Shown: one piece after another, positions 1 to 64,000 of the stretch
Position numbering within the stretch: the stretch's first letter is position 1
Layout of the letters: each line of letters begins with the position of its first letter
Sequence record: MN850631.1
Length of the DNA stretch: 64,000 nt
From: Escherichia phage mio
Strand: one strand, 5' to 3'
The notes under the pieces: model-generated
Database searches by the model: none
What the model saw: only the letters and a program-made list of their open reading frames with translations
Told to the model about the DNA's origin: nothing
Made by a program: the position numbers and the translations under genes

Positions 1-811
1 TTGTAGTGTAAACATGGTCGATACCATTGTCAAGAAGGTTTTCAACACCTTTAGAGAAGATACCATGTGTTACATAGAGTTCCACACGTTTTGCACCTGC
101 TTCACGTAGGTGTTTTGCTGCTTCTATGAAGGTTCGACCACCATCACAGATATCATCCAAAATCATGACGGTTTTATCTGTCAAGTCAACATCATCAAGG
201 ATTCGCATACCAGTGATTTCACCAGTCTTAAGGTTGCGTACTTTAGACATTGTGATGTATGGTTTATCCACCTCTTTAGCGGTCTCTGCAATCTTCTTAG
301 CAGCACCTGCATCTGGGGCGACTAAGTAATCAACCAGTGGGTCATTTGCATAGTGGACTGCAATTTCCTTTTGAGGAATACTCTGGAAGCAGTTAAACAG
401 GTTATCTGGTACATAACTGTGAGGGTCAACTGCACAGACTGCATCAAAACCCATTGCATTAACCTGTTGTGCAAACACTTTCAAAGCTGCTGCATCACCT
501 TTAAACATGTGACGGTCGTAACGTGCATTTGGCAAATAGTAAAAGATAGCAGTCTTCATAGCAAACTTATGAGGTACTAAATCATCAATTGCTTCTTTAG
601 CAAGTGCCACAGCAAATAATGTGTCTTTGTCATAACCCTTTACAATCATAATCACGTTGTTGATGGATGATGCAGCATAAGCAGTAAAATCAACAAACTC
701 TGGTGAAAAATGTCCACCAATCTCACCAGAAGGAAATTGGACGATGTTAAACTCTTCTTCATGAGTCCCTTTAGTTGGTGAATGAACTGTAACACGGATA
801 GATGTTTTCAT
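1..811 (-). CDS. ribose-phosphate pyrophosphokinase-like protein (PRPP synthetase / type I phosphoribosyltransferase fold), C-terminus beyond window start
   Basis: Minus-strand ORF starting at ATG 811..809 (MKTSIRVTVHSP...), open to position 1; PRPP-binding-type loop VMILDDICDGGRT and DPHS motif resembling Prs DLHA; read by eye, not in ORF track because it lacks a stop in the window. Confidence 0.55.
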   Translation of the reverse strand, partial: MKTSIRVTVHSPTKGTHEEEFNIVQFPSGEIGGHFSPEFVDFTAYAASSINNVIMIVKGYDKDTLFAVALAKEAIDDLVPHKFAMKTAIFYYLPNARYDRHMFKGDAAALKVFAQQVNAMGFDAVCAVDPHSYVPDNLFNCFQSIPQKEIAVHYANDPLVDYLVAPDAGAAKKIAETAKEVDKPYITMSKVRNLKTGEITGMRILDDVDLTDKTVMILDDICDGGRTFIEAAKHLREAGAKRVELYVTHGIFSKGVENLLDNGIDHVYTT

Positions 812-826
812 AGTTTTCTCTCTCTC

Positions 827-1105
827 TCAATCAAAAGTTACGTTTGTTACTGCCATTGCAGATTTGCATTTTACAGGGTCTACAACGTGGTAAAGTACAC
901 TACAGTTACCTGTGCTGTCTGGTACAGGTTTTACCCATTGATGCTTTATAGTTGGCTCTCCTAAGTCTTTGTAAGAACCATCCGTAAAGTTGTTTACCAT
1001 CTCAAGTGCAATTGGTTCTGGAACATGACCACGTATCATGTACATCTCACAACCATTACCACCTTCACTGACTAATGGTAAAATCTCCCACTTTTCTTTA
1101 GCCAT
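827..1105 (-). CDS. hypothetical protein
   Basis: 92-aa ORF co-oriented and tightly packed with neighbours. Confidence 0.4.
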   Translation of the reverse strand: MAKEKWEILPLVSEGGNGCEMYMIRGHVPEPIALEMVNNFTDGSYKDLGEPTIKHQWVKPVPDSTGNCSVLYHVVDPVKCKSAMAVTNVTFD

Positions 1106-1613
1106 TGTAAGTTGCCCTATAAACTATCTCGAACTTCAACAGGAGAGATATTGCCAAATCTGTATAGTTGTTGTCAAGCACATCTGGCATATTATTTTTG
1201 ATATATTTCTCTTGTTCTTCGTAGGTCATCTTAGGGGTACTTAGGAGGCTATCTCCTTGCTTCTGGTTATCAGCTTTAGTTTGGATAAACCAGTTTGCAC
1301 AGTGATGCTCACCACCCTTTGTAACAGGTTTGTGGTGGCCTAATGTAAATGTTTGCTTACCTGTATACCTGCAAAGATTGTTCAGTGTTGCAATAGTGTT
1401 CTTCACAACACACCATTCATACAGGTTATCTATTGTGTAGTGTGGGTAATAACGGACAAGTGCTCTTTCACGGTAGTTATCACGATTCCAAAGAACCATA
1501 TGATTAGAATTTGAAGGGTCGTATTGGTGGGAGTCAATGAACTCTTGACGTTCCTCAAAGCTGAGTCTTAGAACTGACATTGCAGCCGAACGTTTCAGGT
1601 TTGACAGATACAT
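1098..1613 (-). CDS. hypothetical protein
   Basis: 171-aa ORF, 8-nt overlap with downstream gene. Confidence 0.45.
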   Translation of the reverse strand: MYLSNLKRSAAMSVLRLSFEERQEFIDSHQYDPSNSNHMVLWNRDNYRERALVRYYPHYTIDNLYEWCVVKNTIATLNNLCRYTGKQTFTLGHHKPVTKGGEHHCANWFIQTKADNQKQGDSLLSTPKMTYEEQEKYIKNNMPDVLDNNYTDLAISLLLKFEIVYRATYNG

Positions 1614-1664
1614 TTTATCTCCAAAATAAAAAGGGAACCTTTACAGTTCCCTTATAGTATCTGT

Positions 1665-1985
1665 TTACTGAGCTACTTTCAAGATGCTTGTGAATGAAAT
1701 CTCACTCTCATCCATAAACTCTTTTGCTTCTCCAGTAACTTTCACAAAGTTATCTAGGCAGATAATCTTCTTATCCTTCTTGCTGTAGGTTAGCTTAACC
1801 TTTTCAATATCTTTCTTAGAGTTTTTCTCTTCATTAAAGAGCTTCACAGCTTCTTTAAATGGTAGATATGAACCGTCATCATCGCTGATAAAACCTGTGC
1901 CACAATAGTAGAAGTTGTATTCTTTAGCCATAAACTGGCACAGTACGAAAATCTGTAATTTGCGAGTGTTATAAACTTTGCTCAT
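1665..1985 (-). CDS. hypothetical protein
   Basis: 106-aa ORF in minus-strand gene train. Confidence 0.4.
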   Translation of the reverse strand: MSKVYNTRKLQIFVLCQFMAKEYNFYYCGTGFISDDDGSYLPFKEAVKLFNEEKNSKKDIEKVKLTYSKKDKKIICLDNFVKVTGEAKEFMDESEISFTSILKVAQ

Positions 1986-1987
1986 GA

Positions 1988-2245
1988 TTATTTAGCCTTC
2001 TTGTTACGTTTACGGTTACGAGCTTTCTTAGCTGCTCGTTTAATAGCTGCTGCACCAGACGGACGGTGGGCTTGTTTCTTACCACCTTTGCCACGGCCTA
2101 CATAGATACTCTTCATAATCTCATTAGCCAGCTTCTCATCCATCTTAAAGTTCTGCATAAGATGAGTCACATCAACACCAGTGAGCATACCTAATGAAGC
2201 TAGTGCTGCTTTTACTTTTGATTTAAAGCTATTCCAGATTCCCAT
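1988..2245 (-). CDS. hypothetical basic protein
   Basis: 85-aa ORF with Lys/Arg-rich C-terminus (KKARNRKRNKKAK). Confidence 0.4.
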   Translation of the reverse strand: MGIWNSFKSKVKAALASLGMLTGVDVTHLMQNFKMDEKLANEIMKSIYVGRGKGGKKQAHRPSGAAAIKRAAKKARNRKRNKKAK

Positions 2246-2368
2246 TTCGTATCTCTCTCAATCTTTTCAAAAATGTTTTAAGTCCTTCTTCAGTGACACC
2301 AACGGCTAAGTTTGTTCTGTAGAGCATTGTAAAGTGGCCTTTACCGATAACCTACTTTACAACGAGGT

Positions 2369-2854
2369 TTATTCTGCTCTCCACTGACAATCACCTTGCC
2401 ACCCATACTCTTTTCTCCAGAGGTTTTGATTATCAGAACCACGATACGGTTTAACTGTTGGTTTAGATGAATCATACTTACCATCAATCACCACGTCAAC
2501 ATATTTCATCACATCTAGGTGAATTTTTTCGTGTAACTGAAAACCTGTCCATAGCCAGATAGACTTCTCTGGGTAAACAGTTTTAATACGTTTGCATATG
2601 TTGGTAACCTCTTGAATATTTCTATCATCCAGAGGTTCTCCACCAAGTATCGACAACCCACTGACAGCATTATCACCCATTAGCTGGATGATTCCGTAGA
2701 GGTTTGCATAAGTAAATACTTTACCAGCATTAAACTTCCAAGACTCCCTGTTAAAGCAGCCTTCACAGTGATGCTTACAACCAGCTACGAAGAGGCTTAC
2801 ACGAACCCCTTCACCATTAGCTGTATCAAATGGTCGAATCTCCATGTAATTCAT
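2369..2854 (-). CDS. nrdG: anaerobic ribonucleotide reductase activating protein (radical SAM)
   Basis: 161 aa; Cys cluster CKHHCEGCFN typical of the NrdG radical-SAM site; sits near nrdD. Confidence 0.7.
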   Translation of the reverse strand: MNYMEIRPFDTANGEGVRVSLFVAGCKHHCEGCFNRESWKFNAGKVFTYANLYGIIQLMGDNAVSGLSILGGEPLDDRNIQEVTNICKRIKTVYPEKSIWLWTGFQLHEKIHLDVMKYVDVVIDGKYDSSKPTVKPYRGSDNQNLWRKEYGWQGDCQWRAE

Positions 2855-2913
2855 CTAGTTACCTCGCCAATACATATAAACGCTCTTTAAACCTTTTCTT
2901 CGAATTGTTTTAC

Positions 2914-3309
2914 TCATTCAAACACCACCTGACAGGGAACCTGTTTAGTAATAAACTCTTCGCAGTGCTCTTTAATGAAGTTTTGTAATGGCACACAGTC
3001 TTGTGCACAAGTCATTAGCATAATGTACTCTGGATTCATAATGTTTTCAAGACTGTAGAAGACAATATCGTTAGATAGTTCATGACCGTCTTCTTCAGAC
3101 CAAGTTCCAGTGACTACAGCTAATTTGTCAAGCAATTCATTAGGCAATGCTACGCCATCTTCTACAGAATCACTTAGAACATTGTCGCCGATATACAATG
3201 TGAAGGTTGTGTGGAATGTTGAGTACCTTACGTGATTCTTTTCGCAAGAGCCACACTCTGAGGCATAATCCTTAATCCACTCTAACTGTTTTTGGCTCAA
3301 CTTAATCAT
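2914..3309 (-). CDS. hypothetical protein
   Basis: 131-aa ORF between nrdG and nrdD. Confidence 0.4.
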   Translation of the reverse strand: MIKLSQKQLEWIKDYASECGSCEKNHVRYSTFHTTFTLYIGDNVLSDSVEDGVALPNELLDKLAVVTGTWSEEDGHELSNDIVFYSLENIMNPEYIMLMTCAQDCVPLQNFIKEHCEEFITKQVPCQVVFE

Positions 3310-3506
3310 AATTTCACCTTAGTCGGTAATGCACTGAATGCTATAGATAACCCTAAAAATGGTTTGAAGCATGACCATAAATCCATCTGACCATTATATG
3401 ATAAATTCCATTGTGGGTCTGAAAAACCCCATACCATAGCACTAACCCCAAAGAAGAAGATTATAGTGCGGAGTATGTATATCATCGTTTTTGATATCTT
3501 AAACAT
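3306..3506 (-). CDS. small hydrophobic protein
   Basis: 66 aa, hydrophobic core ILRTIIFFFGVSAMVWGF. Confidence 0.3.
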   Translation of the reverse strand: MFKISKTMIYILRTIIFFFGVSAMVWGFSDPQWNLSYNGQMDLWSCFKPFLGLSIAFSALPTKVKL

Positions 3507-3608
3507 TTTAACTTATCTCTCAATTCACAATAAGAGAGTCCTAAAAAGAACCCTAGTAAGACAGAACCTATGAACAACCCAATAATACTCTCTGCCATAT
3601 CTAACATC

Positions 3609-3650
3609 CAATAAAAAGGTGATGTAAGCCTACCAAGACCCACATCACCT
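3609..3650 (-). terminator. rho-independent terminator downstream of nrdD
   Basis: Inverted repeat AGGTGATGT (3617-3625) / ACATCACCT (3642-3650) with 16-nt loop; on the minus strand the stem is followed by TTTTTATT. Confidence 0.5.
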
Positions 3651-3657
3651 TGTCAAG
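3646..3657 (-). promoter_or_regulatory. conserved CACCTTGTCAAG box (minus-strand TTGACAAGGTG, -35-like)
   Basis: Same box recurs at 18907, 59637 and (opposite orientation) 21696; TTGACA followed 18 nt later by TAGGCT on the minus strand. Confidence 0.3.
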
Positions 3658-3659
3658 TT

Positions 3660-5804
3660 TTACATAGAGACTCTATCACGAATCTCAGCAATTTTTGCAT
3701 CGTTCATTCGGGATTCGCCTTTAATCTTAGTCCATCCAAGATACCCGCACACCCTGTTAATCACAGAGATATCGTGTGAATGACAAACCTCACATTCTTC
3801 AACATCAGCCTTTGGCCTGTTACCACAATGTTCACAGATTGCTAAGTCAAAGTTAAGTCCCTGATAGAAACCTTTCAACATCCCTCTTGTAATACAACTT
3901 TTAAGTGCTGTTAAGTTTTCTGGGTTAGCTACCCTGACATACTGGATTCTCCCACCTCTACAGATATGGAAGAATGGCTCTTCTAAGTCCTGCTTCTCAA
4001 ATGGTGAGATGTCTGCTGCAACATTCATATGGAAACTGTTTGTAAAGTATTCCTTATCAGAAACACCTTTGATAACACCAAACATATCTCTGAACTGTTT
4101 TAGCTGAGTTCCGCAAAGTGATTCTGCTGGAGTACCATAGACGGCGTATAAGAAGCCATCTTCATTTTTAAACTCTTCAGTTTTCATGTTGATGTATGCC
4201 AGAACATCGTATGCAAAACTACAGCTTCCAACTTCATGAAGTCGTTTACCTTCAGCAAGAACAGATAGCTCATCGAGCGCAGTAACACCAAAAGAAGCTG
4301 TGAAGGACTTCACGATATCCCAGCCAACCTTGTCAGTAGGTTTCTTAGTTCCTTTGTACAGACCACCTTGTGTGAATGCAAGAGGGTTAGAACTTGCTGG
4401 CATATTAGCAATCATTTCGTAGCGTTTCTTGTGGAAGCTGCGAATCATCTCTAGGTACTTATCAAGCTCTTTCCAGAAATCTAAACCATTCTCTTTAGAA
4501 TACTGGTAAATCATCGGTAAGTTCAAAGATACAGCACCAATATTAGCACGACCAACGTAGAACTCTTCTCCATTCTCGTTAAGATATGGGGATAAGAAAG
4601 CTCTGCAACCCATCGGTGAAATTACCTTGCCAGAACGCTCAAAAGCCTCTGCTACAGCACCATGACCAGATACGCTTAAGAAATCTGGATACATTGCTTT
4701 AGAGCAACACTCAATAGCTTTACTGTACAGGTGACCTTGACAGATATTTTCATCATGTCTCTTCTGGTCGTAGATATAAACAAGTTTAGGGAATACAACA
4801 GGTTTTTTGCTCTTACCTTGTCCATTCATACGAACATCTAGGAGAGTACTTGCAATCATGTATTGTAGTCGGTTGTCTTCATTAGACATATCTGAGTCAA
4901 GTAAACCAAATGTTAAAGTTGTGAATGCAAAATCACCACGGCTGCAAGGTACAGTATTTAGCTTCATCTCTAGTGACTGGAAGCCTTGAGTTAATTCAAT
5001 CTGTAGCTGCTCCATGACATAGTTATGGTAATGTTCTTTAGGAATACCATAAGATGCTGCTTTCTCAGCATGATAGCGTAGAGACTTCTTAGCATACGGT
5101 ACGAGTACCTTGTCAATCTCTGCTAAAGTAAAGCCACCAAATTGCTGTGCAGTTGCTGAAAGAACTACGTCACCAATAACCTGTAAGGCCGACAGTACAG
5201 ATTTTGGTTCACAATATTCGATGCCAGACATTTCAAAGCCACCTTTCAGGACTTTACCAATGTCAAACAGGCAACAGTTGATACCACCAAAAATTAGGTC
5301 TCTTAAGTCATGGATGTAGATAAACCCTTTTTCAATGTCTTCAAGTTCCTCTGGTGTTAAATGGTACTGTTTAAAGATTTCTTTAGTCAGATAACCACGA
5401 ATAATTGAACCTTTTGTAGAAATTAAACTGCTGTCAAAGTTAGCATTTTCACGGTCACCTAAGAAGAGTGTGTCTTTAGTCTTTTGGTAAAGCTCATCCC
5501 AATTTTGAGCAACCTCTTTACGGTAATTTCTGTATGTTGAGTAAGACTCATAAATCTCGTGATTAACTTCTGCCAAAGCACCCTCAACAATACTGTGAAT
5601 ATCATTTACTGAAATGAGTAAATTATTCTGCTTAGTGGATTTTACCAGAATCCTCATAAATGCTGACTCAAGAGCTTGGGTAACATCTGGTGGAAGTTCT
5701 TTATATCCAACCCTGTTAGCTGATTTAGTTACTGCTGCTAAAACTTTTTTGATATCAGGTTCTTCAAGTGAGCCGTTCTTTTTAATAATCTGTACTTTGT
5801 TCAT
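3660..5804 (-). CDS. nrdD: anaerobic ribonucleoside-triphosphate reductase (class III, glycyl radical)
   Basis: 714 aa; C-terminal Zn/Cys cluster CEHCGN...CEVCHSHD followed by glycyl-radical motif RVCGYLG. Confidence 0.85.
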   Translation of the reverse strand: MNKVQIIKKNGSLEEPDIKKVLAAVTKSANRVGYKELPPDVTQALESAFMRILVKSTKQNNLLISVNDIHSIVEGALAEVNHEIYESYSTYRNYRKEVAQNWDELYQKTKDTLFLGDRENANFDSSLISTKGSIIRGYLTKEIFKQYHLTPEELEDIEKGFIYIHDLRDLIFGGINCCLFDIGKVLKGGFEMSGIEYCEPKSVLSALQVIGDVVLSATAQQFGGFTLAEIDKVLVPYAKKSLRYHAEKAASYGIPKEHYHNYVMEQLQIELTQGFQSLEMKLNTVPCSRGDFAFTTLTFGLLDSDMSNEDNRLQYMIASTLLDVRMNGQGKSKKPVVFPKLVYIYDQKRHDENICQGHLYSKAIECCSKAMYPDFLSVSGHGAVAEAFERSGKVISPMGCRAFLSPYLNENGEEFYVGRANIGAVSLNLPMIYQYSKENGLDFWKELDKYLEMIRSFHKKRYEMIANMPASSNPLAFTQGGLYKGTKKPTDKVGWDIVKSFTASFGVTALDELSVLAEGKRLHEVGSCSFAYDVLAYINMKTEEFKNEDGFLYAVYGTPAESLCGTQLKQFRDMFGVIKGVSDKEYFTNSFHMNVAADISPFEKQDLEEPFFHICRGGRIQYVRVANPENLTALKSCITRGMLKGFYQGLNFDLAICEHCGNRPKADVEECEVCHSHDISVINRVCGYLGWTKIKGESRMNDAKIAEIRDRVSM

Positions 5805-5852
5805 TATTGCCTCTTTACATGCTAAAAAGGTCTCCGAAGAGACCCTTTCATT

Positions 5853-6059
5853 TTAAATCTTTTTAGAAAACTTTGAAAAGAGTTTTCTTAGTTTTTCAGT
5901 GATGCCTAACTGTATCTCTAAGATTTCAAAGATAACCCATAGTAACATGACTCCAAACAACAAACCTTGTTTAAAGTCAGTAAATAGGTTAGCAATAAGC
6001 ATACCAATTACAATAACTGGTGCATCAATAACCAAACCTTCCCAAAGGCGTTTAAGCAT
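5853..6059 (-). CDS. small membrane protein
   Basis: 68 aa with two hydrophobic segments. Confidence 0.35.
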   Translation of the reverse strand: MLKRLWEGLVIDAPVIVIGMLIANLFTDFKQGLLFGVMLLWVIFEILEIQLGITEKLRKLFSKFSKKI

Positions 6060-6294
6060 TATTCACCTCTGCCATAAAATTCTGTAGTGTCCCAACAGGT
6101 TTTAGGTTTTGTCCATCAGTTTTCATGATGAATGGCATCTGACGAACTGGCATCTGTGCAATGTCCATTAGTTCCGATAGCTCATAGTCCTGCCCTAACA
6201 TTCTCACAACATGGTCAATACCACGAGCTTTTGCAAAATTCTTTGCAGTCTCACACTGAGGGCATCCAGTTTTGGAGTAAATTACATAAGTCAT
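6052..6294 (-). CDS. glutaredoxin-like protein (NrdH-type)
   Basis: 80 aa; N-terminal YSKTGCPQCETAK redox CxxC motif; immediately upstream of nrdB/nrdA. Confidence 0.6.
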   Translation of the reverse strand: MTYVIYSKTGCPQCETAKNFAKARGIDHVVRMLGQDYELSELMDIAQMPVRQMPFIMKTDGQNLKPVGTLQNFMAEVNNA

Positions 6295-7427
6295 TAAGGA
6301 ACCTCTAAAAATCCACTATTCAAATCATCTACAACAGTATTCAACAGGTACGCACCGTTCTGTTGCTCCTGATTAGCATTCTGCTCTTTATCAATTTCCA
6401 TCTTCTTAATCATGTACTTCAAAGGTGGTTCTTTAGGAGCTACAAAGTCTCTTTGAATGCCAAACATGTCATACAGTGGGGCAGCATTATAGTAAACCCA
6501 CTCATGAAGAAGCTTTGTATTTAAGCCAACTACAGCACGTCCTTCGGAGAAGATATAATACGACCATTTCTCTTCACTTTCAACTACTTCATCTAGGATT
6601 ACTTTAATCTCTGGAAGAATTTGTTGAAAAGCTTTCTGCCACTCATCATCTCTTAAAGTTTCTTTTAAAACTTCAATATCAATTTTAGTGTGAAGGATTT
6701 CGTCAAGCATAATCTTCTGGACAGCTTGAGCAATACCCTGAAATTTATCTTGAGCATCAAGTGCAAAGGTACATGCAAAGGATGCCATAAAAGATATACC
6801 TTCCAGTGCAGTCACTGCAAATAGACCTTTCAGAATCACTTTATGGAAGTGTAAAGGGTCTTTGTCCAGAAGTGAGTCACGCACATAACTCAGTCGGTAG
6901 TTTATACCTTCATCCAGTAATTCTTCAAGAACACGATTCACAGTTTTTAATCGGTCTTGCACAGCAACATTCTGGTTAATCTCATCTAAGATTGTTTCAG
7001 GGTTTTTAATACATTGCCTTACAATCTCTGAGTAAGTAAGAGCATGTAGGTTTTCAATCTCAGACTGCTTCATAATTGCAGTTGCATAAATGTCATCAGA
7101 GATAAAGGGTGCAAAGGCAAATGCCAAGCTCTTAGCAACTTGAGTATCTGCTTCCCATTGCCACTTAAGAATCTCAAGCATTACACCTGACATTGATGCT
7201 GGGACACTCTCAAAATCAAGACGTGATTGTTCAAAAGGGAACTCATCTTCTGACCAGTCTTGTGCTTTTTGTTGTTTATAAAGTTCAAAGATTTTCGGGT
7301 AGTGCTTATTAAGAGAGTCAAAAGTTTTTCTCTCACCACCTAAAAAGATTGGGTGCTGGTTAATCATAGCGTGATTTCTCCTTTCTTTATCATTTCTGAG
7401 GCTTGTTTTCTGTCTAAAACTTCCCAA
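6294..7427 (-). CDS. nrdB: ribonucleotide reductase small subunit (class I beta)
   Basis: 377 aa; position next to nrdA and overall R2-like helical sequence with conserved E/H/Y-rich core. Confidence 0.75.
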   Translation of the reverse strand: MGSFRQKTSLRNDKERRNHAMINQHPIFLGGERKTFDSLNKHYPKIFELYKQQKAQDWSEDEFPFEQSRLDFESVPASMSGVMLEILKWQWEADTQVAKSLAFAFAPFISDDIYATAIMKQSEIENLHALTYSEIVRQCIKNPETILDEINQNVAVQDRLKTVNRVLEELLDEGINYRLSYVRDSLLDKDPLHFHKVILKGLFAVTALEGISFMASFACTFALDAQDKFQGIAQAVQKIMLDEILHTKIDIEVLKETLRDDEWQKAFQQILPEIKVILDEVVESEEKWSYYIFSEGRAVVGLNTKLLHEWVYYNAAPLYDMFGIQRDFVAPKEPPLKYMIKKMEIDKEQNANQEQQNGAYLLNTVVDDLNSGFLEVP

Positions 7428-7687
7428 TTTTCTTTGTTAAACATCTCATAAGGTCTTGCGTAGATTTTACCATCTGCTGTAGAGATGTAAGAGATACCAG
7501 CAACCCATGAGTCATCCTTTTGTTTTATCATCATATCTGTGCTACTCACATAGTACATCGTTTTCCGAGGCTTGTGGAGCAAGTATATAGGTCGCTCATG
7601 TTCTTCTATTAAGTCTTTCATGGTCTCTCCAAAGTTATTTTTAGAGGGTCTTTTACGACCCTCGTAGTTATTAAAACTAAACACCAC
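7364..7687 (-). CDS. hypothetical protein
   Basis: 107-aa ORF between nrdA and nrdB; true start may be an internal Met. Confidence 0.35.
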   Translation of the reverse strand: MVFSFNNYEGRKRPSKNNFGETMKDLIEEHERPIYLLHKPRKTMYYVSSTDMMIKQKDDSWVAGISYISTADGKIYARPYEMFNKENWEVLDRKQASEMIKKGEITL

Positions 7688-9911
7688 AACCCTCGCAATA
7701 AGCGTCTTGCAGTGCAGATTTACCTACACCAATGCGACTGTTAAGGTAGTACATGGTTTTCATACCTACTGAGTTGGCATAAATCATGTACTTCAAAGCT
7801 TGAGCCAATGATACCTTCTTAGACTTTGCATAGTCAACATAGAAGTCTGAAGAGATAGCTTGACCAGTGAACTTTTGAACAATTGCATAGCAATCAATCA
7901 GGTCAAAGGTGTCAATATCCCAAGCAATTTCATAGACATACTTTAACTCTTCGTAATCTGGAACAATAAACAGTACGTTACCAGTTGCAGACTTTTTAGT
8001 TAAAATAAAGTCACGAATTGGGTACAAGCCATTTGTTGTATTGGTTGCCAGTGAAGAACTCTCATTAGGCATGTAGGCTTCTAATACAGAGTTACGGATT
8101 CCGCCATTCTCTTTGATACGTTGTGCTAAGTCATCCCAATCATAACGAAGTTTTGCATCATGCTTCTCATCAATCTTCCTGTTAGCTGTCTTCGGAGGAA
8201 CCCAACCTTCAGGATACTTAGTGAACTGCATATACTCAGGTACACCACGTTCTTTAGCAAGTCTTAAAGAGGCTTCGTGTAAGTAGTAAGAGTGCATTTC
8301 AGCAAGCTCATGAAGCTTAGTCTTACCTGCTCTTGAAGAGTAGTTCACGTAGTTTTTTGCAAGGTAATGAGCCACATTTGTAAGGCCAATCCCAACAGAA
8401 CGACGCTTCTGAACATGGTTACGCATCGACGGATACGGATAATCCATAAGGTCAATAACGGAGTCAACCATTGCAAGAGCATAATAAGCAACGTCAGCGT
8501 ATTCATCTTCTGAAATTCTCCCTGCAACCAAACTAGCTAGGAAGCAAAGAGCTACCTCACCATCCTCTTTTACAGCATCATCTCTGTAAAGGTCTGTTTC
8601 TTTCTCAAAGCCGTACACTGGCAACACAATTTCCATACAAAGGTTTGACATCTTCAAAGGTTCTTTAAATGGTGTATGTGTGTTTGCATTATTTGTGAAG
8701 AATGGATACACACGGCCTGTTGCATAACGCTGCTGGATAAACAGTTTAGCAATTTCACGAGCCTTTACTCGTCTGTGCTTAACACCTGAATGTACTGCAT
8801 GACCAACTGCCATAGCAAACTCATCAGCAGATGCTGTGTAGAACATGTCATAGAGCTTTGGTGCATCCTTGTAAGAGAATAACAACCAGTCTGTATCATA
8901 TTGAACACACTGCCAGAAGTAATCATTTGTACCAAATGAGTAGTCCATCTCGTTAATACGTTTCGAAGGAACCGTTGTAGGGTGCTTCAAACGCAGTAAA
9001 TCTTCAATCTGTGGGTCTAGAGCAGTGTAGAAGTTGTTAGCTGAACCACCACGACTCTTCTGTTTGTTTGCCTCTACAGATGAACGTACAAGCTTGTAAT
9101 AAGGTAGTTTACCCATGTGCTCAATAGTATTTTGACGGATACCATCACCGATAGTGCGAGTCTCCATCAGCATACCAATACCAGCTTGCTTTGTAGTCAT
9201 ATCATAAGCTACCTTTGCAGCAATACCAAGTGACTCAGCAGTATCATTCGCCTTAATCAAGCAGCATGACGCATAACCTGATTTAGTGGCTCTTAAACCA
9301 TTCAGATAAGGCGTAGGAGCGTTAATCTTCAGGTCAGATAGATAAGTGTACAGCTTGATAACATCTTGCAGTCTACGGTGCTTTGGTTGCTTCTCAAAGG
9401 CTTTCATAGCCATACCCATAAACATAAATTGTGGTGACTCAAAAAGTCTTCCAGTTTTAATATCACGGATACCATACTTGTCTCTGAACTGTTTCAATAC
9501 TGCATAGCCGTAAGAGATATCTTTTGAGTGTACGATGTAACCTTGCAGATATTCAAGCTCTTCCTGTGAATAGTCCATCTTCTCCCAAAGTCCCGCTCTC
9601 TCCATATTTTTAACGAAGGTAACCAGCGTAGGAACCTTAGTAAAGCCTCCAAAGGCTTCTTTGTAGATAATCCCTAGAAGTAGCCGTCCAGCCATAGCTG
9701 AGTGCTCTTGAGTTTGTTTATCAACACAAACATCAATCATGGCTTGGTGCATCTCTTTTGTAGTGCAACCCTCATAGACACGTTTCAAGGCTTCCATAGT
9801 GACTTCTGACCAGATAATACCATGCTTATCTGCCCATGATGCCCACTTATTCGGTCTTTCTGGGTCAAAGCTTACTACTGTACCGTTTGATTTTTTAATT
9901 GTCTTAATCAT
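7677..9911 (-). CDS. nrdA: ribonucleotide reductase large subunit (class I alpha)
   Basis: 744 aa; C-terminal redox-shuttle cysteines (...YCEGCGV) and RNR-alpha-like core. Confidence 0.85.
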   Translation of the reverse strand: MIKTIKKSNGTVVSFDPERPNKWASWADKHGIIWSEVTMEALKRVYEGCTTKEMHQAMIDVCVDKQTQEHSAMAGRLLLGIIYKEAFGGFTKVPTLVTFVKNMERAGLWEKMDYSQEELEYLQGYIVHSKDISYGYAVLKQFRDKYGIRDIKTGRLFESPQFMFMGMAMKAFEKQPKHRRLQDVIKLYTYLSDLKINAPTPYLNGLRATKSGYASCCLIKANDTAESLGIAAKVAYDMTTKQAGIGMLMETRTIGDGIRQNTIEHMGKLPYYKLVRSSVEANKQKSRGGSANNFYTALDPQIEDLLRLKHPTTVPSKRINEMDYSFGTNDYFWQCVQYDTDWLLFSYKDAPKLYDMFYTASADEFAMAVGHAVHSGVKHRRVKAREIAKLFIQQRYATGRVYPFFTNNANTHTPFKEPLKMSNLCMEIVLPVYGFEKETDLYRDDAVKEDGEVALCFLASLVAGRISEDEYADVAYYALAMVDSVIDLMDYPYPSMRNHVQKRRSVGIGLTNVAHYLAKNYVNYSSRAGKTKLHELAEMHSYYLHEASLRLAKERGVPEYMQFTKYPEGWVPPKTANRKIDEKHDAKLRYDWDDLAQRIKENGGIRNSVLEAYMPNESSSLATNTTNGLYPIRDFILTKKSATGNVLFIVPDYEELKYVYEIAWDIDTFDLIDCYAIVQKFTGQAISSDFYVDYAKSKKVSLAQALKYMIYANSVGMKTMYYLNSRIGVGKSALQDAYCEGCGV

Positions 9912-9957
9912 TTTCGAATCCTACAGATGAAAAGAGCCTCCGAAGAGGCTCCCTAGT

Positions 9958-10296
9958 TTAAATCTTGAAAATTTGCTCATTCTGCCACATATCGTAAAAC
10001 TTATCACTTACTTTTGTGACTGAAGAAGTGTGCATACAATTCAGGGAGAACCATGATGATGTATTATCATCCATAAGTGTTTCAAGTTTTTGTGTGATAT
10101 TCACATCCATGTCTGCAACAACGTAATTACCTCGCATCTTGCAAACAATTCTTCCAAACAAGATTGCACTTCTACCTCTTCGGTCATCACAGTACATAAC
10201 TGTGTCCCCGTGCTTAACATCTTGTCCGATACTATCAACACCTAATTTAGCACCTGAGATAATGTCATCATAAGATAGCTTTTTTGCTTTAGACAC
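9958..10296 (-). CDS. hypothetical protein
   Basis: 112-aa ORF. Confidence 0.4.
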   Translation of the reverse strand: MSKAKKLSYDDIISGAKLGVDSIGQDVKHGDTVMYCDDRRGRSAILFGRIVCKMRGNYVVADMDVNITQKLETLMDDNTSSWFSLNCMHTSSVTKVSDKFYDMWQNEQIFKI

Positions 10297-10621
10297 GGTA
10301 TTTCTCCAAGTTTCTTTTTAGATATAACCAACCATAGTCAGTCCTTTCTACACCCATAAAGAGCGGAGCCATCACAACTTTACCGAAAGTATTCCTGTGT
10401 TGGCAGATTTCAAAAGAATACTCTTTCTCAATGTCAATCCCGTATTTGTACAGGACTGCTTTTAAAACTTGTTCATTATCCAGAAGTGTATCTGGAGTCT
10501 CACCATATTTTTCTAGTAACGGGTCATTCATAAACACCGTCATAGAAATATTGTAGTTTGAGAAGTGGCTCTTCTGAGCCACACCCTCTTTATTAATGTT
10601 CTGTGAATCCATTATAACCAA
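10289..10621 (-). CDS. hypothetical protein
   Basis: 110-aa ORF. Confidence 0.4.
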   Translation of the reverse strand: MVIMDSQNINKEGVAQKSHFSNYNISMTVFMNDPLLEKYGETPDTLLDNEQVLKAVLYKYGIDIEKEYSFEICQHRNTFGKVVMAPLFMGVERTDYGWLYLKRNLEKYRV

Positions 10622-11348
10622 CCCCTTTTAACCAGCACTTCAGGTTATTAGCATCATAATTCAGTTTCGGGTATGAGGTTACATGGAACTGCTCACCATC
10701 ATAGTAGACAATATCTGCAATCCATAGTCCATTCTCTTTACAGAAGTCTTTATCTGCTTTAGAGGTAATTGGATTAACTTCTACAAAACCATCTACACCC
10801 AAATCCTTTAAGCTACCTACAATACCTTTGCAGATAACGCATGTCTCAGATACTACCACAAAAAGTTCTTGGCTTTCAAGTTCTACAATGTATTCACCAA
10901 GCTGTACTTTAGGGAGATTTGATTGCTTCATAATCTTCCCATCGGCTGCACGAACAATCGCATACCACTCTTTACCATCAACTACTGACATTCTGATAAT
11001 ACACTCTTGACCAGTACGCTTTTCAATGTCTGCAAGACGTTTTAAAGCTTCTTCATAGTCATCTGTGTACTTCAGGTCATTATTATGGCAAACAGCTTTC
11101 ATAGCACCGTTATGGTCATGTTGTGACAGATAAATTAGACCGTCAAGAACATATTGCAAATCTGCCTGAGCATCCAGTGTCTCAATGGGGTCTTTCTCTT
11201 CAATTGCTTTTACAAGCTCTTTTGCTTCTTCAAGCATACACAGAGACTGGGATTTCAAAGACTCCCAATACTCATCACTGTAAGGTTGCTTTTGGGTGTT
11301 TCCGCAACGAAGATTCCAGTTTTTTACTGATTCTCTTGAGTTAAACAT
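10593..11348 (-). CDS. hypothetical protein, N-terminal region possibly MazG-like NTP pyrophosphohydrolase
   Basis: 251 aa; N-terminal acidic helical segment (LEEAKELVKAIEEKD ... DLQYVLDGLIYL) reminiscent of all-alpha NTP-PPase; weak. Confidence 0.3.
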   Translation of the reverse strand: MFNSRESVKNWNLRCGNTQKQPYSDEYWESLKSQSLCMLEEAKELVKAIEEKDPIETLDAQADLQYVLDGLIYLSQHDHNGAMKAVCHNNDLKYTDDYEEALKRLADIEKRTGQECIIRMSVVDGKEWYAIVRAADGKIMKQSNLPKVQLGEYIVELESQELFVVVSETCVICKGIVGSLKDLGVDGFVEVNPITSKADKDFCKENGLWIADIVYYDGEQFHVTSYPKLNYDANNLKCWLKGVGYNGFTEH

Positions 11349-11587
11349 TTGGACTCCTTAAAAAATCTGTTAACTTTTAGCTCTCGTGTTTCAATATATT
11401 CCAGATGCTCACGTAGCTCTTGACGTTTAAGCATTAGGTGCTGCATTTGTGATTCAACAGCTTCAACTTCTTTAATTATTGACTCTCTGGCATTTGCAAG
11501 AATGCGCTCAAGTTCTTCAATCTTGCTGTCAACTTTTGCTACATGACTCACAGCTTTACTTTTGTTAAACATTTTATTCTCTCTCAA
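11324..11587 (-). CDS. hypothetical coiled-coil protein
   Basis: 87 aa, heptad-like charged sequence. Confidence 0.35.
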   Translation of the reverse strand: MRENKMFNKSKAVSHVAKVDSKIEELERILANARESIIKEVEAVESQMQHLMLKRQELREHLEYIETRELKVNRFFKESKCLTQENQ

Positions 11588-11593
11588 TAGTTA

Positions 11594-12091
11594 TCAAGCA
11601 CAGTTTGCTTTCATTACCTTATGGATTCTTTTTTCAGCATCTTCATAAGTTTCTTTAGTGATAAACTTAATTGCTGCAATGTTGGCATTGTAGAAGAGTC
11701 TGAGCTTCGAGTCAATCCTTTTTGTCATTACATCGAACTTATGTTGAAGGTTTGCTTCACCATAAACTAGACCACCTTTTGTGTAGTAGGTCTGAATAAT
11801 GTAAAAGTCAAAAGACTCCTTTCCAAAGCTTTCAATATCTTTTTTAATATACTCAGAAGAAGTCTCATAAGTCAGCCAATCACTTTCCTTAGTGACTATC
11901 TTCTTCCGAGTCTTACCAGCAACTTTTCTTTTGGTCACACTGTTAAGCTGTTTCTTTCCGATATAGTATTGTCCAGTCTTCTTACAGTGTACTAAATAGA
12001 CAAAGCCAAAATGTTTAGTGGGGTCAACTTCCCCACATAAAGATACCCAATGACCATAGGTGGGGCAATTGCCAAATCCTTTAATCTTCAT
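11594..12091 (-). CDS. GIY-YIG family endonuclease (homing-endonuclease-like)
   Basis: 165 aa; N-terminal FGFVYLVHCKKTGQYYIGKK matches the GIY-(x10)-YIG motif. Confidence 0.6.
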   Translation of the reverse strand: MKIKGFGNCPTYGHWVSLCGEVDPTKHFGFVYLVHCKKTGQYYIGKKQLNSVTKRKVAGKTRKKIVTKESDWLTYETSSEYIKKDIESFGKESFDFYIIQTYYTKGGLVYGEANLQHKFDVMTKRIDSKLRLFYNANIAAIKFITKETYEDAEKRIHKVMKANCA

Positions 12092-13121
12092 TCATACACG
12101 GCTCCCAATTATATTTCTTGAAAGAGAAATTGTCTTTTGGATTTCTCTCTTGATAAGCTAGGAAGAAATGCTGTTCCATTAACTCTAATGGTGTTTTGGT
12201 AACAGTCTGTCCATCCCATGACACATAGGTATAAGAGTCTTTTTTAGCATAGAGTTCATAGATAGCGTCAAGGCAATCTTTGTAGGTCTCTTTACCCTCT
12301 AAAGCATTCATCACAGCTACTTTACCAGCACCTTTTAGGCCGAAGTAGTTGTCTGCGTTATCTCCAGCAACAGCCTGATAACACAAGAATTTAAAACCTA
12401 CACCAACTGTTTTTGCAGATTTTGGTTTTGATTTGATAGGACAATCCCAGATATCACCAACATTATTGTCAGCGATAAAGATTAGTGGTGACTTTTCATA
12501 AGTCATATCAATACAATAAGTCCCTTCAGCTTGTCGAAGGTCTTTGTCAATACTCATAAGAGCAGCTTTCTTACCCATCTTCTCAGCTTTAGCAATTACG
12601 ATTGAATCGGCTTCGAAGCCCCCCTTTAAGAGTTTGAACTCTGGTCTTGACAGAAGATACTCACGACAAGCAACTAAGTGTGTTGGTGTGACAGCATCTT
12701 TACGGTTACCTTGATATTGGTGCTCAAGACCTTTAATGTCTTTATGTTTATGCACACCTTTCTCTGTTAAATAACCTACCCAAGTTCTTTCTTTACCAAC
12801 AACCTTAAGCCATTCCTGAAGCACCTGTTGAGTCGCCATGATAGCTTCTTTTTCACTCTTAGCTTCTTTCCAAGTCTGTCTTTCCCATTCATCTTCATCA
12901 AATGTCAGGCCAAGTTCTTCCACAAGGATTCTCTGGTCTGCTAACCATCTTGCAGCATCTTTCGCATTATCAAATGGTTCAGATTCTTCTGCTGTGAGTT
13001 TATTGACATATTTATATTTTGCTTTCTCAACTACACAAGCACCTTTATAGGCAATACTGTCAGAGTCAATAAAAACATGTGTAACTGAATCGGGAAGTTT
13101 TGTTAATGTGTACTTCTCCAT
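12081..13121 (-). CDS. 5'-3' exonuclease / flap endonuclease (RNase H-like)
   Basis: 346 aa; N-terminal acidic PIN-like VFIDSDSIAY and H3TH-like AGDNADNYFGLKGAGKVAV (compare GDxSDNIPGVxGIG). Confidence 0.55.
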   Translation of the reverse strand: MEKYTLTKLPDSVTHVFIDSDSIAYKGACVVEKAKYKYVNKLTAEESEPFDNAKDAARWLADQRILVEELGLTFDEDEWERQTWKEAKSEKEAIMATQQVLQEWLKVVGKERTWVGYLTEKGVHKHKDIKGLEHQYQGNRKDAVTPTHLVACREYLLSRPEFKLLKGGFEADSIVIAKAEKMGKKAALMSIDKDLRQAEGTYCIDMTYEKSPLIFIADNNVGDIWDCPIKSKPKSAKTVGVGFKFLCYQAVAGDNADNYFGLKGAGKVAVMNALEGKETYKDCLDAIYELYAKKDSYTYVSWDGQTVTKTPLELMEQHFFLAYQERNPKDNFSFKKYNWEPCMNED

Positions 13122-13183
13122 TATGGCTCTCCATATGAAAAAGCCCCATACTGAGTACAGGGCTTTAAAGTAACTTTTAGAGA

Positions 13184-14041
13184 TTAGTCTTCTGTATCGA
13201 AGTCTTCATCTTCTTCGTCATCTGGGTCTGGCAAATCTTCATCATCACCATCATCAGAAGCATTCGAAGGTTTATGGTCTGTTGCATCTTCTTCAGTGAT
13301 TTCACCGTTATCTTCAACACCATCAAGACCAAGCATAGCCAGTTCATCTTCATCCAGTTCAGGTTCACCATTAGCACCGTTACCACCAGTGTAAGGTACA
13401 AGGGTATCAATGATAAACTGTTCCTGAATAGGTTTTGTCAGAACATTGTTCTCAAAAGTGTAGAAGTGAGTAGAAAGAATCACACTACCAAAAGAACCGT
13501 TACCAACTGCGATATCTGGATGAATTACGTCATAGTTCTTGTCATCTTCATGTTTATCAGATGCTTGAGCTTTGATTTTCTTCATCGGCTGCTTAACAGC
13601 TACACGCTTACCATTTACTTCTTCAATCAGCATTACAGGGAATGACTGTTTAGCTGTCCATACAGCACCATCTTTATAAGCTGCTGCACGACTTACTTTC
13701 AAGATGTAGTAAGTGTCTGCTTCAAAAGGTGGTTTACAACCAAACTTCTCTTCGAAGTCATCTGCATCAACTGCTTCAGTAGTAACTTTATCCCAGCCTT
13801 CTGGATTTTTCTTAGACTTAGTAAACTCTTTAAACAGTTTGTTACCGTCTTCTGCCAGAATTGATACGCTGTAGTTACAATCTTTTCCTGGGAATTTCTT
13901 GTCAATGGATTTACCTTTTCCCGGACGTGGTGAAGTGTTCAGGTAATAAAACCACACATCTTTCAGAAGGTAACGCAGAGTTTGACGTTCAGTACCATTG
14001 TACTTCTCTACCGGAGCTTTCATTTTAACAACTTTAGACAT
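13184..14041 (-). CDS. putative single-stranded DNA-binding protein with acidic C-terminal tail
   Basis: 285 aa; extremely acidic C-terminus (DDGDDEDLPDPDDEEDEDFDTED) as in phage SSBs; placement among replication genes. Confidence 0.4.
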   Translation of the reverse strand: MSKVVKMKAPVEKYNGTERQTLRYLLKDVWFYYLNTSPRPGKGKSIDKKFPGKDCNYSVSILAEDGNKLFKEFTKSKKNPEGWDKVTTEAVDADDFEEKFGCKPPFEADTYYILKVSRAAAYKDGAVWTAKQSFPVMLIEEVNGKRVAVKQPMKKIKAQASDKHEDDKNYDVIHPDIAVGNGSFGSVILSTHFYTFENNVLTKPIQEQFIIDTLVPYTGGNGANGEPELDEDELAMLGLDGVEDNGEITEEDATDHKPSNASDDGDDEDLPDPDDEEDEDFDTED

Positions 14042-14259
14042 TATTTAAACCTCTATCTCAATTTATGAAGAGTACCAATTCTAATTTGTTGATACTCTAT
14101 TGTCAAACATTAATTACTGGAAGTTGTGCTTATCTTTAGAAGCTGCTTTACGTGCAGTTTTTCCAGTTCTTACACGCTTCTCTTCATAGTATTTTGCTGG
14201 TTTTCCAGCAGTGGCTTTTAAGGAATCCCCAAAAACTTTTTCAAATGCTTTAGAGTGTT

Positions 14260-14553
14260 TCATGATATTCTCCGATATACTTGATATTCAAACACATTTT
14301 CTTTAATTATAAACAGCCAACTAATATTATGCTGAGGTAGTGCAATGATGACCGTAATCATGCTCTGATGGAAATCTTGTTTTGTCTCAACTTCCCCATC
14401 GCATTTCATGTGGAGCATTCTATAGAACCTATCAATCTTTGTCAAACACTCTTCCTGAAATTTATTTAAACTTTTTTCTTCAAAGAAGGGTGTGAACCCC
14501 TCTCTTTTATAACTATCACTCAGTTTCGAATGGGCAGTCATCTGCATCCTCAC
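14260..14553 (-). CDS. hypothetical protein
   Basis: 97-aa ORF. Confidence 0.3.
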   Translation of the reverse strand: MRMQMTAHSKLSDSYKREGFTPFFEEKSLNKFQEECLTKIDRFYRMLHMKCDGEVETKQDFHQSMITVIIALPQHNISWLFIIKENVFEYQVYRRIS

Positions 14554-16507
14554 TTAATACAGGTGGAATCGTTGAGCTTTGACGCTGCTCTTCAGTATAG
14601 ACTTCACCAGTCTCACGGTCAAATACTTCATCCTCATAATGTGGCAAAGAGTCATCGTAATGGTCTTCAGTTTCACCAATACCAAACTGTTGGCGAATAT
14701 TTTCTGCCGCACCATCAATGTCAACTCCACAACCAGAGGCTTTAATGAGACGTCCTGTATCTGGATTGTACCAAGTATGACCAGCAATACCCGTTGACTT
14801 ACCGTGACGACGACACTTAGTTAACTTGATTTTTGTCAAGTTTTTCTTAACAGGGTCTGGGTCAACCTTGTTACGCATTAACAGAATGTTGTTCATAGAA
14901 ATCTGGAAATACGCACCAGAGCCTTTAATATCCTCTTCAGAGATATCCCCACCTTCAGAGTTAGCCTTCTGACCACCTGCACTCTTACGAACGTGACAGA
15001 CGTTCACCTGTGCATACTGGTAGCGTTTGCAACGACGCAATAGCTCAGATAAAACTTCCTCTTCATCCGTATCTGAACGTGACAGAGCCAACGTAATAGG
15101 GTCAAGAATAATAATCTTGCAGTCTAGACTATTAACAAGATAGTCAACAAACTCCAGCAAGTTATCTTGGTCAATTGCCCCTTGATGGTCTACGATGTGG
15201 ATACGACGGCCTTTAGATAGCTCTGCGTGTGCTTCCTTCAATTCATCCCAATCACGTTCGTCATAAGGAATCTCAGAAATCTGCTTGCTCAGGTGGATTG
15301 CACAGAGCATCTCCATCAACTCTTCATAGGTATCTTCAACAGGAATTACACCAATATTGTAATCGGTATCTTTCCAAGCGGTGTAAATCATTTCACGAGT
15401 GTATGCTGATTTACCCACTGAAGATGGTGCTGCCAGAGTTGTAATCTCACCTAAACCGTAACCACCATAAGTCAGTCTGTTCAAATCTCCGAAAGATTCT
15501 GGGAAAGGAATCAATGGAATCTGACCACGATTCTTCATTGCCTCAAAACCATCTGCGAAGTTCTTGATACCAGCAGGACAGTAACGAGGTGCATTGTAGA
15601 TACGCTGCTTAAATCCTTCCAGAACTGTATCTTTCTCTTTATAGAACTTTGTCCACCACTCGTTAAGGTCTTTTACACCCTCTGGGTACTGGAATAAACG
15701 AACCTTCTCAATAGGTAGGATACCAGCAGCCTCTTTAGTAGCTTTAGCACCTGCTTCATCATTATCAAAGCACAAGTAAATCTCATCAAATGATGTAATG
15801 TACTGATAGTTATCCTTGATAGACTTGATGTTTGCACCTGATGGAACAGATACGTGACAGTAATTCTTACGACGAGACTTGTCCTTAATCGCAAGAGAAG
15901 TCATATAGATTGCTGTCGCACATTCCATCTCACCTTCCCAGATGAATAGACGGTTACCACCTTCTGGAGCAATCCATGAACCGAACATCGCCAGTTCACC
16001 TTTAATGTCTCCAACACCACCTGAGAAGTCTTTTAGCTTACCTCGTAGGTGTTCTTTTGGATGGTCTTCTGGATAGCGATGCCGTACACGGTAGCCAACA
16101 TGTTCTAGCTTACCATCTTCATTACGTTTGTAAGTTGGGTAGAAATGTGCGTCAATTTCACCGTCACTGTCAATGTCAACCTTGATACCCAAACGCTCAA
16201 GGACTTTTGCAGGAATCTTCCTGTCTTTCAAGTCCATTGCTTCTAGGTTTTCTTTTACATCGTCTAAATCCATTCCACGGAAAGTACGGTTTTTATTGTC
16301 TGAACCAGTAGAATAAGTGCTCACGATTTGTCCTTTATCAAAATCCCACTCTGGGAAACCTTTGTTACAACTAAAGCAAGTCATCGAATAAGAATCATCG
16401 TCATGATGATAGATTGAACCAGCATCTGATGAACCACAACGTGGACATGCACAATGACCAATAAACTGACCAGCCTCTTTCAACTTACGACCTTTAGACA
16501 TTAGCAC
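14516..16507 (-). CDS. DNA primase-helicase (T7 gp4-like)
   Basis: 663 aa; N-terminal zinc ribbon CACPRCGSS...CFSCNKGF; central acidic TOPRIM-like region; C-terminal DnaB-type Walker A GEITTLAAPSSVGKSAY. Confidence 0.8.
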   Translation of the reverse strand: MLMSKGRKLKEAGQFIGHCACPRCGSSDAGSIYHHDDDSYSMTCFSCNKGFPEWDFDKGQIVSTYSTGSDNKNRTFRGMDLDDVKENLEAMDLKDRKIPAKVLERLGIKVDIDSDGEIDAHFYPTYKRNEDGKLEHVGYRVRHRYPEDHPKEHLRGKLKDFSGGVGDIKGELAMFGSWIAPEGGNRLFIWEGEMECATAIYMTSLAIKDKSRRKNYCHVSVPSGANIKSIKDNYQYITSFDEIYLCFDNDEAGAKATKEAAGILPIEKVRLFQYPEGVKDLNEWWTKFYKEKDTVLEGFKQRIYNAPRYCPAGIKNFADGFEAMKNRGQIPLIPFPESFGDLNRLTYGGYGLGEITTLAAPSSVGKSAYTREMIYTAWKDTDYNIGVIPVEDTYEELMEMLCAIHLSKQISEIPYDERDWDELKEAHAELSKGRRIHIVDHQGAIDQDNLLEFVDYLVNSLDCKIIILDPITLALSRSDTDEEEVLSELLRRCKRYQYAQVNVCHVRKSAGGQKANSEGGDISEEDIKGSGAYFQISMNNILLMRNKVDPDPVKKNLTKIKLTKCRRHGKSTGIAGHTWYNPDTGRLIKASGCGVDIDGAAENIRQQFGIGETEDHYDDSLPHYEDEVFDRETGEVYTEEQRQSSTIPPVLSEDADDCPFETE

Positions 16508-16694
16508 CTCTTCGTTGTAGTTCTGCTTTTAATCCATTTTCAATCTTGTCAAGTTCATGAATTTCATCTGCAATCTCTTTCCTTCGCGATTCAACTCTCT
16601 TAAGACGTTCAATCATTACCTCATTGGAAAGAGATGAGAGTTCCACTAAACGGTGGTCAATAACTTTAAAATTGTCTTTTACTCTCATCTTCAT
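16494..16694 (-). CDS. hypothetical protein
   Basis: 66-aa ORF. Confidence 0.3.
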   Translation of the reverse strand: MKMRVKDNFKVIDHRLVELSSLSNEVMIERLKRVESRRKEIADEIHELDKIENGLKAELQRRGANV

Positions 16695-16702
16695 TCTCTC
16701 TT

Positions 16703-17446
16703 TTAAATCTTCAGGATAGCTCTTAACTTGCTCTCAAGGTCTGCAAGAGTACCATTATTATGAATAATGTCACGCTCATATTTTGTAGAAATGCCATTTT
16801 CTGAAACATGTGATGAAACTTTGTTCACATTGTCTCTTTTTACTTCAATGGTTTGGTGTGCAAATCTACTCAGCCACTCAGCTTCAGAGTCAAATCTCAA
16901 ATCACTGATTAAAACAACACCTTCTTGATTTCTAAGTGAGCACATTTCATGGAATCTAACCATTCTTTTTTCAAGGTCTTTAGACCAGAACTTGTCGCCC
17001 ATTACTTTACGGACAACTTCAGTACCCCAAATCTGTTGAATTTGTCTTGATGAGAATTTATACTTTTTGCTAAATCCCAGACGTGTCAATAGAGTCGGTT
17101 TAGCAACCTTCTTAAGCTCCATGATTAATCGTCCGGTTAATTCTGACATAAGCTTGAAGTCCATATGGTAACGTTCATCTCTGAAGGTGAACTCCATAGC
17201 TTCCGTAACTTTAAGCATCAGCTCAGGATATGATAAGTCAAAAACCTGCGGAGCCTCTTTAGTTTCACCGTACAGGTCATTCCAAGTCAAGTCAAATATC
17301 TTTGATGCAGATAGTTTAAGGTTGTCTGCAAAGGCCATTACTTCAACATTGTAGCCGTACTCATCCTCTAAGATGTTCTTCACAATAGAACATGAGGTGT
17401 CTTTTCCAGAACGTGCCTTTCCAGTAAATGCGATGATTTTACTCAT
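16703..17446 (-). CDS. deoxynucleoside monophosphate kinase-like P-loop protein
   Basis: 247 aa; N-terminal P-loop IIAFTGKARSGKDT. Confidence 0.55.
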   Translation of the reverse strand: MSKIIAFTGKARSGKDTSCSIVKNILEDEYGYNVEVMAFADNLKLSASKIFDLTWNDLYGETKEAPQVFDLSYPELMLKVTEAMEFTFRDERYHMDFKLMSELTGRLIMELKKVAKPTLLTRLGFSKKYKFSSRQIQQIWGTEVVRKVMGDKFWSKDLEKRMVRFHEMCSLRNQEGVVLISDLRFDSEAEWLSRFAHQTIEVKRDNVNKVSSHVSENGISTKYERDIIHNNGTLADLESKLRAILKI

Positions 17447-17507
17447 TTTATCTCCATTAATTACTAAAAAGCCCCCAACTAAGGAGGCTTGTAAGATTTA
17501 TAAAGAC

Positions 17508-18308
17508 TTAGTGCAGTTGGTCAGCAGACTCTTTTTCAGCCATAGTTGAGAGTTGCTTCACAAAATCATCACCGAAGTTAATGCGCAGTTTCTCTTCAAT
17601 GATTGAAGCACCAATATTCACCAAAACATCATTGATTGCTTGCATACTAACACCACCAGTCATCTCCTCGATGAACTCCATACTCACACCCATCATCTGT
17701 GACAGTTGGATTAGTGCAACGATATTCATCATTGTAGAGATAGCTGGAATCATCAGTGCAACTTTCACCTGAAGTGGTTCGATGTCAGCAACAGAGTCAT
17801 TCTCAACAGCTTCTTCCAAAGACTCTTTAGTTTGCTGGATAATCTCTTTGATTCGTGGGTTTAGCTCTTCTACACCCCAATCAAGTTTTTCATATCGTGA
17901 AAGCTTTTCTTCCATGCGCTTCTCAAGAACAGCCATAACAGCACTCGTTGATGAGATAAGCATATCAATAATGAAATCAGTGTCCTTAGTCAGCAACAGC
18001 TCCTTATCTTCATCTGACATCCTGATATAGTCATTCTTTTGCATTTCATAAAAAATGAACTCAGCAAGAGCATCAACACCAACTGCAATAGATGCTAGAG
18101 CAAGTGTAGTGTCTGTCAACATCATGTTAACCTGTTCTGCAAAAGCACCGTTATCAGACTTATCTTCAGGCAAGTTATAGCTTGCAGGCATAAACTGTTT
18201 TGTGTAGTTGTTCCCACGAAGAATCATAGCCATGCTTTCTACGGCATTGATTAAAAATGCCTCGTCAATACCCTTTTCTTCAAGCATCTTTTCTACATCA
18301 ATATTCAT
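17508..18308 (-). CDS. hypothetical protein
   Basis: 266-aa ORF. Confidence 0.4.
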   Translation of the reverse strand: MNIDVEKMLEEKGIDEAFLINAVESMAMILRGNNYTKQFMPASYNLPEDKSDNGAFAEQVNMMLTDTTLALASIAVGVDALAEFIFYEMQKNDYIRMSDEDKELLLTKDTDFIIDMLISSTSAVMAVLEKRMEEKLSRYEKLDWGVEELNPRIKEIIQQTKESLEEAVENDSVADIEPLQVKVALMIPAISTMMNIVALIQLSQMMGVSMEFIEEMTGGVSMQAINDVLVNIGASIIEEKLRINFGDDFVKQLSTMAEKESADQLH

Positions 18309-18309
18309 A

Positions 18310-18732
18310 TTATTTCTCTCTCAGTTGGTTAAGTTTCTTTCTAGAACATTTTAAGTTTTCAGATGAAGAAAAGTCAAGTGTCTTTTCAGAACGTGGATAG
18401 TAGTGCCTATCCCAAGAAGTTTCAACATCGTTAATCAGTGACGCTAGATTACACAGGTCTGTACCACTTTGCAACTTCTTTTTAAGAGAATCTAGTAAAG
18501 CAACTGTGTCTTTAGCTTTACGTCTAGCTGTAGCAACATCTTTCATATGCTCAAATACAGAGCATTTCAAGTCATCTTCATAGTTTTCAGACAACTCTAT
18601 TTCATGTTGTATATCAACCATTCTCCTGTGATGGTGAGCATATTCCCGTTGAGCAGCAATGTCAAGTTCTTCCAACTTCTGCAAAGCTCTAACAAAGTCA
18701 GCTATGTCTGGGTGAACAAACATTTTCTGCAT
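18310..18732 (-). CDS. hypothetical protein
   Basis: 140-aa ORF, first gene of the minus-strand block. Confidence 0.4.
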   Translation of the reverse strand: MQKMFVHPDIADFVRALQKLEELDIAAQREYAHHHRRMVDIQHEIELSENYEDDLKCSVFEHMKDVATARRKAKDTVALLDSLKKKLQSGTDLCNLASLINDVETSWDRHYYPRSEKTLDFSSSENLKCSRKKLNQLREK

Positions 18733-18906
18733 GTAAGCCTCTTTTAAGTAACTATTAAGTTTTAATCTTTTATCTTAACGTATTCTATACGTTATACTTT
18801 AAAGCTTTTTAAAAGCTATTAAATAATCTTTTAAGAGTTTTAAAGTATCTGTATAGTTAAACTGTTAAGTAACCTTTTAAGTAGAAACCCACTTCGCAAA
18901 GATTAA

Positions 18907-18930
18907 CACCTTGTCAAGTACATTGTCAAC
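18907..18930. promoter_or_regulatory. conserved divergent-region box CACCTTGTCAAGTACATTGTCAAC
   Basis: Nearly identical 24-nt box at 59637-59660; lies between divergently transcribed blocks; followed by TATAAT at 18939-18944. Confidence 0.4.
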
Positions 18931-18989
18931 TTGCTTTTTATAATTTTTTGCAGTAATGTATGAGGTTAATGATTTTAGAGGGAGTAAAA

Positions 18990-21689
18990 ATGGAAAACGT
19001 AGATTTTAAAAACTTACATTTGGTTGGTGATACAGAAACTGATGGTTTACTCCTTGAGTTCACTAAAGTTCACGTAATGGCCTTTGCAGACTATAAATCT
19101 GACGATGAAGAGCCACCTGTATGGGTCTTTACAGATGAGCCTATCCTCGGTCACAAGTACACTAAGTACATTAAGGGTGGCTTACGAGAAGGTATTGAGT
19201 TTGCGTTAAAGGCAAAACGTCTTTGCATCCATAATGGTCTCGGTTATGACTGGTGGGTTTTCAATCACATTGCACCTGATTTATGGAACTTTGATAATCC
19301 AAAGTGTAAACCGTGGAGTAATTTCTTTCAGGACTCTCTTATCCAGTCTCGTGTTCAGTGGATGGATAGACCAACTCCAAAGGGTTATAAAGGTGCTCAT
19401 GGCTTGGCTGCATGGGGTGCTCGTGTTGGTGTTCGTAAGCCAGAGATTGAGCATTGGGGTGTGTGGAATGCAGAAATCTTCACTCGTGTTGTAGAGGATA
19501 TCCGTATTAACGCCAAAACTAAACGGGCACTTGATAATGAGTATCTCAAGCTTAAGAAGTGTGGCATAGACACTTATGAAACCTATATGCGAGCCAAAGA
19601 GACATCTTTCTGGATGAGCCAGCAAGCTATTAATGGTTGGAAAGCTGATAAAGAGCTTATGGAGTTCCATGTAAAGGAACTTGACAAGTTGACTAATGAG
19701 CTTGCTTCAGAGGTTGAACCACATCTGCCTCCAACTATTAAGACTAAAGGTAAAGTTACTGGAGAAGAGTTTGCAAAAGCTTGGAATGAGTATGTTGAAA
19801 CATTTGGTCATGCAGATGGACTGAAGAGAATTACCAAGTACCCTAAGACAAAGTACCGTCAGCAGGTACGTAATGGTGAGATGCAGACATATGAAATCAA
19901 ACCATTTGGTAAGCCAACTACAAAGATTTTTAACATTGAAAAGAGAAATTGCTATACACCAACCAACACTGTAACTGGTGAAGAGTACAAGGAAGGCTTT
20001 GTAGCAATGAAGGATGCTCGTGCAATTTGCAATGAGTTGAACGCAAAGATTGGTAAGAAATGCAAAGACTGGAAGCCAGTAAAAACAGTCAAAACTGTGA
20101 AGTACTATAACAGTCATGTTGTTAACCACTTTGAACTTGAGTCAAGTCGCTACACAGGTTTGATTGATGCACCATATACACCAATTGAGTTCGAAGTTTC
20201 TCGTATGACTCAGGTAGCAGTTGTTAAAGACTACTTGAAATCAGTTGGTTGGATTCCAGATGACTGGAACTATAAGAAAGACTCTGATGGTCGCCCTGTC
20301 AAAGTTTGTCGTTTCAAAGACAATAAAAAGATGATTACAAAACATCCTAAGTGGCAGGAAATGGTTGAGCGGTGTGGTTTGAGCTATGTTGAACATGAAG
20401 GTGTCCAGTACATTGAGCATAACTGGTCTGTGAAGAAATACACAGATTTGCTTGAGCCTTGCTTAATCCGTACTTCACCAAAACTTACTGAATCATCTTA
20501 TGATACGATTGAAGGTGAACTTGGACAGAAGATTGCTAAGTACTACACTTTGATGCACCGACGCAGAACTATTGAGAACTCAAAGGATGATGAAAAAGGT
20601 TGGTTGAACCAGATTCGCCCTGATGGTCGCCTTAGTGCTGGCGCAATGGTGTTTGGTACTTCAACTGGACGTATGACACAATATGGTATTGTAAACGTAC
20701 CGTCTGGTGCTGCTGTCTATGGAGAACCAATGAGGGCAGTGTGGATTTGTGAGGAAGGTACTAACGTTGTCTCTGTAGATATGAACTCAGCCCAGCTAGT
20801 TCTTCTTTGTAACTTTATGGGTGATAAAGACTTCACCAAAGCGGTAACGCAAGGTAAAGAAGAGATTGAGTTTATTCGTCAAGAAGATGGACGCTATTAC
20901 TGCAAACATTTTGATGAGTACCTAAACCCAGAGATTGATAAGTACCTTCGCTATGACTCTGAGAATGACCTGTACGTTGTCTATTCAGGGACTGATGCAC
21001 ATACACTTAACAGTGTTTACTTTAGCTTGAATGATGAGCAGGATATCTTGACTTGTCGAGCTACTCAGGATGAGAATCTTCTTCATGAGATTAGCAAAGG
21101 TCGTAAGAAAGCTAAGAATGGTATCTATGCACTACTGTTCGGTGCAGGTGATGAGAAGTTTGCTAAGACGATTAAAGCTGCGACTACTCAGGAAGGTGCG
21201 CTGACTAAACAGACTTACTTTATACGTTTGCCTAAAATTAAGAAGCTGTTAGATGACTTGGAAGCTGACTACAAAGCAACTAAAAAGGCGCTTGAAGAGG
21301 TGTTTGGTAAGACTGCTGCAATCTCTAAAGGGGGTTTTGTAAAGGTTGCTGGAGCTTGGTTGTGGTGTAAATCTCCACATAAGTTATTGAATTATTTGCT
21401 CATGGGTTCGGAAAGTCAGATTCAGAACGAGGCAATTAACCTTGCTTGCCGTCGTATGATTGACGAAGGTTTGATGAAGTTGAATGGTCGCAAACCAGCT
21501 ATAGGTGCTCGTTTATTGTGCTCCTATCACGACGAGACGAGTTGGGAATGCCCAGAAAGTATGACGGCAGAGGTGAAGGCTGTCACTGATTGGTATTACG
21601 GGCAAGCTTCTAAGAACTTAGGTCTTAAGAAAGAAACACTTGTTACAGGTACTGGTAAGGTTGGCAAAAGCTGGTATGAGGTACACTAA
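18990..21689 (+). CDS. DNA polymerase, family A with N-terminal 3'-5' exonuclease
   Basis: ORF 18960..21689; start placed at ATG 18990 because of strong RBS GAGGGAG 8 nt upstream; Exo I motif LVGDTETDGL near N-terminus; about 900 aa. Confidence 0.8.
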   Translation: MENVDFKNLHLVGDTETDGLLLEFTKVHVMAFADYKSDDEEPPVWVFTDEPILGHKYTKYIKGGLREGIEFALKAKRLCIHNGLGYDWWVFNHIAPDLWNFDNPKCKPWSNFFQDSLIQSRVQWMDRPTPKGYKGAHGLAAWGARVGVRKPEIEHWGVWNAEIFTRVVEDIRINAKTKRALDNEYLKLKKCGIDTYETYMRAKETSFWMSQQAINGWKADKELMEFHVKELDKLTNELASEVEPHLPPTIKTKGKVTGEEFAKAWNEYVETFGHADGLKRITKYPKTKYRQQVRNGEMQTYEIKPFGKPTTKIFNIEKRNCYTPTNTVTGEEYKEGFVAMKDARAICNELNAKIGKKCKDWKPVKTVKTVKYYNSHVVNHFELESSRYTGLIDAPYTPIEFEVSRMTQVAVVKDYLKSVGWIPDDWNYKKDSDGRPVKVCRFKDNKKMITKHPKWQEMVERCGLSYVEHEGVQYIEHNWSVKKYTDLLEPCLIRTSPKLTESSYDTIEGELGQKIAKYYTLMHRRRTIENSKDDEKGWLNQIRPDGRLSAGAMVFGTSTGRMTQYGIVNVPSGAAVYGEPMRAVWICEEGTNVVSVDMNSAQLVLLCNFMGDKDFTKAVTQGKEEIEFIRQEDGRYYCKHFDEYLNPEIDKYLRYDSENDLYVVYSGTDAHTLNSVYFSLNDEQDILTCRATQDENLLHEISKGRKKAKNGIYALLFGAGDEKFAKTIKAATTQEGALTKQTYFIRLPKIKKLLDDLEADYKATKKALEEVFGKTAAISKGGFVKVAGAWLWCKSPHKLLNYLLMGSESQIQNEAINLACRRMIDEGLMKLNGRKPAIGARLLCSYHDETSWECPESMTAEVKAVTDWYYGQASKNLGLKKETLVTGTGKVGKSWYEVH

Positions 21690-21750
21690 TTAGTATTGAC
21701 AAGGTGCTCAGGGAAGAGTACCTTATACTATATCTTGTATAGGAGGTCAC

Positions 21751-21960
21751 ATGACGCTTTCGGAGATTGAAGTTCAGTTGCAATGTGCAGGTTATTCTCA
21801 AAAGGAGATTGAAGACATGCTTATTGTTATTTGCAGTGGTTATAGAGTAAACCCTGAAGCTCTGCGTATAGCAGATATCTTTATTGCTGGAGGGAAAATC
21901 GCAAAAGATAAGACAGGATATTTGAAAGGTGAGCGTGTAGACATCGAGAATTTGCTATGA
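21751..21960 (+). CDS. small hypothetical protein, paralog of 22163..22381
   Basis: 69 aa; C-terminal GKIAKDKTGYLKGERVDIENLL matches GKIARDHTGVLKGERIDILELL of the downstream gene. Confidence 0.45.
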   Translation: MTLSEIEVQLQCAGYSQKEIEDMLIVICSGYRVNPEALRIADIFIAGGKIAKDKTGYLKGERVDIENLL

Positions 21961-22166
21961 GCCACCGTGGAAGAACCCATGCAGCGATGATGAAAGGTGC
22001 TTCAAAGGAAACTATCAAGAACCGTAAGCAGAAGTTGTTTGAGAGAATGAACAGGTTAATTGACAATTCATCTCTTTCAGGTTCTGAGAAGGTTTTCTTG
22101 AAAGGTAATCTAAAAAGCATTGCACAAGAACTTGTAGATATTGAATATTGGAGACATCAAAAATGA
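21957..22166 (+). CDS. hypothetical protein
   Basis: 69-aa ORF between the two paralogs, overlapping stop/start. Confidence 0.35.
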   Translation: MSHRGRTHAAMMKGASKETIKNRKQKLFERMNRLIDNSSLSGSEKVFLKGNLKSIAQELVDIEYWRHQK

Positions 22167-22381
22167 CACTTGCAGACGTTATTCAGCAACTTCATGATAA
22201 CTGCTACACTCCAGAGTTAATTCAGGAGATGTCCATTGTAGTCATGCCTAGCAAGTTCTTAAAAGGTTTTAATCGTGAGGCTTTAAAGGTCGCGCATATC
22301 CTTATCGTTGACGGTAAGATTGCAAGAGACCATACAGGTGTTCTTAAGGGTGAACGTATTGATATCTTGGAATTGCTATGA
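22163..22381 (+). CDS. small hypothetical protein, paralog of 21751..21960
   Basis: ORF 22148..22381, start moved to ATG 22163 (RBS GGAGA upstream); shares C-terminal motif with 21751..21960. Confidence 0.45.
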   Translation: MTLADVIQQLHDNCYTPELIQEMSIVVMPSKFLKGFNREALKVAHILIVDGKIARDHTGVLKGERIDILELL

Positions 22382-22538
22382 ATAAGTTATATAGTCTCTG
22401 GGGAAGGATGGGTAAAGACTCTGACTGGAATCTGCTCAAAACAAATGTAAAAAGTAATGAGATAGCGTACTACAAAATTCATTACTACAAAACTTTCAGA
22501 GAGCTTGAGTATCGTGAACAACAGACAGGAGAAGTATT

Positions 22539-22775
22539 ATGTGGAAATCAGTAATTGTGCTTGGTGTTATTTTTCTATCTGGCTGCAACCCTTCTTATGA
22601 AGATAAAAATGCTTCTTACAGCCTCCCACCAGAGATGCAAGATTGCAGAGTATACAAGTTACATGGTGATGCTATAAGTAGGGATATTGTTGTGGTCAGA
22701 TGTCCAAACTCTCAAACAACGACATCTTACAGCTATGGCAAAAATGGACAATCACATACTACGGTTATTGAGTGA
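22539..22775 (+). CDS. putative lipoprotein
   Basis: 78 aa; signal peptide MWKSVIVLGVIFLSGC with lipobox L-S-G-C. Confidence 0.5.
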   Translation: MWKSVIVLGVIFLSGCNPSYEDKNASYSLPPEMQDCRVYKLHGDAISRDIVVVRCPNSQTTTSYSYGKNGQSHTTVIE

Positions 22776-22785
22776 GGTTTTCACG

Positions 22786-22992
22786 ATGGAAGTCCTAGTA
22801 AACTATATCTACTGTTATGATGTTATTCACTCCACTACAACCGTAGCTCAACGTAACCCAATCGTCCCACGAGAAGGTGAGTTTGTTCGCATTGATGGTT
22901 GTACTTACACTGTGGAAAGCATCATTCATAAGTTTGATGTTGCTGGCGATGTTCAAGTTATCGACGTAGAGATTGGTGGTAAGAGAAAATGA
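22786..22992 (+). CDS. hypothetical protein
   Basis: ORF 22687..22992 trimmed to internal ATG with GAGG RBS. Confidence 0.3.
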   Translation: MEVLVNYIYCYDVIHSTTTVAQRNPIVPREGEFVRIDGCTYTVESIIHKFDVAGDVQVIDVEIGGKRK

Positions 22993-23207
22993 CTGTAGAA
23001 GATAAATTTAAGAACGCAGTTCTTACAGAAGATGGTGAGCTTGAAACATTCATTCTTCGTGTTGATGGTAAGCTATTCCGGTGTCGTTGTGGGTCAAACT
23101 GTTTTCATAAACCAGATAAAAATGATTTAGAGCTTTACGCATGTAATGCTTGCAATACTTGGTATCACTCAGAGGTGAAAAATGACAACACTATACAAAC
23201 AAAATAA
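22989..23207 (+). CDS. hypothetical Cys-rich (zinc-ribbon-like) protein
   Basis: 72 aa with CRCGSNC...CNAC arrangement. Confidence 0.35.
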   Translation: MTVEDKFKNAVLTEDGELETFILRVDGKLFRCRCGSNCFHKPDKNDLELYACNACNTWYHSEVKNDNTIQTK

Positions 23208-24282
23208 AGATGGCTCTTTCAACGTCTGGTCATGTGTTGCTGTAGGTGACAAAGTTATTACAACCTACGGTAAAGAAAATGGCAAGATGATGTTTGAAGA
23301 GTATACAGCAGAACCTAAAAACATCGGTAAAAAGAATGAGCGTAACGCTGAACAGCAAGCTCTCTTTGAAGTTGCTGCTAAGTATAAAAAGCAAGTCGAC
23401 CGTAAGGGTTACGCTTACACAAAAGAGTCTGCACAGAATACTGAGAAGGTAGGTGTACAGCTTGCTCATGATGCTGCAAAGGTTAGCCATGCAAAGTATC
23501 TGAAGTTCCCTGCTGATGCTCAACCAAAACTTGATGGTGTCCGTTGTAGAATTTCAAGAGATGCTGATTCAGTCAGTTTCACAGCTTATTCTCGTGAGAA
23601 TACTGTTTACAACGTTCCAACAGAACTAATCCCAGATTTGCTTTTGTTGCTTAAATTACATCCACAAGTTGAAGACTTTGACGGAGAGATTTATGCTCAT
23701 GGTTGGGACTTAGAAGATATTGTATCTATGATTAAGAATGCTGACAATCCAGACCGTCACCTTCTTAAATTCTACTGGTATGATATCTGTGACAATTCAA
23801 AATCTTGGCCTGAGCGTCGTGAAGTTATTGATAACTCACCTATTGTCGAGCTTGGTGATACCTGTAGGGTGGTTCCTGTACAGACTATCCGTGTTAACTC
23901 TTGGGGAGAGTTTGATGAAGCTCATGATAAGTGGGTTGAAGCTAAGTTTGAAGGTGCAATGTACCGCTCAATCTCTGAAGAATCTTTCTACGAGTGTGGT
24001 CACCGTTCATACTTCTTGATTAAGCACAAGAAGATGCACACTGAAGAGTTTAAAGTAACTGGTGTAAAGACTGATAAACGTGGTCATGGTAAGTTCGTCG
24101 TAGAGACTCTTCCTAACGTCTTTGTAGATGTCTCATGGAAGACTACTCATGAGAAGAAACAGTATCTTGCTGAACACCCTGAAGAGTTTATCGGTAAACC
24201 TTTAACGGTTCAGTTCCAGAAGATGACTCGCAAGGGGTCTTTACAGTTCCCTGTCGGGCTAGTTATTAGGGATTATGAGTAA
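23182..24282 (+). CDS. ATP-dependent DNA ligase
   Basis: 366 aa; nucleotidyltransferase motif I KLDGVR (adenylylated lysine). Confidence 0.7.
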   Translation: MTTLYKQNKDGSFNVWSCVAVGDKVITTYGKENGKMMFEEYTAEPKNIGKKNERNAEQQALFEVAAKYKKQVDRKGYAYTKESAQNTEKVGVQLAHDAAKVSHAKYLKFPADAQPKLDGVRCRISRDADSVSFTAYSRENTVYNVPTELIPDLLLLLKLHPQVEDFDGEIYAHGWDLEDIVSMIKNADNPDRHLLKFYWYDICDNSKSWPERREVIDNSPIVELGDTCRVVPVQTIRVNSWGEFDEAHDKWVEAKFEGAMYRSISEESFYECGHRSYFLIKHKKMHTEEFKVTGVKTDKRGHGKFVVETLPNVFVDVSWKTTHEKKQYLAEHPEEFIGKPLTVQFQKMTRKGSLQFPVGLVIRDYE

Positions 24283-24285
24283 ACT

Positions 24286-24432
24286 ATGTTAAGTACAACC
24301 ATTCTGTTTGCATTAGTTGTCTTTGTGTTGTCTTACATCACAAGTAAACTTTTGAACACATCCTTTGCAATGGGTGTTTTGTTCACAATCTTTTGTTTTG
24401 TAACACATATAGCTATCAGGACTTTTATATAA
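24286..24432 (+). CDS. small hydrophobic protein (unlisted short ORF)
   Basis: 48-aa ORF MLSTTILFALVVFVLSYITSKLL... read by eye, below the ORF-track length cutoff. Confidence 0.25.
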   Translation: MLSTTILFALVVFVLSYITSKLLNTSFAMGVLFTIFCFVTHIAIRTFI

Positions 24433-24439
24433 AAAGTTG

Positions 24440-24467
24440 TTGACATAGAAAATTTGGTGAGTATACT
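24440..24467 (+). promoter_or_regulatory. sigma70-like promoter
   Basis: TTGACA (24440-24445), 16-nt spacer, TATACT (24462-24467); no ORF for about 230 nt downstream. Confidence 0.5.
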
Positions 24468-24625
24468 GAGCAGCATAAACCAACGGATACTCACCAGCAT
24501 CACTTAAGAGGCTTCTAAGAGGGTTTTTAAGTAATGTATCGCACAGTAAGGTGATGTGAAGTCTGGCCTTGCATGGTGTAGTCTGGTATGGAAGGATGGC
24601 AGTAGCCTTATAAAAAATCTGCCAA

Positions 24626-24668
24626 ATAAGCTATAAAATCTGTTGACAAGTCAGGTGTTATAGCTTAT
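24626..24668 (+). promoter_or_regulatory. operator-like palindrome flanking a TTGACA box
   Basis: ATAAGCTATAA (24626-24636) and its exact reverse complement TTATAGCTTAT (24658-24668) bracket TTGACA (24643-24648), just upstream of gene 24716. Confidence 0.4.
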
Positions 24669-24715
24669 TTTTATACTCAATGTAATACAAAATTTAATAT
24701 AACTTTGAGGTCATT

Positions 24716-25099
24716 ATGAAAAAGATTTTATTAGCTACTGCAATGGTTATGGCAATGAACTTACCAGTCAATGCAACAGAACTCCCAAATGTGGACTTAT
24801 CAGGTGTTCCAGAAGACACTTGCCAGATTGTGAAAGGTGTTGCTTTATCTAATGGTGAGTTACTTAAACCAATCTCTGAAGAGTCTTTGACAGAGATGAC
24901 TGATAAGGTGACTGACTACCAGTATCGTGTTCTTGCAGAGTATTTCCTACAATCTGCAAATATTAAAGAGAAACACCATGATGATATTGATGTACAGGCT
25001 ATGCTCAATCATCGTATCCAGTTTAAAGAAGATTTGATGCAAAAAGCTATGTATGGTGTTGAGTATTTCTTAGAAAACAGAAGCTGCACAGGTATTTGA
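24716..25099 (+). CDS. secreted/periplasmic hypothetical protein
   Basis: 127 aa; N-terminal signal peptide MKKILLATAMVMAMNLPVNA. Confidence 0.45.
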   Translation: MKKILLATAMVMAMNLPVNATELPNVDLSGVPEDTCQIVKGVALSNGELLKPISEESLTEMTDKVTDYQYRVLAEYFLQSANIKEKHHDDIDVQAMLNHRIQFKEDLMQKAMYGVEYFLENRSCTGI

Positions 25100-25100
25100 T

Positions 25101-25313
25101 ATGGCTCTTAAAAAGTTACATCCCAGAAGCGGTTATGGTAAGATAATTGACGATACAGACGGCTTTACAGTCTTTACAGTTATCTGTCAAGATGATTCAC
25201 AGATTGAAAAGGCTCTTGATGATTATCTTAATGATGAACGTGAAAAGGTTAGAGCTACAAACATAGACTCATTGATTGATACTCCACGCAAACGGAAGAA
25301 GAAAGATGAATGA
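25101..25313 (+). CDS. hypothetical protein
   Basis: 70-aa ORF. Confidence 0.35.
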   Translation: MALKKLHPRSGYGKIIDDTDGFTVFTVICQDDSQIEKALDDYLNDEREKVRATNIDSLIDTPRKRKKKDE

Positions 25314-25605
25314 GGTTTTTGACCCTTATGCTCCACAAGATGATTGGGAGGCTGACAGAGAGGCTGAAATGGAGAGTTATATTTGTCCAATGGATGTAGA
25401 CGAAATGAGAGACTTCGTTTCACATCGTTTTAAGAGAGAGATTAAAACCAGAGGTCTTTCTCAAGAACAAGTTGCTAAAATTTGTGGTATCTCTCAGGCT
25501 CGTGTATCTAACATAATCCACCTCACTGGTAATGTCTCTCTTGAGTATATGTTGGAAGTATGCGAAAAATTTGGTGTTAATTTTAATTTAAGGCTGGCAG
25601 ATTAA
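25306..25605 (+). CDS. helix-turn-helix DNA-binding protein
   Basis: ORF 25276..25605 trimmed to ATG 25306; HTH-like LSQEQVAKICGISQARVSNIIHL. Confidence 0.45.
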   Translation: MNEVFDPYAPQDDWEADREAEMESYICPMDVDEMRDFVSHRFKREIKTRGLSQEQVAKICGISQARVSNIIHLTGNVSLEYMLEVCEKFGVNFNLRLAD

Positions 25606-25606
25606 T

Positions 25607-25966
25607 ATGAAACGTGAAAACATTATCCACTCTGAAAACTTTGCATTAGGCTTTTATGGTGTACCTACTCACCTTGAAAAGTATTATGGTGTGAAGATTC
25701 TTTCCAATCTCATTATGGCTTACAAAGATGGTAAGATTAAGCATACTGAGAAGAAACGTGTCATGGGCTATATGGCTGTAGGCTCAGCAATCTCGAACAT
25801 CAAGCTGGAAACAACTAGTAGCCAGAGTGTGAAAGACCACTTCATCAAAGAGCTTTACCATAACCTTGATGGTGTAGATGTTCAGGCTGTTTGGTTGGAT
25901 GTTGATGGTCACAACTACACAAGCTTTGTTTTCAAAAACGATGACATTAAGTGCTTGTTCCCATAA
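25607..25966 (+). CDS. hypothetical protein
   Basis: 119-aa ORF. Confidence 0.4.
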   Translation: MKRENIIHSENFALGFYGVPTHLEKYYGVKILSNLIMAYKDGKIKHTEKKRVMGYMAVGSAISNIKLETTSSQSVKDHFIKELYHNLDGVDVQAVWLDVDGHNYTSFVFKNDDIKCLFP

Positions 25967-25979
25967 TAGGTGATTAACT

Positions 25980-26495
25980 ATGATTGATGTCTACTTACAA
26001 GATGCTCATGCAGATTTCCTTAAAGAGATGCTTAAAAAGTTTATGGCTTCACAGTATGAAAATGAAGCATCTTTTAAAATAGTTACGTGTGGTGATGAAG
26101 CTGGTTTTGTTGAGATTGAGCATGAAGGTACTGGAAAAACTGTTTGTAAGTTACCTGATAGTATGTTCTCTAAAACGTTCTTAACAAAGACTAGTATAAA
26201 TGTTAAGCTTGTACCACAGATTGAAACATACTCTGGTACAGATTACCCTAAAGGTTTCAAGTCACTGATGAAGTACTTCTTAGATGACTTTGTGAGTAAT
26301 CTTCTGAGGGAGGTAAAAGAAAGTCGTACAGTGTTAACTGTAGAGAACATGGGAGGAACTATCAGGGTCACTTCTGACTGTTTTGTTATGAGCCTCTTCG
26401 ACTTCGTTCCTAAGAACTTTGATGGTATTCTGGATGAAGAAGATGACTGTGTAGACTTTATATTGGTTCTTGAGCCAGTTTTTGAGGTTAAATAA
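25980..26495 (+). CDS. hypothetical protein
   Basis: 171-aa ORF. Confidence 0.4.
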   Translation: MIDVYLQDAHADFLKEMLKKFMASQYENEASFKIVTCGDEAGFVEIEHEGTGKTVCKLPDSMFSKTFLTKTSINVKLVPQIETYSGTDYPKGFKSLMKYFLDDFVSNLLREVKESRTVLTVENMGGTIRVTSDCFVMSLFDFVPKNFDGILDEEDDCVDFILVLEPVFEVK

Positions 26496-26756
26496 ATGAA
26501 AATTGAACACTGCTATGAGTCTGATGGAACACCTATCCGTTGTCCACATTGTGGGTGTACAGACTTACAAGGTGAGGTAAGTGAAATAGTCAACGGTCAT
26601 ATTGCTGAAGAAAGTACCCGATGCACAGGGTGTAATGAAATTATCGCTTTCTGGGCTTATGGTTCATACCAACCCTCTCCACATTTTATCTACCATCGTA
26701 GTAAAGTTGTGAAGAGTGTCATCAACTGGTTCATTAAGAAAGGGTTTACAAAATGA
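26496..26756 (+). CDS. hypothetical zinc-ribbon protein
   Basis: 86 aa; CPHCGC ... CTGC. Confidence 0.4.
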   Translation: MKIEHCYESDGTPIRCPHCGCTDLQGEVSEIVNGHIAEESTRCTGCNEIIAFWAYGSYQPSPHFIYHRSKVVKSVINWFIKKGFTK

Positions 26757-27298
26757 TTAAGCTAATATTTGCAAGTGGTGAAAATGGTGAATTTGGTACA
26801 CCGACTGGTATGCCGTGGCCTCGACATAAACAGGACATGCAAGAGTTTAAGAGACTCACTAAAGATAACTTAGTAGTAATGGGTAATGAGACTTTTAAGA
26901 CTCTGGGGAGTAAACCTTTACCAGAACGTGCAAACCTAATCTTAACAAATTCTGTACCATATTTAGGTATAGACTTTGGCAAAGATGATGTAATGTATGC
27001 TAAGGCCAGTAAAGAATCCTTTGGAGCATTTTTGAAATATCTTGATAGCTCTATTGATGAAGATGTCTTTGTAATTGGTGGTGCAGGTGTTCTTGTCAAT
27101 GCTTTGCCGTATGCTGGTGTAGTTTTCCATACAGTTTTCCATAAAGTTACTGAAGAGGCCACTGTGCATTTACCTTTTGAAAACTTCTTCGATAAACTGT
27201 ATGATAGCCGTGTATTTGCAAAGGTGCAGTCAAGACCCTCCGATGATGGTAAAGCAACCTTTGAGATTTATGTTCCACAAGTAAAAGGACACTTTTGA
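26753..27298 (+). CDS. dihydrofolate reductase
   Basis: 181 aa; N-terminal MIKLIFASGENGEFGTPTGMPWP (DHFR-type ...G.PW motif); adjacent to thymidylate synthase. Confidence 0.7.
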   Translation: MIKLIFASGENGEFGTPTGMPWPRHKQDMQEFKRLTKDNLVVMGNETFKTLGSKPLPERANLILTNSVPYLGIDFGKDDVMYAKASKESFGAFLKYLDSSIDEDVFVIGGAGVLVNALPYAGVVFHTVFHKVTEEATVHLPFENFFDKLYDSRVFAKVQSRPSDDGKATFEIYVPQVKGHF

Positions 27299-27299
27299 T

Positions 27300-28199
27300 A
27301 TGTCACAAGCTGATTTGAGTTACAAAAATATCCTGAACCATGTTTTATCCGTTGGTGAACTGCGTACTACACGAACTGGAGATGTTATCTCTGCTTTTGC
27401 TCCACCTCAGTTTCGTTTTGATATGCGAACTGGTTTCCCACTCTTAACATCTAAACAGGTGTTTACACGGCAAGTTATTGGGGAAGCTTTATGGTTCCTG
27501 AATGGTGAGAATAAACTTGGTGAACTCCGTTACCGTACTTGGGATGAAAATGACGGAGAACGCTGGACTATCTGGTCAGATGATTTTAAACGCTGGTTAA
27601 GCTCTAATTATTCTTCTGAACAAGACTGGTTAGATGACGCAGGTGGGAGAATCTACGGGGTTCAGTGGAGAAACTTTGAAGGTCATAATGGTTGTGTTGT
27701 AGACCAGTTAGAGACCTTAGTAACGAAGATGAAGGGTGATATTACAGACCGCTACATGCTTGTTAATGCTTGGAATGCAGCAGATATTGCATCCAACTCG
27801 ATGGCTTTAGCACCTTGTCATGTTCTGTTTCAGATTTATATCACTAACGAAGGTGAAGTTGACTTACAATGGTATCAGCGTTCTGTGGACACCTTTTTAG
27901 GACTTCCGTTTAACATTGCATCCTATGGTTTTATTCTGGAAGTTCTTTGCAAGATGACTGGATACACTCCACGATATTTGATAGGTGTCTTTGGAGATAC
28001 TCAGATTTATCAGAACCATATGAAGCAGGTTTATGAACTGATGAATAATGAAGAGTTTCATGCACCTACTTTTGAGATTGGTGTACCACTTAACACCCTC
28101 AGTGATTTAAAGCATCTTACTGCAAGTGATTTTGTTGGTGGCATTAACAACTACCAACATGCAGGGAAGATTGAAGCACCTTTGTCAGTAGGTAAGTAA
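27300..28199 (+). CDS. thyA: thymidylate synthase
   Basis: 299 aa; active-site region ALAPCHVLFQ and QRSVDTFLGLPFNIASY. Confidence 0.85.
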   Translation: MSQADLSYKNILNHVLSVGELRTTRTGDVISAFAPPQFRFDMRTGFPLLTSKQVFTRQVIGEALWFLNGENKLGELRYRTWDENDGERWTIWSDDFKRWLSSNYSSEQDWLDDAGGRIYGVQWRNFEGHNGCVVDQLETLVTKMKGDITDRYMLVNAWNAADIASNSMALAPCHVLFQIYITNEGEVDLQWYQRSVDTFLGLPFNIASYGFILEVLCKMTGYTPRYLIGVFGDTQIYQNHMKQVYELMNNEEFHAPTFEIGVPLNTLSDLKHLTASDFVGGINNYQHAGKIEAPLSVGK

Positions 28200-28201
28200 A
28201 A

Positions 28202-28238
28202 ACAAAAAAAGGCTCCTTTTTACGGGAGCCTTAAAATT
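28202..28238. terminator. bidirectional rho-independent terminator between convergent genes
   Basis: 8-bp stem AAGGCTCC (28209-28216) / GGAGCCTT (28225-28232), flanked by A-run on the left and TTTT on the right. Confidence 0.6.
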
Positions 28239-28610
28239 TTATTTTTCAGTATTCTTTGTGTTCTTCTCAGTAATAGCTTGGAGGGCTGATACTGATTGAG
28301 CCAGATTGTTCACACTGTCAGAGAATTTATCAAGAGTTTTCGTCAGTTTTGCATTCTCACCCTTAACATTCTCTAACTGAACTTTCTGGTTCTCCATCCC
28401 TAACTGAATAAGTCTCATGTCAGACTGTAAATCACGAATAGCTGAATAGTTACTACTTGTGTAATTATCTAGCTGCTGTAACTTTGTTTTGACAGACACT
28501 TCTTGCTTACCACTTGAAACTTGCATAGTGGTATACATCCCAATAACACTAAAAATACCAACAACAATTGCACCAATATTATTTTTAAAAGCTTCCTCTA
28601 GCCACTTCAT
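28239..28610 (-). CDS. membrane-anchored coiled-coil protein
   Basis: 123 aa; N-terminal TM (IGAIVVGIFSVIGMY) then coiled-coil. Confidence 0.4.
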   Translation of the reverse strand: MKWLEEAFKNNIGAIVVGIFSVIGMYTTMQVSSGKQEVSVKTKLQQLDNYTSSNYSAIRDLQSDMRLIQLGMENQKVQLENVKGENAKLTKTLDKFSDSVNNLAQSVSALQAITEKNTKNTEK

Positions 28611-28805
28611 TTATTTCTCCCCCTTAAAAGCTTTTTCTAAGTTATCTACGAACTCATCATCAATAGGTGTGTCTGTCTTACCCGCAAGGTATCTTGCAAG
28701 CTTAAAGAACACTTTCTCAATCATGTATTCACTCAGAAGGGATAAAATGAGTTTCCAGAAGAAGCTACCTAGATTTTTTAGAAGAATTGCTAGGATTGTA
28801 GGCAT
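28611..28805 (-). CDS. hypothetical protein
   Basis: 64-aa ORF. Confidence 0.3.
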   Translation of the reverse strand: MPTILAILLKNLGSFFWKLILSLLSEYMIEKVFFKLARYLAGKTDTPIDDEFVDNLEKAFKGEK

Positions 28806-28884
28806 TTAATCACCTCATCAGCCAAGATGGTGAGAATACCCATAGAGAATATTAACACCATCTTAACAATCAGTCAACAAGGGA

Positions 28885-31233
28885 TTAAGCAGTTCTCACC
28901 CAAGCCATTAACTTATAGAACTGGTTAGTTACACTAAATGCTGAACCAGAACCTGTACTTCCAGTGTTACCACTCACTGTATGGCTGTGAGCACCAATAC
29001 CAACACTGTGAGCATGGTTACCATTTGATGCAGCAGTACCACTTACTGAGTGTGAGTGATTCCCAGCACTACCCGTTTGTACGGTATTCCTGTTACCATC
29101 AGAATCCCAATCACCCCTTGTACCACTTGGTTGCGCACCAGTAGTATAACCATGTGTATGGGCACCTGTTGTGTTCGTTGAACCACTCACTGAGTGGGTG
29201 TGAGCACCAGTAGTGTTAGTGGTTTTTGTTCCGTAGTCAAAAGATGAAGTAGTAGCAGAAAAACTGTGTGTGTGTGATGGTAAGTTACCAACAGCTAACG
29301 TCACAGAATCTGAACCACCAGTTGTAGCAACATCTGAACCATTTGCTGCTGCAATTCTGATAGTTCTACCAACACCATTATTCAGGTACGTCCAAGTTAG
29401 ACCAGGCAGTGCTGTATTAGGGTTAACATTACTGTTAAACCACGTTACAATACCTACTGGATAGATTTTATTAAGGTCTGTAGAGTCACTTACTGCCTGT
29501 GCAATCTTCTGGTCAGTCTCAGTTTTAGTGTATGCACCGATGTCTGAAGGGGATGGTTTATCTTGGTCTGTATAGATTTTAGCCCAAGTATTCTCAAATC
29601 CATACCCATCTCTCGCTGACCTATACCAAAAACCACCATTCCTATAGTTAAATTTTAATTGAGCAGATGGTGTAGAGCTACCACCCTGATACATATGGTA
29701 GACTAGTTGTGTTGAACCACCAGATTCCCCTGTAACATTATACAGACCAGTTCTAGCAGTCCAAGCGATACCATCACCATCACCTACCTCTGTACCAGTG
29801 CCAGAAGAGTAAGCAAACATATACCTAGAGTTTGCGTCAGATTTCGTATAATATCTAGCATCTAAGTTAGACCAATCTGAAGGTTGAACCTGTCCAGTGA
29901 TTGCTAAAGTTGCATTCATTTCAAATGCTGAACCGATGGTAAGACCTTTACCTGTTTTGTAGTTAAACAGCCTTAAGTTGTTATTGTTATCAGCATCACC
30001 ATTACCAACATACCACTTAGCTGTCCCATCAGCAGATAACCCTCTAATGAACAATGTCGTTGCAGTTTTTGCTTTTAACGCAAGAGCTTCACCATCAGAG
30101 TTGATAACTTGTCGTACAGAAAATGTATTGACAACATTAGTTCTTGCAATCGTACTTAATGTTGCTGCCGGAATATATCTAGAGTCAATGTTAGTCCAAT
30201 CTGAAGGTTGAACTTGACCAGTTACAGTTAGTGTTTTATTGATATTAACACTTGTCCCTACAGTAATTTTGCCACCAGTTTTGTAGTTTTCTAGAGCTAC
30301 GTTATCACCTTCATTACTATTACCAATGTACCATCTGTTGACACCTGCGCTATCAATCGCTTTAATGTACAATGGCTGTGCAGCATTGGCATTCTGTAGC
30401 CTAATTGCCTCACCATCTTTTTTGAAAATACTTAGTTGGTTAAACGTGTTAGTGCCAGTGAAATTATTATTAGCAGCTAACTGTGCAAATCTCTGATTAG
30501 CTACTGTCTGAGTAAAGTATCTAGCATCTAAGTTGGAGAAGTCAGAAGGTTGAACTTGACCAGTAATAGCAAGGGTTTTATTAATAGCAACACTTGTGCC
30601 TAGAGTAATGGTTGAACCTTGTTCACTCTCAATTTGAACATCTCGGCTGCCTTTAATTAGGTTCCCGATAGCCCAAACTTTTTCACTACTAGCATCCCTA
30701 GCTACAACAGCAGTGTATGCCTCACTAGCACTTGCAGGGTTTCTTAGTGTTAGAATCTCCCCATTTGCTGTAATAGTCTGCTTGACGTTAAACGTGTTTG
30801 AGTTAGCCAACCTTGCATACCTTGCATCATTCTCTTCATTAGTTCTCATCCCAAGTTCATTAGGGCTTGGCTTATTCAAAGTATGGTAAACAGTTGCTGA
30901 CCTTGAAGCATCTGCAATAGTTAGTTTAAGGCCATTTGCGTTGATTTTAAAAGCCTTTAAAACATCCCCCATAGTAATCTCAGAAGAGCCTGTAGGGTCA
31001 AACACTGCCTTACCACCATAAAGTAACTTGACAATTCCTAAGTCACCAGTCATAGTGCTGCCAGCAATCTGAACAAATCTTTCAAGCTTAAAAGATGCTA
31101 AGAAGTCTTGATAGGTCATTCGACGGTCTTCATCACCCAGCATTTCAGGTCTCTTTTTAACTCTGACATGGAGAAGGTCGTCTGAACGAATTGTGTCGAT
31201 TGAGTTTAACTGACTCAATTTGTAATCTGCCAT
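28885..31233 (-). CDS. tail fibre protein with triplicated internal domain and His-rich tip
   Basis: 782 aa; three copies of ...TGQVQPSD(F/W)(S/T)N(L/I)D(A/S)RY...; C-terminal HxH-rich segment (HTHSVSG, HSHSVSG, HAHSVG) shared with the neighbouring fibre. Confidence 0.7.
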   Translation of the reverse strand: MADYKLSQLNSIDTIRSDDLLHVRVKKRPEMLGDEDRRMTYQDFLASFKLERFVQIAGSTMTGDLGIVKLLYGGKAVFDPTGSSEITMGDVLKAFKINANGLKLTIADASRSATVYHTLNKPSPNELGMRTNEENDARYARLANSNTFNVKQTITANGEILTLRNPASASEAYTAVVARDASSEKVWAIGNLIKGSRDVQIESEQGSTITLGTSVAINKTLAITGQVQPSDFSNLDARYFTQTVANQRFAQLAANNNFTGTNTFNQLSIFKKDGEAIRLQNANAAQPLYIKAIDSAGVNRWYIGNSNEGDNVALENYKTGGKITVGTSVNINKTLTVTGQVQPSDWTNIDSRYIPAATLSTIARTNVVNTFSVRQVINSDGEALALKAKTATTLFIRGLSADGTAKWYVGNGDADNNNNLRLFNYKTGKGLTIGSAFEMNATLAITGQVQPSDWSNLDARYYTKSDANSRYMFAYSSGTGTEVGDGDGIAWTARTGLYNVTGESGGSTQLVYHMYQGGSSTPSAQLKFNYRNGGFWYRSARDGYGFENTWAKIYTDQDKPSPSDIGAYTKTETDQKIAQAVSDSTDLNKIYPVGIVTWFNSNVNPNTALPGLTWTYLNNGVGRTIRIAAANGSDVATTGGSDSVTLAVGNLPSHTHSFSATTSSFDYGTKTTNTTGAHTHSVSGSTNTTGAHTHGYTTGAQPSGTRGDWDSDGNRNTVQTGSAGNHSHSVSGTAASNGNHAHSVGIGAHSHTVSGNTGSTGSGSAFSVTNQFYKLMAWVRTA
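29008..29243. repeat. tail-fibre tip repeat, copy 1 (about 90% identical to 31463-31697)
   Basis: Long runs of identical nucleotides shared with the second fibre gene. Confidence 0.7.
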
Positions 31234-31279
31234 TATAAGTTTTCCTCTTAAAAGGGGCTATAAAGCCCCTGTAAAGAAA

Positions 31280-32446
31280 TTAAGCTGTTCTCTGCCATAC
31301 ATACAGAACAAAGGATGGTTGTTCAACACTGAATGCTTGTCCAGAACCTGTAGAACCAGTTGTACCAGAATGTGAGTGCTCTGTTGTTGAAATACTCACA
31401 CTACCACTGTGAGTGTGTGAACCAATATTAGTTACATGGGTGTGTGAACCAATATTTAAAGTGTGAGCATGGTTACCATTTGATGCAGCAGTACCACTTA
31501 CTGAGTGTGAGTGATTCCCAGCACTATCCGTTTGTACGGTATTTCTGTGACCATCTCTGTCCCAATCTCCAGATGCACCTGTTGATTGATAACCAGTAAT
31601 ATAACCATGCGTATGAGCACCAGTAGTGTTCGTTGAGCCACTCACTGAGTGGGTGTGAGCACCAGTAGTGTTAGTGGTTTTAGTTCCGTAGTCAAAGCTA
31701 GAGGTTGTCTTAGTCCCATAATCAAAGGAACTAATAGACATTGTTGCTCCATGTGTGTGACCACCACCAGTGACGTATACTGAGTGAGTATGTGCAGGGA
31801 TGTTGTTAACTGTCAGTGCAGTAGTTTGCGAACCAAACGTTGAACCAACTGGCCTAGAAGCACTATCATAACCCACGAGTGCTCTTCCTTTTGAAACTAA
31901 CTCCCAAGTACCTCCACAAATTAAATATGTAGAGGGGTTTGCAGGATTCATAGAGAGATGGATAGTACCTACTGGATAAGAAGCCTGAACAGCCTTGTAC
32001 AAGTTATTTACTGCTCTTGCTGTAGCGTACTTATCTGCATCTTCATTATAAAGATTAGATGTTGTCCAGTTCTGGACATTACTCAAACCAACCTGTGCTT
32101 TAGTTGTATTGTGTGGGTTACTCTTATCATTAATATGTTGTTGAACAAGGTTATTAACCTCTTCTGAAGACATAATCTGTAGATTTGCTCTTGCCTCAGC
32201 TACATTAGTAACGTCTGATAAGTTGTTTTCAGCAACTAACTGGAGAGCATTAATAACATTATCTAAACCAATTTGTGTCTTAGTAACACCATGAGGGTTA
32301 TTTCTCAGGCTTGAGTGTGGAGCAAGTAGTTGCTCAAGAGTGCATCTCTTATCCTCAATACCCTGCTTAAGATGGAAGATATCACTAAGGTCAATTGGTA
32401 AGGCTGCTTGAGGCAAGGCACTAATTTGAATTTCACCTACTGCCAT
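31280..32446 (-). CDS. tail fibre protein 2 (shares C-terminal His-rich tip with 28885..31233)
   Basis: 388 aa; C-terminal TTGAHTHSVSGSTNTTGAHTHGY...NHSHSVSGTAASNGNHAH nearly identical to fibre 1. Confidence 0.65.
   Translation of the reverse strand: MAVGEIQISALPQAALPIDLSDIFHLKQGIEDKRCTLEQLLAPHSSLRNNPHGVTKTQIGLDNVINALQLVAENNLSDVTNVAEARANLQIMSSEEVNNLVQQHINDKSNPHNTTKAQVGLSNVQNWTTSNLYNEDADKYATARAVNNLYKAVQASYPVGTIHLSMNPANPSTYLICGGTWELVSKGRALVGYDSASRPVGSTFGSQTTALTVNNIPAHTHSVYVTGGGHTHGATMSISSFDYGTKTTSSFDYGTKTTNTTGAHTHSVSGSTNTTGAHTHGYITGYQSTGASGDWDRDGHRNTVQTDSAGNHSHSVSGTAASNGNHAHTLNIGSHTHVTNIGSHTHSGSVSISTTEHSHSGTTGSTGSGQAFSVEQPSFVLYVWQRTA
31463..31697. repeat. tail-fibre tip repeat, copy 2
   Basis: See copy 1 at 29008-29243. 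Confidence 0.7.
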
Positions 32447-32448
32447 TA

Positions 32449-40467
<8,019 letters not shown>

Positions 40468-40468
<1 letters not shown>

Positions 40469-40707
40469 TACATTTTTCCTGCTCTTCTAAGTTCGTTGTA
40501 AGCAATTTCCTCTTTATACGACCTCTGAATTTCAAGAAATTGTCTCAATGATAATAAATCAGAGAATGTCATAGCAAAGAGTTGGTCAAGTGTTTCTTTA
40601 CACCCTTCCATACCATAAATAGCAAGCACAAATTTCATCTCGTCTGCTTCTTCATAGGTTGCCTCTACAGCAGCATCAGTTAGTGGTGTCTGTAGAGTGT
40701 TACCCAT
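40468..40707 (-). CDS. putative tail assembly chaperone (small)
   Basis: 79 aa immediately upstream of tape measure. Confidence 0.35.
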
Positions 40708-40709
40708 GT

Positions 40710-41108
40710 TTACTGAGAAGTTAGGCTTTTGAAAATGCTTGCTTCGAAAAAACTTCCGAAGTTTGCCTCCAGCGCAAATGCTAAGTAATCAATAAATTCA
40801 CCGTAGTTTGCTTGGAAGTACGTATCAATATTAAGTGGGAAGTCGTCAACAGTTGCCCCTTGAAATAACAGGGTTGCCATCTCTTCAAGGTTAATTTCTT
40901 CAATTCTGTCAAAACAAGCTTCAACAAGTTCTTTAAATGGAACCGTCGGAGCTTCCTTCTTACTCTTGTCAGTCAGACTTGATAGCATCTGTGCAAAGGT
41001 TGGAACAACAATTTTACCCAACTTCATAGACATCTTAATACCGTCTCTTGCCCCAAGCAGAACGATATTTACTTTCTTACCATTAATTACTCTAAATTCT
41101 GTTTTCAT
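40710..41108 (-). CDS. putative tail assembly chaperone
   Basis: 132 aa between tube and tape measure. Confidence 0.4.
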   Translation of the reverse strand: MKTEFRVINGKKVNIVLLGARDGIKMSMKLGKIVVPTFAQMLSSLTDKSKKEAPTVPFKELVEACFDRIEEINLEEMATLLFQGATVDDFPLNIDTYFQANYGEFIDYLAFALEANFGSFFEASIFKSLTSQ

Positions 41109-41181
41109 TGTGATTCCTTAATACTTTTAAAAGAAACAAAAAAGGGGAAGACCTTTTAAAGTCTCCCCCTTATAGGATTTA

Positions 41182-41628
41182 TTAAACACTTGACGCTGGA
41201 ATTGTAGAAGTGTAGTCTAACTTCTCACAACCAAAAATCCAAGTTTTAGAGTTCTGGTCACGACCAAGTTCAATCTGTGGTAACTCCTGCAACCAAGCGT
41301 TAATACCAGTTGCCAGAACAGAGCCTGATGGGTCGTAGATTACGAAGTTAGAAGAGATATCTTCTTCAAGTTCCATATTGTCTTGTTTAGCTTGAATTGC
41401 AGAAAGCATCTGGTTAGAGAGAGAAGTCTGCATTAACTCAATCTCAATAGTACCTGTCTTGTCTGCATTTCTTGTCAGAGCAACCTGACCACCTGCACCA
41501 ACAACTGGTGTCACAAGTGGTGATGTTCTCTGTAGACGCAAGAATGAGTCTGGGGCAAAGCCTTCAATGGCAATACCATTCCAGCTACATACAACGTCTT
41601 TAGGGGAATATTGCTGATACATAGCCAT
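41182..41628 (-). CDS. putative tail tube protein
   Basis: 148 aa directly downstream of the 450-aa sheath candidate. Confidence 0.4.
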   Translation of the reverse strand: MAMYQQYSPKDVVCSWNGIAIEGFAPDSFLRLQRTSPLVTPVVGAGGQVALTRNADKTGTIEIELMQTSLSNQMLSAIQAKQDNMELEEDISSNFVIYDPSGSVLATGINAWLQELPQIELGRDQNSKTWIFGCEKLDYTSTIPASSV

Positions 41629-41643
41629 TCCAATTTACCTCTA

Positions 41644-42996
41644 TTATTCGTAAGCCACTGTACCTTTCAAGTCAACATCCAAGATAGCCCCTGCTAAGAT
41701 ACCTGCGAAGGTAACATCTTTCAGGATACGTGCTTTCTTGTCTGCTAAAGCAACTTGAGAGGCTTTAGGAACATTAACTGTGTAAGATGACAGGAAGTTT
41801 CTGTTGACTGCTCTTTGCAGAGAGGTTTCAATGACTTGACGAATACGGGTAATACCAGTATCATCATAAGTAATCTTACCACCCTTCTGGTTAATTAGCA
41901 AGTCTCTCAGAGAAGTTTTCAGGTCTGATTCTAACCAGTCAACACCACGGACGATATCAATCCATTCCCCACCAGAAGTAATCCCTCTACGAACCACTGG
42001 AACACCACCATCAAGGTCAATAAAGTTACAGTGACGTACATCTAAAGCAGACTTCTGAATACTTGTCAGAGGTCTCTGATTAGATGGTTGCAGAGAAGCT
42101 GCTACACCAGTTAGCTGAGCATTACCCCAAGCAATTGAACCTGCATCATATGGAGCACCATAAGCAATGTATGCCATCTCTGGATAATCTGCTGCTGCTG
42201 CGTGATGCCACAAGCAAACTGTACGAGTGTACATATTCTTAGCAAGCTGTGCTGGAACATCATTCGCACTGGCTAATTCTGTACCTTGCAGGGCTGTTAC
42301 ATCGGAGTTAGCCGTAAAGAAGATTTTCTTGCGAGCCTGAATCTCAGAAGCCATTGCTAAGACAAACTGTTGAGTTCTATCTTCTGCTGCAATGAAATAC
42401 CAGTCGGTAGAATAAGCTTCGATAGCTGCCAGAGCAGTTGCTGCTGTATCGGCAGTTGTACTTGCAATATATACAGTCTGTGCTGTGGTTGTTACTTTCA
42501 CAAAGTCATTATCACCAGCTTTGGTAATAATCATTGTTGCAGAGCCATTGCTACCAGTTACGTTCACAGAAACCTTATCTTTGATTGTTGGGTCAGCTTC
42601 AATCTGTGTTTTAAACTGTTGCAACACGTTTTCAGCAGTGTCTTCAGCTTGCGCTGTATACTGATATGGTTGAGAAATTCCACCGCCAGCAGCTACAGTA
42701 ATTGAGTAGTCTGTACTTTCAGCAACGGCATTAGGAATTGATACAGTGTACTGCATAGCACGTCTACCAATATAAAGCTGAGTTACTTTAGGAGTCTGAC
42801 TCCAAAGTTGTTTAGCAGCCTTATATGCAGCAGTATTCTCATCGAAATCTTCAGCAACTTCAGTTAAGGAAGTGTAACCACGTACTCTTTCTTCAAAATT
42901 ATCTGTTGAAGCTAAGAATAGTGGCAAACCAAAACCTTCTCTTGTAGTTCCTGCGGTGTTCAATGTAATATCTACATTAACAATTGGATTCCACAT
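41644..42996 (-). CDS. putative tail sheath protein
   Basis: 450 aa; position upstream of tube/chaperones/tape measure; consistent with contractile tail. Confidence 0.45.
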   Translation of the reverse strand: MWNPIVNVDITLNTAGTTREGFGLPLFLASTDNFEERVRGYTSLTEVAEDFDENTAAYKAAKQLWSQTPKVTQLYIGRRAMQYTVSIPNAVAESTDYSITVAAGGGISQPYQYTAQAEDTAENVLQQFKTQIEADPTIKDKVSVNVTGSNGSATMIITKAGDNDFVKVTTTAQTVYIASTTADTAATALAAIEAYSTDWYFIAAEDRTQQFVLAMASEIQARKKIFFTANSDVTALQGTELASANDVPAQLAKNMYTRTVCLWHHAAAADYPEMAYIAYGAPYDAGSIAWGNAQLTGVAASLQPSNQRPLTSIQKSALDVRHCNFIDLDGGVPVVRRGITSGGEWIDIVRGVDWLESDLKTSLRDLLINQKGGKITYDDTGITRIRQVIETSLQRAVNRNFLSSYTVNVPKASQVALADKKARILKDVTFAGILAGAILDVDLKGTVAYE

Positions 42997-43596
42997 TTAT
43001 TTTACCCCTTTGGAGTCTACATCTAGATGGATAGTATATTCTGGTGGCTCTTGTCCTTCTTCATAAACCAACTCACCATCAACAATGACACGCTCAATAA
43101 TACTTCCACGTTCATCCTTCAGGACTGAGTTTTTTACAAGAGTTACAACAAGAGGCGCAGAATTTTCGAAATCTGTATTGAGATAAGTATAGTCATTCGG
43201 GATAGCTCCAGTGTCTAGTACTGTAGCCCCTGTTTCTTCAAGGATTAAATCTCTGACTGAACTCATCTCTAATCGTTGTTTAAGCTCAAGCATAATACTG
43301 TGAGCACCTTTACCATTTACCGTAATCAATACAGGAATCTGAAAAGCAATTCTGTAGCAAACTACATCATCCTCAACAAACTTATCAAGAACCCAACCAT
43401 AAGGTGTTGCAGCATCTTGACAATATACGGTGATAAATGGCTGGTCAGGTTTTAAACCTTTGTCATTTGAGTTATCAGAAGGGTAAGCTCTAATTACGTT
43501 TGGTCTATTATTTTTATCACGAGCTAATCTGTGACCAATAACATCCACTAAGGTTCTAACTAGACCTTTTTCAAGTTCTGCTGTTTCTAACTGCAT
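42997..43596 (-). CDS. hypothetical neck/tail-completion protein
   Basis: 199 aa. Confidence 0.3.
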   Translation of the reverse strand: MQLETAELEKGLVRTLVDVIGHRLARDKNNRPNVIRAYPSDNSNDKGLKPDQPFITVYCQDAATPYGWVLDKFVEDDVVCYRIAFQIPVLITVNGKGAHSIMLELKQRLEMSSVRDLILEETGATVLDTGAIPNDYTYLNTDFENSAPLVVTLVKNSVLKDERGSIIERVIVDGELVYEEGQEPPEYTIHLDVDSKGVK

Positions 43597-43972
43597 TCAT
43601 TTTATCCCTTCTAATAATGATATATTCATAATGGGACGTATGGGCTAATTGCTGTGACCAATCCATCGTCATAAATACTTCATACTCATGACCATCAATC
43701 ATAACAATATCAGACTCATTCCACTCTACATCATCTGAAGTTCTAAGTTTATATGTGGTATACAGGATTCTTGTATCGGTAAGCCTGATACCTTCCGGTA
43801 AAGCAATCTGTGTACCATTCTTTACAGAACCTTTGATATATGGCTGGATATTACCTTTGCAGTTAACCTCTACAATATCTTGTGAAGCTACCCAATCACC
43901 ATCATCATTATAATAACCGTCTTCAGAGACTTTACGCTTTACTACAAAGCTGTGTCTGTTTAAGAGTCTCAT
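43571..43972 (-). CDS. hypothetical neck protein
   Basis: 133 aa. Confidence 0.3.
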   Translation of the reverse strand: MRLLNRHSFVVKRKVSEDGYYNDDGDWVASQDIVEVNCKGNIQPYIKGSVKNGTQIALPEGIRLTDTRILYTTYKLRTSDDVEWNESDIVMIDGHEYEVFMTMDWSQQLAHTSHYEYIIIRRDKMNAVRNSRT

Positions 43973-44451
43973 TTCTTAATACCCTTCTTAGTAGAAATTT
44001 TATAAGCAAGGTTATCTCTTAAGTCACCTGTCTCAACAAGAGGTGCGTTAAAGCCTTTTTTCTTGACTGTGGAAGGTGCGTTAGGAGGGAGGATAGCAGA
44101 ATTACCAAAGCCCCTTTTAATTGCCTTTTGAGCATTCTTTGCAAATGCTTCTAAGGTATCTGAAGGGTCTGTGTTGAGACTGCTAAGTTGCTTATATAGA
44201 TTCTTCTTAGTCTGCTCTAACAAGGTCTGTTTGGTTAGCATCATAGTGATTTCAAACAACCTACGATATACTTTACCAGAAGCTGAAGGAACCCCAATAA
44301 CTTCTTGTAAATACATTAAAGCAGGATAAGAAAAACCAGAGCTATGTTGACCTTGTTCTTGAAAATACCCAACTTGAGCATTAGCCGTTTGCAAGTTCTT
44401 CATAGCCCCGACTAATTTTGCTCTAGCGGGGTGAATAACCCTTTTAACCAT
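43969..44451 (-). CDS. hypothetical head-tail joining protein
   Basis: 160 aa. Confidence 0.3.
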   Translation of the reverse strand: MVKRVIHPARAKLVGAMKNLQTANAQVGYFQEQGQHSSGFSYPALMYLQEVIGVPSASGKVYRRLFEITMMLTKQTLLEQTKKNLYKQLSSLNTDPSDTLEAFAKNAQKAIKRGFGNSAILPPNAPSTVKKKGFNAPLVETGDLRDNLAYKISTKKGIKK

Positions 44452-44900
44452 TATTCATCTCGCTCGATAATAAATACGCCATTAACACGGTTGCAGTAAT
44501 CTCTACCTTCGTATTTGGCAGCATCACCATATTCTGTGTATTTCTTGACAGAGCAAGGATTCTGACGACGCATATCAATATCGCACTGATTAATACCACC
44601 TGCATAGGGTAGTCCTGAAACAGAGCTTTTAACAAGGTCGTCATAAACAGCTTTCAGAGATTTGAATCTGGAAGAGTTACGTAAATAAACACCACCAACC
44701 TTCTCATCTCCCATCTTGGCTACTTGAAAGAGTAAATATTTAAGAGCTTTGATGGCTGCTTTCTTTTCATCCTTTCCAGATTCCAGATAGAACCACTCTA
44801 GCACAGACTGTTCAATAAGAATTTCATCATTATTAGTGTCTGTGCAGAGGATTCTTACTCTATCAAGAGGGTTATTGGCTGGGTCGCCTGTATAACACAT
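44451..44900 (-). CDS. hypothetical head-completion protein
   Basis: 149 aa. Confidence 0.3.
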   Translation of the reverse strand: MCYTGDPANNPLDRVRILCTDTNNDEILIEQSVLEWFYLESGKDEKKAAIKALKYLLFQVAKMGDEKVGGVYLRNSSRFKSLKAVYDDLVKSSVSGLPYAGGINQCDIDMRRQNPCSVKKYTEYGDAAKYEGRDYCNRVNGVFIIERDE

Positions 44901-44920
44901 TCATAACCCTCCTAAGTTTA

Positions 44921-46027
44921 TTAGCCACCTTGAGCGTCAGCGCGAACATCTACCAGCAACTGAGGACGAGTGCAGTATGGCAGCATGTAAGAGTGAGCTT
45001 CGAAGTCAATACCTTCGTCACGGTCTTTTTCGTATTCGAATACGTACAGTTCCTGACCAAGTGTATTTGCGTAACCCATCTTAGGACATGGACCATATGC
45101 AACTTCGAAGATGTTGTTAGCTTCACCCAGCATAGATACGTTAGGGAAAGCATGACCAACACCAACAGTGTCTGCTACACTATCAATGCTCACCAGAGTG
45201 TGAACCTTACCACGCTTGTCTTTGAACTTACCGTTGTACTGGACAAACTTAACACCGCCGTAGTAGAAAGTGTTCATATGAGCCTGAACGCCGTCAGTAC
45301 CACCAGTTCTCAGAGAACCAGTAATCTGTTGCCAAGCCAGTGGAGTCTGCTGTGCAAGGTAAGCATCACGAATCTTAGGATGCTTAACCAGTTTGCTGAA
45401 GAATACACGGTCAACAACTACGTGAATTTCTTCACCGTTGATTACAGTGCCAGTCTTAGCTTCGTCTTCCATGTGCATACGCAGTTCTTCAATAGAAGCG
45501 TCAATGTCAGCATTAGGGTTGTCAAGGTCGAAGTAAATAGTCTTCTTCTCAACGTCGAACTGCTTGTACAGGTCAGCATACAGAGTACCACGAGCATCAA
45601 CAACTTTACCCTTCAGAGCTTGCATGAACAGGAACTCACGAGTAATATCGAACTTGGTACGAATCTTCATCAGCTTCTTAGCACGTACTACCGCTTCAGT
45701 AGTCAGTTCATTTGCAGTTCCTGGCTGACGTACACCCTGAATCTCATCAGGAGTAATGCTTTCAACTTCTTTGAAGTACATCATTGGGAAGCTGATTTGA
45801 CGAACACGCTCAGGTGCGCTAGTCTCTGCTTTACGGCTATCACGGTCTACCGCATCAAGCAAGCTAACATCCCAATCAGTCAAGTCCATAAGGAAAGTGG
45901 TTTGGGTGATTGGTGCTGAACGGAACAGACCTAAGTTGGAAATATACCCATAAGTATTTGGGATAGACTGGACTTCACCAGTCAGGTCAGCAAGGAAAAA
46001 TCTGCTTTTTTCAGAATTAGTCAACAT
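44921..46027 (-). CDS. major capsid protein
   Basis: 368 aa; immediately downstream of protease-scaffold and small decoration-like ORF; strong RBS. Confidence 0.55.
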   Translation of the reverse strand: MLTNSEKSRFFLADLTGEVQSIPNTYGYISNLGLFRSAPITQTTFLMDLTDWDVSLLDAVDRDSRKAETSAPERVRQISFPMMYFKEVESITPDEIQGVRQPGTANELTTEAVVRAKKLMKIRTKFDITREFLFMQALKGKVVDARGTLYADLYKQFDVEKKTIYFDLDNPNADIDASIEELRMHMEDEAKTGTVINGEEIHVVVDRVFFSKLVKHPKIRDAYLAQQTPLAWQQITGSLRTGGTDGVQAHMNTFYYGGVKFVQYNGKFKDKRGKVHTLVSIDSVADTVGVGHAFPNVSMLGEANNIFEVAYGPCPKMGYANTLGQELYVFEYEKDRDEGIDFEAHSYMLPYCTRPQLLVDVRADAQGG

Positions 46028-46060
46028 TGTAAAATTCTCCAGAATGTCTTATTATTGTTA

Positions 46061-46438
46061 TTACAGGCCAGTTGGTACGAAATCAATACCTTTGGCAGCC
46101 AGAGCTTTCTTGACTTCAGTAGCATCAACGCTTGATTCAAGAGTAAGCATGTCTTTCAGTTCTGCGTCGCGGTAAATACCAACAACTTTCAACTGACCAT
46201 GATAAGACAGTTGCAGGTCTGCGTAGAAATTAACGATACATACAGAGTCTGCTTGGGCTTCTTCTCCAGCTTGTACCTTAGTACCGTCTGCTTTCAGAAC
46301 TTCACCTACACGATATTCTGTAGATGCCTGTGGGGTGTACTCTTTACGAGAGTGGCCTGTTGGGGTAACCTGTTCCCAAAGAATGATATCATTCAGAGGT
46401 TCTCTTTTACCTAACTTAGTAAAACCTTGATATGCCAT
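46061..46438 (-). CDS. hypothetical head protein (decoration-like)
   Basis: 125 aa between protease and capsid genes. Confidence 0.35.
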   Translation of the reverse strand: MAYQGFTKLGKREPLNDIILWEQVTPTGHSRKEYTPQASTEYRVGEVLKADGTKVQAGEEAQADSVCIVNFYADLQLSYHGQLKVVGIYRDAELKDMLTLESSVDATEVKKALAAKGIDFVPTGL

Positions 46439-46449
46439 TATTGTGTTCC

Positions 46450-47796
46450 TTATTTGATAAGAGATTTTAGAGCATTCTGGAGAGCCAGTTTGCGTTGTTC
46501 AGCGGTGTCTTCGGAAGCATTCTTAGCTGGTTCTTTTTCTTCTTCAACCAAATCAGCTTCGCCGTCATTACCCACCTCTTCCATAGCGTTGGAATGTTCA
46601 AGAACAGCACCAGCAGTTTCTTTCAGCTTGGTAATTTCTGATTCTTTTTCTTCCATTGCAGAAGCATGGGACGCGATAGTTTCATTAAGTTTCTGGTTAG
46701 CACCTTCCATAGCATTCATAAACAGAACACTCAGAGGGTTATCAAGACCAGCACCTAAAATAGTCGTTGCAGCTTCTTTTGCATCAAATCCAAAAGCTTC
46801 AGCAGAAGCAGAAATCTTATTAGTCAAATCTGACAAAGCAGCTTCCTGTTCTTTAGCTTTCATTTGAGCAACCTGAAGACGCAAAGCTTCTAGTTCTTGC
46901 TTTTCTTGTTCAGTCATTTCTTCACCTGAATTGTTAACGTTTAAACTTACAGGAGCCTCTTCAGAACCTTGTAAGTAATTTAAGAAATCATCTTGAGACA
47001 TGATTGAGTTAATTAAACCAAGTTCAAGAGCTTCCTGAGCAGAATAAACATTCGCCTCAGTATTCTTTACAGCTTCTTCAGAGAGATTACGAGATTCGGC
47101 TACAAAACCTGTAAAGGTTGCGTATGTATCATTAATTCTCTTTTGAAGTCTTTCTTTGCTTTCTTCTGAAAGTGCTTGGAATGGTGAACCCATACCTTTA
47201 AACTCACCAGCTTTGATGACGTTAATTGTCACGCCATTCTTTTCAAATGCTTTAGTTAATTCCTGATGAACCATAATTACACCAATAGAACCAACATCTG
47301 CATCTGGTGATGCAATAATTTCTTCAGCAGAAGATGCAAGAGCATATGCAGCGGAACAAGCGAACTCATCTACATAAGCAATAATTTTCTTTTGGCCTCT
47401 TGAAGCCATAATGTGACGTGCTAATTCAAAGCAACCTGAAGCTTCACCACCACCAGAATCGATGTGCAGAACAATAGTCTTGATTGACTCATCTGCTAAA
47501 GCTTCGTCAAAGCCTCTACGCAAACCTTCATAAGAGCTTAATCCACCTGTACACATTGCATCAATGAATGTCATACGATGGGTTAAACCACCCATAATAG
47601 GGATAATAGCAATGTCATCTTTCACTTTTAAAAGACTTCTTGCTTCACCTTTGGGTTTATCAAAGTTTACTGCTGCTTGGACATCACCCAGCAATCTGTT
47701 ATTCACATAAGTTGCTGCTGAGTGAGCTAATGATTCAGTGGCTAGTAAAGGTTGGTTGAATAATCTATCAGCAAGTCTGAAGATATTCGAACTCAT
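46450..47796 (-). CDS. prohead protease (ClpP/S49-like) fused to scaffold-like coiled-coil
   Basis: 448 aa; N-terminal half has S49/ClpP-like segment TIVLHIDSGGGEASGCFELARHIMA; C-terminal half is a charged coiled-coil. Confidence 0.6.
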   Translation of the reverse strand: MSSNIFRLADRLFNQPLLATESLAHSAATYVNNRLLGDVQAAVNFDKPKGEARSLLKVKDDIAIIPIMGGLTHRMTFIDAMCTGGLSSYEGLRRGFDEALADESIKTIVLHIDSGGGEASGCFELARHIMASRGQKKIIAYVDEFACSAAYALASSAEEIIASPDADVGSIGVIMVHQELTKAFEKNGVTINVIKAGEFKGMGSPFQALSEESKERLQKRINDTYATFTGFVAESRNLSEEAVKNTEANVYSAQEALELGLINSIMSQDDFLNYLQGSEEAPVSLNVNNSGEEMTEQEKQELEALRLQVAQMKAKEQEAALSDLTNKISASAEAFGFDAKEAATTILGAGLDNPLSVLFMNAMEGANQKLNETIASHASAMEEKESEITKLKETAGAVLEHSNAMEEVGNDGEADLVEEEKEPAKNASEDTAEQRKLALQNALKSLIK

Positions 47797-47807
47797 TTTT
47801 ACTCACC

Positions 47808-48140
47808 CTATTTGTTTAAATCTACAGAGACTGAAGAGATAACATAGATACCTTCTTCAGCAAAGAATTGAGGTTTGCTAAGAGCACCAGTTGCCACGCA
47901 TTTATCGTTAGCATCCCACAAGCTATAGTGTGAGACCGTTGCAGAAGCTGGAACAGTAATATTAACTGTGTCTTCTGAGGCAATTAAGCCATTATCCGGT
48001 TCAGAAAAATAAATAGCCACTGGCTGAGTAACCTTATTTGCTGTAGGGTCTGCCGTTGGGTCTACATTGTGTAAAATAATAGTCGTTGGGGTTAGCGTGG
48101 CGAGGATTTTATTCTTACCATCAATAGTTAATGTTCCCAT
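47808..48140 (-). CDS. hypothetical protein
   Basis: 110 aa. Confidence 0.3.
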   Translation of the reverse strand: MGTLTIDGKNKILATLTPTTIILHNVDPTADPTANKVTQPVAIYFSEPDNGLIASEDTVNITVPASATVSHYSLWDANDKCVATGALSKPQFFAEEGIYVISSVSVDLNK

Positions 48141-48640
48141 TAATTAAACCTTACTTTTTGTTTAAGGACTGTTGAATGGTTACCAGATTCATCTACCACA
48201 TTTACAATCATATCATAAACTTTACCTTTGACAAGTACTTTGTAATCATTTTGTGAAAAAATGTACTCAAGTCTGTTTGTTTCTTTATTAACTGTCATTG
48301 GAGATTGAAATGCAGTGTCGAGGGTAATGAAAGCGGCTTCAATGCTATTAACATTGATACGTTTATTCTCGCAGTTATATAACTTTACACCCAAAAGGCA
48401 TGAACTGTCAAATGGAATTTTAACAATTTCACTACAATTTCCTGAAATAAACGGTTTTCCACTCATTGGAGCATCAAGTAACCTGCAAATAGTGAAAACG
48501 TTAGAGGCTCCACCATCACTTACATAACCTGAAAGGCTGACCCTTGAGCCAGCCTCTACAGATAACTTATCAGTAATGATAAGAACACCTCTATACGAAT
48601 GCACTCGCGTAGCATTTGAAATAGAGATAACTTCAGCCAT
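48140..48640 (-). CDS. hypothetical protein
   Basis: 166 aa. Confidence 0.3.
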   Translation of the reverse strand: MAEVISISNATRVHSYRGVLIITDKLSVEAGSRVSLSGYVSDGGASNVFTICRLLDAPMSGKPFISGNCSEIVKIPFDSSCLLGVKLYNCENKRINVNSIEAAFITLDTAFQSPMTVNKETNRLEYIFSQNDYKVLVKGKVYDMIVNVVDESGNHSTVLKQKVRFN

Positions 48641-50115
48641 TATTTATTTGCCTTATTTGCTGTGCTTGGGTCTTTCGCTGAAGGTGTCTTTGCAGTACCT
48701 TCTCCAGCGGTCTTATAACCATCTCCTGAACGGCTTTGGCTATTTGGAGAAAGCTTTTCAGATACTGGTTGAGACTCATCAGCAGGAGGAAGACCGATAT
48801 GCTCTCTAAGCTTGTTAGATAGCTCTTTGTCAACTTCCAAAGCACCTACTGCAACAGTCTTCTGGATATAAGAACCAATTGCTTCAAGGTCTGGAGTTTC
48901 GATATCATCATATGTGATTTGTACATGTTCTTCATCGTCCCACATATTAAGAGCATAAGTCTGTGCAACTAAATCACGGTTAATTACGTTCTTAATTTGC
49001 TTCAGCAGGATATCTACCGACATCGCTAGTAAGCTTGTCTTAGAATCTGCAAGAGAGAATGAACCGTATTTTGACTGACCCATAGCAAGAACATCTGACA
49101 TAAATGCCATCATAATCTGCTTGGAATATCTGTCAATAATAGAACCTGTATCGTATGCTTTAGCACCCTGTCTAGAAACTAATGAGAACTCAAAAATATC
49201 CTCTTTAGTATCTGGGTCGATATATCTAGGCCAGATTAAACCTGCTCTGTCATTAGCAATCATATCGTTAACAACAGTTTTGCAGTATTGTACGAAAGCT
49301 TTCTTTTCAGGTTCTGCATTTTCATCCAGATAATCTGGTGGTAAACCAATCTTTGGCATACCTACCAAGTCTCTTGAAACACCAACAGCTTCATACTCTT
49401 CAATCTGTACTTTATATTTCCACGGTACATAAGCATTAAGTAATGGTGAACGACCTTCTGGGTTTCCATATTCATCGTCATACTTAAACAGCATGAATTT
49501 AGCTCGTGGAAGTTTTCTTGTCAGTGGTCTTTCTCCGAGATTAATTGCTCCAGCAATATGTGAAACATTTCTCAGATTCTGTCTAACACCAGTAACTTTT
49601 CTAAAGTCTTCGTCAAAATACCACTTATCAAGTGTTGATTGGTTTCTGATTGGCAATTTAGCCCATCCGATTAAACCATCATCGAATTTCGATTGGTACT
49701 TTCCTTTCTTACCCTGACGCTTCTTATAAACTTTTTCGTTAACACAGAATCCATAAGTGCAGAATGACATTACAGAGTTAATAAAATCTGCCCAATCATG
49801 CTCCATGTCATCCATTAAAGAATTAAAGAAGTCTGCTCTTTCAAGCATTTTAGGGTCTTGCTCTTTTCCCTTTGGAGGTACAAATCTCCAGTTGACTTTT
49901 CTGACAAACATCTTAATAATATTTACAGATGCTGCTACAGCAGGGTCACGCATCATTAATTGGAAAGTTTTAATACTTTCAGGGAACCTTAGTGCCTGAC
50001 GAGGTTCTTCATAGATTCTTCCATTCTTAACCTTCAGACCCAAAGAACCTACTTCACCCATTCTAAATGGTGGTAAGCTTTCTTGTGTTTCTGTAATATC
50101 TGCCATTCTTCTCAC
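48640..50115 (-). CDS. portal protein
   Basis: 491 aa; located directly downstream of large terminase. Confidence 0.5.
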   Translation of the reverse strand: MRRMADITETQESLPPFRMGEVGSLGLKVKNGRIYEEPRQALRFPESIKTFQLMMRDPAVAASVNIIKMFVRKVNWRFVPPKGKEQDPKMLERADFFNSLMDDMEHDWADFINSVMSFCTYGFCVNEKVYKKRQGKKGKYQSKFDDGLIGWAKLPIRNQSTLDKWYFDEDFRKVTGVRQNLRNVSHIAGAINLGERPLTRKLPRAKFMLFKYDDEYGNPEGRSPLLNAYVPWKYKVQIEEYEAVGVSRDLVGMPKIGLPPDYLDENAEPEKKAFVQYCKTVVNDMIANDRAGLIWPRYIDPDTKEDIFEFSLVSRQGAKAYDTGSIIDRYSKQIMMAFMSDVLAMGQSKYGSFSLADSKTSLLAMSVDILLKQIKNVINRDLVAQTYALNMWDDEEHVQITYDDIETPDLEAIGSYIQKTVAVGALEVDKELSNKLREHIGLPPADESQPVSEKLSPNSQSRSGDGYKTAGEGTAKTPSAKDPSTANKANK

Positions 50116-50122
50116 CTAGCTA

Positions 50123-51739
50123 TCAACGTCTAAGCCCCTCATATGGGTTTCCTCTCACTAAGTCTGTGTGAGCACCCATTGATGGTGGCTTGAATAATTT
50201 AACTTCGTTAAGACTGTTGAAAGCATCACTGGTAGCATCCACTTGGTCATCTTTAGTTTTGCCATCACCACAAAAGCCTTCAAGCTCTTGGAAATAAGCT
50301 TCGTTCCAACTACCTCTCAAAACTTTTACAAGTCCAGCTTCAGAAGCAGCAGAAAACCCCGCAAATCGGGTAACTTTATCTTTATTGGTTGGTTTAGCTC
50401 TTGCACGATAGCCTTTCTCGGCAAGTTTCCTGATGAGGGATGTTGCGTAGGATTTACCAGCAGCGCCTGGGTCTTGAGGGATAAAAATACCAGTTCGCTT
50501 ACCGTCACTTTCAGCAGTCAAATTAATTTGTGTTTCGACTCCAGAGGGTCTATCTCTAAATCTTACTACATCAATGATATAATAGCAACCGTCTTTTTTA
50601 GATTTACCCATCTTAACACCTGCTGTCCAGTCTGGATTAGGGTTAATTTCAGATGGTAAAGTTGCTGCTAAGTCCCATGCTCTAACATCAAATACATCCT
50701 CTGGGAGTGAATCAACAATTTCACACCATTGTCTTTGCCAATAGTTTGAACCTTCTGCACGTGCCTTCCAGTTACCGAAACGAAGTCTTGCAACGTTTAC
50801 AGGGGTGTTGTTTTCCAACTTACCACGGTACTTGGGTTCTAAGAAGTCAAGAATTGGGTTATCATCAATCGTACCAGAGATGAAGGTGTATGTTTGAGGA
50901 ATCTCAAGAGGGAACATTTCAAGAATCTTATCTCTCTCCCAATCAGAAACCATCACACCATCATTCATTACATACCAACGAATACGACCACACTTTTCAG
51001 GGTCTGGATAACCTTCTTCATCTAAGAATGGTTCTACCCAATCATAAATAAAGTGGTCTCTGTCTGGGTTCATGGAAATCTTCATATATGAATCACCTTC
51101 AGCCCCAGAACGTAGACGGGTTTGTAGGTATGAAATCTGTGAAGCAGAGAAGTGTGTACCTTCGTCAAAGTAAATAGCTGAGTATTCAATACCCTGATGA
51201 CCTTCAGCGTGCTTTTCAAGTTCTAGATAGGTGAACTTGATAGTCGCCCCAGAAGGGAATGTGATAGTCATTTTCTGCTCGTGAGGAATCCCACCAAACT
51301 TACCAAATAGTTTCTTTGCAGCAGGCCATAAACCACCTTGTAACTGTGTTGTGTTTCGACGGAAATACACAGCATTATAGTTAGGGTCTTCAATAAATCT
51401 TAAAGAGTCCATTAACAATGCAGCAGTCTTACCAGCACCAGCAGCACCACCATAGAGAACCAAGTCAGCATTAGTGTTTAAAAAGACCTCTTGAGAACCC
51501 GGCTGAGGGGCTACATAGTTCTTATCAGTCATCAACTTAAAGATAAGGCGAACTTGGTCTGGTGTGTATCTTAATAAAGTCAGAATTTGAGTTGGAAGGA
51601 ATTTAGAGGGGTCTTTACCGAATGATTTGATAATTTCTTTTACTTCATCAGAAAGCCCCAACTCTCCAGCTAGGACTTTCCTAACATCTTCCACTCGCTT
51701 CTGCTTAACAGCATTTAAGTCCATTAAGCGCCTCCGCAA
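50123..51739 (-). CDS. terminase large subunit
   Basis: 538 aa; Walker A LYGGAAGAGKTAALL and Walker B-like AIYFDEGTH; C-terminal acidic nuclease-like region. Confidence 0.7.
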   Translation of the reverse strand: MRRRLMDLNAVKQKRVEDVRKVLAGELGLSDEVKEIIKSFGKDPSKFLPTQILTLLRYTPDQVRLIFKLMTDKNYVAPQPGSQEVFLNTNADLVLYGGAAGAGKTAALLMDSLRFIEDPNYNAVYFRRNTTQLQGGLWPAAKKLFGKFGGIPHEQKMTITFPSGATIKFTYLELEKHAEGHQGIEYSAIYFDEGTHFSASQISYLQTRLRSGAEGDSYMKISMNPDRDHFIYDWVEPFLDEEGYPDPEKCGRIRWYVMNDGVMVSDWERDKILEMFPLEIPQTYTFISGTIDDNPILDFLEPKYRGKLENNTPVNVARLRFGNWKARAEGSNYWQRQWCEIVDSLPEDVFDVRAWDLAATLPSEINPNPDWTAGVKMGKSKKDGCYYIIDVVRFRDRPSGVETQINLTAESDGKRTGIFIPQDPGAAGKSYATSLIRKLAEKGYRARAKPTNKDKVTRFAGFSAASEAGLVKVLRGSWNEAYFQELEGFCGDGKTKDDQVDATSDAFNSLNEVKLFKPPSMGAHTDLVRGNPYEGLRR

Positions 51740-51745
51740 ATAGAA

Positions 51746-51946
51746 TTATTCAGAGTCTGTCGCAGTCTCTTCTTTCTTAACTTCGAACTTTGCATCAACA
51801 GCATCAAGAAGTGCATCCATAGATGCTTCTTTAATATCAATACCTGTTGCTACAGATAATCTATCTGCGATTGCCATGATAGTATTCTGCATAAACTCTA
51901 ACTTCTTGTTAGCTTCATAAAGTTCTTTATAAACGGTCTCGCTCAT
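51746..51946 (-). CDS. hypothetical small protein
   Basis: 66 aa upstream of terminase, RBS GGAG. Confidence 0.35.
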   Translation of the reverse strand: MSETVYKELYEANKKLEFMQNTIMAIADRLSVATGIDIKEASMDALLDAVDAKFEVKKEETATDSE

Positions 51947-51982
51947 TATGTTTTCTCCAAATAACTAACCATGTTTCTCCTT

Positions 51983-52006
51983 AAAAAAGACGGCACGGAG
52001 ACCGTC
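51983..52006 (-). terminator. rho-independent terminator at the distal end of the tRNA array
   Basis: Minus-strand GACGG-TCTCCGTG-CCGTC followed by TTTTTT (plus-strand A-run 51983-51988); nested inside a 10-bp inverted repeat GTTTCTCCTT/AAGGAGAAAC. Confidence 0.5.
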
Positions 52007-52168
52007 AAGGAGAAACCACAATGTACGTCAGAGACATACTGTATAAGTCTTCCTATAAAGTATAGCTCTGTAAAAAAGCCCTGTCTAAAAATACTCTTCG
52101 GTAGCGAAAGGAAGAATACTTATAGCAGGGCATTATTATTATTTTAATTGAGAGAGAGTAAAATAAAT

Positions 52169-52244
52169 TGGAGAATCCGAAGGGACTCGAACCCTTATAA
52201 ACCTGTTTTGCAGACAGGCACATATCCATTTCTGTCACGGATTC
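52169..52244 (-). tRNA. tRNA-Cys (anticodon GCA)
   Basis: 76 nt, hand-folded cloverleaf; acceptor GAATCCG/CGGATTC, anticodon loop CTGCAAA, T-arm GGGTTCGAGTCCC, encoded CCA. Confidence 0.7.
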
Positions 52245-52248
52245 AAAT

Positions 52249-52341
52249 TGGAGGAAGATACCAGACTTGAACTGGTACACCGATTTCTCAGCTACTGGCA
52301 GTTTAGCAAACTGCTCCCTTACCTTTTAGGGTTAATCTTCC
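52249..52341 (-). tRNA. tRNA-Ser (anticodon GCU), type II
   Basis: 93 nt; acceptor GGAAGAT/ATCTTCC, anticodon loop TTGCTAA, long variable arm, encoded CCA. Confidence 0.6.
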
Positions 52342-52342
52342 A

Positions 52343-53077
52343 TTATTTCTGTAATGCGCTCTTCATTTCTGGTGTTGCAATAGTATCAATCACACCAGTT
52401 TTACAAGCATCATCAAACCAGTCTGGTAAGATACCTGCTAAGAACCCATTGATATTCGTTTTAAGGTACTCTGCAATAAGGGCAGCTTCTTCTTCAATCA
52501 TCTGCACAACTTCATCTGCATAAGCTGTAATCTTTGAGATACCTTCATTAATCTTACTAACAGCCTGATTAGCTAAATCAGAAACAGTATCAAGACCCTT
52601 ATCAATAGCGTCTTGTAAGTCACTTAACACACCATTAACACTATCTAGTGTGCTGTTAATCATGTCAATAGCTTTTTGACCATATTCTGTAGCAACACCC
52701 ATAATACCACTGAATGGTGTACAACCAACTTGTTCTCCTGCTGCACCCATAACATTGGAATAACCCTTTGCTACCTGCATACGTGATGAAAACTCATCAA
52801 TAGATTTTTGACCATAGTCTGTTAGGGTCTTAGTAGTTGCTGTAGTGCTTGTCAGACTTGTTGTAAAGCTGTTTAGAAGGACTGTTGTAAGTCCAGCAGC
52901 AACAAGTTTCTCCTGCATTGTAGGGTCTGTTACAGAGCTAATAGAGCTTACAAGTGATGTAGAGGCAGCTACGGTTCCACCGAGAACTGCTGCACCAGTA
53001 ATAAGTGGGTTAGAAAACCCTTTACCGGTTTTTAAGAGATTAAAAATCTCCTTACCTTGTTCTGTCATCTCTTTCAT
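52343..53077 (-). CDS. hypothetical protein embedded in the tRNA array
   Basis: ORF 52343..53140 trimmed to internal ATG 53077 because the upstream part overlaps tRNA-Phe; Thr/Ser/Ala-rich. Confidence 0.35.
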   Translation of the reverse strand: MKEMTEQGKEIFNLLKTGKGFSNPLITGAAVLGGTVAASTSLVSSISSVTDPTMQEKLVAAGLTTVLLNSFTTSLTSTTATTKTLTDYGQKSIDEFSSRMQVAKGYSNVMGAAGEQVGCTPFSGIMGVATEYGQKAIDMINSTLDSVNGVLSDLQDAIDKGLDTVSDLANQAVSKINEGISKITAYADEVVQMIEEEAALIAEYLKTNINGFLAGILPDWFDDACKTGVIDTIATPEMKSALQK

Positions 53078-53093
53078 TAAGCACCTTTGAAAT

Positions 53094-53169
53094 TGGTAGT
53101 CCAGTGGGATTTGAACCCTCTTCTCATGTTTTTCAGACACGCGCTTTAACCATATAAGCTACTTGGACT
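53094..53169 (-). tRNA. tRNA-Phe (anticodon GAA)
   Basis: 76 nt; anticodon stem CGTGT/ACATG, loop CTGAAAA; T-loop GGTTCAAATCC; CCA encoded. Confidence 0.6.
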
Positions 53170-53175
53170 ATAAAT

Positions 53176-53251
53176 TGGGGTGACCTACGGGAGTCGAACC
53201 CGTATAGACCATGTTCACAGCATGGGTCATTGCCATTTATGATAAGGCCAC
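53176..53251 (-). tRNA. tRNA-His (anticodon GUG)
   Basis: 76 nt; anticodon stem CCATG/CATGG, loop CTGTGAA; T-loop GGTTCGACTCC; CCA encoded. Confidence 0.7.
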
Positions 53252-53282
53252 ATTTAAGGACTCTCGTAAGAACCCTTAGAAG

Positions 53283-53358
53283 TGGCAGCGGCATAAGGAT
53301 TTGAACCTTAATAGGACAGCTTCAGAGACTGCTGCATTGCCAGTTATGCTATACCGCT
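53283..53358 (-). tRNA. tRNA-Gln (anticodon CUG)
   Basis: 76 nt; D-stem GCAT/ATGC, anticodon loop CTCTGAA, T-stem TAAGG/CCTTA; CCA encoded. Confidence 0.55.
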
Positions 53359-53363
53359 AAATT

Positions 53364-53434
53364 TGGTACTCCATATCGGATTCGAACCGATACATAACAC
53401 AGATTTTAAGTCTGGCCTCTCTGCCAATTGGAGT
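53364..53434 (-). tRNA. tRNA, anticodon UAA (Leu-type anticodon on a short class-I scaffold)
   Basis: 71 nt; T-arm ATCGG-TTCGAAT-CCGAT, anticodon loop CTTAAAA, no long variable arm, A at discriminator; atypical. Confidence 0.4.
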
Positions 53435-53444
53435 AATGGAGCAT

Positions 53445-53519
53445 TGGCGGGGGATGTTGGAATTGAACCAACTTCTTCGATTTCAAAGACCGAGGTTTTA
53501 ACCTTGTAAACTAATCCCC
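53445..53519 (-). tRNA. tRNA-Gln (anticodon UUG)
   Basis: 75 nt; anticodon stem TCGGT/ATCGA, loop CTTTGAA; T-arm GTTGG-TTCAATT-CCAAC; acceptor has two mismatches. Confidence 0.5.
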
Positions 53520-53528
53520 TTTAAATCT

Positions 53529-54086
53529 TTACTTTCTCAGTGGATGAATAAAGAATGCCAACATAACTCTTTCCCTTGAGAATGCTCTTTCTTCTGGGAC
53601 AACACTTTTTAGTTTCCATCCAACATAAATTCTCCAGTAAAACTGTTTACCAAAGACTTTAATTGATGGGATAAAAGCGAATAATCCCCAAGCATTACTG
53701 TTCCACATTAGGAGATAACCAGTCTGATTATCTTCAGGGTCAGAACTTACGTTGATATTACCTTTCCACTTAGTAACATCTTTTACATCTCTTCCTAACA
53801 CATGGTAAGAGAAGTTATAAGCTTTGTTTCTCCAGAGCCATCCAACTCTCTGCAAATAGACACCCAGCTTACCAATCTTTCTAATCTTAGCCCATCTTTT
53901 AACGTGGCCTTCGTCACCATCAATCGGGTTGTCGTAGGTTTCCATCCATCTGAATCCAAAAGGTAGGTGTCCTTTCTTCTCACTGTAGAATGGAACTACG
54001 AAAGGTGCTAAGATGACTGCTAGGGTTGCTGCAAATGGCTCTAGTAAAGCTAGGAAAATCCATGAAGCATACTTCAAATATCTCAT
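53529..54086 (-). CDS. hypothetical membrane protein embedded in the tRNA array
   Basis: 185 aa; N-terminal hydrophobic segment WIFLALLEPFAATLAVILAPFVVPF, Trp/Lys/Arg-rich remainder. Confidence 0.35.
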   Translation of the reverse strand: MRYLKYASWIFLALLEPFAATLAVILAPFVVPFYSEKKGHLPFGFRWMETYDNPIDGDEGHVKRWAKIRKIGKLGVYLQRVGWLWRNKAYNFSYHVLGRDVKDVTKWKGNINVSSDPEDNQTGYLLMWNSNAWGLFAFIPSIKVFGKQFYWRIYVGWKLKSVVPEERAFSRERVMLAFFIHPLRK

Positions 54087-54105
54087 CTAAATAGCCTCTT
54101 AAAAT

Positions 54106-54183
54106 TGGTGTTCCAAGACGGATTCGAACCGTCACTAATACAAGGTTTGAGCTTGCATCCTCTGCCAATTGGGATACTGGAAC
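54106..54183 (-). tRNA. tRNA, anticodon CAA (Leu-type anticodon on class-I scaffold)
   Basis: 78 nt; T-arm GACGG-TTCGAAT-CCGTC, anticodon loop CTCAAAC with extended stem; short variable region; atypical. Confidence 0.4.
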
Positions 54184-54184
54184 A

Positions 54185-54259
54185 TGGTACTCACTAAAGG
54201 ACTTGAACCTTTTTCTTCATCTTGTAAGGGTGATGTTTTACCATATAAACTAAGCGAGT
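54185..54259 (-). tRNA. tRNA-Val (anticodon UAC)
   Basis: 75 nt; D-stem GTTT/AAAC, anticodon loop CTTACAA, T-arm AAAGG-TTCAAGT-CCTTT; CCA encoded. Confidence 0.65.
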
Positions 54260-54354
54260 GTGAAAGAGGTCTGAAGTTGTGCCGCTAACTCAACTCCGTG
54301 GAATTTGTTACGGTCTTCAGTTGACACAAGCGGTCTTTCACTTGACCTCTGAAT

Positions 54355-54431
54355 TGGTGCTGCTCACAGGACTCGAACCTGCATTTCCATCCTTACAAGG
54401 GATGTGTAATAGCCAATTATACGAAAGCAGC
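54355..54431 (-). tRNA. tRNA-Thr (anticodon UGU)
   Basis: 77 nt; anticodon stem CATCC/GGATG, loop CTTGTAA; T-loop GGTTCGAGTCC; CCA encoded. Confidence 0.65.
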
Positions 54432-54438
54432 ATTAATT

Positions 54439-54513
54439 TGGAGCATCCAGAGGGAATCGAACCCTCAACCTCAGTTTGGAAGACTGTAATTTTCCCGTTT
54501 AAACTATGGATGC
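54439..54513 (-). tRNA. tRNA-Gly (anticodon UCC)
   Basis: 75 nt; anticodon stem CAGT/ACTG, loop CTTCCAA; T-arm GAGGG-TTCGATT-CCCTC; CCA encoded. Confidence 0.65.
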
Positions 54514-54519
54514 ACTAAT

Positions 54520-54595
54520 TGGTGGAGAAGCAGGGAATTGAACCCTGTACTTAAGTTTGCAAAACTTATGTTTTAACCATGTAAACTACATCCCC
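54520..54595 (-). tRNA. tRNA-Ala (anticodon UGC)
   Basis: 76 nt; anticodon loop TTTGCAA; G3-U70 wobble in acceptor stem (classic Ala identity element); CCA encoded. Confidence 0.65.
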
Positions 54596-54601
54596 GATAT
54601 C

Positions 54602-54677
54602 TGGTACAGGTGGAGGGAATTGAACCCATCGTCTTACTGATTAAGAGTCAGCCGCATAACCATTTTGCTACACCTGC
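54602..54677 (-). tRNA. tRNA-Lys (anticodon CUU)
   Basis: 76 nt; anticodon loop CTCTTAA; near-duplicate scaffold of the UUU Lys tRNA at 56281-56356; CCA encoded. Confidence 0.55.
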
Positions 54678-54684
54678 ATTAATT

Positions 54685-54762
54685 TGGTAGGAGACAAGGG
54701 ATTCGAACCCTCAAACATCTCGTTCTAAGCGAGATAGGTTTACCAATTACCATCAATCTCCC
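54685..54762 (-). tRNA. tRNA, anticodon UAG (Leu-type anticodon on class-I scaffold)
   Basis: 78 nt; anticodon stem TCTCG/CGAGA, loop CTTAGAA; T-loop GGTTCGAATCC; atypical D region. Confidence 0.4.
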
Positions 54763-54843
54763 ATTAAATCTTTTTAGAGAACTTCTAAGAACCTAAGCAA
54801 CAAGGTTCCACAACAAGCTGTAATAACCTTAGAAGCCCTCTAA

Positions 54844-54864
54844 AAAGACCTAAAAAAGGTCTTT
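54844..54864 (-). terminator. terminator-like hairpin inside the tRNA array
   Basis: AAGACC-(T)6A-GGTCTT hairpin; U-run follows on the minus strand; weak. Confidence 0.3.
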
Positions 54865-55018
54865 GCATAGTCTTGTTTAATCCGGTGACTAGAACCTTTG
54901 GAGAGCTTGATATTATCTCTTCTCCGTGACACCTACTAGGTGCTTTATTAGTGTGTACGACAACACACGAGGGATACCAAAGCAACATCCTAATGAAGCT
55001 TGGCTTTAAATCTTATTA

Positions 55019-55108
55019 GGCGGTAAGTAAAGGAGTCGAACCCTCACCGTATCTCTACAGTGGCAACAGTTTTCAAGACTGTTTGGCTGCCATTAGCCGC
55101 TACCTACC
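55019..55108 (-). tRNA. tRNA-Ser (anticodon UGA), type II
   Basis: About 88 nt; anticodon stem ACAGT/ACTGT, loop CTTGAAA; long variable arm; 3' CCA not encoded (CCT). Confidence 0.55.
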
Positions 55109-55121
55109 CCTAATAAGACTT

Positions 55122-55204
55122 TGGCATGGGACGGAGGAGTTGAACCCCTTTGAAACGGTTTTGGAGGCCGTTGCTCATGCCTTAGAGTCTTAACATCGTC
55201 CCAC
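55122..55204 (-). tRNA. tRNA-Trp-like (anticodon CCA), atypical 83 nt
   Basis: Acceptor GTGGGAC/GTCCCAT, anticodon loop CTCCAAA, T-loop GGGTTCAACTCC; enlarged D region. Confidence 0.4.
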
Positions 55205-55341
55205 ACTATAATTCGAAGCTTACCGTATTATCTCAACACTGTAAAGCCCCTTCTCAGATTATTTACATGTTCTGGAAAACATGAGATACAGACCACCTCC
55301 CTACAGGAAGACCCGCTTAGGTCGTCTAAGTAATCTGCTAA

Positions 55342-55689
55342 CTAATACTTTGCATGTCTTACCCTATGGCAATTTGAACATAGCAAAACACATTTGTCAA
55401 GTTCATCTTTTAGCTCTTGAGAGAACTTAAGGCTTTTCCTATGACCAATGTTAAAATCTTTATCTGAAGGATTCAAATGATGGAAGTCATACACTGCTGG
55501 ATGATACTTTTTACCACAATCATGACAAACCCCACCTTTGTACTCAATAGCTGAGAGTTTAAGTGCTCTTTGTCTTTCTATGGTTTGCTCATTAACACAC
55601 TTTTTACAGTATGAATGAGTTCTTCTACCATCTTTCATGTAGAAATCATTTTCATCCTTGCTAAGTTTGCACCTAATACAAGTTTTCAT
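55342..55689 (-). CDS. HNH homing endonuclease
   Basis: ORF 55342..55740 trimmed to ATG 55689 (upstream part overlaps a tRNA); CxxC ... HHLNP ... CSNCHRVRH HNH/zinc motif. Confidence 0.6.
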   Translation of the reverse strand: MKTCIRCKLSKDENDFYMKDGRRTHSYCKKCVNEQTIERQRALKLSAIEYKGGVCHDCGKKYHPAVYDFHHLNPSDKDFNIGHRKSLKFSQELKDELDKCVLLCSNCHRVRHAKY

Positions 55690-55703
55690 GATTTCTCCAA
55701 AAT

Positions 55704-55785
55704 TGGTCGAGGCGGCAGGACTCGAACCCGCATACTCCACTTACTCGGTTAACGGCGGTTTAGAAGACCGCTGAGATACGCCCCG
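55704..55785 (-). tRNA. tRNA-Arg-like (anticodon-type loop CTTCTAA = UCU), structurally anomalous
   Basis: 82 nt; T-arm GCGGG-TTCGAGT-CCTGC and acceptor CGGGGCG/CGCCTCG, but the UCU hairpin sits where the D-arm should be, followed by 23 unassigned nt. Confidence 0.35.
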
Positions 55786-56078
55786 TAATTATCTTTAAAG
55801 ACTCTCTTAGAAAGCCCTTAAAGATGCCCACCTTATTAATCATACCGTGGGCTAGTACGCCAAATTCTTTGATGAGGGATTGGAAGACCTCACTGGTGTT
55901 TAGCCTATCAAGCTACTGCCAGAAAAACATTGTCGTTTGCATTTATTTTAAATTTGCAAAATAGACGCTACGCAACGAAAACTATTCAGAATATGTACAA
56001 CAAATTTCCCCACATTGTGTTACGTCTAACGCTCATGTATTGGTGTTTGAATTATACATATTATGAAGTATTTTAGTT

Positions 56079-56107
56079 ACTATAAAGTGGTCACATCTCA
56101 ATGTCAA
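56079..56107 (-). promoter_or_regulatory. sigma70-like promoter driving minus-strand transcription into the tRNA array
   Basis: Minus-strand TTGACA (rc of 56102-56107), 17-nt spacer, TATAGT (rc of 56079-56084). Confidence 0.5.
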
Positions 56108-56122
56108 CAACTTTATTGAAAT

Positions 56123-56198
56123 TGGTACTGGTAGGTGGAATCGAACCACCGATATTCCCTTATCAGGGGAGTGTTATAACCTTCTTAACTATACCAGC
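56123..56198 (-). tRNA. tRNA-Ile (anticodon GAU)
   Basis: 76 nt; anticodon loop CTGATAA, T-arm GGTGG-TTCGATT-CCACC; CCA encoded. Confidence 0.65.
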
Positions 56199-56199
56199 T

Positions 56200-56276
56200 T
56201 GGAGGTTCAGATGGGAATCGAACCCACATTCATAGGGCTTATGAAACCCCTGCATTACCTTATCTGCGACTGAACC
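56200..56276 (-). tRNA. tRNA-Met (anticodon CAU; three G-C pairs in anticodon stem, initiator-like)
   Basis: 77 nt; anticodon stem GGGGT/GCCCT with loop TTCATAA; T-loop GGGTTCGATTCCC; CCA encoded. Confidence 0.55.
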
Positions 56277-56280
56277 ATAT

Positions 56281-56356
56281 TGGTAGAAGTGGAGGGATTC
56301 GAACCCATCGCCTGTCAGATTAAAAGTCTGCCGCATCACCATTCTGCTACACTTCC
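56281..56356 (-). tRNA. tRNA-Lys (anticodon UUU)
   Basis: 76 nt; anticodon loop CTTTTAA; scaffold nearly identical to the CUU Lys tRNA at 54602-54677. Confidence 0.6.
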
Positions 56357-56361
56357 ATTAA

Positions 56362-56504
56362 ATTATCTTTGTAGATAAGCTACCCAGACTTGCTTAAGGT
56401 CTGTAGCGATGTGCATTGTTGGGTTTAAATCTAGAATTTACCCTTTCACCCTTTGTGGTCGCATACTCACAGGTAAGCTTAATAACTTATCTACAAAGAT
56501 AATT
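56362..56504 (-). ncRNA. structured element with 19-bp perfect terminal inverted repeat (candidate ncRNA or mobile-element remnant)
   Basis: AATTATCTTTGTAGATAAG (56362-56380) and its exact reverse complement CTTATCTACAAAGATAATT (56486-56504) enclose about 105 nt with internal hairpins; no T-loop; strand unknown. Confidence 0.35.
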
Positions 56505-56505
56505 A

Positions 56506-56636
56506 CCAGACCGTTGTTTATCATCTTAAGTGCTACCATTACACCAACTCGACCTCTGCCGAGTGAAGGAATCGAACCTTCGCCTTTTCTTTACCGAGAA
56601 ATAGATTGTTTAAGCTTTGCTGTAAACGGTCTTCTG
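56506..56636 (-). ncRNA. circularly permuted tRNA-like element (candidate Y-RNA-like ncRNA or permuted tRNA gene)
   Basis: In minus-strand sense: variable-arm hairpin TTTCT-CGGTA-AGAAA, T-arm GAAGG-TTCGATT-CCTTC, acceptor-like hairpin ACTCGGC-AGAG-GTCGAGT, D-arm-like GTG-TAATGGTAG-CAC, then TTAAGAT pairing back to ATCT and an 8-bp outer helix AGACCGTT/AACGGTCT. Confidence 0.45.
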
Positions 56637-56810
56637 TAAATTTGTTGAGCCAGACCAAGTTTTAAATTTTTCAAAATTAAATTGGCTTGAAATTTTAAGT
56701 AACTTGCTGTATTTGGTCTTCTGCTCCTTTAAAGAATACTCGTAAGAACTCTTTAAGGGAGGGGCTAAATAGCCCTCTCAAAACATCATTTTGAAATACT
56801 TATTATAATT

Positions 56811-56888
56811 TGGCGGTTACGAAGGGACTCGAACCCTCATCATCTCCCGTGACAGGGGAGTATTTTAACCATATTAAACTACATAACC
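56811..56888 (-). tRNA. tRNA-Asp (anticodon GUC)
   Basis: 78 nt; anticodon stem CTCCC/GGGAG, loop CTGTCAC; T-loop GGGTTCGAGTCCC; CCA encoded. Confidence 0.65.
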
Positions 56889-56894
56889 TTCATT

Positions 56895-56982
56895 TGGTGT
56901 GCCGTGTAGGAGTCGAACCTACCGAGTCTCAATGACAAGGGATTTACAGTCCCCACCGCTACCATCTACGGGATAACGACAC
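56895..56982 (-). tRNA. tRNA-Tyr (anticodon GUA), type II
   Basis: 88 nt; anticodon loop CTGTAAA, long variable arm, T-arm GTAGG-TTCGACT-CCTAC; CCA encoded. Confidence 0.6.
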
Positions 56983-56991
56983 ATTTAAATT

Positions 56992-57068
56992 TGGCGGTTA
57001 GTCAGGGATTCGAACCCTGTGCCATTCGCTTAACAGGCGACCGCACATACCTTATGTGCTTCCTAACC
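56992..57068 (-). tRNA. tRNA-Asn (anticodon GUU)
   Basis: 77 nt; D-stem GCAC/GTGC, anticodon loop CTGTTAA, T-loop GGGTTCGAATCCC; CCA encoded. Confidence 0.65.
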
Positions 57069-57145
57069 TTAATACATTGCCAGACCGTGTTTTTTCTTTT
57101 ATCCGCAAAAAGTAGTTTGTTGCTGCATACAGTCTTCTGCAAAAT

Positions 57146-57222
57146 TGGAGGCGGGTGCAGGAGTCGAACCTGCCGATACCATGCTAATGAGACATGTGAG
57201 ACGCCCTTTCTCTATACCCGCA
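57146..57222 (-). tRNA. tRNA with CAU anticodon (Met or Ile2-type)
   Basis: 77 nt; anticodon stem CATGT/GCATG, loop CTCATTA; 1:72 mismatch in acceptor; T-arm GCAGG-TTCGACT-CCTGC. Confidence 0.5.
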
Positions 57223-57313
57223 ATTCTTAATGACCAGACCAAATCTCTTCTTTGTCCGATTTACCTTCAGATGAATAAGATTAAGTTTGCTGTAATTGGT
57301 CTTCTGTCAAAAC

Positions 57314-57391
57314 TGGCGTTCCAGAAGGGATTTGAACCCTCAGATATCCACTTTGAAAGAGTGGTGACTTTACCATTTTGTCTACTGGAAC
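57314..57391 (-). tRNA. tRNA-Glu (anticodon UUC)
   Basis: 78 nt; anticodon stem CCACT/AGTGG, loop CTTTCAA; T-loop GGGTTCAAATCCC; CCA encoded. Confidence 0.65.
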
Positions 57392-57398
57392 ATTAATT

Positions 57399-57476
57399 TG
57401 GTCTCTGTTGGAGGACTTGAACCTCCGGCCTTACCGCCCCAAACGGAACGCTCTACCAAGCTGAGCTAAACAGAGA
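57399..57476 (-). tRNA. tRNA-Pro (anticodon UGG)
   Basis: About 78 nt; canonical D-arm AGCTCAGCTTGGTAGAGC, anticodon loop TTTGGGG, T-arm GGAGG-TTCAAGT-CCTCC; CCA encoded. Confidence 0.7.
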
Positions 57477-57593
57477 TAAACTTTTCAAACTCTATGTAAC
57501 CACTTTAACATTATTTTTTAGTGATTGTCAAGAACTTTTTTAAAATATTTTTCAGTATCTTAGAAAAGCTCTCATTTCGTTTCTATGTAGAAC

Positions 57594-57622
57594 ATATTAA
57601 AGGGTATTAAACACATTGTCAA
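57594..57622 (-). promoter_or_regulatory. sigma70-like promoter at the head of the tRNA array
   Basis: Minus-strand TTGACA (rc of 57617-57622), 17-nt spacer, TAATAT (rc of 57594-57599); overlaps a 7-bp hairpin GGGTATT/AATACCC just downstream of the Rsr-like gene stop. Confidence 0.5.
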
Positions 57623-57640
57623 TACCCTTTTTAAAACTTT

Positions 57641-59056
57641 TTACCAGATATAACGGTCAATCATTACTGCTTTGAGCATTACGCTGATTGGGTCAAACTT
57701 CTCACCACCAAGCAGAGCTTTTAAAGTGGCTGGAGAGAAACCAGATACCATTGCTACACCGTTATCCTTAACAGACACTTCGCAAGTCCCATTACGGTTT
57801 GCTAAGTACCAGAATACCAGTTGTGGCATCTCATATCCAGATTTTTTGTACTTACTCTGAATTGCTTCAAAGTTTGTACGACCATTAGCTCCATCAACCT
57901 GATTGAACTCCATATCAGAGAAGATGATAAGCTTACTTGGCATATCTTTCTGAGTCAAGTTGTTTCTTTTACCTACCTCAAGAATGCGGTCAAAAGCTGC
58001 TTGTAAGTTAGTTGAGCCATATTCAACGTGTCGCATCACCTGACGATGACGGTTTTGTAAATCACCACTCAGTTCGATGAAGTGAGGGTTTGTTGAATAA
58101 ACCATTAACTCGTTCTTAAAGCAACCTGTATTGCGTTCTGCTACATACAATGCAAGTGATACACCAATATCAAGAGCAGTAATTGAACCAAAATTCACCC
58201 AAGACATTGAGCTTGAGACATCAGTCATACACAAGATGTTTTCACCCTCTGCCATCCAGTTTGGTAGTGCTTTCCACTGCTCATTAGCAACATCTGCATT
58301 ACCATGCTTAACAGATTTAATCACATCGTATGGGTAAACAGCACCAGCGTTAATCTTAGACTCACCCTTTGAGAGTGATTCGATGTAAGCTTTGTAACGT
58401 TCTCCATCTTTACGGTTAAAGAGCTTTTGGTAACGTGCAGCAGCGAGTGAAGGAATCTTGCTGTAGTCAATCTTACCAAACTCATTAGCAGAGATTTTTT
58501 GCTCAACCGTATCAGACAGTGCAGATAACAGTGTGCGGTACTCTTTCTCGCTTAAGTTTGCAAACTTACAGAAACGTTTTACAAACTGTTTGTGGCGTGG
58601 TTTTACTCGTGGCAGCCACTTAGCTGCTAAACCTGCTGTTGCAGGGTCTAGCAATGCTGCTTCTAAATGCTTGAAGGCATCTGTCTCAAAACGAGTACCT
58701 ACGAAGATTTTGAAGTCATCAAAACGACCAAGTTCTGCAATCTTATCCATAATGCGAAGAACCTGTGTAGGCTCTAAAACTTTATCTTCAATTGCTTGAA
58801 GCAAGACAGTTCTGAAGGCTTTACGCTCACCCATACCTTCTCGTACATCTCGCATATGCAGTAAAATACGAACTGCGACATCAACATCCTCACGCAAAGC
58901 TTTGTAGAACAGGTCTGGTAAGATTTCTACATTGCTACGGCTTGAACCAGCAGCTTTGTAAAAGTCTACAAGAGCAGACATTGATGAAGTATGGTTTACA
59001 GCACCATTTTCAGTTCGACCTGCATGAAGGTGCGCATGTTTAAATAATTCGCTCAT
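57641..59056 (-). CDS. Ro60/Rsr-like protein (TROVE-like N-terminal region + von Willebrand factor A domain)
   Basis: 471 aa; C-terminal vWA with MIDAS-type CMTDVSSSMSW plus IIFSDMEF, SKYKKS and GFSPATLKAL, which parallel segments I recall from the Ro60 vWA domain (DVSASM, IVFTDNE, REYRKK, GFDTGALDV); N-terminal 260 aa helical; memory-based comparison only. Confidence 0.5.
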   Translation of the reverse strand: MSELFKHAHLHAGRTENGAVNHTSSMSALVDFYKAAGSSRSNVEILPDLFYKALREDVDVAVRILLHMRDVREGMGERKAFRTVLLQAIEDKVLEPTQVLRIMDKIAELGRFDDFKIFVGTRFETDAFKHLEAALLDPATAGLAAKWLPRVKPRHKQFVKRFCKFANLSEKEYRTLLSALSDTVEQKISANEFGKIDYSKIPSLAAARYQKLFNRKDGERYKAYIESLSKGESKINAGAVYPYDVIKSVKHGNADVANEQWKALPNWMAEGENILCMTDVSSSMSWVNFGSITALDIGVSLALYVAERNTGCFKNELMVYSTNPHFIELSGDLQNRHRQVMRHVEYGSTNLQAAFDRILEVGKRNNLTQKDMPSKLIIFSDMEFNQVDGANGRTNFEAIQSKYKKSGYEMPQLVFWYLANRNGTCEVSVKDNGVAMVSGFSPATLKALLGGEKFDPISVMLKAVMIDRYIW

Positions 59057-59137
59057 ATTTTACTCTCTTCTCTCATCTGTTGTTTGATGTGACAGACTTT
59101 AGAGCAACTTTGTAGAGTCTGTCAACATCTTTTAAAA

Positions 59138-59509
59138 TTATTTTTTGAGAGTCGCTACAGCAGAGAACGTTGGTTTGTTATCTGTCTGAGACTGACCACC
59201 ATTATCAGGTGTCTTCTTAGTGTCTGATGCAATCGCTTTCATCTCACCTGCTGAGTGAGTCATGATAGTTTTACCAGCTTCCATCATCGACTTCAGGTTT
59301 ACATCGTCAGTCGTCAAACCGAACTCTGCAAGCTTAGCAGCGTCCCTTGTAACAACCGCTTCAAACAACTTTGCAGCAAACTCAGCAGAATTATCAATGG
59401 TCAGTTGAGCTTTTACGAGTGAACTTTTGTTACGAGAGCCTTTTGGTCTTCCAGATGGGTTTCCAGACTGGCCTTTTTTAAACTGGCCTTTGTTTGTTCT
59501 GTTTTTCAT
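59138..59509 (-). CDS. hypothetical protein with basic N-terminus
   Basis: 123 aa; N-terminal KKGQSGNPSGRPKGSRNK. Confidence 0.35.
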   Translation of the reverse strand: MKNRTNKGQFKKGQSGNPSGRPKGSRNKSSLVKAQLTIDNSAEFAAKLFEAVVTRDAAKLAEFGLTTDDVNLKSMMEAGKTIMTHSAGEMKAIASDTKKTPDNGGQSQTDNKPTFSAVATLKK

Positions 59510-59636
59510 TGGTATGCCTCTTATAAGACCTCTTAAAAGGCTTTTAAGATAAAAGATAGATATCCAGAAAGATATCTGTTTAAATAGCCTTTTTAGAGGA
59601 ACCTTTTAAGTTATCTTCTAAGTATTTATAAGCCTA

Positions 59637-59660
59637 CACCTTGTCAAGTACCTTGTCAAC
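59637..59660. promoter_or_regulatory. conserved divergent-region box CACCTTGTCAAGTACCTTGTCAAC
   Basis: 23/24 identical to the box at 18907-18930; followed by plus-strand TTGACT (59685-59690) + 17 nt + TACCAT. Confidence 0.4.
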
Positions 59661-59901
59661 AACTTTTTTAACTTGCAATAGTTCTTGACTTGTTGTATGG
59701 ATTACTGTACCATCTTACTTAAAGCTGTAGGTCTGCCTTGTTCTACAAAGGAGACTTAATGAGAAAATCAAATAAACCGAAGAAAGGTAAGAATACCAAT
59801 CACTGTAAGGAATCAAAAAGGGTAGAGTTAATCTACTATTCATCCTCTGAAATTGGTCTGTACCTGTTCTTTCAAAATTACAGAAGACAAGAGGATTATC
59901 T

Positions 59902-60135
59902 ATGTGTAGTTCCCAATTAGAAATCGCAGATATTATAGATTTATATCAAACTGCAAAGAGTCATGGCTATATAACCTCAATTGGAAAGAATAGTCACTAT
60001 GATGCTTTGACTGGAATGTATTTCAGGGCAATGGCTCAATCTAGTGAACAACACTTAATGGTTTCTTCCAGTGAGTTTACTTCGTTTCTCTATTGCAGCA
60101 AAATTATAAACCGCAGGAGAACTGAAAAATGTTAA
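59902..60135 (+). CDS. hypothetical protein
   Basis: 77-aa ORF. Confidence 0.35.
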   Translation: MCSSQLEIADIIDLYQTAKSHGYITSIGKNSHYDALTGMYFRAMAQSSEQHLMVSSSEFTSFLYCSKIINRRRTEKC

Positions 60136-60719
60136 CAGTAAGTTTTAATTACAATAGTGATGGCTCTGTGTCAATTAATTCACCGTATGCAAATGACCTA
60201 TTGAAAGAATTAGTTAATCAGTGTGATAGAGGTCTTCACTATGTTCCAAATTCTTTTAAACAAAAGACTATTGCTAATAACTTGATGCGTGTAACAGTGA
60301 CGACATCGAATCCAAATTATGATATTGATAGTGGAAGTCCTTACTCTTTAGTGGCTCTTGGAGAACTAAATCAATTTAAGCTTGTATGCCACGACTCAGA
60401 AACATTTCTTAAGGTATTTTCCAGCCTTATCCATAATAATAAGTACAGCTACGTTGATGGTAGTGTAAACTTCTATCCAGCAAACTATACATGCCTATTA
60501 ATTGATAATATGGGAAGTGGCAAGCTTGAGCCTACAGAAATTTCATTTGATGTGAACTCTAGTCCAGACGCAGAAACAAGTAAGAACTTTGATATGAGTT
60601 ACGCATTGTCACTCAGTAAGAAATCCGAGTTCATTGATTATGTCAATGGATTTGGTTTTAAGTTTGATGAGAGTATGAATCTCAAAAAACTTAAGAACCT
60701 ACTTAAGACCAAAGCTTAA
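60129..60719 (+). CDS. hypothetical protein
   Basis: 196-aa ORF. Confidence 0.4.
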   Translation: MLTVSFNYNSDGSVSINSPYANDLLKELVNQCDRGLHYVPNSFKQKTIANNLMRVTVTTSNPNYDIDSGSPYSLVALGELNQFKLVCHDSETFLKVFSSLIHNNKYSYVDGSVNFYPANYTCLLIDNMGSGKLEPTEISFDVNSSPDAETSKNFDMSYALSLSKKSEFIDYVNGFGFKFDESMNLKKLKNLLKTKA

Positions 60720-60910
60720 GTGTGAATAGGGGCTGATGCCCCTTTAATTATTTATAAGTACACCCCATAAGGTAAAATTGTAAAAGACTTTATTGCTCCC
60801 ACAACTACACATCAATTCCGTGAAAATAGTGAAGTGCGTCATTGTTGGTGATGTGTCCCACTACATAAAGTTTATTTGAGATTAAACGCACATTTAGAGG
60901 ATAAAAAGAA

Positions 60911-61795
60911 ATGATTAAAGCAAAGACTTACCCAGACTTCAAAGAGTTTGTGAAGGGCTTCATTGCAAACGTAAAAGCTGGTAAGAGATATGATTTTAGA
61001 ACATATCAAGAGGCTATTTTACCACTCACCTATAGTTCGTATTGGCCTGAAGCTGATATTGCAGAAGTTGAGGAGTTTGACTACAAACCAGACTACAAAG
61101 TTCCATTTAGTGATGATTTGCTTTACAGCGTTGGTGCTCAAATGAGAACTTCTGACTTCTTCATGGACTTACAATATGCAATTATCAATGGTAAAGACGT
61201 TGACACAGTGTATTGTGAATGGTTGGCAAGAGTTAAGCCGTTCTCAATGTTGAATGCTAAGCTGAAGGATGCTATTAAGCCACCAGCAATTACTCAGCAA
61301 CCAACAGGCCAAACAGTCAATGAGGGTGGCACACTTACTTTAAGTGTTCTAGCAACTAACGCCACTGGATATCAGTGGAAGAAGGATGGTGAGGACATCC
61401 ACAGTGCCACTTCTGCAACTTACACAAAACAATCCGTAGCACCTTCTGACGCTGGTTCATACACTTGTGTTGTATCTGGAGAGGGTGGAACAAGTGTCAC
61501 CTCAGATGCAGCAACGGTTACTGTTAACGCACTGCCTGTGATTACACAGCAACCTTCTAGCCAGACCATTAATGAAGGTGGAAACATCAGTCTATCAGTG
61601 ACTGCAACAGGTGCAACAGGTTATCAGTGGAAGAAGGGTGAAGAAGTCATCCCAGACGCAACTGCTGCAACTTACACCAAAGAAGGTGCAACCGCTGCTG
61701 ATGCAGGAAGCTACACCTGTGTAGTGACTGGCGCAGGTGGCTCTGTAACATCTAATGCGGCAACAGTTACAGTTAACCCAGCAGAGGAGGCATAA
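60911..61795 (+). CDS. protein with two tandem Ig-like (Big/I-set-type) domains
   Basis: 294 aa; two about 90-aa repeats ITQQP(T/S)(G/S)QT(V/I)NEGG...ATGYQWKK...A(T/S)YTK...DAGSYTCVV...AATVTVN. Confidence 0.45.
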   Translation: MIKAKTYPDFKEFVKGFIANVKAGKRYDFRTYQEAILPLTYSSYWPEADIAEVEEFDYKPDYKVPFSDDLLYSVGAQMRTSDFFMDLQYAIINGKDVDTVYCEWLARVKPFSMLNAKLKDAIKPPAITQQPTGQTVNEGGTLTLSVLATNATGYQWKKDGEDIHSATSATYTKQSVAPSDAGSYTCVVSGEGGTSVTSDAATVTVNALPVITQQPSSQTINEGGNISLSVTATGATGYQWKKGEEVIPDATAATYTKEGATAADAGSYTCVVTGAGGSVTSNAATVTVNPAEEA

Positions 61796-62259
61796 TGCAA
61801 CTCTCAAGAAAAGGTTTAGAAGCTATTAAGTTCTTTGAAGGTCTTAAGCTGGAGGCTTACGAAGATTCTGCCGGAATCCCAACAATCGGGTATGGTACAA
61901 TCCGTATTGACGGGAAACCTGTTAAGATGGGTATGAAAATCACGGCTGAACAAGCTGAACAGTATCTTCTCGCAGATATTGAAAAGTTCGTTGCAGCAGT
62001 GAACAAATCCATCAAGGTTCCAACTTCTCAGAACGAGTTTGATGCACTTGTAAGTGAAACATACAACATTGGCATCACAGCTATGCAGGATTCTACATTT
62101 ATCAAGCGACATAATGCTGGTGACAAGGTAGGTTGTGCAGAAGCTATGCAGTGGTGGAACAAGGTTACAGTCAAAGGTAAGAAGGTCACTTCAAACGGCC
62201 TGAAAAACAGACGTAGAATGGAAGCTGACATTTATCTTGACAGTGTATATCCAAAGTAA
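61795..62259 (+). CDS. endolysin, T4-lysozyme-like (GH24) muramidase
   Basis: 154 aa; N-terminal LEAIKFFEGLKLEAYEDSAGIPTIGYGT matching the catalytic E...D...T region of phage lysozymes. Confidence 0.65.
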   Translation: MQLSRKGLEAIKFFEGLKLEAYEDSAGIPTIGYGTIRIDGKPVKMGMKITAEQAEQYLLADIEKFVAAVNKSIKVPTSQNEFDALVSETYNIGITAMQDSTFIKRHNAGDKVGCAEAMQWWNKVTVKGKKVTSNGLKNRRRMEADIYLDSVYPK

Positions 62260-62309
62260 TATCTTCATAGGCTCCTTCGGGAGCCTTTTTATTTTCTAAG
62301 GAGAAAACT

Positions 62310-62708
62310 ATGAAGCTTTGGGCTAGTGACTTTGGAACTTTTAAGTACACTCGTGATGGTTCAATGGTGAGGATTATTGGCAGCCAGATTGTAGTAAGGG
62401 GCGATGAGGTTTGTACAAAGTTCACTGTAGAGTTAGCTGAACTATCACCTATTACCCGTGCTAAGAATGGGTTTTTCAGGTTCGAGACTTACAAAGTCGA
62501 TGAGTACGGTCGGTTCAACCCTCTTGGAGAGAGTGGATTAGATATTATTTCTGAACACCCATTGACAGCAGAGCAATTGTCAGGTTATTATAAAACTCTA
62601 CTTGAAAGAGAGTTAGCAACCCACGAGTGTGAAGCAAAATATCACATAGAGCGTTGTGAGACACTCAAAGAAAAGATAAAACTAGCAGAGAGAGGTTTTT
62701 ATGAATAA
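62310..62708 (+). CDS. hypothetical protein
   Basis: 132-aa ORF. Confidence 0.35.
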   Translation: MKLWASDFGTFKYTRDGSMVRIIGSQIVVRGDEVCTKFTVELAELSPITRAKNGFFRFETYKVDEYGRFNPLGESGLDIISEHPLTAEQLSGYYKTLLERELATHECEAKYHIERCETLKEKIKLAERGFYE

Positions 62709-63096
62709 TATCAATCAGATTAAAGTTAAAGTCGATGTTAGCCGTTACAGTGGAGACGAAGAATTAGACCTGCGAGACGCGATTCTCTATGAGAAGAATG
62801 GTAATCTGCATTTACATTTTGAAGGCACAAACACATATCTCCATAGATGCCGAGATGATGTAGATGGTTGTCCTGTTTTTGCTTGGTATAATTTAGAGTT
62901 TCCACTTTATGCAATCCACTACCCAGATGGTGGAGAAGACTGGACAACTCAATCAATCTTTGATGAACTTAACGGTGTTCCGGTTGAGCAAGAAGAGCAA
63001 GAGCCTGTTGAACTGACCTTCACCTTCGTCAAAGAAGAAACGGTTGGTGATTTGTCAGTAACTGAAGCTATTCAGGTAACACAGGTCATTCGCTAA
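62701..63096 (+). CDS. hypothetical protein
   Basis: 131-aa ORF. Confidence 0.35.
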   Translation: MNNINQIKVKVDVSRYSGDEELDLRDAILYEKNGNLHLHFEGTNTYLHRCRDDVDGCPVFAWYNLEFPLYAIHYPDGGEDWTTQSIFDELNGVPVEQEEQEPVELTFTFVKEETVGDLSVTEAIQVTQVIR

Positions 63097-63389
63097 TGAG
63101 TAAAGTACAGGTTATTTTTCCTATTTGTGACTTCTCACTAGAGCGTGAACTTGACCTGTACGAAGAAATTACTGACGAAATCATCTGGTCTGTTGTAGAA
63201 GAGGCTATCAAGAAACTGTATGGTGGCCTCTTAAATCCATCAAGTAAAAAGCTCAACACTAAACAAGTAGCTGATACGTACACTTCATACGATGCCTACA
63301 ACAAACCTTTTGAGAATACCTGTTTTGACCTTATGGTAGGTAATAACAAAGTCAACTATTTCTTCGTCAGAGAGTTTAACGATGAGTAA
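63096..63389 (+). CDS. hypothetical protein
   Basis: 97-aa ORF. Confidence 0.35.
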   Translation: MSKVQVIFPICDFSLERELDLYEEITDEIIWSVVEEAIKKLYGGLLNPSSKKLNTKQVADTYTSYDAYNKPFENTCFDLMVGNNKVNYFFVREFNDE

Positions 63390-63726
63390 GCTCCATGTCA
63401 CAGTGTACAAAAACTTCTCAGACATCAAAGAGTCTTTAACCAATAAGCTTGATATGCAACGGAAAAGACTCTTTTTAATGTATGACATAGACAACTACAA
63501 CCATCCTAAAGAGTTTAACTACAAAGATGGTACAAAAGTTGTTGAATTTGAAGATTCTGTGACGGTGTATGTCAAATATGACTTACCAGCAAAGTATATA
63601 GGGATGTTAGAGTATTACATATTCAAACATACTGGTATGCGTGGTGAATCTGTTAAGATATCTTCTATAGAAGTTTTTGAGAAACCTAACACACAACTTA
63701 AAAAGTATTTAATGAGGAAACTGTAA
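63382..63726 (+). CDS. hypothetical protein
   Basis: 114-aa ORF. Confidence 0.35.
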   Translation: MSKLHVTVYKNFSDIKESLTNKLDMQRKRLFLMYDIDNYNHPKEFNYKDGTKVVEFEDSVTVYVKYDLPAKYIGMLEYYIFKHTGMRGESVKISSIEVFEKPNTQLKKYLMRKL

Positions 63727-64000
63727 TGTCCGAAGAGCAACAGGATTTCATTCCACAAGTTACACTTGTACAACACTTTGGGAATATTGAAGGGTGTGTA
63801 GCACTTTTTCAACCAAGCATCAACTCTCCTGCAAAAGTTTGCAAGCTGACTATGAATGTTAACAACATCAGTGTTTGCCTTGTTGATGAAGTTCAATATT
63901 TCAAGTTTAATGACAGAGAGGTTGATGCTGCTCTATTGAAGTACCGAGCAAGCCTCGAAAAAGACATCGACCACAAAGAACTTGTAACACTGTTTGGTGA
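63726..64000 (+). CDS. hypothetical protein, 3' end beyond window
   Basis: ATG at 63726 (MSEEQQDFIPQ...) open to the end of the window. Confidence 0.3.
   Translation, partial: MSEEQQDFIPQVTLVQHFGNIEGCVALFQPSINSPAKVCKLTMNVNNISVCLVDEVQYFKFNDREVDAALLKYRASLEKDIDHKELVTLFG

Follow-up and report, generated by a model that had tools for sequence, protein, structure and literature searches.

The window analysed here is a 64,000-nt sequence of Escherichia phage mio (MN850631.1), and judging from its sequence the region 52169-57476 is a Felixounavirus tRNA gene array with 26 predicted tRNA genes (these are Felix O1-like myoviruses with E. coli and Salmonella as hosts). ARAGORN identified 24 tRNA genes at 52169-57475, all on the minus strand, as are all features given below, and 22 loci scored above the gathering threshold of the Rfam tRNA model (RF00005), with E-values from 1e-11 to 0.016. 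The Arg(UCU) and Trp(CCA) genes, which ARAGORN did not call, were supplied by Rfam and comparative analysis, giving 26 genes for 20 amino acids. This matches the set of about 26 tRNAs for all 20 amino acids proposed by an earlier sequence-only reading, and every anticodon folded by hand in that reading agrees with the ARAGORN and Rfam calls. Of the 26 genes, 25 encode CCA; the exception, Ser(UGA), ends GCC-T and accounts for the serine gene previously said to lack it. The one-strand array is broken up by an HNH homing-endonuclease gene directly 3' of the Arg-like tRNA (55342-55692; PHROG 2255, E = 1e-39, with a weak Pfam HNH match) and by two small genes for a DUF7338 protein (53529-54086) and a DUF7217 protein (52343-53077). 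Two sigma-70-like promoters are predicted by consensus match only, TTGACA-17-TAATAT upstream of the array (57594-57622; 10/12 positions) and TTGACA-18-TAAAGT with a TG just 5' of tRNA-Pro (57502-57531). The array itself is already known, a point beyond the sequence-only reading: the Felix O1 tRNA cluster has been in print since 2010 (Whichard et al. 2010, PMC3185647), with 22 tRNAs found by tRNAscan and anticodons as here. That list lacks Trp and the UCU Arg, labels the His and Tyr tRNAs 'pseudo', and makes no remark on the short Leu tRNAs. Over 5.6 kb the window shares its gene order and 95-97% identity with SP22, Felix O1, wV8 and VpaE1, and HNH and hypothetical genes are interspersed in Felix O1 as they are here.

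Besides three leucine tRNAs, described below, the ARAGORN calls begin with tRNA-Pro(UGG) (57399-57475; Rfam 57.7 bits), tRNA-Glu(UUC) (57314-57391; 60.4 bits) and an initiator-type tRNA(CAU) (57146-57222). The latter has a U1xC72 mismatch and U73, gave no Rfam match in a focused scan, and is 71% identical to the tRNA-fMet of phage T5, with which it shares a UGCGGGU/ACCCGC acceptor. It is followed by tRNA-Asn(GUU) (56992-57068; 48 bits), a type II tRNA-Tyr(GUA) with a long variable arm (56895-56982; Rfam tRNA clan, 29.6 bits), tRNA-Asp(GUC) (56811-56888; 64 bits), tRNA-Lys(UUU) (56281-56356; Rfam) and a second tRNA(CAU) with G1:C72 and U73 (56200-56276; Rfam). This second CAU gene is probably an elongator Met tRNA by its sequence, and AUA accounts for just 3% of the Ile codons in the window ORFs. 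Then come tRNA-Ile(GAU) (56123-56198; 63.4 bits), the type II tRNA-Ser(UGA) that ends CCT (55019-55108), and a run of genes that Rfam also detected: tRNA-Lys(CUU) (54602-54677), tRNA-Ala(UGC) with G3.U70 (54520-54595), tRNA-Gly(UCC) (54439-54513), tRNA-Thr(UGU) (54355-54431), tRNA-Val(UAC) (54185-54259), tRNA-Gln(UUG) (53445-53520), tRNA-Gln(CUG) (53283-53358), tRNA-Phe(GAA) (53094-53169), the type II tRNA-Ser(GCU) (52249-52341) and tRNA-Cys(GCA) (52169-52244). The tRNA-His(GUG) gene (53176-53251; 48.9 bits in the focused scan) has C73 and a T at position -1, G-1 not being encoded. E. coli HisRS requires G-1, which counts against function of this tRNA. The missing G-1, the T5-like 1x72 mismatch of the initiator and the presence of non-tRNA RNAs in the array are oddities that the sequence-only reading had not listed.

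Among the non-tRNA elements are four Y-RNA-like units. Units 1 to 3 are predicted stems (57234-57306, 57080-57139 and 56650-56723), and unit 4 (56506-56636) carries a circularly permuted tRNA-like module in the order V arm, T arm, closed acceptor hairpin, D arm; the Rfam YrlA model had no match at these loci. Directly upstream of the array lies a gene for a Ro60-fold protein (TROVE plus vWA; 57641-59056), whose AlphaFold2 model (pLDDT 88) has Ro60 as each of its best 12 Foldseek PDB matches. Its presence, together with the permuted module on a Y-RNA-type stem within the array, could suggest that the main role of some odd tRNA-like genes is to act as decoy or partner of an RNA-binding protein, for instance a Ro60-like protein or a defence nuclease, and not to decode. 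Bas63, another Felixounavirus, encodes gp130, described in the literature as Ro60-like, and its authors propose that Y RNAs are among the annotated tRNAs; the T5 array is likewise annotated with tRNA-like stable RNAs of unknown function. We consider this unlikely for the genes at issue, as the Y-RNA-like units are loci apart from the 26 tRNAs, and acceptor ends are free and carry CCA in the Arg, Trp and Leu genes, whose anticodon loops are proper.

A second kind of non-tRNA element, a tmRNA-like RNA (55787-56072), lies behind a sigma-70-like promoter (TTGACA-17-TATAGT, 56079-56107; 11/12 consensus match). It has a resume codon, GCA, at 55940, an encoded tag ANDNVFLAVA (55940-55911) and a stop codon (55910-55908), with pseudoknots 3' of these. 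This RNA is widespread and covarying and resembles the mRNA-like part of tmRNA. Neither ARAGORN nor Rfam found a tRNA-like domain linked to it, and a 'permuted tmRNA' called by ARAGORN in phage Mordin was rejected, distant unrelated pieces having been joined.

Next to the tag RNA is the non-canonical tRNA-Arg(UCU) (55704-55785), which scores 31.7 bits with the Rfam tRNA model. Family alignment resolves a 7-bp acceptor, a UAUCUCA linker replacing the D arm, an anticodon arm with the loop CUUCUAA, a conserved extra region of 23 nt that contains a 3-bp stem and lies 3' of that arm, a T arm, A73 and CCA; the minimum-free-energy fold agrees with this comparative structure. Across 36 distinct phage sequences 99.4% of the cells are paired and 194 pair changes are two-sided, none of 500 shuffles doing as well, with covariation at 6/7 acceptor pairs and 5/5 anticodon-stem pairs. 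The anticodon is UCU in 35 members and CCU in one. By this alignment the gene is a member of a widespread phage family that lacks a D arm and has an invariant core, found in unrelated phage groups that include Enterobacteria phages and environmental phage contigs. The abnormal D region noted before is part of an architecture that is no local oddity, which the sequence-only reading had not recognised. Arg(UCU) represents a phage-wide design, with an invariant 7-nt linker in place of the D arm and the 23-nt extra region added. E. coli ArgRS reads A20 of the D loop, and the D-armless tRNA has no obvious equivalent. Because Mooglevirus and Pectobacterium phage Wc4-1 have a canonical tRNA-Arg(UCU) at this position, the non-canonical form is not required. 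The match of the Rfam tmRNA model to this gene (22 bits, E = 5e-7) points to another reading, in which it does not decode but is a tRNA-like domain of the tmRNA type, either alanylated or serving as a sponge for SmpB, and partners the upstream tag RNA. There is a precedent in mycobacteriophage DS6A, whose 'tmRNA' is a tRNA-like domain only, and such RNAs inhibit tmRNA. We regard this as very unlikely here: G3.U70 occurs in just 6/36 family members (the others have G:C, A:U, C:G or U:A), the full anticodon arm is never missing and its loop is invariably UCU (or CCU), most members come from phages without an adjacent tag RNA, and in Mooglevirus the slot after the tag RNA holds the canonical tRNA-Arg(UCU).

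The second gene with an abnormal D region, also borne out by this analysis, is the non-canonical tRNA-Trp(CCA) (55122-55204), found by Rfam and comparative analysis. The acceptor has 8 bp, the D stem 3 bp and the T stem 4 bp; the linker and the anticodon loop are 9 nt each, and G73 and CCA complete the 3' end. The gene is conserved across Ounavirinae with compensatory changes in three stems (acceptor, D and anticodon); relatives have A1:U72, and none has lost G73 or the CCA anticodon. Its acceptor and T stems are thus arranged 8/4, its D arm is displaced, and the Trp identity set is retained.

The three leucine genes are tRNA-Leu(UAG) (54685-54762; 78 nt; Rfam 44.7 bits), tRNA-Leu(CAA) (54106-54183; 78 nt; 44 bits) and tRNA-Leu(UAA) (53364-53442; 79 nt; 47.5 bits), all called by ARAGORN, all with A73 and a short variable region, and with CCA counted in the lengths. 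They sit on short class I scaffolds, as had been read from the sequence: their variable region spans some 6-7 nt, against 13-15 nt in leuZ, leuX and leuW of E. coli (about 15 nt in leuZ; in the alignment the phage region is 8-10 nt shorter), and their total length is below the 87 nt of leuZ. With these E. coli tRNAs they share U8, the D loop AAUUGG(C/U)AGA, A73, Leu anticodons, a 3-bp D stem and a U just 5' of the T stem, and A15..U48 is kept in all three. Several anticodon-stem pairs of Leu(UAG) differ among the window, Mordin and Wc4-1 with pairing held save for one U.U, and its D stem is weak. In the distant relative Wc4-1, Leu(UAA) is still type II (87 nt). The review literature holds that E. 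coli LeuRS depends on A73 and the tertiary core and does not require the variable arm. The three genes are best read as leucine tRNAs that have lost the long variable arm and retain what LeuRS recognises: A73, a D loop with G18G19/A20a, and the A15-U48 pair.

Automated prediction left the Leu anticodons unchanged, with tRNA scores of 44-47.5 bits. The Arg-like and Trp-like loci were missed or weakly scored, but the comparative data show them to be conserved and covarying and not pseudogenes, and the outcome did not count against the sequence-only reading. Decay through deletions and homing-endonuclease traffic, leaving the short Leu, Arg-like and Trp-like genes as functionless pseudogenes, would account for the ARAGORN misses and the low or absent Rfam scores. 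It would also fit the 'pseudo' labels on the Felix O1 His and Tyr tRNAs (PMC3185647) and the variation in gene content among close relatives, the window having no counterpart of the tRNA-Arg(ACG) gene and of two HNH genes present in Felix O1. We find it highly improbable given the compensatory changes that hold Trp-like pairing from Felixounavirus to Wc4-1, the 99-100% conservation of the Leu genes across about 200 genomes, and the CCA encoded in every one of these genes; for the Arg-like gene a pseudogene was rejected on the near-perfect pairing and massive covariation of its 36 sequences from unrelated phage groups. That the short 'Leu' tRNAs carry a non-leucine amino acid and so partly recode UUR and CUN is barely credible, with the Leu D loop, A73 and A15..U48 present, G3.U70 in none of them, the long arm not needed by E. 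coli LeuRS according to the review literature, the same codons still readable by host tRNA-Leu, and Felix O1 structural proteins identified by mass spectrometry under standard translation (PMC3185647).

Overall, the best explanation, to which we assign a probability of roughly 0.8 on sequence and comparative grounds, is a Felixounavirus 26-tRNA array for decoding support whose five non-canonical members are functional. Most likely its tRNAs would supplement or replace those of the host and be charged by host synthetases. Sigma-70-type promoters would drive transcription, host RNase P and 3' processing enzymes would release the mature tRNAs, and host aminoacyl-tRNA synthetases would charge them. 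These tRNAs would top up decoding of A/T-rich codons heavily used by the phage (in 60 window ORFs, AGA is 42% of Arg codons, and UUA and CUA are 26% and 12% of Leu codons) and sustain translation once host tRNAs are depleted or cut by anti-phage nucleases. Phage tRNAs rescue infection from tRNA-cleaving defences (PMC10264068, PMC11464382, PMC11555353). Any benefit is conditional, since the tRNAs of Bas63 were mostly dispensable on the four laboratory strains tested.

The tRNA region of phage T5 is similar in having a near-complete one-strand set with interspersed HNH homing endonucleases, an initiator with the identical mismatched UGCGGGU acceptor, annotated tRNA-like stable RNAs, and tRNAs that predictors miss (ARAGORN misses T5 Gly, Trp and Ile2). 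Unlike the window, T5 has a normal type II tRNA-Leu(UAG) of 85 nt and a canonical tRNA-Arg(UCU), and sequence similarity between its tRNA region and the Arg-like, Trp-like, tag RNA and Y-like units is limited to T arms. The Arg family resembles D-armless tRNAs of mitochondria, such as mammalian mt-tRNA-Ser(AGY), in the missing D stem-loop; it differs in its invariant linker and extra region, normal T arm and encoded CCA. A stem-bearing extra region is also a feature of class II tRNAs. The tag RNA resembles one-piece or permuted two-piece tmRNA (ssrA) in its resume context, AAUAAAU before GCA, in a 10-codon tag of the form AN(D/E)..L(A/M)(V/A)A, in a stop codon within a hairpin and in covarying pseudoknots downstream. 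Like the YrlA-type Y RNAs of bacteria and phages (Chen et al. 2014, PMC4201824), the Y-RNA-like units have a long terminal stem that contains an internal loop, the stem motif being (N)CAGAAGACC in the array units and GNCGAAN0-1G in the YrlA type. One unit also matches the tRNA-like module of the YrlA type in its T arm, its D arm and a closed hairpin resembling an acceptor and, as in YrlA/Ro60 systems, the units lie on the same strand as the Ro60-fold gene and less than 4 kb from it.

The array at 52169-57475 on the minus strand holds 26 tRNA genes for all 20 amino acids, in agreement with the count of the sequence-only reading. Across the whole window, ARAGORN called 24 tRNA genes, all on the minus strand within 52169-57475, and no others; the set is completed by two non-canonical genes that it did not call, tRNA-Arg(UCU) (55785-55704) and tRNA-Trp(CCA) (55204-55122). 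Rfam's RF00005 tRNA model returned 22 loci at or above the gathering threshold (at least 29 bits, E 1e-11 to 0.016), and a focused Rfam scan gave 48.9 bits for tRNA-His and fitted Tyr and Ser(UGA) to the long-arm model of the tRNA clan. By one or the other method (RF00005 or ARAGORN), 24 of the 26 genes form cloverleaves above threshold; neither the Trp-like gene nor the initiator-type CAU tRNA passed the Rfam tRNA model. When ARAGORN was tested against the anticodons first assigned by hand-folding, the automated calls were exactly the same. The Ser gene described as lacking an encoded CCA is Ser(UGA), which ends GCC-T; CCA is encoded in the remaining 25 genes. The abnormalities reported for the Leu, Trp and Arg genes were likewise borne out, as detailed below, and both the original observation and its interpretation hold. 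Overall these results indicate that class-I-shaped Leu, D-armless Arg(UCU) and a Trp with 8-bp acceptor and 4-bp T stems (8/4) are real, conserved tRNA shape classes and, as far as could be found in the literature, undescribed tRNA variants. In the searchable library covered by our literature search, no paper noting an exception for class-I tRNA-Leu in phages and no description of a D-armless phage tRNA-Arg was found.

Two further tRNAs have unusual acceptor ends. tRNA-His (53176-53251, minus strand) has C73 and a T at position -1, with G-1 not encoded. The CAU tRNA at 57222-57146 (minus strand), which had no Rfam match, carries U73 and the mismatch at 1:72 (U1xC72) typical of an initiator, and is 71% identical to the annotated initiator tRNA (tRNA-fMet) of T5, with an identical acceptor. 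In bacterial initiator tRNAs the base of the anticodon stem consists of three G:C pairs in a row. These are absent here, the stem in the ARAGORN structure being CAUGU/GCAUG. The second CAU tRNA looks like an elongator, and AUA accounts for 3% of the Ile codons in window ORFs.

The three Leu genes, UAA (53364-53442), CAA (54106-54183) and UAG (54685-54762), all on the minus strand, are 78-79 nt long including CCA, with a variable region of about 6-7 nt (total length minus standard parts of 7+2+17+1+17+17+7+1 nt), compared with 87 nt and ~15 nt for E. coli leuZ. None has the stem-bearing variable arm of 10 nt or more that defines type II, and their class-I shape is as originally described; long arms are retained in Tyr and both Ser tRNAs. 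ARAGORN structures and alignment with leuZ, leuX and leuW show a 3-bp D stem, a D loop reading (C)AAUUGGCAGA (AAUYGGUAGA in the E. coli counterpart), U8, A73 and, directly 5' of the T stem, a U as the partner of A15. All of the E. coli LeuRS identity elements, A73, A15-U48 and G18G19/A20a in the D loop, are therefore present, and G3.U70 occurs in none of the three genes. E. coli LeuRS relies on A73, A15-U48, G18G19, A20a and D/T-loop contacts, and tRNA-Leu variants without a variable arm are still charged by it (2023 review, PMC9976931). Since the identity elements are kept and the arm is dispensable for the E. coli enzyme, we infer that the short tRNAs are most likely charged by LeuRS.

The short form is a derived trait: the distant Ounavirinae relative Wc4-1, a Pectobacterium phage, has an 87-nt type II Leu(UAA), yet a 78-nt Leu(UAG). 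ARAGORN found 22 distinct short (76-79 nt) and 21 distinct long (83-88 nt) Leu tRNAs among all fetched comparison loci, where Ser and Tyr tRNAs were all long, and short Leu tRNAs were also found on unrelated contigs of 146-247 kb. The tRNA-Leu of T5 is 85 nt. Conserved class-I-shaped Leu tRNAs occur in this array and in other phage contigs, alongside a bacterial translation system. They form a natural experiment on the in vitro finding that the arm does not matter to E. coli LeuRS. According to the review, tRNA-Leu has a long variable arm everywhere but in animal mitochondria (PMC9976931).

The Arg-like gene reads CGGGGCG-UAUCUCA-GCGGU-CUUCUAA-ACCGC-CGUUAA-CCG-AGUAAG-UGG-AGUAU-GCGGG-UUCGAGU-CCUGC-CGCCUCG-A-CCA. 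It has the features of a tRNA-Arg(UCU), namely a 5-bp anticodon stem with UCU in its 7-nt loop, a T arm, and an acceptor stem followed by N73 and CCA. The determinant for E. coli ArgRS is A20, carried on the D arm; this gene has no D stem-loop and instead an invariant linker, UAUCUCA, in keeping with the abnormal D region first noted. Sequences 83-90% identical are found in unrelated phages, including jumbo phage 121Q, Sugarland-like and rV5-like phages and others. In GenBank they are labelled tRNA-Leu(taa), tRNA-OTHER or Undet, or carry no label, and the family is mis-annotated.

Three IMG/VR pattern scans, together with the records of these phages, yielded 36 distinct family members on a common 82-nt plan. 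Standard pairs fill 99.4% of the cells in this alignment, compared with 71% in shuffles, with 194 both-sided pair changes (0 of 500 shuffles as good); slid controls fall to 33-50% paired. Covariation is seen in six of the seven acceptor pairs and all five anticodon-stem pairs, and the anticodon is UCU in 35 of the 36 members and CCU in one. Variation is almost absent from the linker G7-UAUCUCA and from the segment CRUUAAYCGAGUAANUGGAGUAU, an invariance partly imposed by the search patterns used; where the short stem does change, which is rare, pairing is preserved (C:G to U.G, G.U to G:C).

Three leads pointed toward a different reading of this gene, as the alanine-identity tRNA-like domain of a tmRNA: an Rfam tmRNA match, G3.U70, and the adjoining tmRNA-like tag RNA. 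G3.U70 is present in the window gene, yet in only six of the 36 members, which rules out tmRNA-type alanine identity for the family. The element is also self-contained, with a full UCU anticodon arm that is invariant among the 36 members, and has no helix 2 link to an mRNA-like domain; the Rfam match stems from nothing more than its GGGGC... acceptor and its T arm. We therefore rejected the tRNA-like-domain reading in favour of tRNA-Arg(UCU). The position of the Arg-like gene is taken by a canonical tRNA-Arg(UCU) in Wc4-1 and in the Mooglevirus phages Mordin and ESh19, and the Mooglevirus anticodon arm (ACGGU-CUUCUAA-ACCGU) is that of many D-armless members. Of the Arg codons in window ORFs, 42% are AGA. 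The D-armless family is widespread and under strong constraint; with it as a defined substrate, one can ask how a rewired tRNA core is accommodated by ArgRS, EF-Tu and the ribosome.

The Trp-like gene is conserved in 235 Ounavirinae records, mostly without annotation. RNAalifold, applied to five versions, gave an 8-bp acceptor stem, a 4-bp T stem and an invariant 9-nt linker, AUGUUAAGA, followed by a covarying 3-bp D stem (CUC/GAG, CAC/GUG) with an 8-nt loop containing GG, again matching the initial description of an abnormal D region. The 5-bp anticodon stem covaries completely (AACGG/CCGUU, GUAAG/CUUAC, GUAGG/CCUAC) and closes a 9-nt loop, C(C/U)UCCAA(A/C)(A/C). Tryptophan identity in E. coli is specified by the CCA anticodon, G73 and A1-U72. 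All of the sequences carry CCA and G73 and most relatives A1:U72, the window having G1.U72. The tRNA-Trp of T5 (71 nt) is likewise missed by ARAGORN.

An RNA similar to tmRNA's mRNA-like half (56072-55787, minus strand) is encoded between tRNA-Ile and the Arg-like gene, preceded by a putative promoter at 56107-56079 (11/12 match). It contains a resume context, AAAAUAAAU/GCA (AAUAAAU/GCA), an open reading frame for the tag ANDNVFLAVA (55940-55911), a stop codon (55910-55908) placed in a hairpin, and two pseudoknots, as in tmRNA's mRNA-like domain. The module turned up in 771 phage records, among them Kuttervirus, N4-like phages, Klebsiella siphoviruses and lambdoid-prophage-like contigs. Among 96 distinct sequences the helices are each 93-100% paired with compensatory changes, the pair counts being anchored because of a 1-nt indel among sequences. 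The 15 tag variants follow a conservative pattern, AN(D/E)xx(F/Y/V/I)L(A/M/I)(V/A)A, and an invariant GUUUUCG located 36-54 nt upstream is complementary to CGAAAAC of the host ssrA tag codons. In the window, in KpV2811, Det7 and Pollock, and at 128 of 130 loci, neither ARAGORN nor Rfam detected a tRNA-like domain beside the module; the alanine-accepting domain that a tmRNA carries, in the same or a base-paired RNA, was not found for the tag RNA. The two ARAGORN tmRNA calls at tag-RNA loci are artefactual joins. The 'permuted tmRNA' that ARAGORN called in Mordin was rejected, its 5' domain coming from inside tRNA-Lys. Recent copying of host ssrA was also rejected, as blastn matches to E. coli ssrA are short only. 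The literature search (searchable library) returned no description of phage tmRNA-like tag RNAs, and the tag RNA is perhaps worth separate follow-up.

Side observations were made at two sets of these loci. In three IMG/VR provirus-like contigs (L129, L119 and L125) with a lambdoid-prophage-like context, the module lies 3' of a terminator-like hairpin and between complementary boxes, GGTAAG(A/G)GCATT and AGTGCTCTTTCC. Small inserts containing a T arm are flanked by the same boxes as well, suggesting a modular array of structured RNAs. In Salmonella phage Det7 (locus L006, 797-2232), the module lies in 1.4 kb without annotated genes, and ~170 nt upstream of the module is a tRNA-like element of 67 nt that has the acceptor, D and T arms and lacks an anticodon arm.

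The gene immediately upstream of the array (57641-59056, minus strand) encodes a product matching DUF2828 and DUF7788. Protein sequence searches gave no match in PDB sequences or NCBIfam, and only a fold search succeeded: for an AlphaFold2 model (pLDDT 88), the top 12 PDB fold matches were all Ro60 (TROVE plus vWA), with E down to 8.5e-9 and including a Thermus phage Ro60. This agrees with an earlier study of the Felixounavirus Bas63, in which gp130 was found to resemble Ro60 and to counter the 'ppl' defence, and the authors guessed that some 'tRNAs' are Y RNAs. Within the array we identified four paralogous units with shared helices (57306-57234, 57139-57080, 56723-56650 and 56636-56506, minus strand). 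All four contain an outer 4-bp helix that covaries, an internal loop (AGA/G), an inner helix (AGACCNN/NNGGUCU) and the box UACAGCAA. The fourth in addition surrounds a tRNA-like module that is circularly permuted, with V arm, T arm, closed 'acceptor' hairpin (which covaries in relatives) and D arm. This is the YrlA architecture, placed correctly relative to Ro60, as all four units (57306-56506) are on the same strand as the Ro60-fold gene and within 4 kb of it. The Rfam YrlA model gave no match at these loci, where the motif is CAGAAGACC rather than GNCGAAN0-1G. We regard the four units as candidate YrlA-type Y RNAs for the Ro60-like protein, perhaps worth separate follow-up.

Three protein-coding genes lie inside the array on the minus strand, an HNH homing-endonuclease gene (55692-55342), a DUF7338 gene (54086-53529) and a DUF7217 gene (53077-52343). 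Putative sigma-70-like promoters, identified by consensus match only, are found on this strand upstream of tRNA-Pro and at 56107-56079. By eye, a hairpin, UUUAAGGG(C/U)U(U)CU(A/U)A(C)GAGAGUC(C/U)UUAAA, recurs between tRNA sub-clusters on the minus strand at ~55815-55788, 53275-53252, 56775-56740 and 54850-54770, and may be a processing or termination signal.

Starting from the tRNA genes, their conservation and their covariation demonstrated here, we propose that the array would be transcribed from the sigma-70-like promoters and its tRNAs processed by host enzymes and charged by host synthetases. They could then decode A/T-rich phage codons and might replace host tRNAs destroyed by defence nucleases. 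It is speculative that the shapes changed to escape nucleases which recognise tRNA shape (Septu, for example, cleaves tRNA-Tyr in its variable loop); the odd shapes allow evasion of tRNA-cleaving defences to be tested. A broader reading, to which we would give roughly one chance in five, is that the array goes beyond codon supplementation and is a toolkit of structurally rewired RNAs for taking over host translation and RNA surveillance. The armless Arg, class-I Leu and 8/4 Trp would have changed shape so as to remain chargeable by host synthetases and evade tRNA-targeting immune nucleases. They would act alongside Ro60/Y-RNA particles and a tag RNA of tmRNA type that stands on its own; by pairing with the tag codons of host tmRNA, its invariant 5' GUUUUCG could divert trans-translation or block it.

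Identity of the 5.6-kb region to Escherichia phage SP22, Felix O1, wV8, VpaE1 and about 200 other Felixounavirus records is 95-97% across 99-100% of its length; 211 records cover at least 80% of it. Homologues of the odd elements in T5 were limited to T-arm matches. The order of tRNAs and other features is conserved with the tRNA regions of Felix O1 and wV8, as in a Felixounavirus array. Compared with Felix O1, the window is without tRNA-Arg(ACG) and two HNH genes (ORF44, ORF47), which points to rapid gain and loss inside the array. In Felix O1 and VpaE1 a canonical tRNA-Arg(ACG) (L001 3607-3682, in a fetched comparison locus) lies between the DUF7338 gene and Leu(CAA); in the window these are separated by only 19 nt (54087-54105), with no Arg(ACG). 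The array was already known, since 22 Felix O1 tRNAs with matching anticodons have been published, with His and Tyr marked 'pseudo' and a codon-usage rationale (Whichard et al. 2010, PMC3185647), as have counts of 17-23 tRNAs per Felixounavirus genome (2021 comparison). It belongs to the established features of a known phage genus and, as a tRNA cluster, is ordinary phage biology; the shape classes within it are more than that. Replacement of nuclease-destroyed host tRNAs has been demonstrated for T5-type phage tRNAs (PMC10264068, PMC11464382, PMC11555353), and the finding that the tRNAs of Bas63 are mostly dispensable on four laboratory strains fits a conditional role for those of the array.

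What the first reader, a model, noticed from the sequence alone, without database searches (positions are those of the whole stretch)
55704..55785. Anomalous tRNA-Arg-like gene with the UCU hairpin displaced into the D-arm position
A good T-arm and a 7-bp acceptor stem bracket 82 nt, but the only anticodon-like hairpin (GCGGT-CTTCTAA-ACCGC, loop typical of tRNA-Arg UCU) begins 7 nt after the acceptor strand, and 23 unassigned nt follow it. This could be a rearranged or pseudo tRNA, or another tRNA-derived ncRNA.
Basis: seen in the sequence. Interest (0 to 1): 0.45.

Follow-up and report, generated by a model that had tools for sequence, protein, structure and literature searches.

The report
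Phage arginine tRNA with transposed D-arm
The odd 82-base gene is a conserved, phage-specific arginine tRNA whose D-arm 5' strand and D-loop sit after the anticodon arm instead of before it, an arrangement I could not find described and that standard tRNA finders miss.

Summary
In detail: window 55704-55785 (minus strand) has a 7-bp acceptor stem, a 7-nt linker, a UCU anticodon hairpin, 23 further nt, a T-arm and ACCA. It is not a pseudogene. I collected about 72 distinct copies from very different phages. The acceptor, anticodon and T stems covary fully. The "unassigned" nucleotides are canonical tRNA parts in a new order: U8-A9, then the D-stem 3' strand (UCUC), A26, the anticodon arm, an 8-nt connector, the D-stem 5' strand (GAGU), a D-loop (AANYGGAGUA) and U48. 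The cross-arm D helix is paired in 44/44 aligned sequences, and seven compensated variants are known. Every copy has an arginine anticodon (UCU mostly; also CCU, UCG, ACG). In sister phages a canonical tRNA-Arg(UCU) occupies the same slot. Carrier tRNA clusters otherwise lack tRNA-Arg(UCU), and AGA is the window's commonest Arg codon. Best reading: a working tRNA-Arg with a transposed D-arm. Charging and decoding are inferred, not shown. The weak Rfam tmRNA hit is a side effect of tRNA-likeness. Separately, the RNA just upstream carries a tmRNA-type tag frame (ANDNVFLAVA*); it is an independent neighbour and deserves its own study.

The parts
55779..55785 (-). Acceptor stem 5' strand CGGGGCG (positions 1-7)
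   Evidence: Pairs with 55708-55714. All 7 pairs show double compensatory changes across 44 unique family members, and 99.4% of cells are paired.
55777..55778 (-). U8 A9
   Evidence: Invariant UA in 44/44. This matches the canonical U8/A9 junction nucleotides (assignment by analogy).
55773..55776 (-). UCUC, equivalent to the D-stem 3' strand (positions 22-25)
   Evidence: C-U-C pairs with G-A-G at 55744-55746 across the anticodon arm. 44/44 sequences keep all 3 pairs, against 0 of 20,000 shuffles. Compensated variants are UCAC/GUGU, UCAG/CUGU, UCAU/AUGU, UCGC/GCGU, UCUU/AAGU, UCGU/ACGU and UCGG/CCGU.
55772..55772 (-). A, equivalent to position 26
   Evidence: A in 37/44, C in 5, U in 2. It lies directly 5' of the anticodon stem, as position 26 does in canonical tRNA.
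55755..55771 (-). Anticodon arm GCGGU-CUUCUAA-ACCGC; anticodon UCU at 55762-55764
   Evidence: All 5 stem pairs covary. The loop is CUUCUAA in 62 of 72 unique family members. Every family anticodon is Arg (UCU, CCU, UCG, ACG).
55747..55754 (-). 8-nt connector CGUUAACC from the anticodon stem 3' strand to the D-stem 5' strand
   Evidence: CG invariant, and the last two positions vary. It is shortened to 3-4 nt in the divergent members L145 and L150.
55743..55746 (-). GAGU, equivalent to the D-stem 5' strand (positions 10-13)
   Evidence: Covaries with 55773-55775. The terminal U faces U (U13.U22), which is invariant.
55733..55742 (-). D-loop equivalent AAGUGGAGUA (A14 A15 N16 Y17 G18 G19 A20 G U A21)
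   Evidence: The AA..GGAGUA positions are invariant in A4, but GGAG or GGAGUA was fixed by the scan pattern for part of that set. The scan that left this region free recovered only YGGAGUAU in its true members. Only the two positions before GG vary: U/C/G, then U/C. It matches the canonical D-loop consensus, including A20, the E. coli ArgRS identity nucleotide (established knowledge; assignment by analogy).
55732..55732 (-). U, equivalent to position 48 (would form the Levitt pair with A15)
   Evidence: Invariant U in 44/44. The pairing with A15 is inferred from canonical tRNA geometry and was not tested.
55715..55731 (-). T-arm GCGGG-UUCGAGU-CCUGC
   Evidence: 99.1% of cells paired, and 3 of 5 pairs have double changes. 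The loop is UUCGARU.
55708..55714 (-). Acceptor stem 3' strand CGCCUCG (positions 66-72; G3.U70 in this copy)
   Evidence: See the acceptor 5' strand. G.U at 3-70 occurs in only 7/44 family members.
55704..55707 (-). Discriminator A73 and encoded CCA
   Evidence: Read from the sequence. The discriminator is G in 27, A in 15, U in 1 and C in 1 of 44. CCA is encoded in 26 of the 37 complete unique copies, so it is not universal.

Best explanation
The element is a gene for an arginine tRNA (anticodon UCU, reading AGA and probably AGG) built on a non-canonical topology. [quoted passage not shown] The D-stem's 5' strand and the whole D-loop are encoded 3' of the anticodon arm, in what is normally the variable region. 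The D-stem's 3' strand and nucleotide 26 stay at their usual place, just 5' of the anticodon stem. The D helix therefore forms across the anticodon arm (G10-C25, A11-U24, G12-C23, U13.U22), giving a three-way junction. On paper this junction keeps the canonical stack of D stem on anticodon stem. It also keeps the nucleotides used for the L-shape: U8, A9, A14, A15/U48, G18-G19 for the T-loop, and A20. Shown here: the secondary structure, the restriction to Arg anticodons, the phage-specific distribution, and the orthologous replacement of a canonical tRNA-Arg(UCU). Inferred: that the transcript is processed by RNase P, charged by host ArgRS (C35, U36, A20 and A/G73 are all present), carried by EF-Tu, and used to decode the phage's abundant AGA codons, for which the host tRNA is rare. 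Why this topology is kept is unknown. My guess, untested, is that it preserves what ArgRS, EF-Tu and the ribosome need while changing what some host or phage tRNA-directed nuclease or enzyme recognises.
For: (1) Structure. 44 unique copies align without gaps. With the cross-arm D helix included, 98.6% of cells pair, 17 of 20 pairs have double changes, and the covariation score is 0.81 against 0.20 shuffled (0/500) and 0.16 or less when slid. The D helix alone is 44/44 paired, against 0 of 20,000 shuffles. In A4 it has five compensated variants in 12 sequences with 11 different acceptor stems, and two further variants appear.

(2) The invariant single-stranded nucleotides read as U8 A9 ... A26 ... 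A14 A15 N16 Y17 G18 G19 A20 ... A21 U48.

(3) Arginine only. In a scan anchored only on the D-loop/T-arm junction, 72 of 72 family members have Arg anticodons: UCU 70, CCU 1, UCG 1. A divergent member has ACG. The anticodon-free scan likewise gave only UCU and CCU.

(4) Orthologous slot. The order Lys-Met-Ile-[tag RNA]-X has X = canonical tRNA-Arg(tct) in ESh22 and in a phiSUSP1-like contig, and X = this element in the window.

(5) Complementary distribution. In 13 of 14 carrier loci with 10 or more tRNAs, ARAGORN finds no canonical tRNA-Arg(tct), although canonical Arg(acg/tcg/ccg) occur. The window's 24 tRNAs include no Arg.

(6) Demand. AGA is 41.6% of Arg codons (16.8 per 1000) and AGG 11.1% in 56 window ORFs.

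(7) Conservation at 83-90% identity across Felixounavirus, Vequintavirinae, Stephanstirmvirinae, Asteriusvirus and a 110-kb Klebsiella phage. There are 57 viral contigs against 3 MAG contigs among 32 million genome contigs.

(8) The covariance model separates the family (89-102 bits) from canonical tRNAs (35 bits or less).
Against: No expression, processing, charging or decoding data exist. Everything functional is inferred.

RNAalifold does not predict the 3-bp D helix from energy plus covariation, and the single sequence is no more stable than shuffles.

The tertiary contacts (U8-A14, A15-U48, G18/G19 with the T-loop, A20) involve invariant nucleotides, so they cannot be tested by covariation and rest on analogy.

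One contig (L080) carries a canonical tRNA-Arg(tct) right next to the element, so the two are not strictly exclusive.

The window copy has G3.U70 with A73, the classical alanine identity set, so AlaRS could mischarge it.

Most copies were found with sequence patterns, which inflates apparent conservation at the anchored positions. I varied the anchors to limit this.
Confidence: 0.72

Rival explanations
1. A non-decoding tRNA mimic. It would be made and folded as described, but would act as a decoy or regulator, for example by soaking up a host tRNA-Arg-directed nuclease, a modification enzyme or ArgRS, and would not deliver arginine to the ribosome.
For: The architecture is unusual and tightly conserved in its unpaired parts, as expected for a protein-binding surface. 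tRNA-cleaving defence systems exist (background in PMC12916289). L080 keeps a canonical tRNA-Arg(tct) beside it.
Against: The anticodon switches among four Arg anticodons while everything else is kept, which is the signature of decoding. It replaces the canonical tRNA-Arg(UCU) in the same slot. Carriers with near-complete tRNA sets otherwise lack that isoacceptor despite heavy AGA use. The acceptor stem, discriminator, CCA and T-arm are all intact.
Confidence: 0.14
2. It is the tRNA-like domain of a phage tmRNA-like system, working together with the tag-encoding RNA immediately upstream. It would be charged with alanine through G3.U70.
For: Rfam matches the two ends of the tmRNA model at exactly these coordinates (22.1 bits, E 3e-7). 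The window copy has G3.U70 and A73. A tmRNA-type tag frame lies 166 nt upstream on the same strand.
Against: The score is below the tmRNA gathering score of 47. G.U at 3-70 occurs in only 7 of 44 family members. The element has a conserved, covarying anticodon arm with Arg anticodons, which tmRNA lacks. 57 copies with 40 acceptor variants have no tag module upstream, and 106 tag modules have no such element downstream. The two are adjacent only in the Felixounavirus lineage. In sister genera the same slot after the tag RNA holds ordinary tRNA-Arg or tRNA-Leu.
Confidence: 0.03
3. A decaying pseudogene or rearrangement scar of a tRNA-Arg gene, with no function.
For: tRNA finders reject it, and the fold energy is unremarkable.
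Against: About 72 distinct copies exist in unrelated phage groups, with fully compensated stems, invariant loops and the encoded 3' end. The covariance model scores 89-102 bits. A scar would not covary.
Confidence: 0.01
4. A D-armless tRNA with a long variable arm. The 7-nt linker would replace the D-arm, as in some mitochondrial tRNAs, and the 23 nt would form the small hairpin YYG-AGUAAN-YGG that RNAfold predicts.
For: RNAfold draws this hairpin. Variation at its 5' positions is mostly C/U opposite G, so pairing is often kept.
Against: There are no double compensatory changes, 15 broken cells and 88.6% pairing, against 100% pairing and 17 double changes for the cross-arm D helix that competes for the same G. 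Several copies carry AA or other non-pairing bases at the Y positions. RNAalifold does not predict the hairpin either.
Confidence: 0.03
5. In the Felixounavirus copy specifically, a dual-identity tRNA that is partly charged with alanine and so inserts Ala at some AGA codons.
For: G2-C71, G3.U70, G4-C69 and A73 are present together in the window copy. G3.U70 is the main AlaRS determinant (established knowledge). G.U at 3-70 is kept in PBECO4, Mydo, phi1_146058 and L077 while the neighbouring pairs change.
Against: It is not a family trait: 37 of 44 members lack it, and muut has G3-C70. ArgRS determinants are intact and would compete. Systematic Arg-to-Ala errors at the commonest Arg codon would be costly.
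Confidence: 0.07

Closest known systems
Canonical bacterial and phage tRNA-Arg(UCU), e.g. E. coli argU, or the tRNA-Arg of Shigella phage ESh22 at the same locus
   Same: 7-bp acceptor stem, A/G73, encoded CCA, T-arm with a UUCGARU loop, 5-bp anticodon stem with loop CUUCUAA, a D-loop of the type AAUUGGA.., and the same genomic slot in a phage tRNA cluster.
   Different: The order of the parts. In the canonical tRNA the D-stem 5' strand and D-loop lie between A9 and the D-stem 3' strand. Here they lie between the anticodon arm and the T-arm, and an 8-nt connector replaces the variable loop.
D-armless mitochondrial tRNAs, e.g. nematode and mammalian mt tRNA-Ser (review PMC7609411)
   Same: Only a short linker separates the acceptor stem from the anticodon stem, and cloverleaf-based finders miss them.
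   Different: Those tRNAs have lost the D-arm. This one keeps a D helix and a full D-loop, relocated. It also keeps a normal T-arm.
Permuted tRNA genes of Cyanidioschyzon merolae
   Same: The gene order of tRNA segments differs from the canonical order.
   Different: There the 3' half precedes the 5' half, and a circular intermediate restores a canonical mature tRNA. Here the acceptor ends are at the gene termini and the change is an internal block swap, which no circular permutation can undo. The mature RNA presumably keeps the new order (inference).
tmRNA tRNA-like domain (Rfam RF00023), including the TLD-only RNA of mycobacteriophage DS6A (PMC4131195)
   Same: Acceptor stem plus T-arm without a standard D stem. 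The window copy has G3.U70 and A73. Rfam aligns it to the tmRNA ends.
   Different: It has a conserved anticodon arm with Arg anticodons. G3.U70 is not conserved in the family. The score is below threshold. The upstream tag RNA is an independent module.

Membership tests
Canonical cloverleaf tRNA (Rfam RF00005; ARAGORN model) | 7-bp acceptor stem, discriminator and a 3' CCA (encoded or added) | tested here: met
   CGGGGCG/CGCCUCG + A + CCA. All 7 pairs covary.
Canonical cloverleaf tRNA (Rfam RF00005; ARAGORN model) | T-arm: 5-bp stem and a 7-nt UUCRANY loop adjoining the acceptor 3' strand | tested here: met
   GCGGG-UUCGAGU-CCUGC, with 99.1% of cells paired.
Canonical cloverleaf tRNA (Rfam RF00005; ARAGORN model) | Anticodon arm: 5-bp stem and a 7-nt loop with U33 and a purine at 37 | tested here: met
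   GCGGU-CUUCUAA-ACCGC. All 5 pairs covary.
Canonical cloverleaf tRNA (Rfam RF00005; ARAGORN model) | A D-arm hairpin (positions 10-25) between the acceptor stem and the anticodon stem, giving a four-way junction | tested here: not met
   Only 7 nt lie between the two stems. There is no ARAGORN call. Any RF00005 match is below 22.1 bits, against a gathering score of 29. The D helix forms across the anticodon arm instead.
Canonical cloverleaf tRNA (Rfam RF00005; ARAGORN model) | Aminoacylation and use on the ribosome | not testable with these tools
   Needs charging assays or tRNA-seq.
tRNA-Arg identity set for E. coli ArgRS (C35, U36/G36, A20, A/G73; established knowledge) | C35 and U36 or G36 in the anticodon | tested here: met
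   UCU in the window. UCU, CCU and UCG in 72 of 72 family members, plus ACG in one divergent member.
tRNA-Arg identity set for E. coli ArgRS (C35, U36/G36, A20, A/G73; established knowledge) | A20 in the D-loop | tested here: inconclusive
   An A directly follows GG in the D-loop-like segment in 44/44 copies. GGAG was fixed by the scan pattern for part of that set, but the scan that left it free found the same motif. Its equivalence to position 20 is by analogy, not shown in three dimensions.
tRNA-Arg identity set for E. coli ArgRS (C35, U36/G36, A20, A/G73; established knowledge) | Discriminator A73 or G73 | tested here: met
   A in the window. G in 27 and A in 15 of 44.
tmRNA (Rfam RF00023) | Match at or above the gathering score of 47 bits | tested here: not met
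   22.1 bits, with only model positions 1-17 and 346-374 aligned.
tmRNA (Rfam RF00023) | G3.U70 alanine identity pair conserved | tested here: not met
   Present in the window copy, but in only 7 of 44 family members.
tmRNA (Rfam RF00023) | A tag reading frame inside the same molecule, between the two acceptor strands, and no anticodon arm | tested here: not met
   The tag frame lies upstream of the 5' acceptor strand (55908-55940). The element has a conserved anticodon arm. The two modules occur independently.
D-armless (mitochondrial-type) tRNA | No D stem and no D-loop; a short replacement loop only | tested here: not met
   A covarying 3-bp D helix and a GG-containing D-loop motif are present, relocated.
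Circularly permuted tRNA gene (C. merolae type) | The 3' half is encoded upstream of the 5' half, and the acceptor ends are internal to the gene | tested here: not met
   The acceptor strands are at the two ends of the 82-nt gene. The rearrangement is an internal block swap.

The most novel reading that the evidence does not exclude
This is a virus-only tRNA topology that evolved once and spread among unrelated phages. It would keep every surface that ArgRS, EF-Tu and the ribosome need, while removing the canonical D-arm connectivity that some host anti-phage tRNA nuclease (or a phage's own host-tRNA-destroying enzyme) uses to recognise tRNA-Arg. In other words, it would be an immune-evasive tRNA achieved by re-wiring and not by point mutation. 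In Felixounavirus the added G3.U70 could also give it a second, alanine identity.
Probability: 0.2. Interest if true: 0.88.

Novelty: new variant of a known kind. Interest (0 to 1): 0.72.

Why it matters
All tRNA gene finders, and nearly all thinking about tRNA, assume one order of parts. Here a natural, widespread and apparently functional tRNA family forms its D helix across the anticodon arm. If it is confirmed to be charged and to decode, three things follow:
- The L-shape can be reached through a different strand connectivity, which is useful for RNA folding studies and for designing orthogonal tRNAs.
- It explains why many large enterobacterial phages (Felixounavirus and others) appear to lack a tRNA for their commonest arginine codon.
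- Phage tRNA inventories are systematically undercounted: these genes are unannotated, or labelled 'tRNA-OTHER' or plain 'tRNA'.

It also gives a concrete candidate to test against tRNA-targeting defence systems.

Tried and rejected
(1) tmRNA tRNA-like domain. This was suggested by the Rfam hit and by G3.U70. It is rejected because G3.U70 is sporadic in the family, the anticodon arm is conserved, and the upstream tag RNA and this element occur independently.

(2) RNAfold's mini-hairpin in the 23-nt segment. Rejected: no compensatory changes and 15 broken cells.

(3) Pairing of UCUC with the second GAGU (in GGAGUAU). The compensating changes occur in the first GAGU, while GGAGUAU stays constant. 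This is not a clean test, because GGAGUA was fixed by that scan's pattern.

(4) Canonical cloverleaf with another 5' end or an intron. Neither ARAGORN nor Rfam finds one. ARAGORN's 94-98-nt 'Arg(tct)' calls in L154 and L150 are the same architecture forced into a long 5' extension.

(5) One collection scan was wasted on a mistyped pattern with one G too many.

(6) RNAalifold did not recover the D helix, so thermodynamic support for it is lacking.

(7) Literature searches and the review of non-canonical tRNAs gave no description of this layout. This covers only the open-access library searched, so it is not proof of absence.

(8) The ORF immediately downstream gave no Pfam hit at 1e-3. Its 'HNH endonuclease' label comes only from annotations of homologous phage records.

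(9) For the upstream tag RNA I looked for a tRNA-like domain: T-arm/CCA motifs and a closing helix in the Ackermannviridae copies. I could not establish one.

Full report
**1. The observation**

On the minus strand, window 55785->55704 reads CGGGGCG UAUCUCA GCGGU-CUUCUAA-ACCGC CGUUAACCGAGUAAGUGGAGUAU GCGGG-UUCGAGU-CCUGC CGCCUCG A CCA, 82 nt in all.

The gene lies inside a minus-strand cluster of 24 ARAGORN-called tRNAs (52169-57475). None of them is tRNA-Arg, and ARAGORN calls nothing at this position. Rfam gives no above-threshold family. The best match is to the two ends of the tmRNA model (22.1 bits, gathering score 47). Any tRNA-model match is weaker than that. Two same-clan overlaps were suppressed in the output, so I cannot quote a tRNA score. 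The single-sequence fold is no more stable than shuffles.

**2. Where it comes from**

The window is a Felixounavirus (FelixO1-like): 269 phage records match this region.

Shigella phage ESh22 (Mooglevirus) has a canonical 76-nt tRNA-Arg(tct) at the corresponding place. It shares the anticodon loop and T-loop with the window element, but not the acceptor stem or the D region. One Felixounavirus record annotates the 82 nt as an unnamed 'tRNA'.

**3. Two independent modules**

A sensitive BLAST of the whole intergenic unit showed that it is a mosaic.
- The 82-nt element recurs at 83-90% identity in Vequintavirinae (Proteus phage Mydo), Stephanstirmvirinae (muut), the jumbo phage PBECO4 and a 110-kb Klebsiella phage. 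It is sometimes annotated 'tRNA-OTHER'.
- The ~200 nt upstream of it recur separately in lambdoid, Ackermannviridae and other phages.

**4. A real, structured RNA family**

Five copies already showed compensated changes in the acceptor and anticodon stems, while the 7-nt linker and most of the 23-nt segment were invariant.

I then ran pattern scans of 2.9 million viral contigs with four different working anchors, analysed. These gave 44 unique gap-free sequences, alignment A4. A fifth scan raised the number of distinct copies to about 72.

The acceptor stems are almost all different and fully compensated. G.U at 3-70, which the window copy has, occurs in only 7 of 44.

**5. What the 'unassigned' nucleotides are**

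When the scan left the linker and the segment after the anticodon arm free, 13 sequences (12 unique in A4) appeared in which the linker UCUC and the first GAGU change together: UCAC/GUGU, UCAG/CUGU, UCAU/AUGU, UCGC/GCGU and UCUU/AAGU. Later scans added UCGU/ACGU and UCGG/CCGU.

Counted on A4, this 3-bp helix is paired in 100% of cells, and two of its three pairs have double changes. The whole four-helix model reaches 98.6% pairing, with a covariation score of 0.81 against 0.20 for shuffles and 0.16 or less for slid partners. For the D helix alone, 44 of 44 sequences keep all three pairs, against a shuffle mean of 25, a maximum of 34, and 0 of 20,000. The 12 variant sequences have 11 different acceptor stems.

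The rival mini-hairpin that RNAfold draws has no compensatory change and 15 broken cells.

RNAalifold recovers the three long helices but neither short one. So the D helix rests on covariation only.

**6. Reading the layout**

With that helix in place, the conserved nucleotides line up with canonical tRNA numbering:
- U8 A9
- U22 C23 U24 C25 (D-stem 3' strand), then A26
- anticodon arm, positions 27-43
- an 8-nt connector beginning C-G
- G10 A11 G12 U13 (D-stem 5' strand)
- A14 A15 N16 Y17 G18 G19 A20 G U A21 (D-loop)
- U48, then the T-arm

The only variable positions in the loop are the two before GG, as in ordinary D-loops.

So the D-stem 5' strand and the D-loop have been transposed to the 3' side of the anticodon arm. 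The strand that runs D-stem 3' strand -> 26 -> anticodon stem is unchanged.

The following is inference from known tRNA geometry and was not tested. This topology can keep the D-on-anticodon coaxial stack and the U8-A14, A15-U48 and G18/G19-T-loop contacts. It can also present A20, the ArgRS identity nucleotide.

No circular permutation of the transcript could restore the canonical order. I therefore expect the mature RNA to keep this arrangement.

**7. It behaves like a tRNA-Arg**

- Anticodons. A scan that fixed only the linker and D segment gave loops CUUCUAA, CUUCUAC and one UUCCUAA (CCU). A scan anchored only on the D-loop/T-arm junction gave 72 family members with UCU (70), CCU (1) and UCG (1). 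The covariance model found two divergent members with shorter connectors, one with ACG and one with UCU. That makes four anticodons, all arginine.
- Orthologous slot. The phiSUSP1-like contig L231 has Lys-Met-Ile-[tag RNA]-canonical tRNA-Arg(tct). The window has Lys-Met-Ile-[tag RNA]-this element.
- Complementary distribution. In 13 of 14 carrier loci with at least 10 tRNAs there is no canonical tRNA-Arg(tct), while canonical Arg(acg), Arg(tcg) and Arg(ccg) do occur. The exception to exclusivity is L080, which has both side by side.
- Demand. AGA is the window's most used Arg codon (41.6% of Arg codons, 16.8 per 1000) and AGG adds 11.1%. In E. coli, AGA is rare and is served by a minor tRNA (established knowledge).
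- Discriminators are G or A in 42 of 44 copies.

**8. Phage-specific**

The same pattern that hit 57 viral contigs hit only 3 contigs among 32.2 million bacterial and archaeal genome contigs, and all three are from MAGs. The covariance model separates family members (89-102 bits; window 98.7) from every canonical tRNA (34.6 bits or less) in 646 kb of phage tRNA clusters.

**9. The tmRNA lead**

The Rfam tmRNA hit on the element is explained by generic acceptor-plus-T-arm similarity together with this lineage's G3.U70.

The stretch upstream is another matter. It carries GCA AAC GAC AAU GUU UUU CUG GCA GUA GCU UGA, which is ANDNVFLAVA*, at 55908-55940(-). It is preceded by AUAAAU and has no start codon in frame. 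In 124 copies there are 12 peptide variants of the form AN[D/E]xx[F/Y]LAVA*, with many synonymous codon differences. The stop codon sits in a hairpin, and a covarying hairpin follows it.

This is the signature of a tmRNA messenger module. ARAGORN calls no tmRNA in any of these loci. Two tmRNA census papers list no enterobacterial phage tmRNA.

The tag RNA and the tRNA-Arg element are adjacent only in Felixounavirus-type loci (14 loci). 57 element-only and 106 tag-only loci show that they are independent. I could not establish a tRNA-like domain for the tag RNA. It is reported as a side observation.

**10. Comparison with known classes**

The element works like a tRNA-Arg and meets the acceptor, T-arm, anticodon-arm and Arg-identity criteria. 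It fails the defining cloverleaf criterion of a D hairpin between the acceptor and anticodon stems.
- It is not a D-armless tRNA, because the D helix and D-loop are present.
- It is not a circularly permuted tRNA gene, because the acceptor ends are terminal.
- It is not a tmRNA domain.

The review of natural non-canonical tRNAs covers Sec, selC* Cys, allo-tRNA, Pyl and mitochondrial tRNAs. It mentions no phage tRNA and no such rearrangement. My other searches found nothing either. That is limited to the library available here.

**11. Verdict**

- Observation: confirmed.
- Confidence that the secondary structure is as described: about 0.9.
- Confidence that it is a charged, decoding tRNA-Arg: about 0.7.
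- Novelty: a new structural variant of tRNA, phage-specific.
- Interest: 0.72.

Noticed in passing
window ~55787-55985 (-); tag frame 55908-55940 (-): The RNA immediately upstream carries a tmRNA-type tag reading frame with no start codon: AUAAAU|GCA AAC GAC AAU GUU UUU CUG GCA GUA GCU UGA, which is ANDNVFLAVA*. In 124 copies there are 12 peptide variants of the form AN[D/E]xx[F/Y]LAVA* with many synonymous codon changes. The stop codon lies in a hairpin, followed by covarying hairpins. In ESh22, BUCT610 and SunLIRen a TTGACA-N17 promoter-like site precedes it. The module is found in Ounavirinae tRNA clusters, in lambdoid phages (HK633: between pR'/qut and the holin gene), in Ackermannviridae and in Klebsiella phages. 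ARAGORN never calls it a tmRNA, Rfam hits are sub-threshold (15-26 bits), and two tmRNA census papers list no enterobacterial phage tmRNA. I could not find its tRNA-like domain. It may be an undescribed tmRNA-like or TLD-less RNA.
   Followed up: partly
window 55708-55714 with 55779-55785 (-): The Felixounavirus copy of the element combines G2-C71, G3.U70, G4-C69 and A73, the classical alanine identity set, with an arginine anticodon. The G.U at 3-70 is kept in PBECO4, Mydo, phi1_146058 and L077 while neighbouring pairs change, but it is absent from 37 of 44 family members. Possible mischarging was not tested.
   Followed up: partly
window 55342-55692 (-): A small Cys-rich ORF (MKTCIRCK...) starts 11 nt after the element's CCA, behind a GGAG ribosome-binding site. 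Homologous phage records call it HNH endonuclease or endonuclease VII, but Pfam gave no hit at 1e-3. An annotated HNH endonuclease also directly follows the element in Klebsiella phage phi1_146058, which hints at co-mobility of the tRNA gene with a homing endonuclease.
   Followed up: partly
L160:4163-4256, L163:2516-2609, L107:1612-1702, L150:6269-6364 (Ile-UAU); L031:2304-2388 and L152:6269-6355 (Asn); L052:4627-4711 (Lys); L150:6372-6457 (Trp); L107:1255-1341 (Gln): Several phage tRNA clusters that carry the element also hold class-I tRNAs of 85-96 nt. They have a normal D-arm plus a long hairpin in the variable region, for example GAAC-GAAA-GUUC. This is unusual for Ile, Asn, Lys, Trp and Gln tRNAs.
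   Followed up: no
L150:12999-13077 and 13348-13426; L145:4029-4107 and 2689-2763: Two metagenomic phage contigs each carry two transposed-D-arm tRNA-Arg genes with different anticodons or connector lengths: CCU plus UCU, and UCU plus ACG. Canonical Arg tRNAs are present as well. So the architecture has diversified within arginine isoacceptors.
   Followed up: partly
window ~55990-56100 (-): Compared with ESh22, the window has about 100 extra nt between the promoter-like region after tRNA-Ile and the start of the tag RNA. This stretch contains a TATAAT-like hexamer. A segment covering most of it (about 55977-56058) matches an unrelated phage, Escherichia phage flopper, at 82% identity.
   Followed up: no
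window 55128-55202 (-): A weak tRNA-Sec-model hit (23 bits, E 0.5) lies in the spacer after tRNA-Ser(tga), where ARAGORN calls nothing. The related phage VpaE1_ev78 has an extra ORF and a tRNA-Trp inserted in this interval. It may be a tRNA remnant.
   Followed up: no
L035 (Salmonella phage SeSz-1) ~955-1035, 1438-1465, 1465-1575: Around the tag RNA of this Kuttervirus there are several T-arm-bearing, tRNA-like modules that ARAGORN does not call. Examples are GGUGAGG...GUGUGG-UUCGAUU-CCGCAC-CCUCGCC-A-ACA, and a 19-bp stem capped by a GGCGGG-UUCGAGU-CCCGUG hairpin. The 3' parts of the tag RNA differ between Ackermannviridae by such inserted modules.
   Followed up: no

What the first reader, a model, noticed from the sequence alone, without database searches (positions are those of the whole stretch)
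56362..56504. 143-nt element bounded by a perfect 19-bp inverted repeat inside the tRNA array
AATTATCTTTGTAGATAAG and its exact reverse complement flank about 105 nt containing further hairpins (CAGAC-TTGCTTAAG-GTCTG; GGGTTTAAATCTAGAATTTACCC). A perfect 19-bp terminal stem is unusual for a spacer and sits directly beside the permuted tRNA-like element. It could be a long-stem ncRNA, a processing platform, or a miniature inverted-repeat insertion.
Basis: seen in the sequence. Interest (0 to 1): 0.6.

Follow-up and report, generated by a model that had tools for sequence, protein, structure and literature searches.

The report
Pseudoknotted small RNA beside phage tRNA-Lys
The inverted repeat is real and forms the long closing helix of a conserved, folded non-coding RNA gene of about 144 nt that matches no Rfam 15 family, sits in the tRNA operon of Felix O1-type phages next to a Ro60-like gene and Y-RNA-like RNAs, and has no known function.

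Summary
A perfect 19-bp inverted repeat (56361-56379 / 56486-56504) bounds a 144-nt element in the minus-strand tRNA operon of a Felixounavirus.

It is not a mobile insertion. It is single-copy in the window and absent from 5,426 E. coli genomes. It sits at the same site in about 250 Ounavirinae genomes.

As minus-strand RNA the repeat extends to a 24-bp helix, P1. P1 closes a three-way junction with P2/P3 and P4. The P4 loop pairs with the strand just after P1, forming pseudoknot PK1.

Ten diverged lineages keep this architecture, always 0-11 nt upstream of tRNA-Lys(UUU). Their helix sequences are mostly only 17-50% identical, with many compensatory and G·U changes. No Rfam 15 family matches.

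The gene 1.1 kb upstream encodes a Ro60-like protein (fold search). Four neighbouring RNAs look like Y RNAs, and one carries a permuted tRNA-like domain.

Best reading: a stable structured ncRNA cut from the tRNA precursor, with RNase P making its 3' end, possibly working with the phage Ro60/Y-RNA module. Expression, ends and function are inferred, not shown.

The parts
56361..56504 (-). Whole element: a 144-nt structured ncRNA (RNA position i corresponds to window coordinate 56505 - i)
   Evidence: Conserved at this site in relatives. The covariance model scores 149 bits on the minus strand, but it was built from this strand, so that score is not independent evidence.
56481..56504 (-). P1, 5' strand (RNA 1-24): AAUUAUCUUUGUAGAUAAGUUAUU
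   Evidence: Pairs with 56361-56384: 19 perfect base pairs plus 5 more, including 3 G·U that exist only in the minus-strand RNA. In helix 1, 8 of 24 pairs change on both sides in alignment A4.
56361..56384 (-). P1, 3' strand (RNA 121-144): GGUAGCUUAUCUACAAAGAUAAUU
   Evidence: It ends 4 nt (UAAU) before the 5' end of tRNA-Lys(UUU).
56474..56478 (-). PK1, 5' half (RNA 27-31, GCUUA), in the strand joining P1 to P2
   Evidence: Complementary to UAAGC in the P4 loop. It covaries across lineages: GCUAA/UUAGC, UGUUCA/UGAACA, UUACUA/UAGUAA, UGCUU/AAGCA.
56392..56396 (-). PK1, 3' half (RNA 109-113, UAAGC), inside the 9-nt P4 loop CUUAAGCAA
   Evidence: core pairs are 92-96% paired, against 10-38% when the partner is slid by 1-3 columns. 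Four of 5 pairs change on both sides.
56459..56462 (-). P2, 5' strand (RNA 43-46, GCGA)
   Evidence: Pairs with UCGC at 56406-56409. Other lineages have GCGG/CCGC, GAGU/ACUC, GGGU/ACCC and GGGU/ACCU. All cells are paired (100%) in the hand-made alignment. The register in types A and C is shifted relative to the others, so this helix is the least certain.
56406..56409 (-). P2, 3' strand (RNA 96-99, UCGC), 2 nt before P4
56421..56443 (-). P3 hairpin (RNA 62-84): GGGUAAAUUCUAGAUUUAAACCC, with a CUAG tip
   Evidence: GAUUCUAGAUU is shared by alleles A and B. Within allele B the hairpin shows compensatory changes (AUUUCCU/AGGAAAU, AUUUCUU/AAGAGAU, GUUUCUU/AAGAGAC).
56385..56403 (-). P4 hairpin (RNA 102-120): CAGAC[CUUAAGCAA]GUCUG, running directly into the P1 3' strand
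   Evidence: 100% paired, with 2 of 5 pairs changed on both sides. Across 10 lineages it is 100% paired and all 6 pairs change on both sides.
56281..56356 (-). Context: tRNA-Lys(UUU), immediately downstream on the RNA. RNase P cleavage at its 5' end would create the element's 3' end (inferred).
   Evidence: The same neighbour is found in all 10 lineages.
56505..56636 (-). Context: permuted tRNA-like RNA ('E4'). A T arm, an acceptor-like hairpin and a D arm are closed by the stem CAGAAGACCG.../...CGGUCUGG. It lies 1 nt upstream of P1.
   Evidence: The acceptor-like stem covaries: ACUCGGC/GUCGAGU, ACCCUUC/GAAGGGU, ACACG/CGUGU.
57641..59056 (-). Context: 471-aa Ro60-like protein gene (Pfam DUF2828 + DUF7788) heading the tRNA/ncRNA cluster
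   Evidence: (mean pLDDT 85). The top 12 PDB fold matches are all Ro60/Rsr/TROVE proteins.
57502..57531 (-). Context: promoter-like site (TTGACA, 18-nt spacer, TAAAGT) upstream of tRNA-Pro. It is the likely start of the Pro...Ile operon that contains the element.
   Evidence: a consensus match only. The next strong promoter-like site is at 56079-56107, after tRNA-Ile.

Best explanation
The element is a gene for a structured non-coding RNA of about 144 nt, read on the minus strand as part of the phage's Pro...Ile tRNA operon.

Shown: the inverted repeat is its closing helix P1, 24 bp here and 23-30 bp in relatives. P1 closes a three-way junction. One branch is P2 capped by variable hairpins (P3). 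The other is the hairpin P4, which runs straight into the P1 3' strand. The 9-nt P4 loop (CUU....AA) pairs with the 4-6 nt that follow the P1 5' strand, forming pseudoknot PK1. The fold is conserved in ten diverged phage lineages while the sequence is not.

Inferred: the RNA is released from the polycistronic precursor. RNase P cleavage at the 5' end of tRNA-Lys(UUU), 0-11 nt downstream, would make its 3' end. Its 5' end would come from cleavage at or in the base of P1 (RNase III or RNase E, or 3' processing of the upstream tRNA in some lineages). The product would then act in trans as a stable shaped RNA.

Its most likely partner is the phage's Ro60-like protein and Y-RNA-like module encoded in the same cluster. 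A long helix with a short 3' tail is the kind of ligand Ro60 proteins bind. The biochemical role is unknown.
For: - **Strand and RNA-level selection.** Single-sided changes in P1 give G·U or U·G pairs only on the minus strand.
- **Covariation on an unfitted alignment.** On MAFFT alignment A4, 98.5% of cells are paired, against 33-42% when partners are slid. Ten of 29 pairs change on both sides, against 0-1 when slid. No shuffle out of 500 reached the observed percentage paired, double-change counts or covariation score.
- **Ten lineages.** Their Ro60-like proteins are 52-100% identical. Identity between their P1 5' strands is mostly 17-50%, yet P1 is 95% paired, P4 100%, P2 100% and the PK1 core 92%.
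- **Compensated pseudoknot.** The PK1 sequences differ and are compensated in at least 5 forms.
- **Fixed position.** The element is always directly upstream of tRNA-Lys(UUU), while the upstream neighbour varies between E4, an E3-like RNA and tRNA-Ala.
- **Widespread in the subfamily.** Allele A is in 195 records and allele B in about 60, and about 252 records encode a Ro60-like protein at least 60% identical.
- **Operon context.** A promoter-like site lies upstream of tRNA-Pro, and the terminator scan lists no minus-strand site between it and the element.
- **Ro60 context.** Pfam DUF2828 + DUF7788 and a PHROG annotated 'RNA-binding protein'. A confident model whose best 12 PDB fold matches are all Ro60/Rsr/TROVE. 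The Ro60-like gene followed by a tRNA/ncRNA array is conserved in the distant phages examined.
- **Literature.** Phage Ro60 homologues with nearby Y-like RNAs are documented (PMC4201824, PMC12135203, PMC12282133).
Against: - No transcript, end-mapping or binding data exist for this RNA, and no Felixounavirus transcriptome paper was found.
- The RNA lacks the Ro-binding motif reported for Y RNAs (GNCGAAN0-1G, or CGAA in a bulge). In this phage P1 is a perfect helix without the bulge typical of Y RNA stems.
- Co-occurrence with the Ro60-like gene cannot be separated from shared ancestry.
- The hand-made 10-lineage alignment was guided by the structure, so its percentage paired is biased upward.
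- The covariance model built from alleles A, B and C recovers only one further lineage convincingly (E = 1.2e-4). Two are marginal (E = 0.09 and 0.42) and three are missed.
- Phage SP116 lacks the element together with tRNA-Lys, so it is dispensable for plaque formation on at least one host.
Confidence: 0.6

Rival explanations
1. The element is only an RNase III processing platform. The 23-30 bp helix exists to be cut by host RNase III, splitting the long tRNA/ncRNA precursor as the stems flanking 16S and 23S rRNA do, and the enclosed sequence is a by-product.
For: P1 is at least 23 bp in every lineage, about two helical turns. From established knowledge, that length suits RNase III. The element sits between other RNAs separated by only 0-11 nt. 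The interior is far more variable than P1's outer half.
Against: The interior is not free to vary. P4, P2 and the pseudoknot are kept by compensatory changes in all lineages. tRNAs on either side can be released by RNase P and 3'-end nucleases without RNase III. Several lineages carry mismatches or bulges in mid-P1.
Confidence: 0.15
2. The element is a cis-acting 5' leader of tRNA-Lys(UUU). The fold would control or protect maturation of the adjacent tRNA, which is the classical target of anticodon nucleases such as PrrC.
For: It lies 0-11 nt upstream of tRNA-Lys(UUU) in all 10 lineages, although the upstream neighbour changes. In phage SP116 the element and tRNA-Lys are lost together.
Against: The linkage may simply be conserved gene order. 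The SP116 deletion is explained by recombination between two T-loop sequences. P4 does not follow the anticodon stem of the neighbouring tRNA-Lys across lineages. A possible miniature relative in two more distant phages (L068, L074) is not directly upstream of tRNA-Lys.
Confidence: 0.12
3. The element is a counter-defence decoy or specificity RNA. The fold would bind and neutralise a host factor, for example a tRNA-targeting or RNA-sensing defence protein, and the two alleles would reflect an arms race.
For: Two alleles (A and B) are only about half identical in their interiors, yet they sit between almost identical flanks in near-identical phages. That pattern is typical of loci under diversifying or balancing selection. 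The element lies in a tRNA array, and phage tRNAs are reported to evade tRNA-targeting defences (references cited in PMC12916289, seen).
Against: No target is known, and no similarity was found to any known RNA-based inhibitor. The allele pattern can also arise from recombination with a distant lineage, since allele A shares motifs with type C.
Confidence: 0.08
4. The element is a new self-cleaving ribozyme or ligand-sensing RNA that processes or regulates the operon.
For: It has a compact pseudoknotted three-way junction inside a polycistronic RNA.
Against: Very few unpaired nucleotides are invariant across lineages, essentially only CUU...AA in the P4 loop. Ribozyme and riboswitch cores usually hold many invariant positions. 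No Rfam ribozyme or riboswitch family matches, even at E up to 10.
Confidence: 0.04
5. The element is a miniature inverted-repeat transposable element, or a DNA-level palindrome such as a cruciform, protein-binding site or origin.
For: It has a perfect 19-bp terminal inverted repeat and is about 140 bp long.
Against: There is one copy in the window and none in 5,426 E. coli genomes. There is no target-site duplication and no empty-site allele was found. The helix is maintained through G·U intermediates, which would be A·C mismatches in DNA or on the other strand. The interior helices covary.
Confidence: 0.02

Closest known systems
Y RNAs, the Ro60-associated ncRNAs of bacteria and phages (YrlA/YrlB; Yrl1/Yrl2 of Thermus phage phiLo)
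   Same: It is encoded within about 1.1 kb of a Ro60-like gene, in the same orientation. Its 5' and 3' ends pair in a long stem that encloses a structured interior. It is accompanied by several other small RNAs, one of which (E4) has the YrlA-type tRNA-like module (PMC4201824, PMC12135203).
   Different: It has no GNCGAAN0-1G or CGAA motif and no bulged Ro-binding helix. It is larger, at 142-166 nt against the 80-130 nt given in PMC4201824. It has a loop-to-junction pseudoknot that neither of the Y RNA papers read here mentions. No Rfam family matched. Ro60 binding is untested.
Stable RNAs C and D (species 1 and 2) of the phage T4 tRNA cluster
   Same: They are small stable RNAs of unknown function encoded inside a phage tRNA gene cluster, directly beside tRNAs and on the same strand. 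That they are co-transcribed and processed with the tRNAs is my own background knowledge.
   Different: No sequence or structural similarity was found. T4 rnaC ends in a canonical T arm and is tRNA-like, rnaD folds weakly (z = -0.8), and neither shows the P1/P4/PK1 layout. No Ro60-like gene is annotated in the 5 kb of T4 examined.
RNase III processing stems (rRNA operon stems, T7 early-region sites)
   Same: It is a long near-perfect duplex formed by distant segments of a polycistronic precursor and enclosing an RNA that could be excised.
   Different: The enclosed part here is a small conserved pseudoknotted domain, not an rRNA or mRNA. Cleavage is untested.
phi29-type packaging RNA (pRNA)
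   Same: It is similar in size, with a terminal helix formed by the two ends, a three-way junction, and a short loop pairing that covaries while the primary sequence drifts. This comparison rests on my recollection of pRNA.
   Different: The phage type is different: a myovirus with a T4-type large terminase. The element sits in a tRNA operon. No Rfam family, pRNA included if it is in the library, matched. Whether the loop pairing is intramolecular or intermolecular is unknown.

Membership tests
Y RNA (Ro60-binding ncRNA) | Encoded next to a Ro60/TROVE gene | tested here: met
   The 471-aa protein gene at 57641-59056 lies about 1.1 kb upstream on the same strand. Its best fold matches are all Ro60/Rsr/TROVE.
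Y RNA (Ro60-binding ncRNA) | The 5' and 3' ends pair in a stem that flanks a large internal loop or module | tested here: met
   P1 of 23-30 bp encloses a core of about 95-115 nt in all 10 lineages.
Y RNA (Ro60-binding ncRNA) | Conserved Ro-binding motif near the 5' end or in a stem bulge (GNCGAAN0-1G; CGAA; GGUCCGA in animals) | tested here: not met
   No such motif occurs in P1 or in the strand joining P1 to P2 in any lineage, and P1 of this phage has no bulge. Motif definitions are from PMC4201824 and PMC12135203.
Y RNA (Ro60-binding ncRNA) | Physical binding to Ro60 | not testable with these tools
   This needs a pull-down or a gel-shift assay.
YrlA-type Y RNA (tRNA mimic) | T-arm and D-arm modules with tRNA consensus loops | tested here: not met
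   The element has no T-loop or D-loop consensus and no tRNA-clan hit. The neighbouring E4 RNA (56505-56636) does have them.
Miniature inverted-repeat transposable element | Terminal inverted repeats | tested here: met
   Perfect 19-bp arms.
Miniature inverted-repeat transposable element | Multiple copies, target-site duplication and presence/absence polymorphism at the insertion site | tested here: not met
   One copy in the window, none in E. coli genomes, no duplicated flank. The site is occupied in all relatives examined except one larger deletion that also removes tRNA-Lys.
RNase III substrate | About two turns (20 bp or more) of mostly regular double-stranded RNA | tested here: met
   24 bp here and 23-30 bp in relatives.
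RNase III substrate | Cleavage by RNase III in vivo or in vitro | not testable with these tools
   This needs a comparison of rnc mutant and wild-type hosts, or an enzyme assay.
Any Rfam 15 family (including ribozymes, riboswitches, tmRNA and 6S, as far as the library holds them) | Covariance-model match at or near the gathering score | tested here: not met
   The best hits have E of 0.9 or more and 12-19 bits, against gathering scores of 41-100 bits, for this phage and two other lineages.
T4 stable RNAs C/D | Sequence or structural similarity to rnaC or rnaD | tested here: not met
   The folds differ, and model R1 reported no hit in the T4 locus L153.
Retron ncRNA | Flanking inverted repeats plus an msd hairpin and an adjacent reverse transcriptase gene | tested here: inconclusive
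   Inverted repeats are present. No long msd-type hairpin is seen, and the P4-loop pseudoknot has no retron counterpart. None of the seven neighbouring ORFs I scanned hit a reverse transcriptase family, but the rest of the window was not scanned.

The most novel reading that the evidence does not exclude
The RNA is the founding member of a new functional class: a pseudoknotted phage RNA that works with the phage Ro60-like protein and Y-like RNAs. It might redirect a host exoribonuclease, or protect or replace tRNA-Lys(UUU) against anticodon-nuclease defences. The two deeply diverged alleles (A and B) circulating among otherwise near-identical phages would be the trace of an arms race with a host factor.
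Probability: 0.12. Interest if true: 0.85.

Novelty: new variant of a known kind. Interest (0 to 1): 0.6.

Why it matters
Felix O1-type phages are classical Salmonella and E. coli typing and biocontrol phages, yet this part of their genomes is annotated only as tRNAs, spurious small ORFs or nothing.

The analysis shows the tRNA array is a mixed operon of tRNAs and at least five other structured RNAs, headed by a Ro60-like gene. The role of bacterial and phage Ro60/Y-RNA systems is still poorly understood.

A compact lytic-phage module offers a tractable system for genetics and biochemistry. It contains one Ro60-like protein, several Y-like RNAs (one of them a tRNA mimic) and an additional conserved pseudoknotted RNA.

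The RNA is also a candidate for a new RNA family entry. It should stop being annotated as a hypothetical protein, as several deposited records now do.

Tried and rejected
**Hypotheses tested and rejected**
- **Mobile element or host origin:** no other copy in the window and none in E. coli genomes.
- **Known RNA families:** five Rfam scans at permissive thresholds on three lineages gave nothing meaningful.
- **Relation to T4 RNAs C and D:** fetched and folded, no resemblance.
- **Mimic of the tRNA-Lys anticodon arm:** in this phage P4 (CAGAC CUUAAGCAA GUCUG) resembles the neighbouring anticodon arm (CAGA CUUUUAA UCUG). P4 does not follow the tRNA's stem in the other lineages.
- **Suppressor-type anticodon loop:** the UUCUAGA tip of P3 could be read as anticodon CUA. 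There is no T arm, the stem is weak, and the tip is not conserved in lineages D-J.
- **Small peptide gene:** the longest minus-strand ATG frames I read by eye are 8 codons (allele A) and 11 codons (allele B) and are unrelated. Deposited 'hypothetical protein' calls over the element are probably spurious.
- **Kink-turn or archaeal bulge-helix-bulge reading of the bulged E stems:** the sequence requirements are not met (by inspection).
- **Retron-like ncRNA:** see the membership test.

**Methods that failed or gave only weak results**
- **Forcing my hand alignment through MAFFT by padding with N:** MAFFT re-gapped it. The 10-lineage pair counts are therefore from my own script. The tool count is on the unfitted A/B/C alignment.
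- **Covariance model from alleles A, B and C:** it finds lineage I (E = 1.2e-4), finds F and G only marginally, and misses D, H and J.
- **Relaxed structural scan of about 80 loci around distant Ro60-like genes:** it gave as many hits on the antisense strand (26) as on the sense strand (25), so there is no evidence for the family beyond the Felix O1-related lineages. A possible 112-nt miniature version in L068 and L074 remains unproven.
- **Literature searches for Felixounavirus transcriptomes or small RNAs:** nothing relevant was found.
Full report
**1. The observation**

The window is a Felix O1-type myovirus (Felixounavirus). The 1.8 kb around the finding is 93-98% identical to many such phages. 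ARAGORN finds 24 tRNA genes between 52169 and 57475, all on the minus strand.

The 19-mer AATTATCTTTGTAGATAAG lies at 56361-56379 and its exact reverse complement at 56486-56504. Even with up to 3 mismatches these are the only two occurrences in 64 kb, against 0.04 expected from shuffles. The repeat finder extends the arms to 22 nt at 95% complementarity. It is one of only four inverted repeats of at least 15 nt, with arms within 400 nt, in the whole window.

The element is therefore 144 nt, from 56361 to 56504, one base longer than reported. Each strand folds about 4.5 standard deviations better than shuffled sequence, so folding energy alone does not pick the strand.

**2. It is not a mobile insertion**

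- The element is single-copy in the window.
- It has no match in 5,426 complete E. coli genomes.
- The flanks show no duplicated target site.
- The sequence found here, which I call allele A, is present in 195 phage records, 189 of them full length.
- A second version, allele B, occupies exactly the same site in about 60 further records. These include Mooglevirus, Escherichia phage SUSP2 and some Felixounavirus genomes.
- Together this roughly equals the 252 records that encode a Ro60-like protein at least 60% identical to the one in this window.
- The only genome found without the element is Salmonella phage SP116. It lacks tRNA-Lys as well, and its junction reads as a fusion between the T-loop of the upstream tRNA-like RNA and the T-loop of tRNA-Lys. 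This is a recombinational deletion, not an empty site.

**3. It is an RNA, read on the tRNA strand**

As minus-strand RNA the repeat extends to a 24-bp helix, P1. The extension includes three G·U pairs that would be A·C mismatches on the other strand or in DNA.

Natural variants change one side of a pair to give G·U or U·G in this orientation only. Examples are L011, L018, NBSal004 and SPJ41.

I counted pairs on alignment A4, a plain MAFFT alignment of 14 distinct sequences of types A, B and C that was not fitted to any structure:

| Measure (P1 + P4, 29 pairs) | Observed | Partner slid by 1-3 columns |
|---|---|---|
| Cells forming a standard pair | 98.5% | 33-42% |
| Pairs changed on both sides | 10 | 0-1 |

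None of 500 shuffles reached the observed percentage paired, the counts of changes on both sides, or the covariation score. All 500 did reach the count of further pair types.

**4. Architecture**

Alleles A and B share the outer half of P1, the tip GAUUCUAGAUU of hairpin P3, and the hairpin P4 with its 9-nt loop. The rest of the interior is only about half identical, even though the flanking tRNA-Lys and the upstream RNA are nearly identical.

I then followed homologues of the Ro60-like gene (section 6) into more distant phages and found the same element in eight further loci:

| Type | Locus | Ro60-like identity to this window |
|---|---|---|
| C | L061, L065 | 62-63% |
| D | L062 (Yersinia phage vB_YenM_P778) | 53-54% |
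| F | L066 | 56% |
| G | L067 | 53% |
| H | L149 | 55% |
| I | L150 | 54% |
| J | L151 | 52% |

All ten lineage representatives (A, two forms of B, C, D, F, G, H, I, J) share the following features:

- **P1:** 23-30 bp, with 0-3 mismatches or one small bulge.
- **PK1, 5' half:** a 4-6 nt segment within 0-4 nt after the P1 5' strand, complementary to the P4 loop.
- **P2:** a 4-bp helix (GRGU/ACYC in most lineages, GCGR/YCGC in A and C) closing a variable domain of one or two hairpins.
- **P4:** 2-3 nt after P2, a 4-6 bp hairpin with a loop of the form CUU....AA.
- **P1 3' strand:** follows P4 with 0-1 nt between.

The pseudoknot sequences differ and are compensated:

| PK1 5' half / P4 loop partner | Lineages |
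|---|---|
| GCUUA / UAAGC | A, C |
| GCUAA / UUAGC | B, D |
| UGCUU / AAGCA | F, H |
| UGUUCA / UGAACA | G |
| UUACUA / UAGUAA | I |
| GCAA / UUGC | J |

Pair counts on my hand-made alignment of the ten lineage representatives:

| Helix | Cells paired | Partner slid by 1-3 columns | Pairs changed on both sides |
|---|---|---|---|
| P1 | 94.9% | 40-47% | 29 of 32 |
| PK1 core | 91.8% | 12-35% | 4 of 5 |
| P2 | 100% | 29-56% | 2 of 4 |
| P4 | 100% | 13-44% | 6 of 6 |

Identity between lineages in the P1 5' strand is mostly 17-50%. The closest pairs, A/C, D/J and the two B forms, reach 72-83%.

This alignment was built from each sequence's own helices, so the percentages are biased upward. The unbiased points are three: every lineage has the same set of helices, at the same genomic position, with different sequences. 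P2 is the least secure helix, because its 5' strand sits in a different register in types A and C.

A covariance model built from A, B and C only finds lineage I at E = 1.2e-4. F and G are marginal (E = 0.09 and 0.42), and D, H and J are missed.

**5. Position and likely processing**

In all ten lineages the P1 3' strand ends 0-11 nt before the first base of tRNA-Lys(UUU). The upstream neighbour differs:

- The tRNA-like RNA E4 in Felix- and Moogle-type phages, only 1 nt away.
- An E3-like RNA in L061 and L065.
- tRNA-Ala in L066, L067, L149, L150 and L151.

A promoter-like site (TTGACA, 18-nt spacer, TAAAGT) lies upstream of tRNA-Pro at 57502-57531. The next strong one follows tRNA-Ile at 56079-56107. 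The terminator scan lists no minus-strand site in between.

From this I infer that the RNA is made as part of the Pro...Ile precursor. RNase P would create its 3' end when it matures tRNA-Lys. The 5' end would come from RNase III or RNase E, or from tRNA 3'-end processing in lineages where a tRNA lies upstream. None of this is shown.

**6. Genomic context: a Ro60-like gene and Y-RNA-like neighbours**

The 471-aa ORF at 57641-59056 (minus strand) heads the cluster. It matches Pfam DUF2828 + DUF7788 and a PHROG annotated 'RNA-binding protein'. No PDB chain matched significantly by sequence.

An AlphaFold model built from 27 homologues has mean pLDDT 85 and pTM 0.85. Its twelve best PDB matches are all Ro60/Rsr/TROVE proteins: D. 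radiodurans Rsr, Thermus phage phiLo Ro60, and Xenopus and human Ro60. These are full-length alignments with probability 1.0, E from 2e-7 to 4e-6, and query TM-scores of 0.48-0.65. vWA domains follow further down the list.

Related phage proteins are annotated 'Ro-like RNA binding protein' in mycobacteriophages. In the ten more distant loci where I mapped both genes and tRNAs, the gene is followed by a tRNA array.

Between 56505 and 57310 there are four RNAs, which I call E1-E4. Each has a 5'/3' stem (CAGAAGACC... / ...GGUCUGG, with a 3-nt bulge) immediately followed by UACAGCAA.

E4 (56505-56636) carries a permuted tRNA-like module in the order T arm, acceptor-like hairpin, D arm. Its acceptor-like stem covaries between phages. 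This is the architecture described for YrlA-type bacterial Y RNAs. Y-like RNAs next to phage Ro60 genes have been reported (PMC4201824, PMC12135203, PMC12282133).

**7. What the element is, and is not, relative to known families**

- **Rfam:** no family matches in this phage or in two other lineages. The best E-value is 0.9, far below the gathering scores.
- **Y RNAs:** it shares the location next to a Ro60 gene and the terminal stem. It lacks the Ro-binding motif and bulge, is larger, and has a pseudoknot. I do not file it as a Y RNA.
- **T4 RNAs C and D:** it resembles them only in being a stable-RNA-type gene inside a tRNA cluster.
- **RNase III:** P1 is long enough to be a substrate, but the conserved core argues for a function beyond being cut.
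- **Ribozyme or riboswitch:** few unpaired positions are invariant across lineages, essentially CUU...AA in the P4 loop. This argues against a ribozyme or riboswitch core and for a shape-dependent partner such as a protein.

**8. Verdict**

The best-supported account is a conserved, pseudoknotted, processed ncRNA of a kind not yet catalogued, embedded in a phage Ro60/Y-RNA/tRNA module. I put about 0.9 confidence on 'a structured RNA gene on the minus strand'. I put about 0.3 on the specific link to the Ro60-like protein. The combined statement gets 0.6. Its function is unknown and needs experiments.

Noticed in passing
window 57641-59056 (minus strand): A 471-aa protein (Pfam DUF2828 + DUF7788) whose predicted structure matches Ro60/Rsr/TROVE proteins over its full length. 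It heads the tRNA array, and the same gene followed by a tRNA array recurs in distant phages.
   Followed up: yes
window 57233-57310, 57076-57140, 56650-56730, 56505-56636 (minus strand): Four RNAs (E1-E4) share a closing stem CAGAAGACC.../...GGUCUGG with a 3-nt bulge, followed by UACAGCAA and a variable insert. They look like Y RNAs. E4 carries a permuted tRNA-like domain (T arm, closed acceptor-like stem, D arm) with compensatory changes between phages, as in YrlA.
   Followed up: partly
window 56651-56718 (minus strand, E3): Weak Rfam hit (15 bits, E = 5.5) to Dictyostelium Class I RNA. Those RNAs also have a short 5'/3' stem, a conserved motif (CCUUACAGCAA in the Rfam model consensus) right after the 5' stem strand, a variable remainder, and a 3' end reading ...CUG. 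The shared UACAGCAA may be coincidence or a common protein-recognition motif.
   Followed up: partly
window 55704-55785 (minus strand): A tRNA-like sequence with an encoded CCA end, a normal T arm and an anticodon loop CUUCUAA (UCU, Arg). It has no clear D stem and a long extra arm. ARAGORN does not call it, and Rfam gives only a weak tmRNA-type hit. By eye it is identical in the distant locus L061. Relatives annotate tRNA-Arg(TCT) at this place.
   Followed up: no
window 55787-55976 (minus strand): A stretch downstream of the promoter-like site at 56079-56107 appears, by eye, to be conserved in L061. It gives weak Rfam hits to tmRNA models (15-20 bits, below threshold). It may be another ncRNA.
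   Followed up: no
window 54764-54853: A 26-nt inverted repeat (85% complementary, 38 nt apart) lies just after tRNA-Leu(UAG). It would form another long hairpin RNA in the array (weak Rfam MIR473 hit).
   Followed up: no
window 55342-55695, 53529-54086, 52343-53140 (minus strand): Protein genes are interspersed in the tRNA array: an HNH endonuclease-like ORF, a DUF7338 protein (annotated as holin in phage Mushroom) and a DUF7217 protein. The large terminase subunit follows at 50123-51739.
   Followed up: partly
L061:5091-5168 and L062:9901-9982: A conserved spacer of about 80 nt (...CACCUGCGCGGCUGGAAACACCCACUCAA...) lies between tRNA genes in two distant relatives. It is absent from the window, where tRNA-Lys and tRNA-Met are 4 nt apart. 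It may be another small RNA family.
   Followed up: no
window 56421-56443; inner hairpins of L062, L067, L151, L150: The apical hairpins inside the element often carry palindromic sequences: UCUAGA in A and B, ACUAGU in C, AACGUU in D, G and J, GCGC in I. This could allow loop-loop dimerisation. It was not tested statistically.
   Followed up: no
L068:11600-11711 and L074 about 10690-10800: A 112-nt element has a similar layout: a 15-bp terminal helix, a 4-nt segment complementary to a 9-nt hairpin loop ending in CAA, and that hairpin lying next to the 3' strand. It occurs in phages whose Ro60-like protein is 47-48% identical, but it is not directly upstream of tRNA-Lys. It may be a distant relative.
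   Followed up: partly
L066:8839-9028 and L149:6644-6855: Long-stem elements of 190-212 nt lie just upstream of tRNA-Pro in two relatives, again with a hairpin loop complementary (GAUUA) to the strand after the stem. They may be a second family with the same design.
   Followed up: no
L001 (KP143762, phage Mushroom) and L006 (KM236239, phage Moogle): These records list the tRNA features on the strand opposite to the one on which ARAGORN finds the homologous tRNAs in the window. This looks like a strand error in the deposited annotation. Several other records place 'hypothetical protein' CDSs over the ncRNA element.
   Followed up: partly
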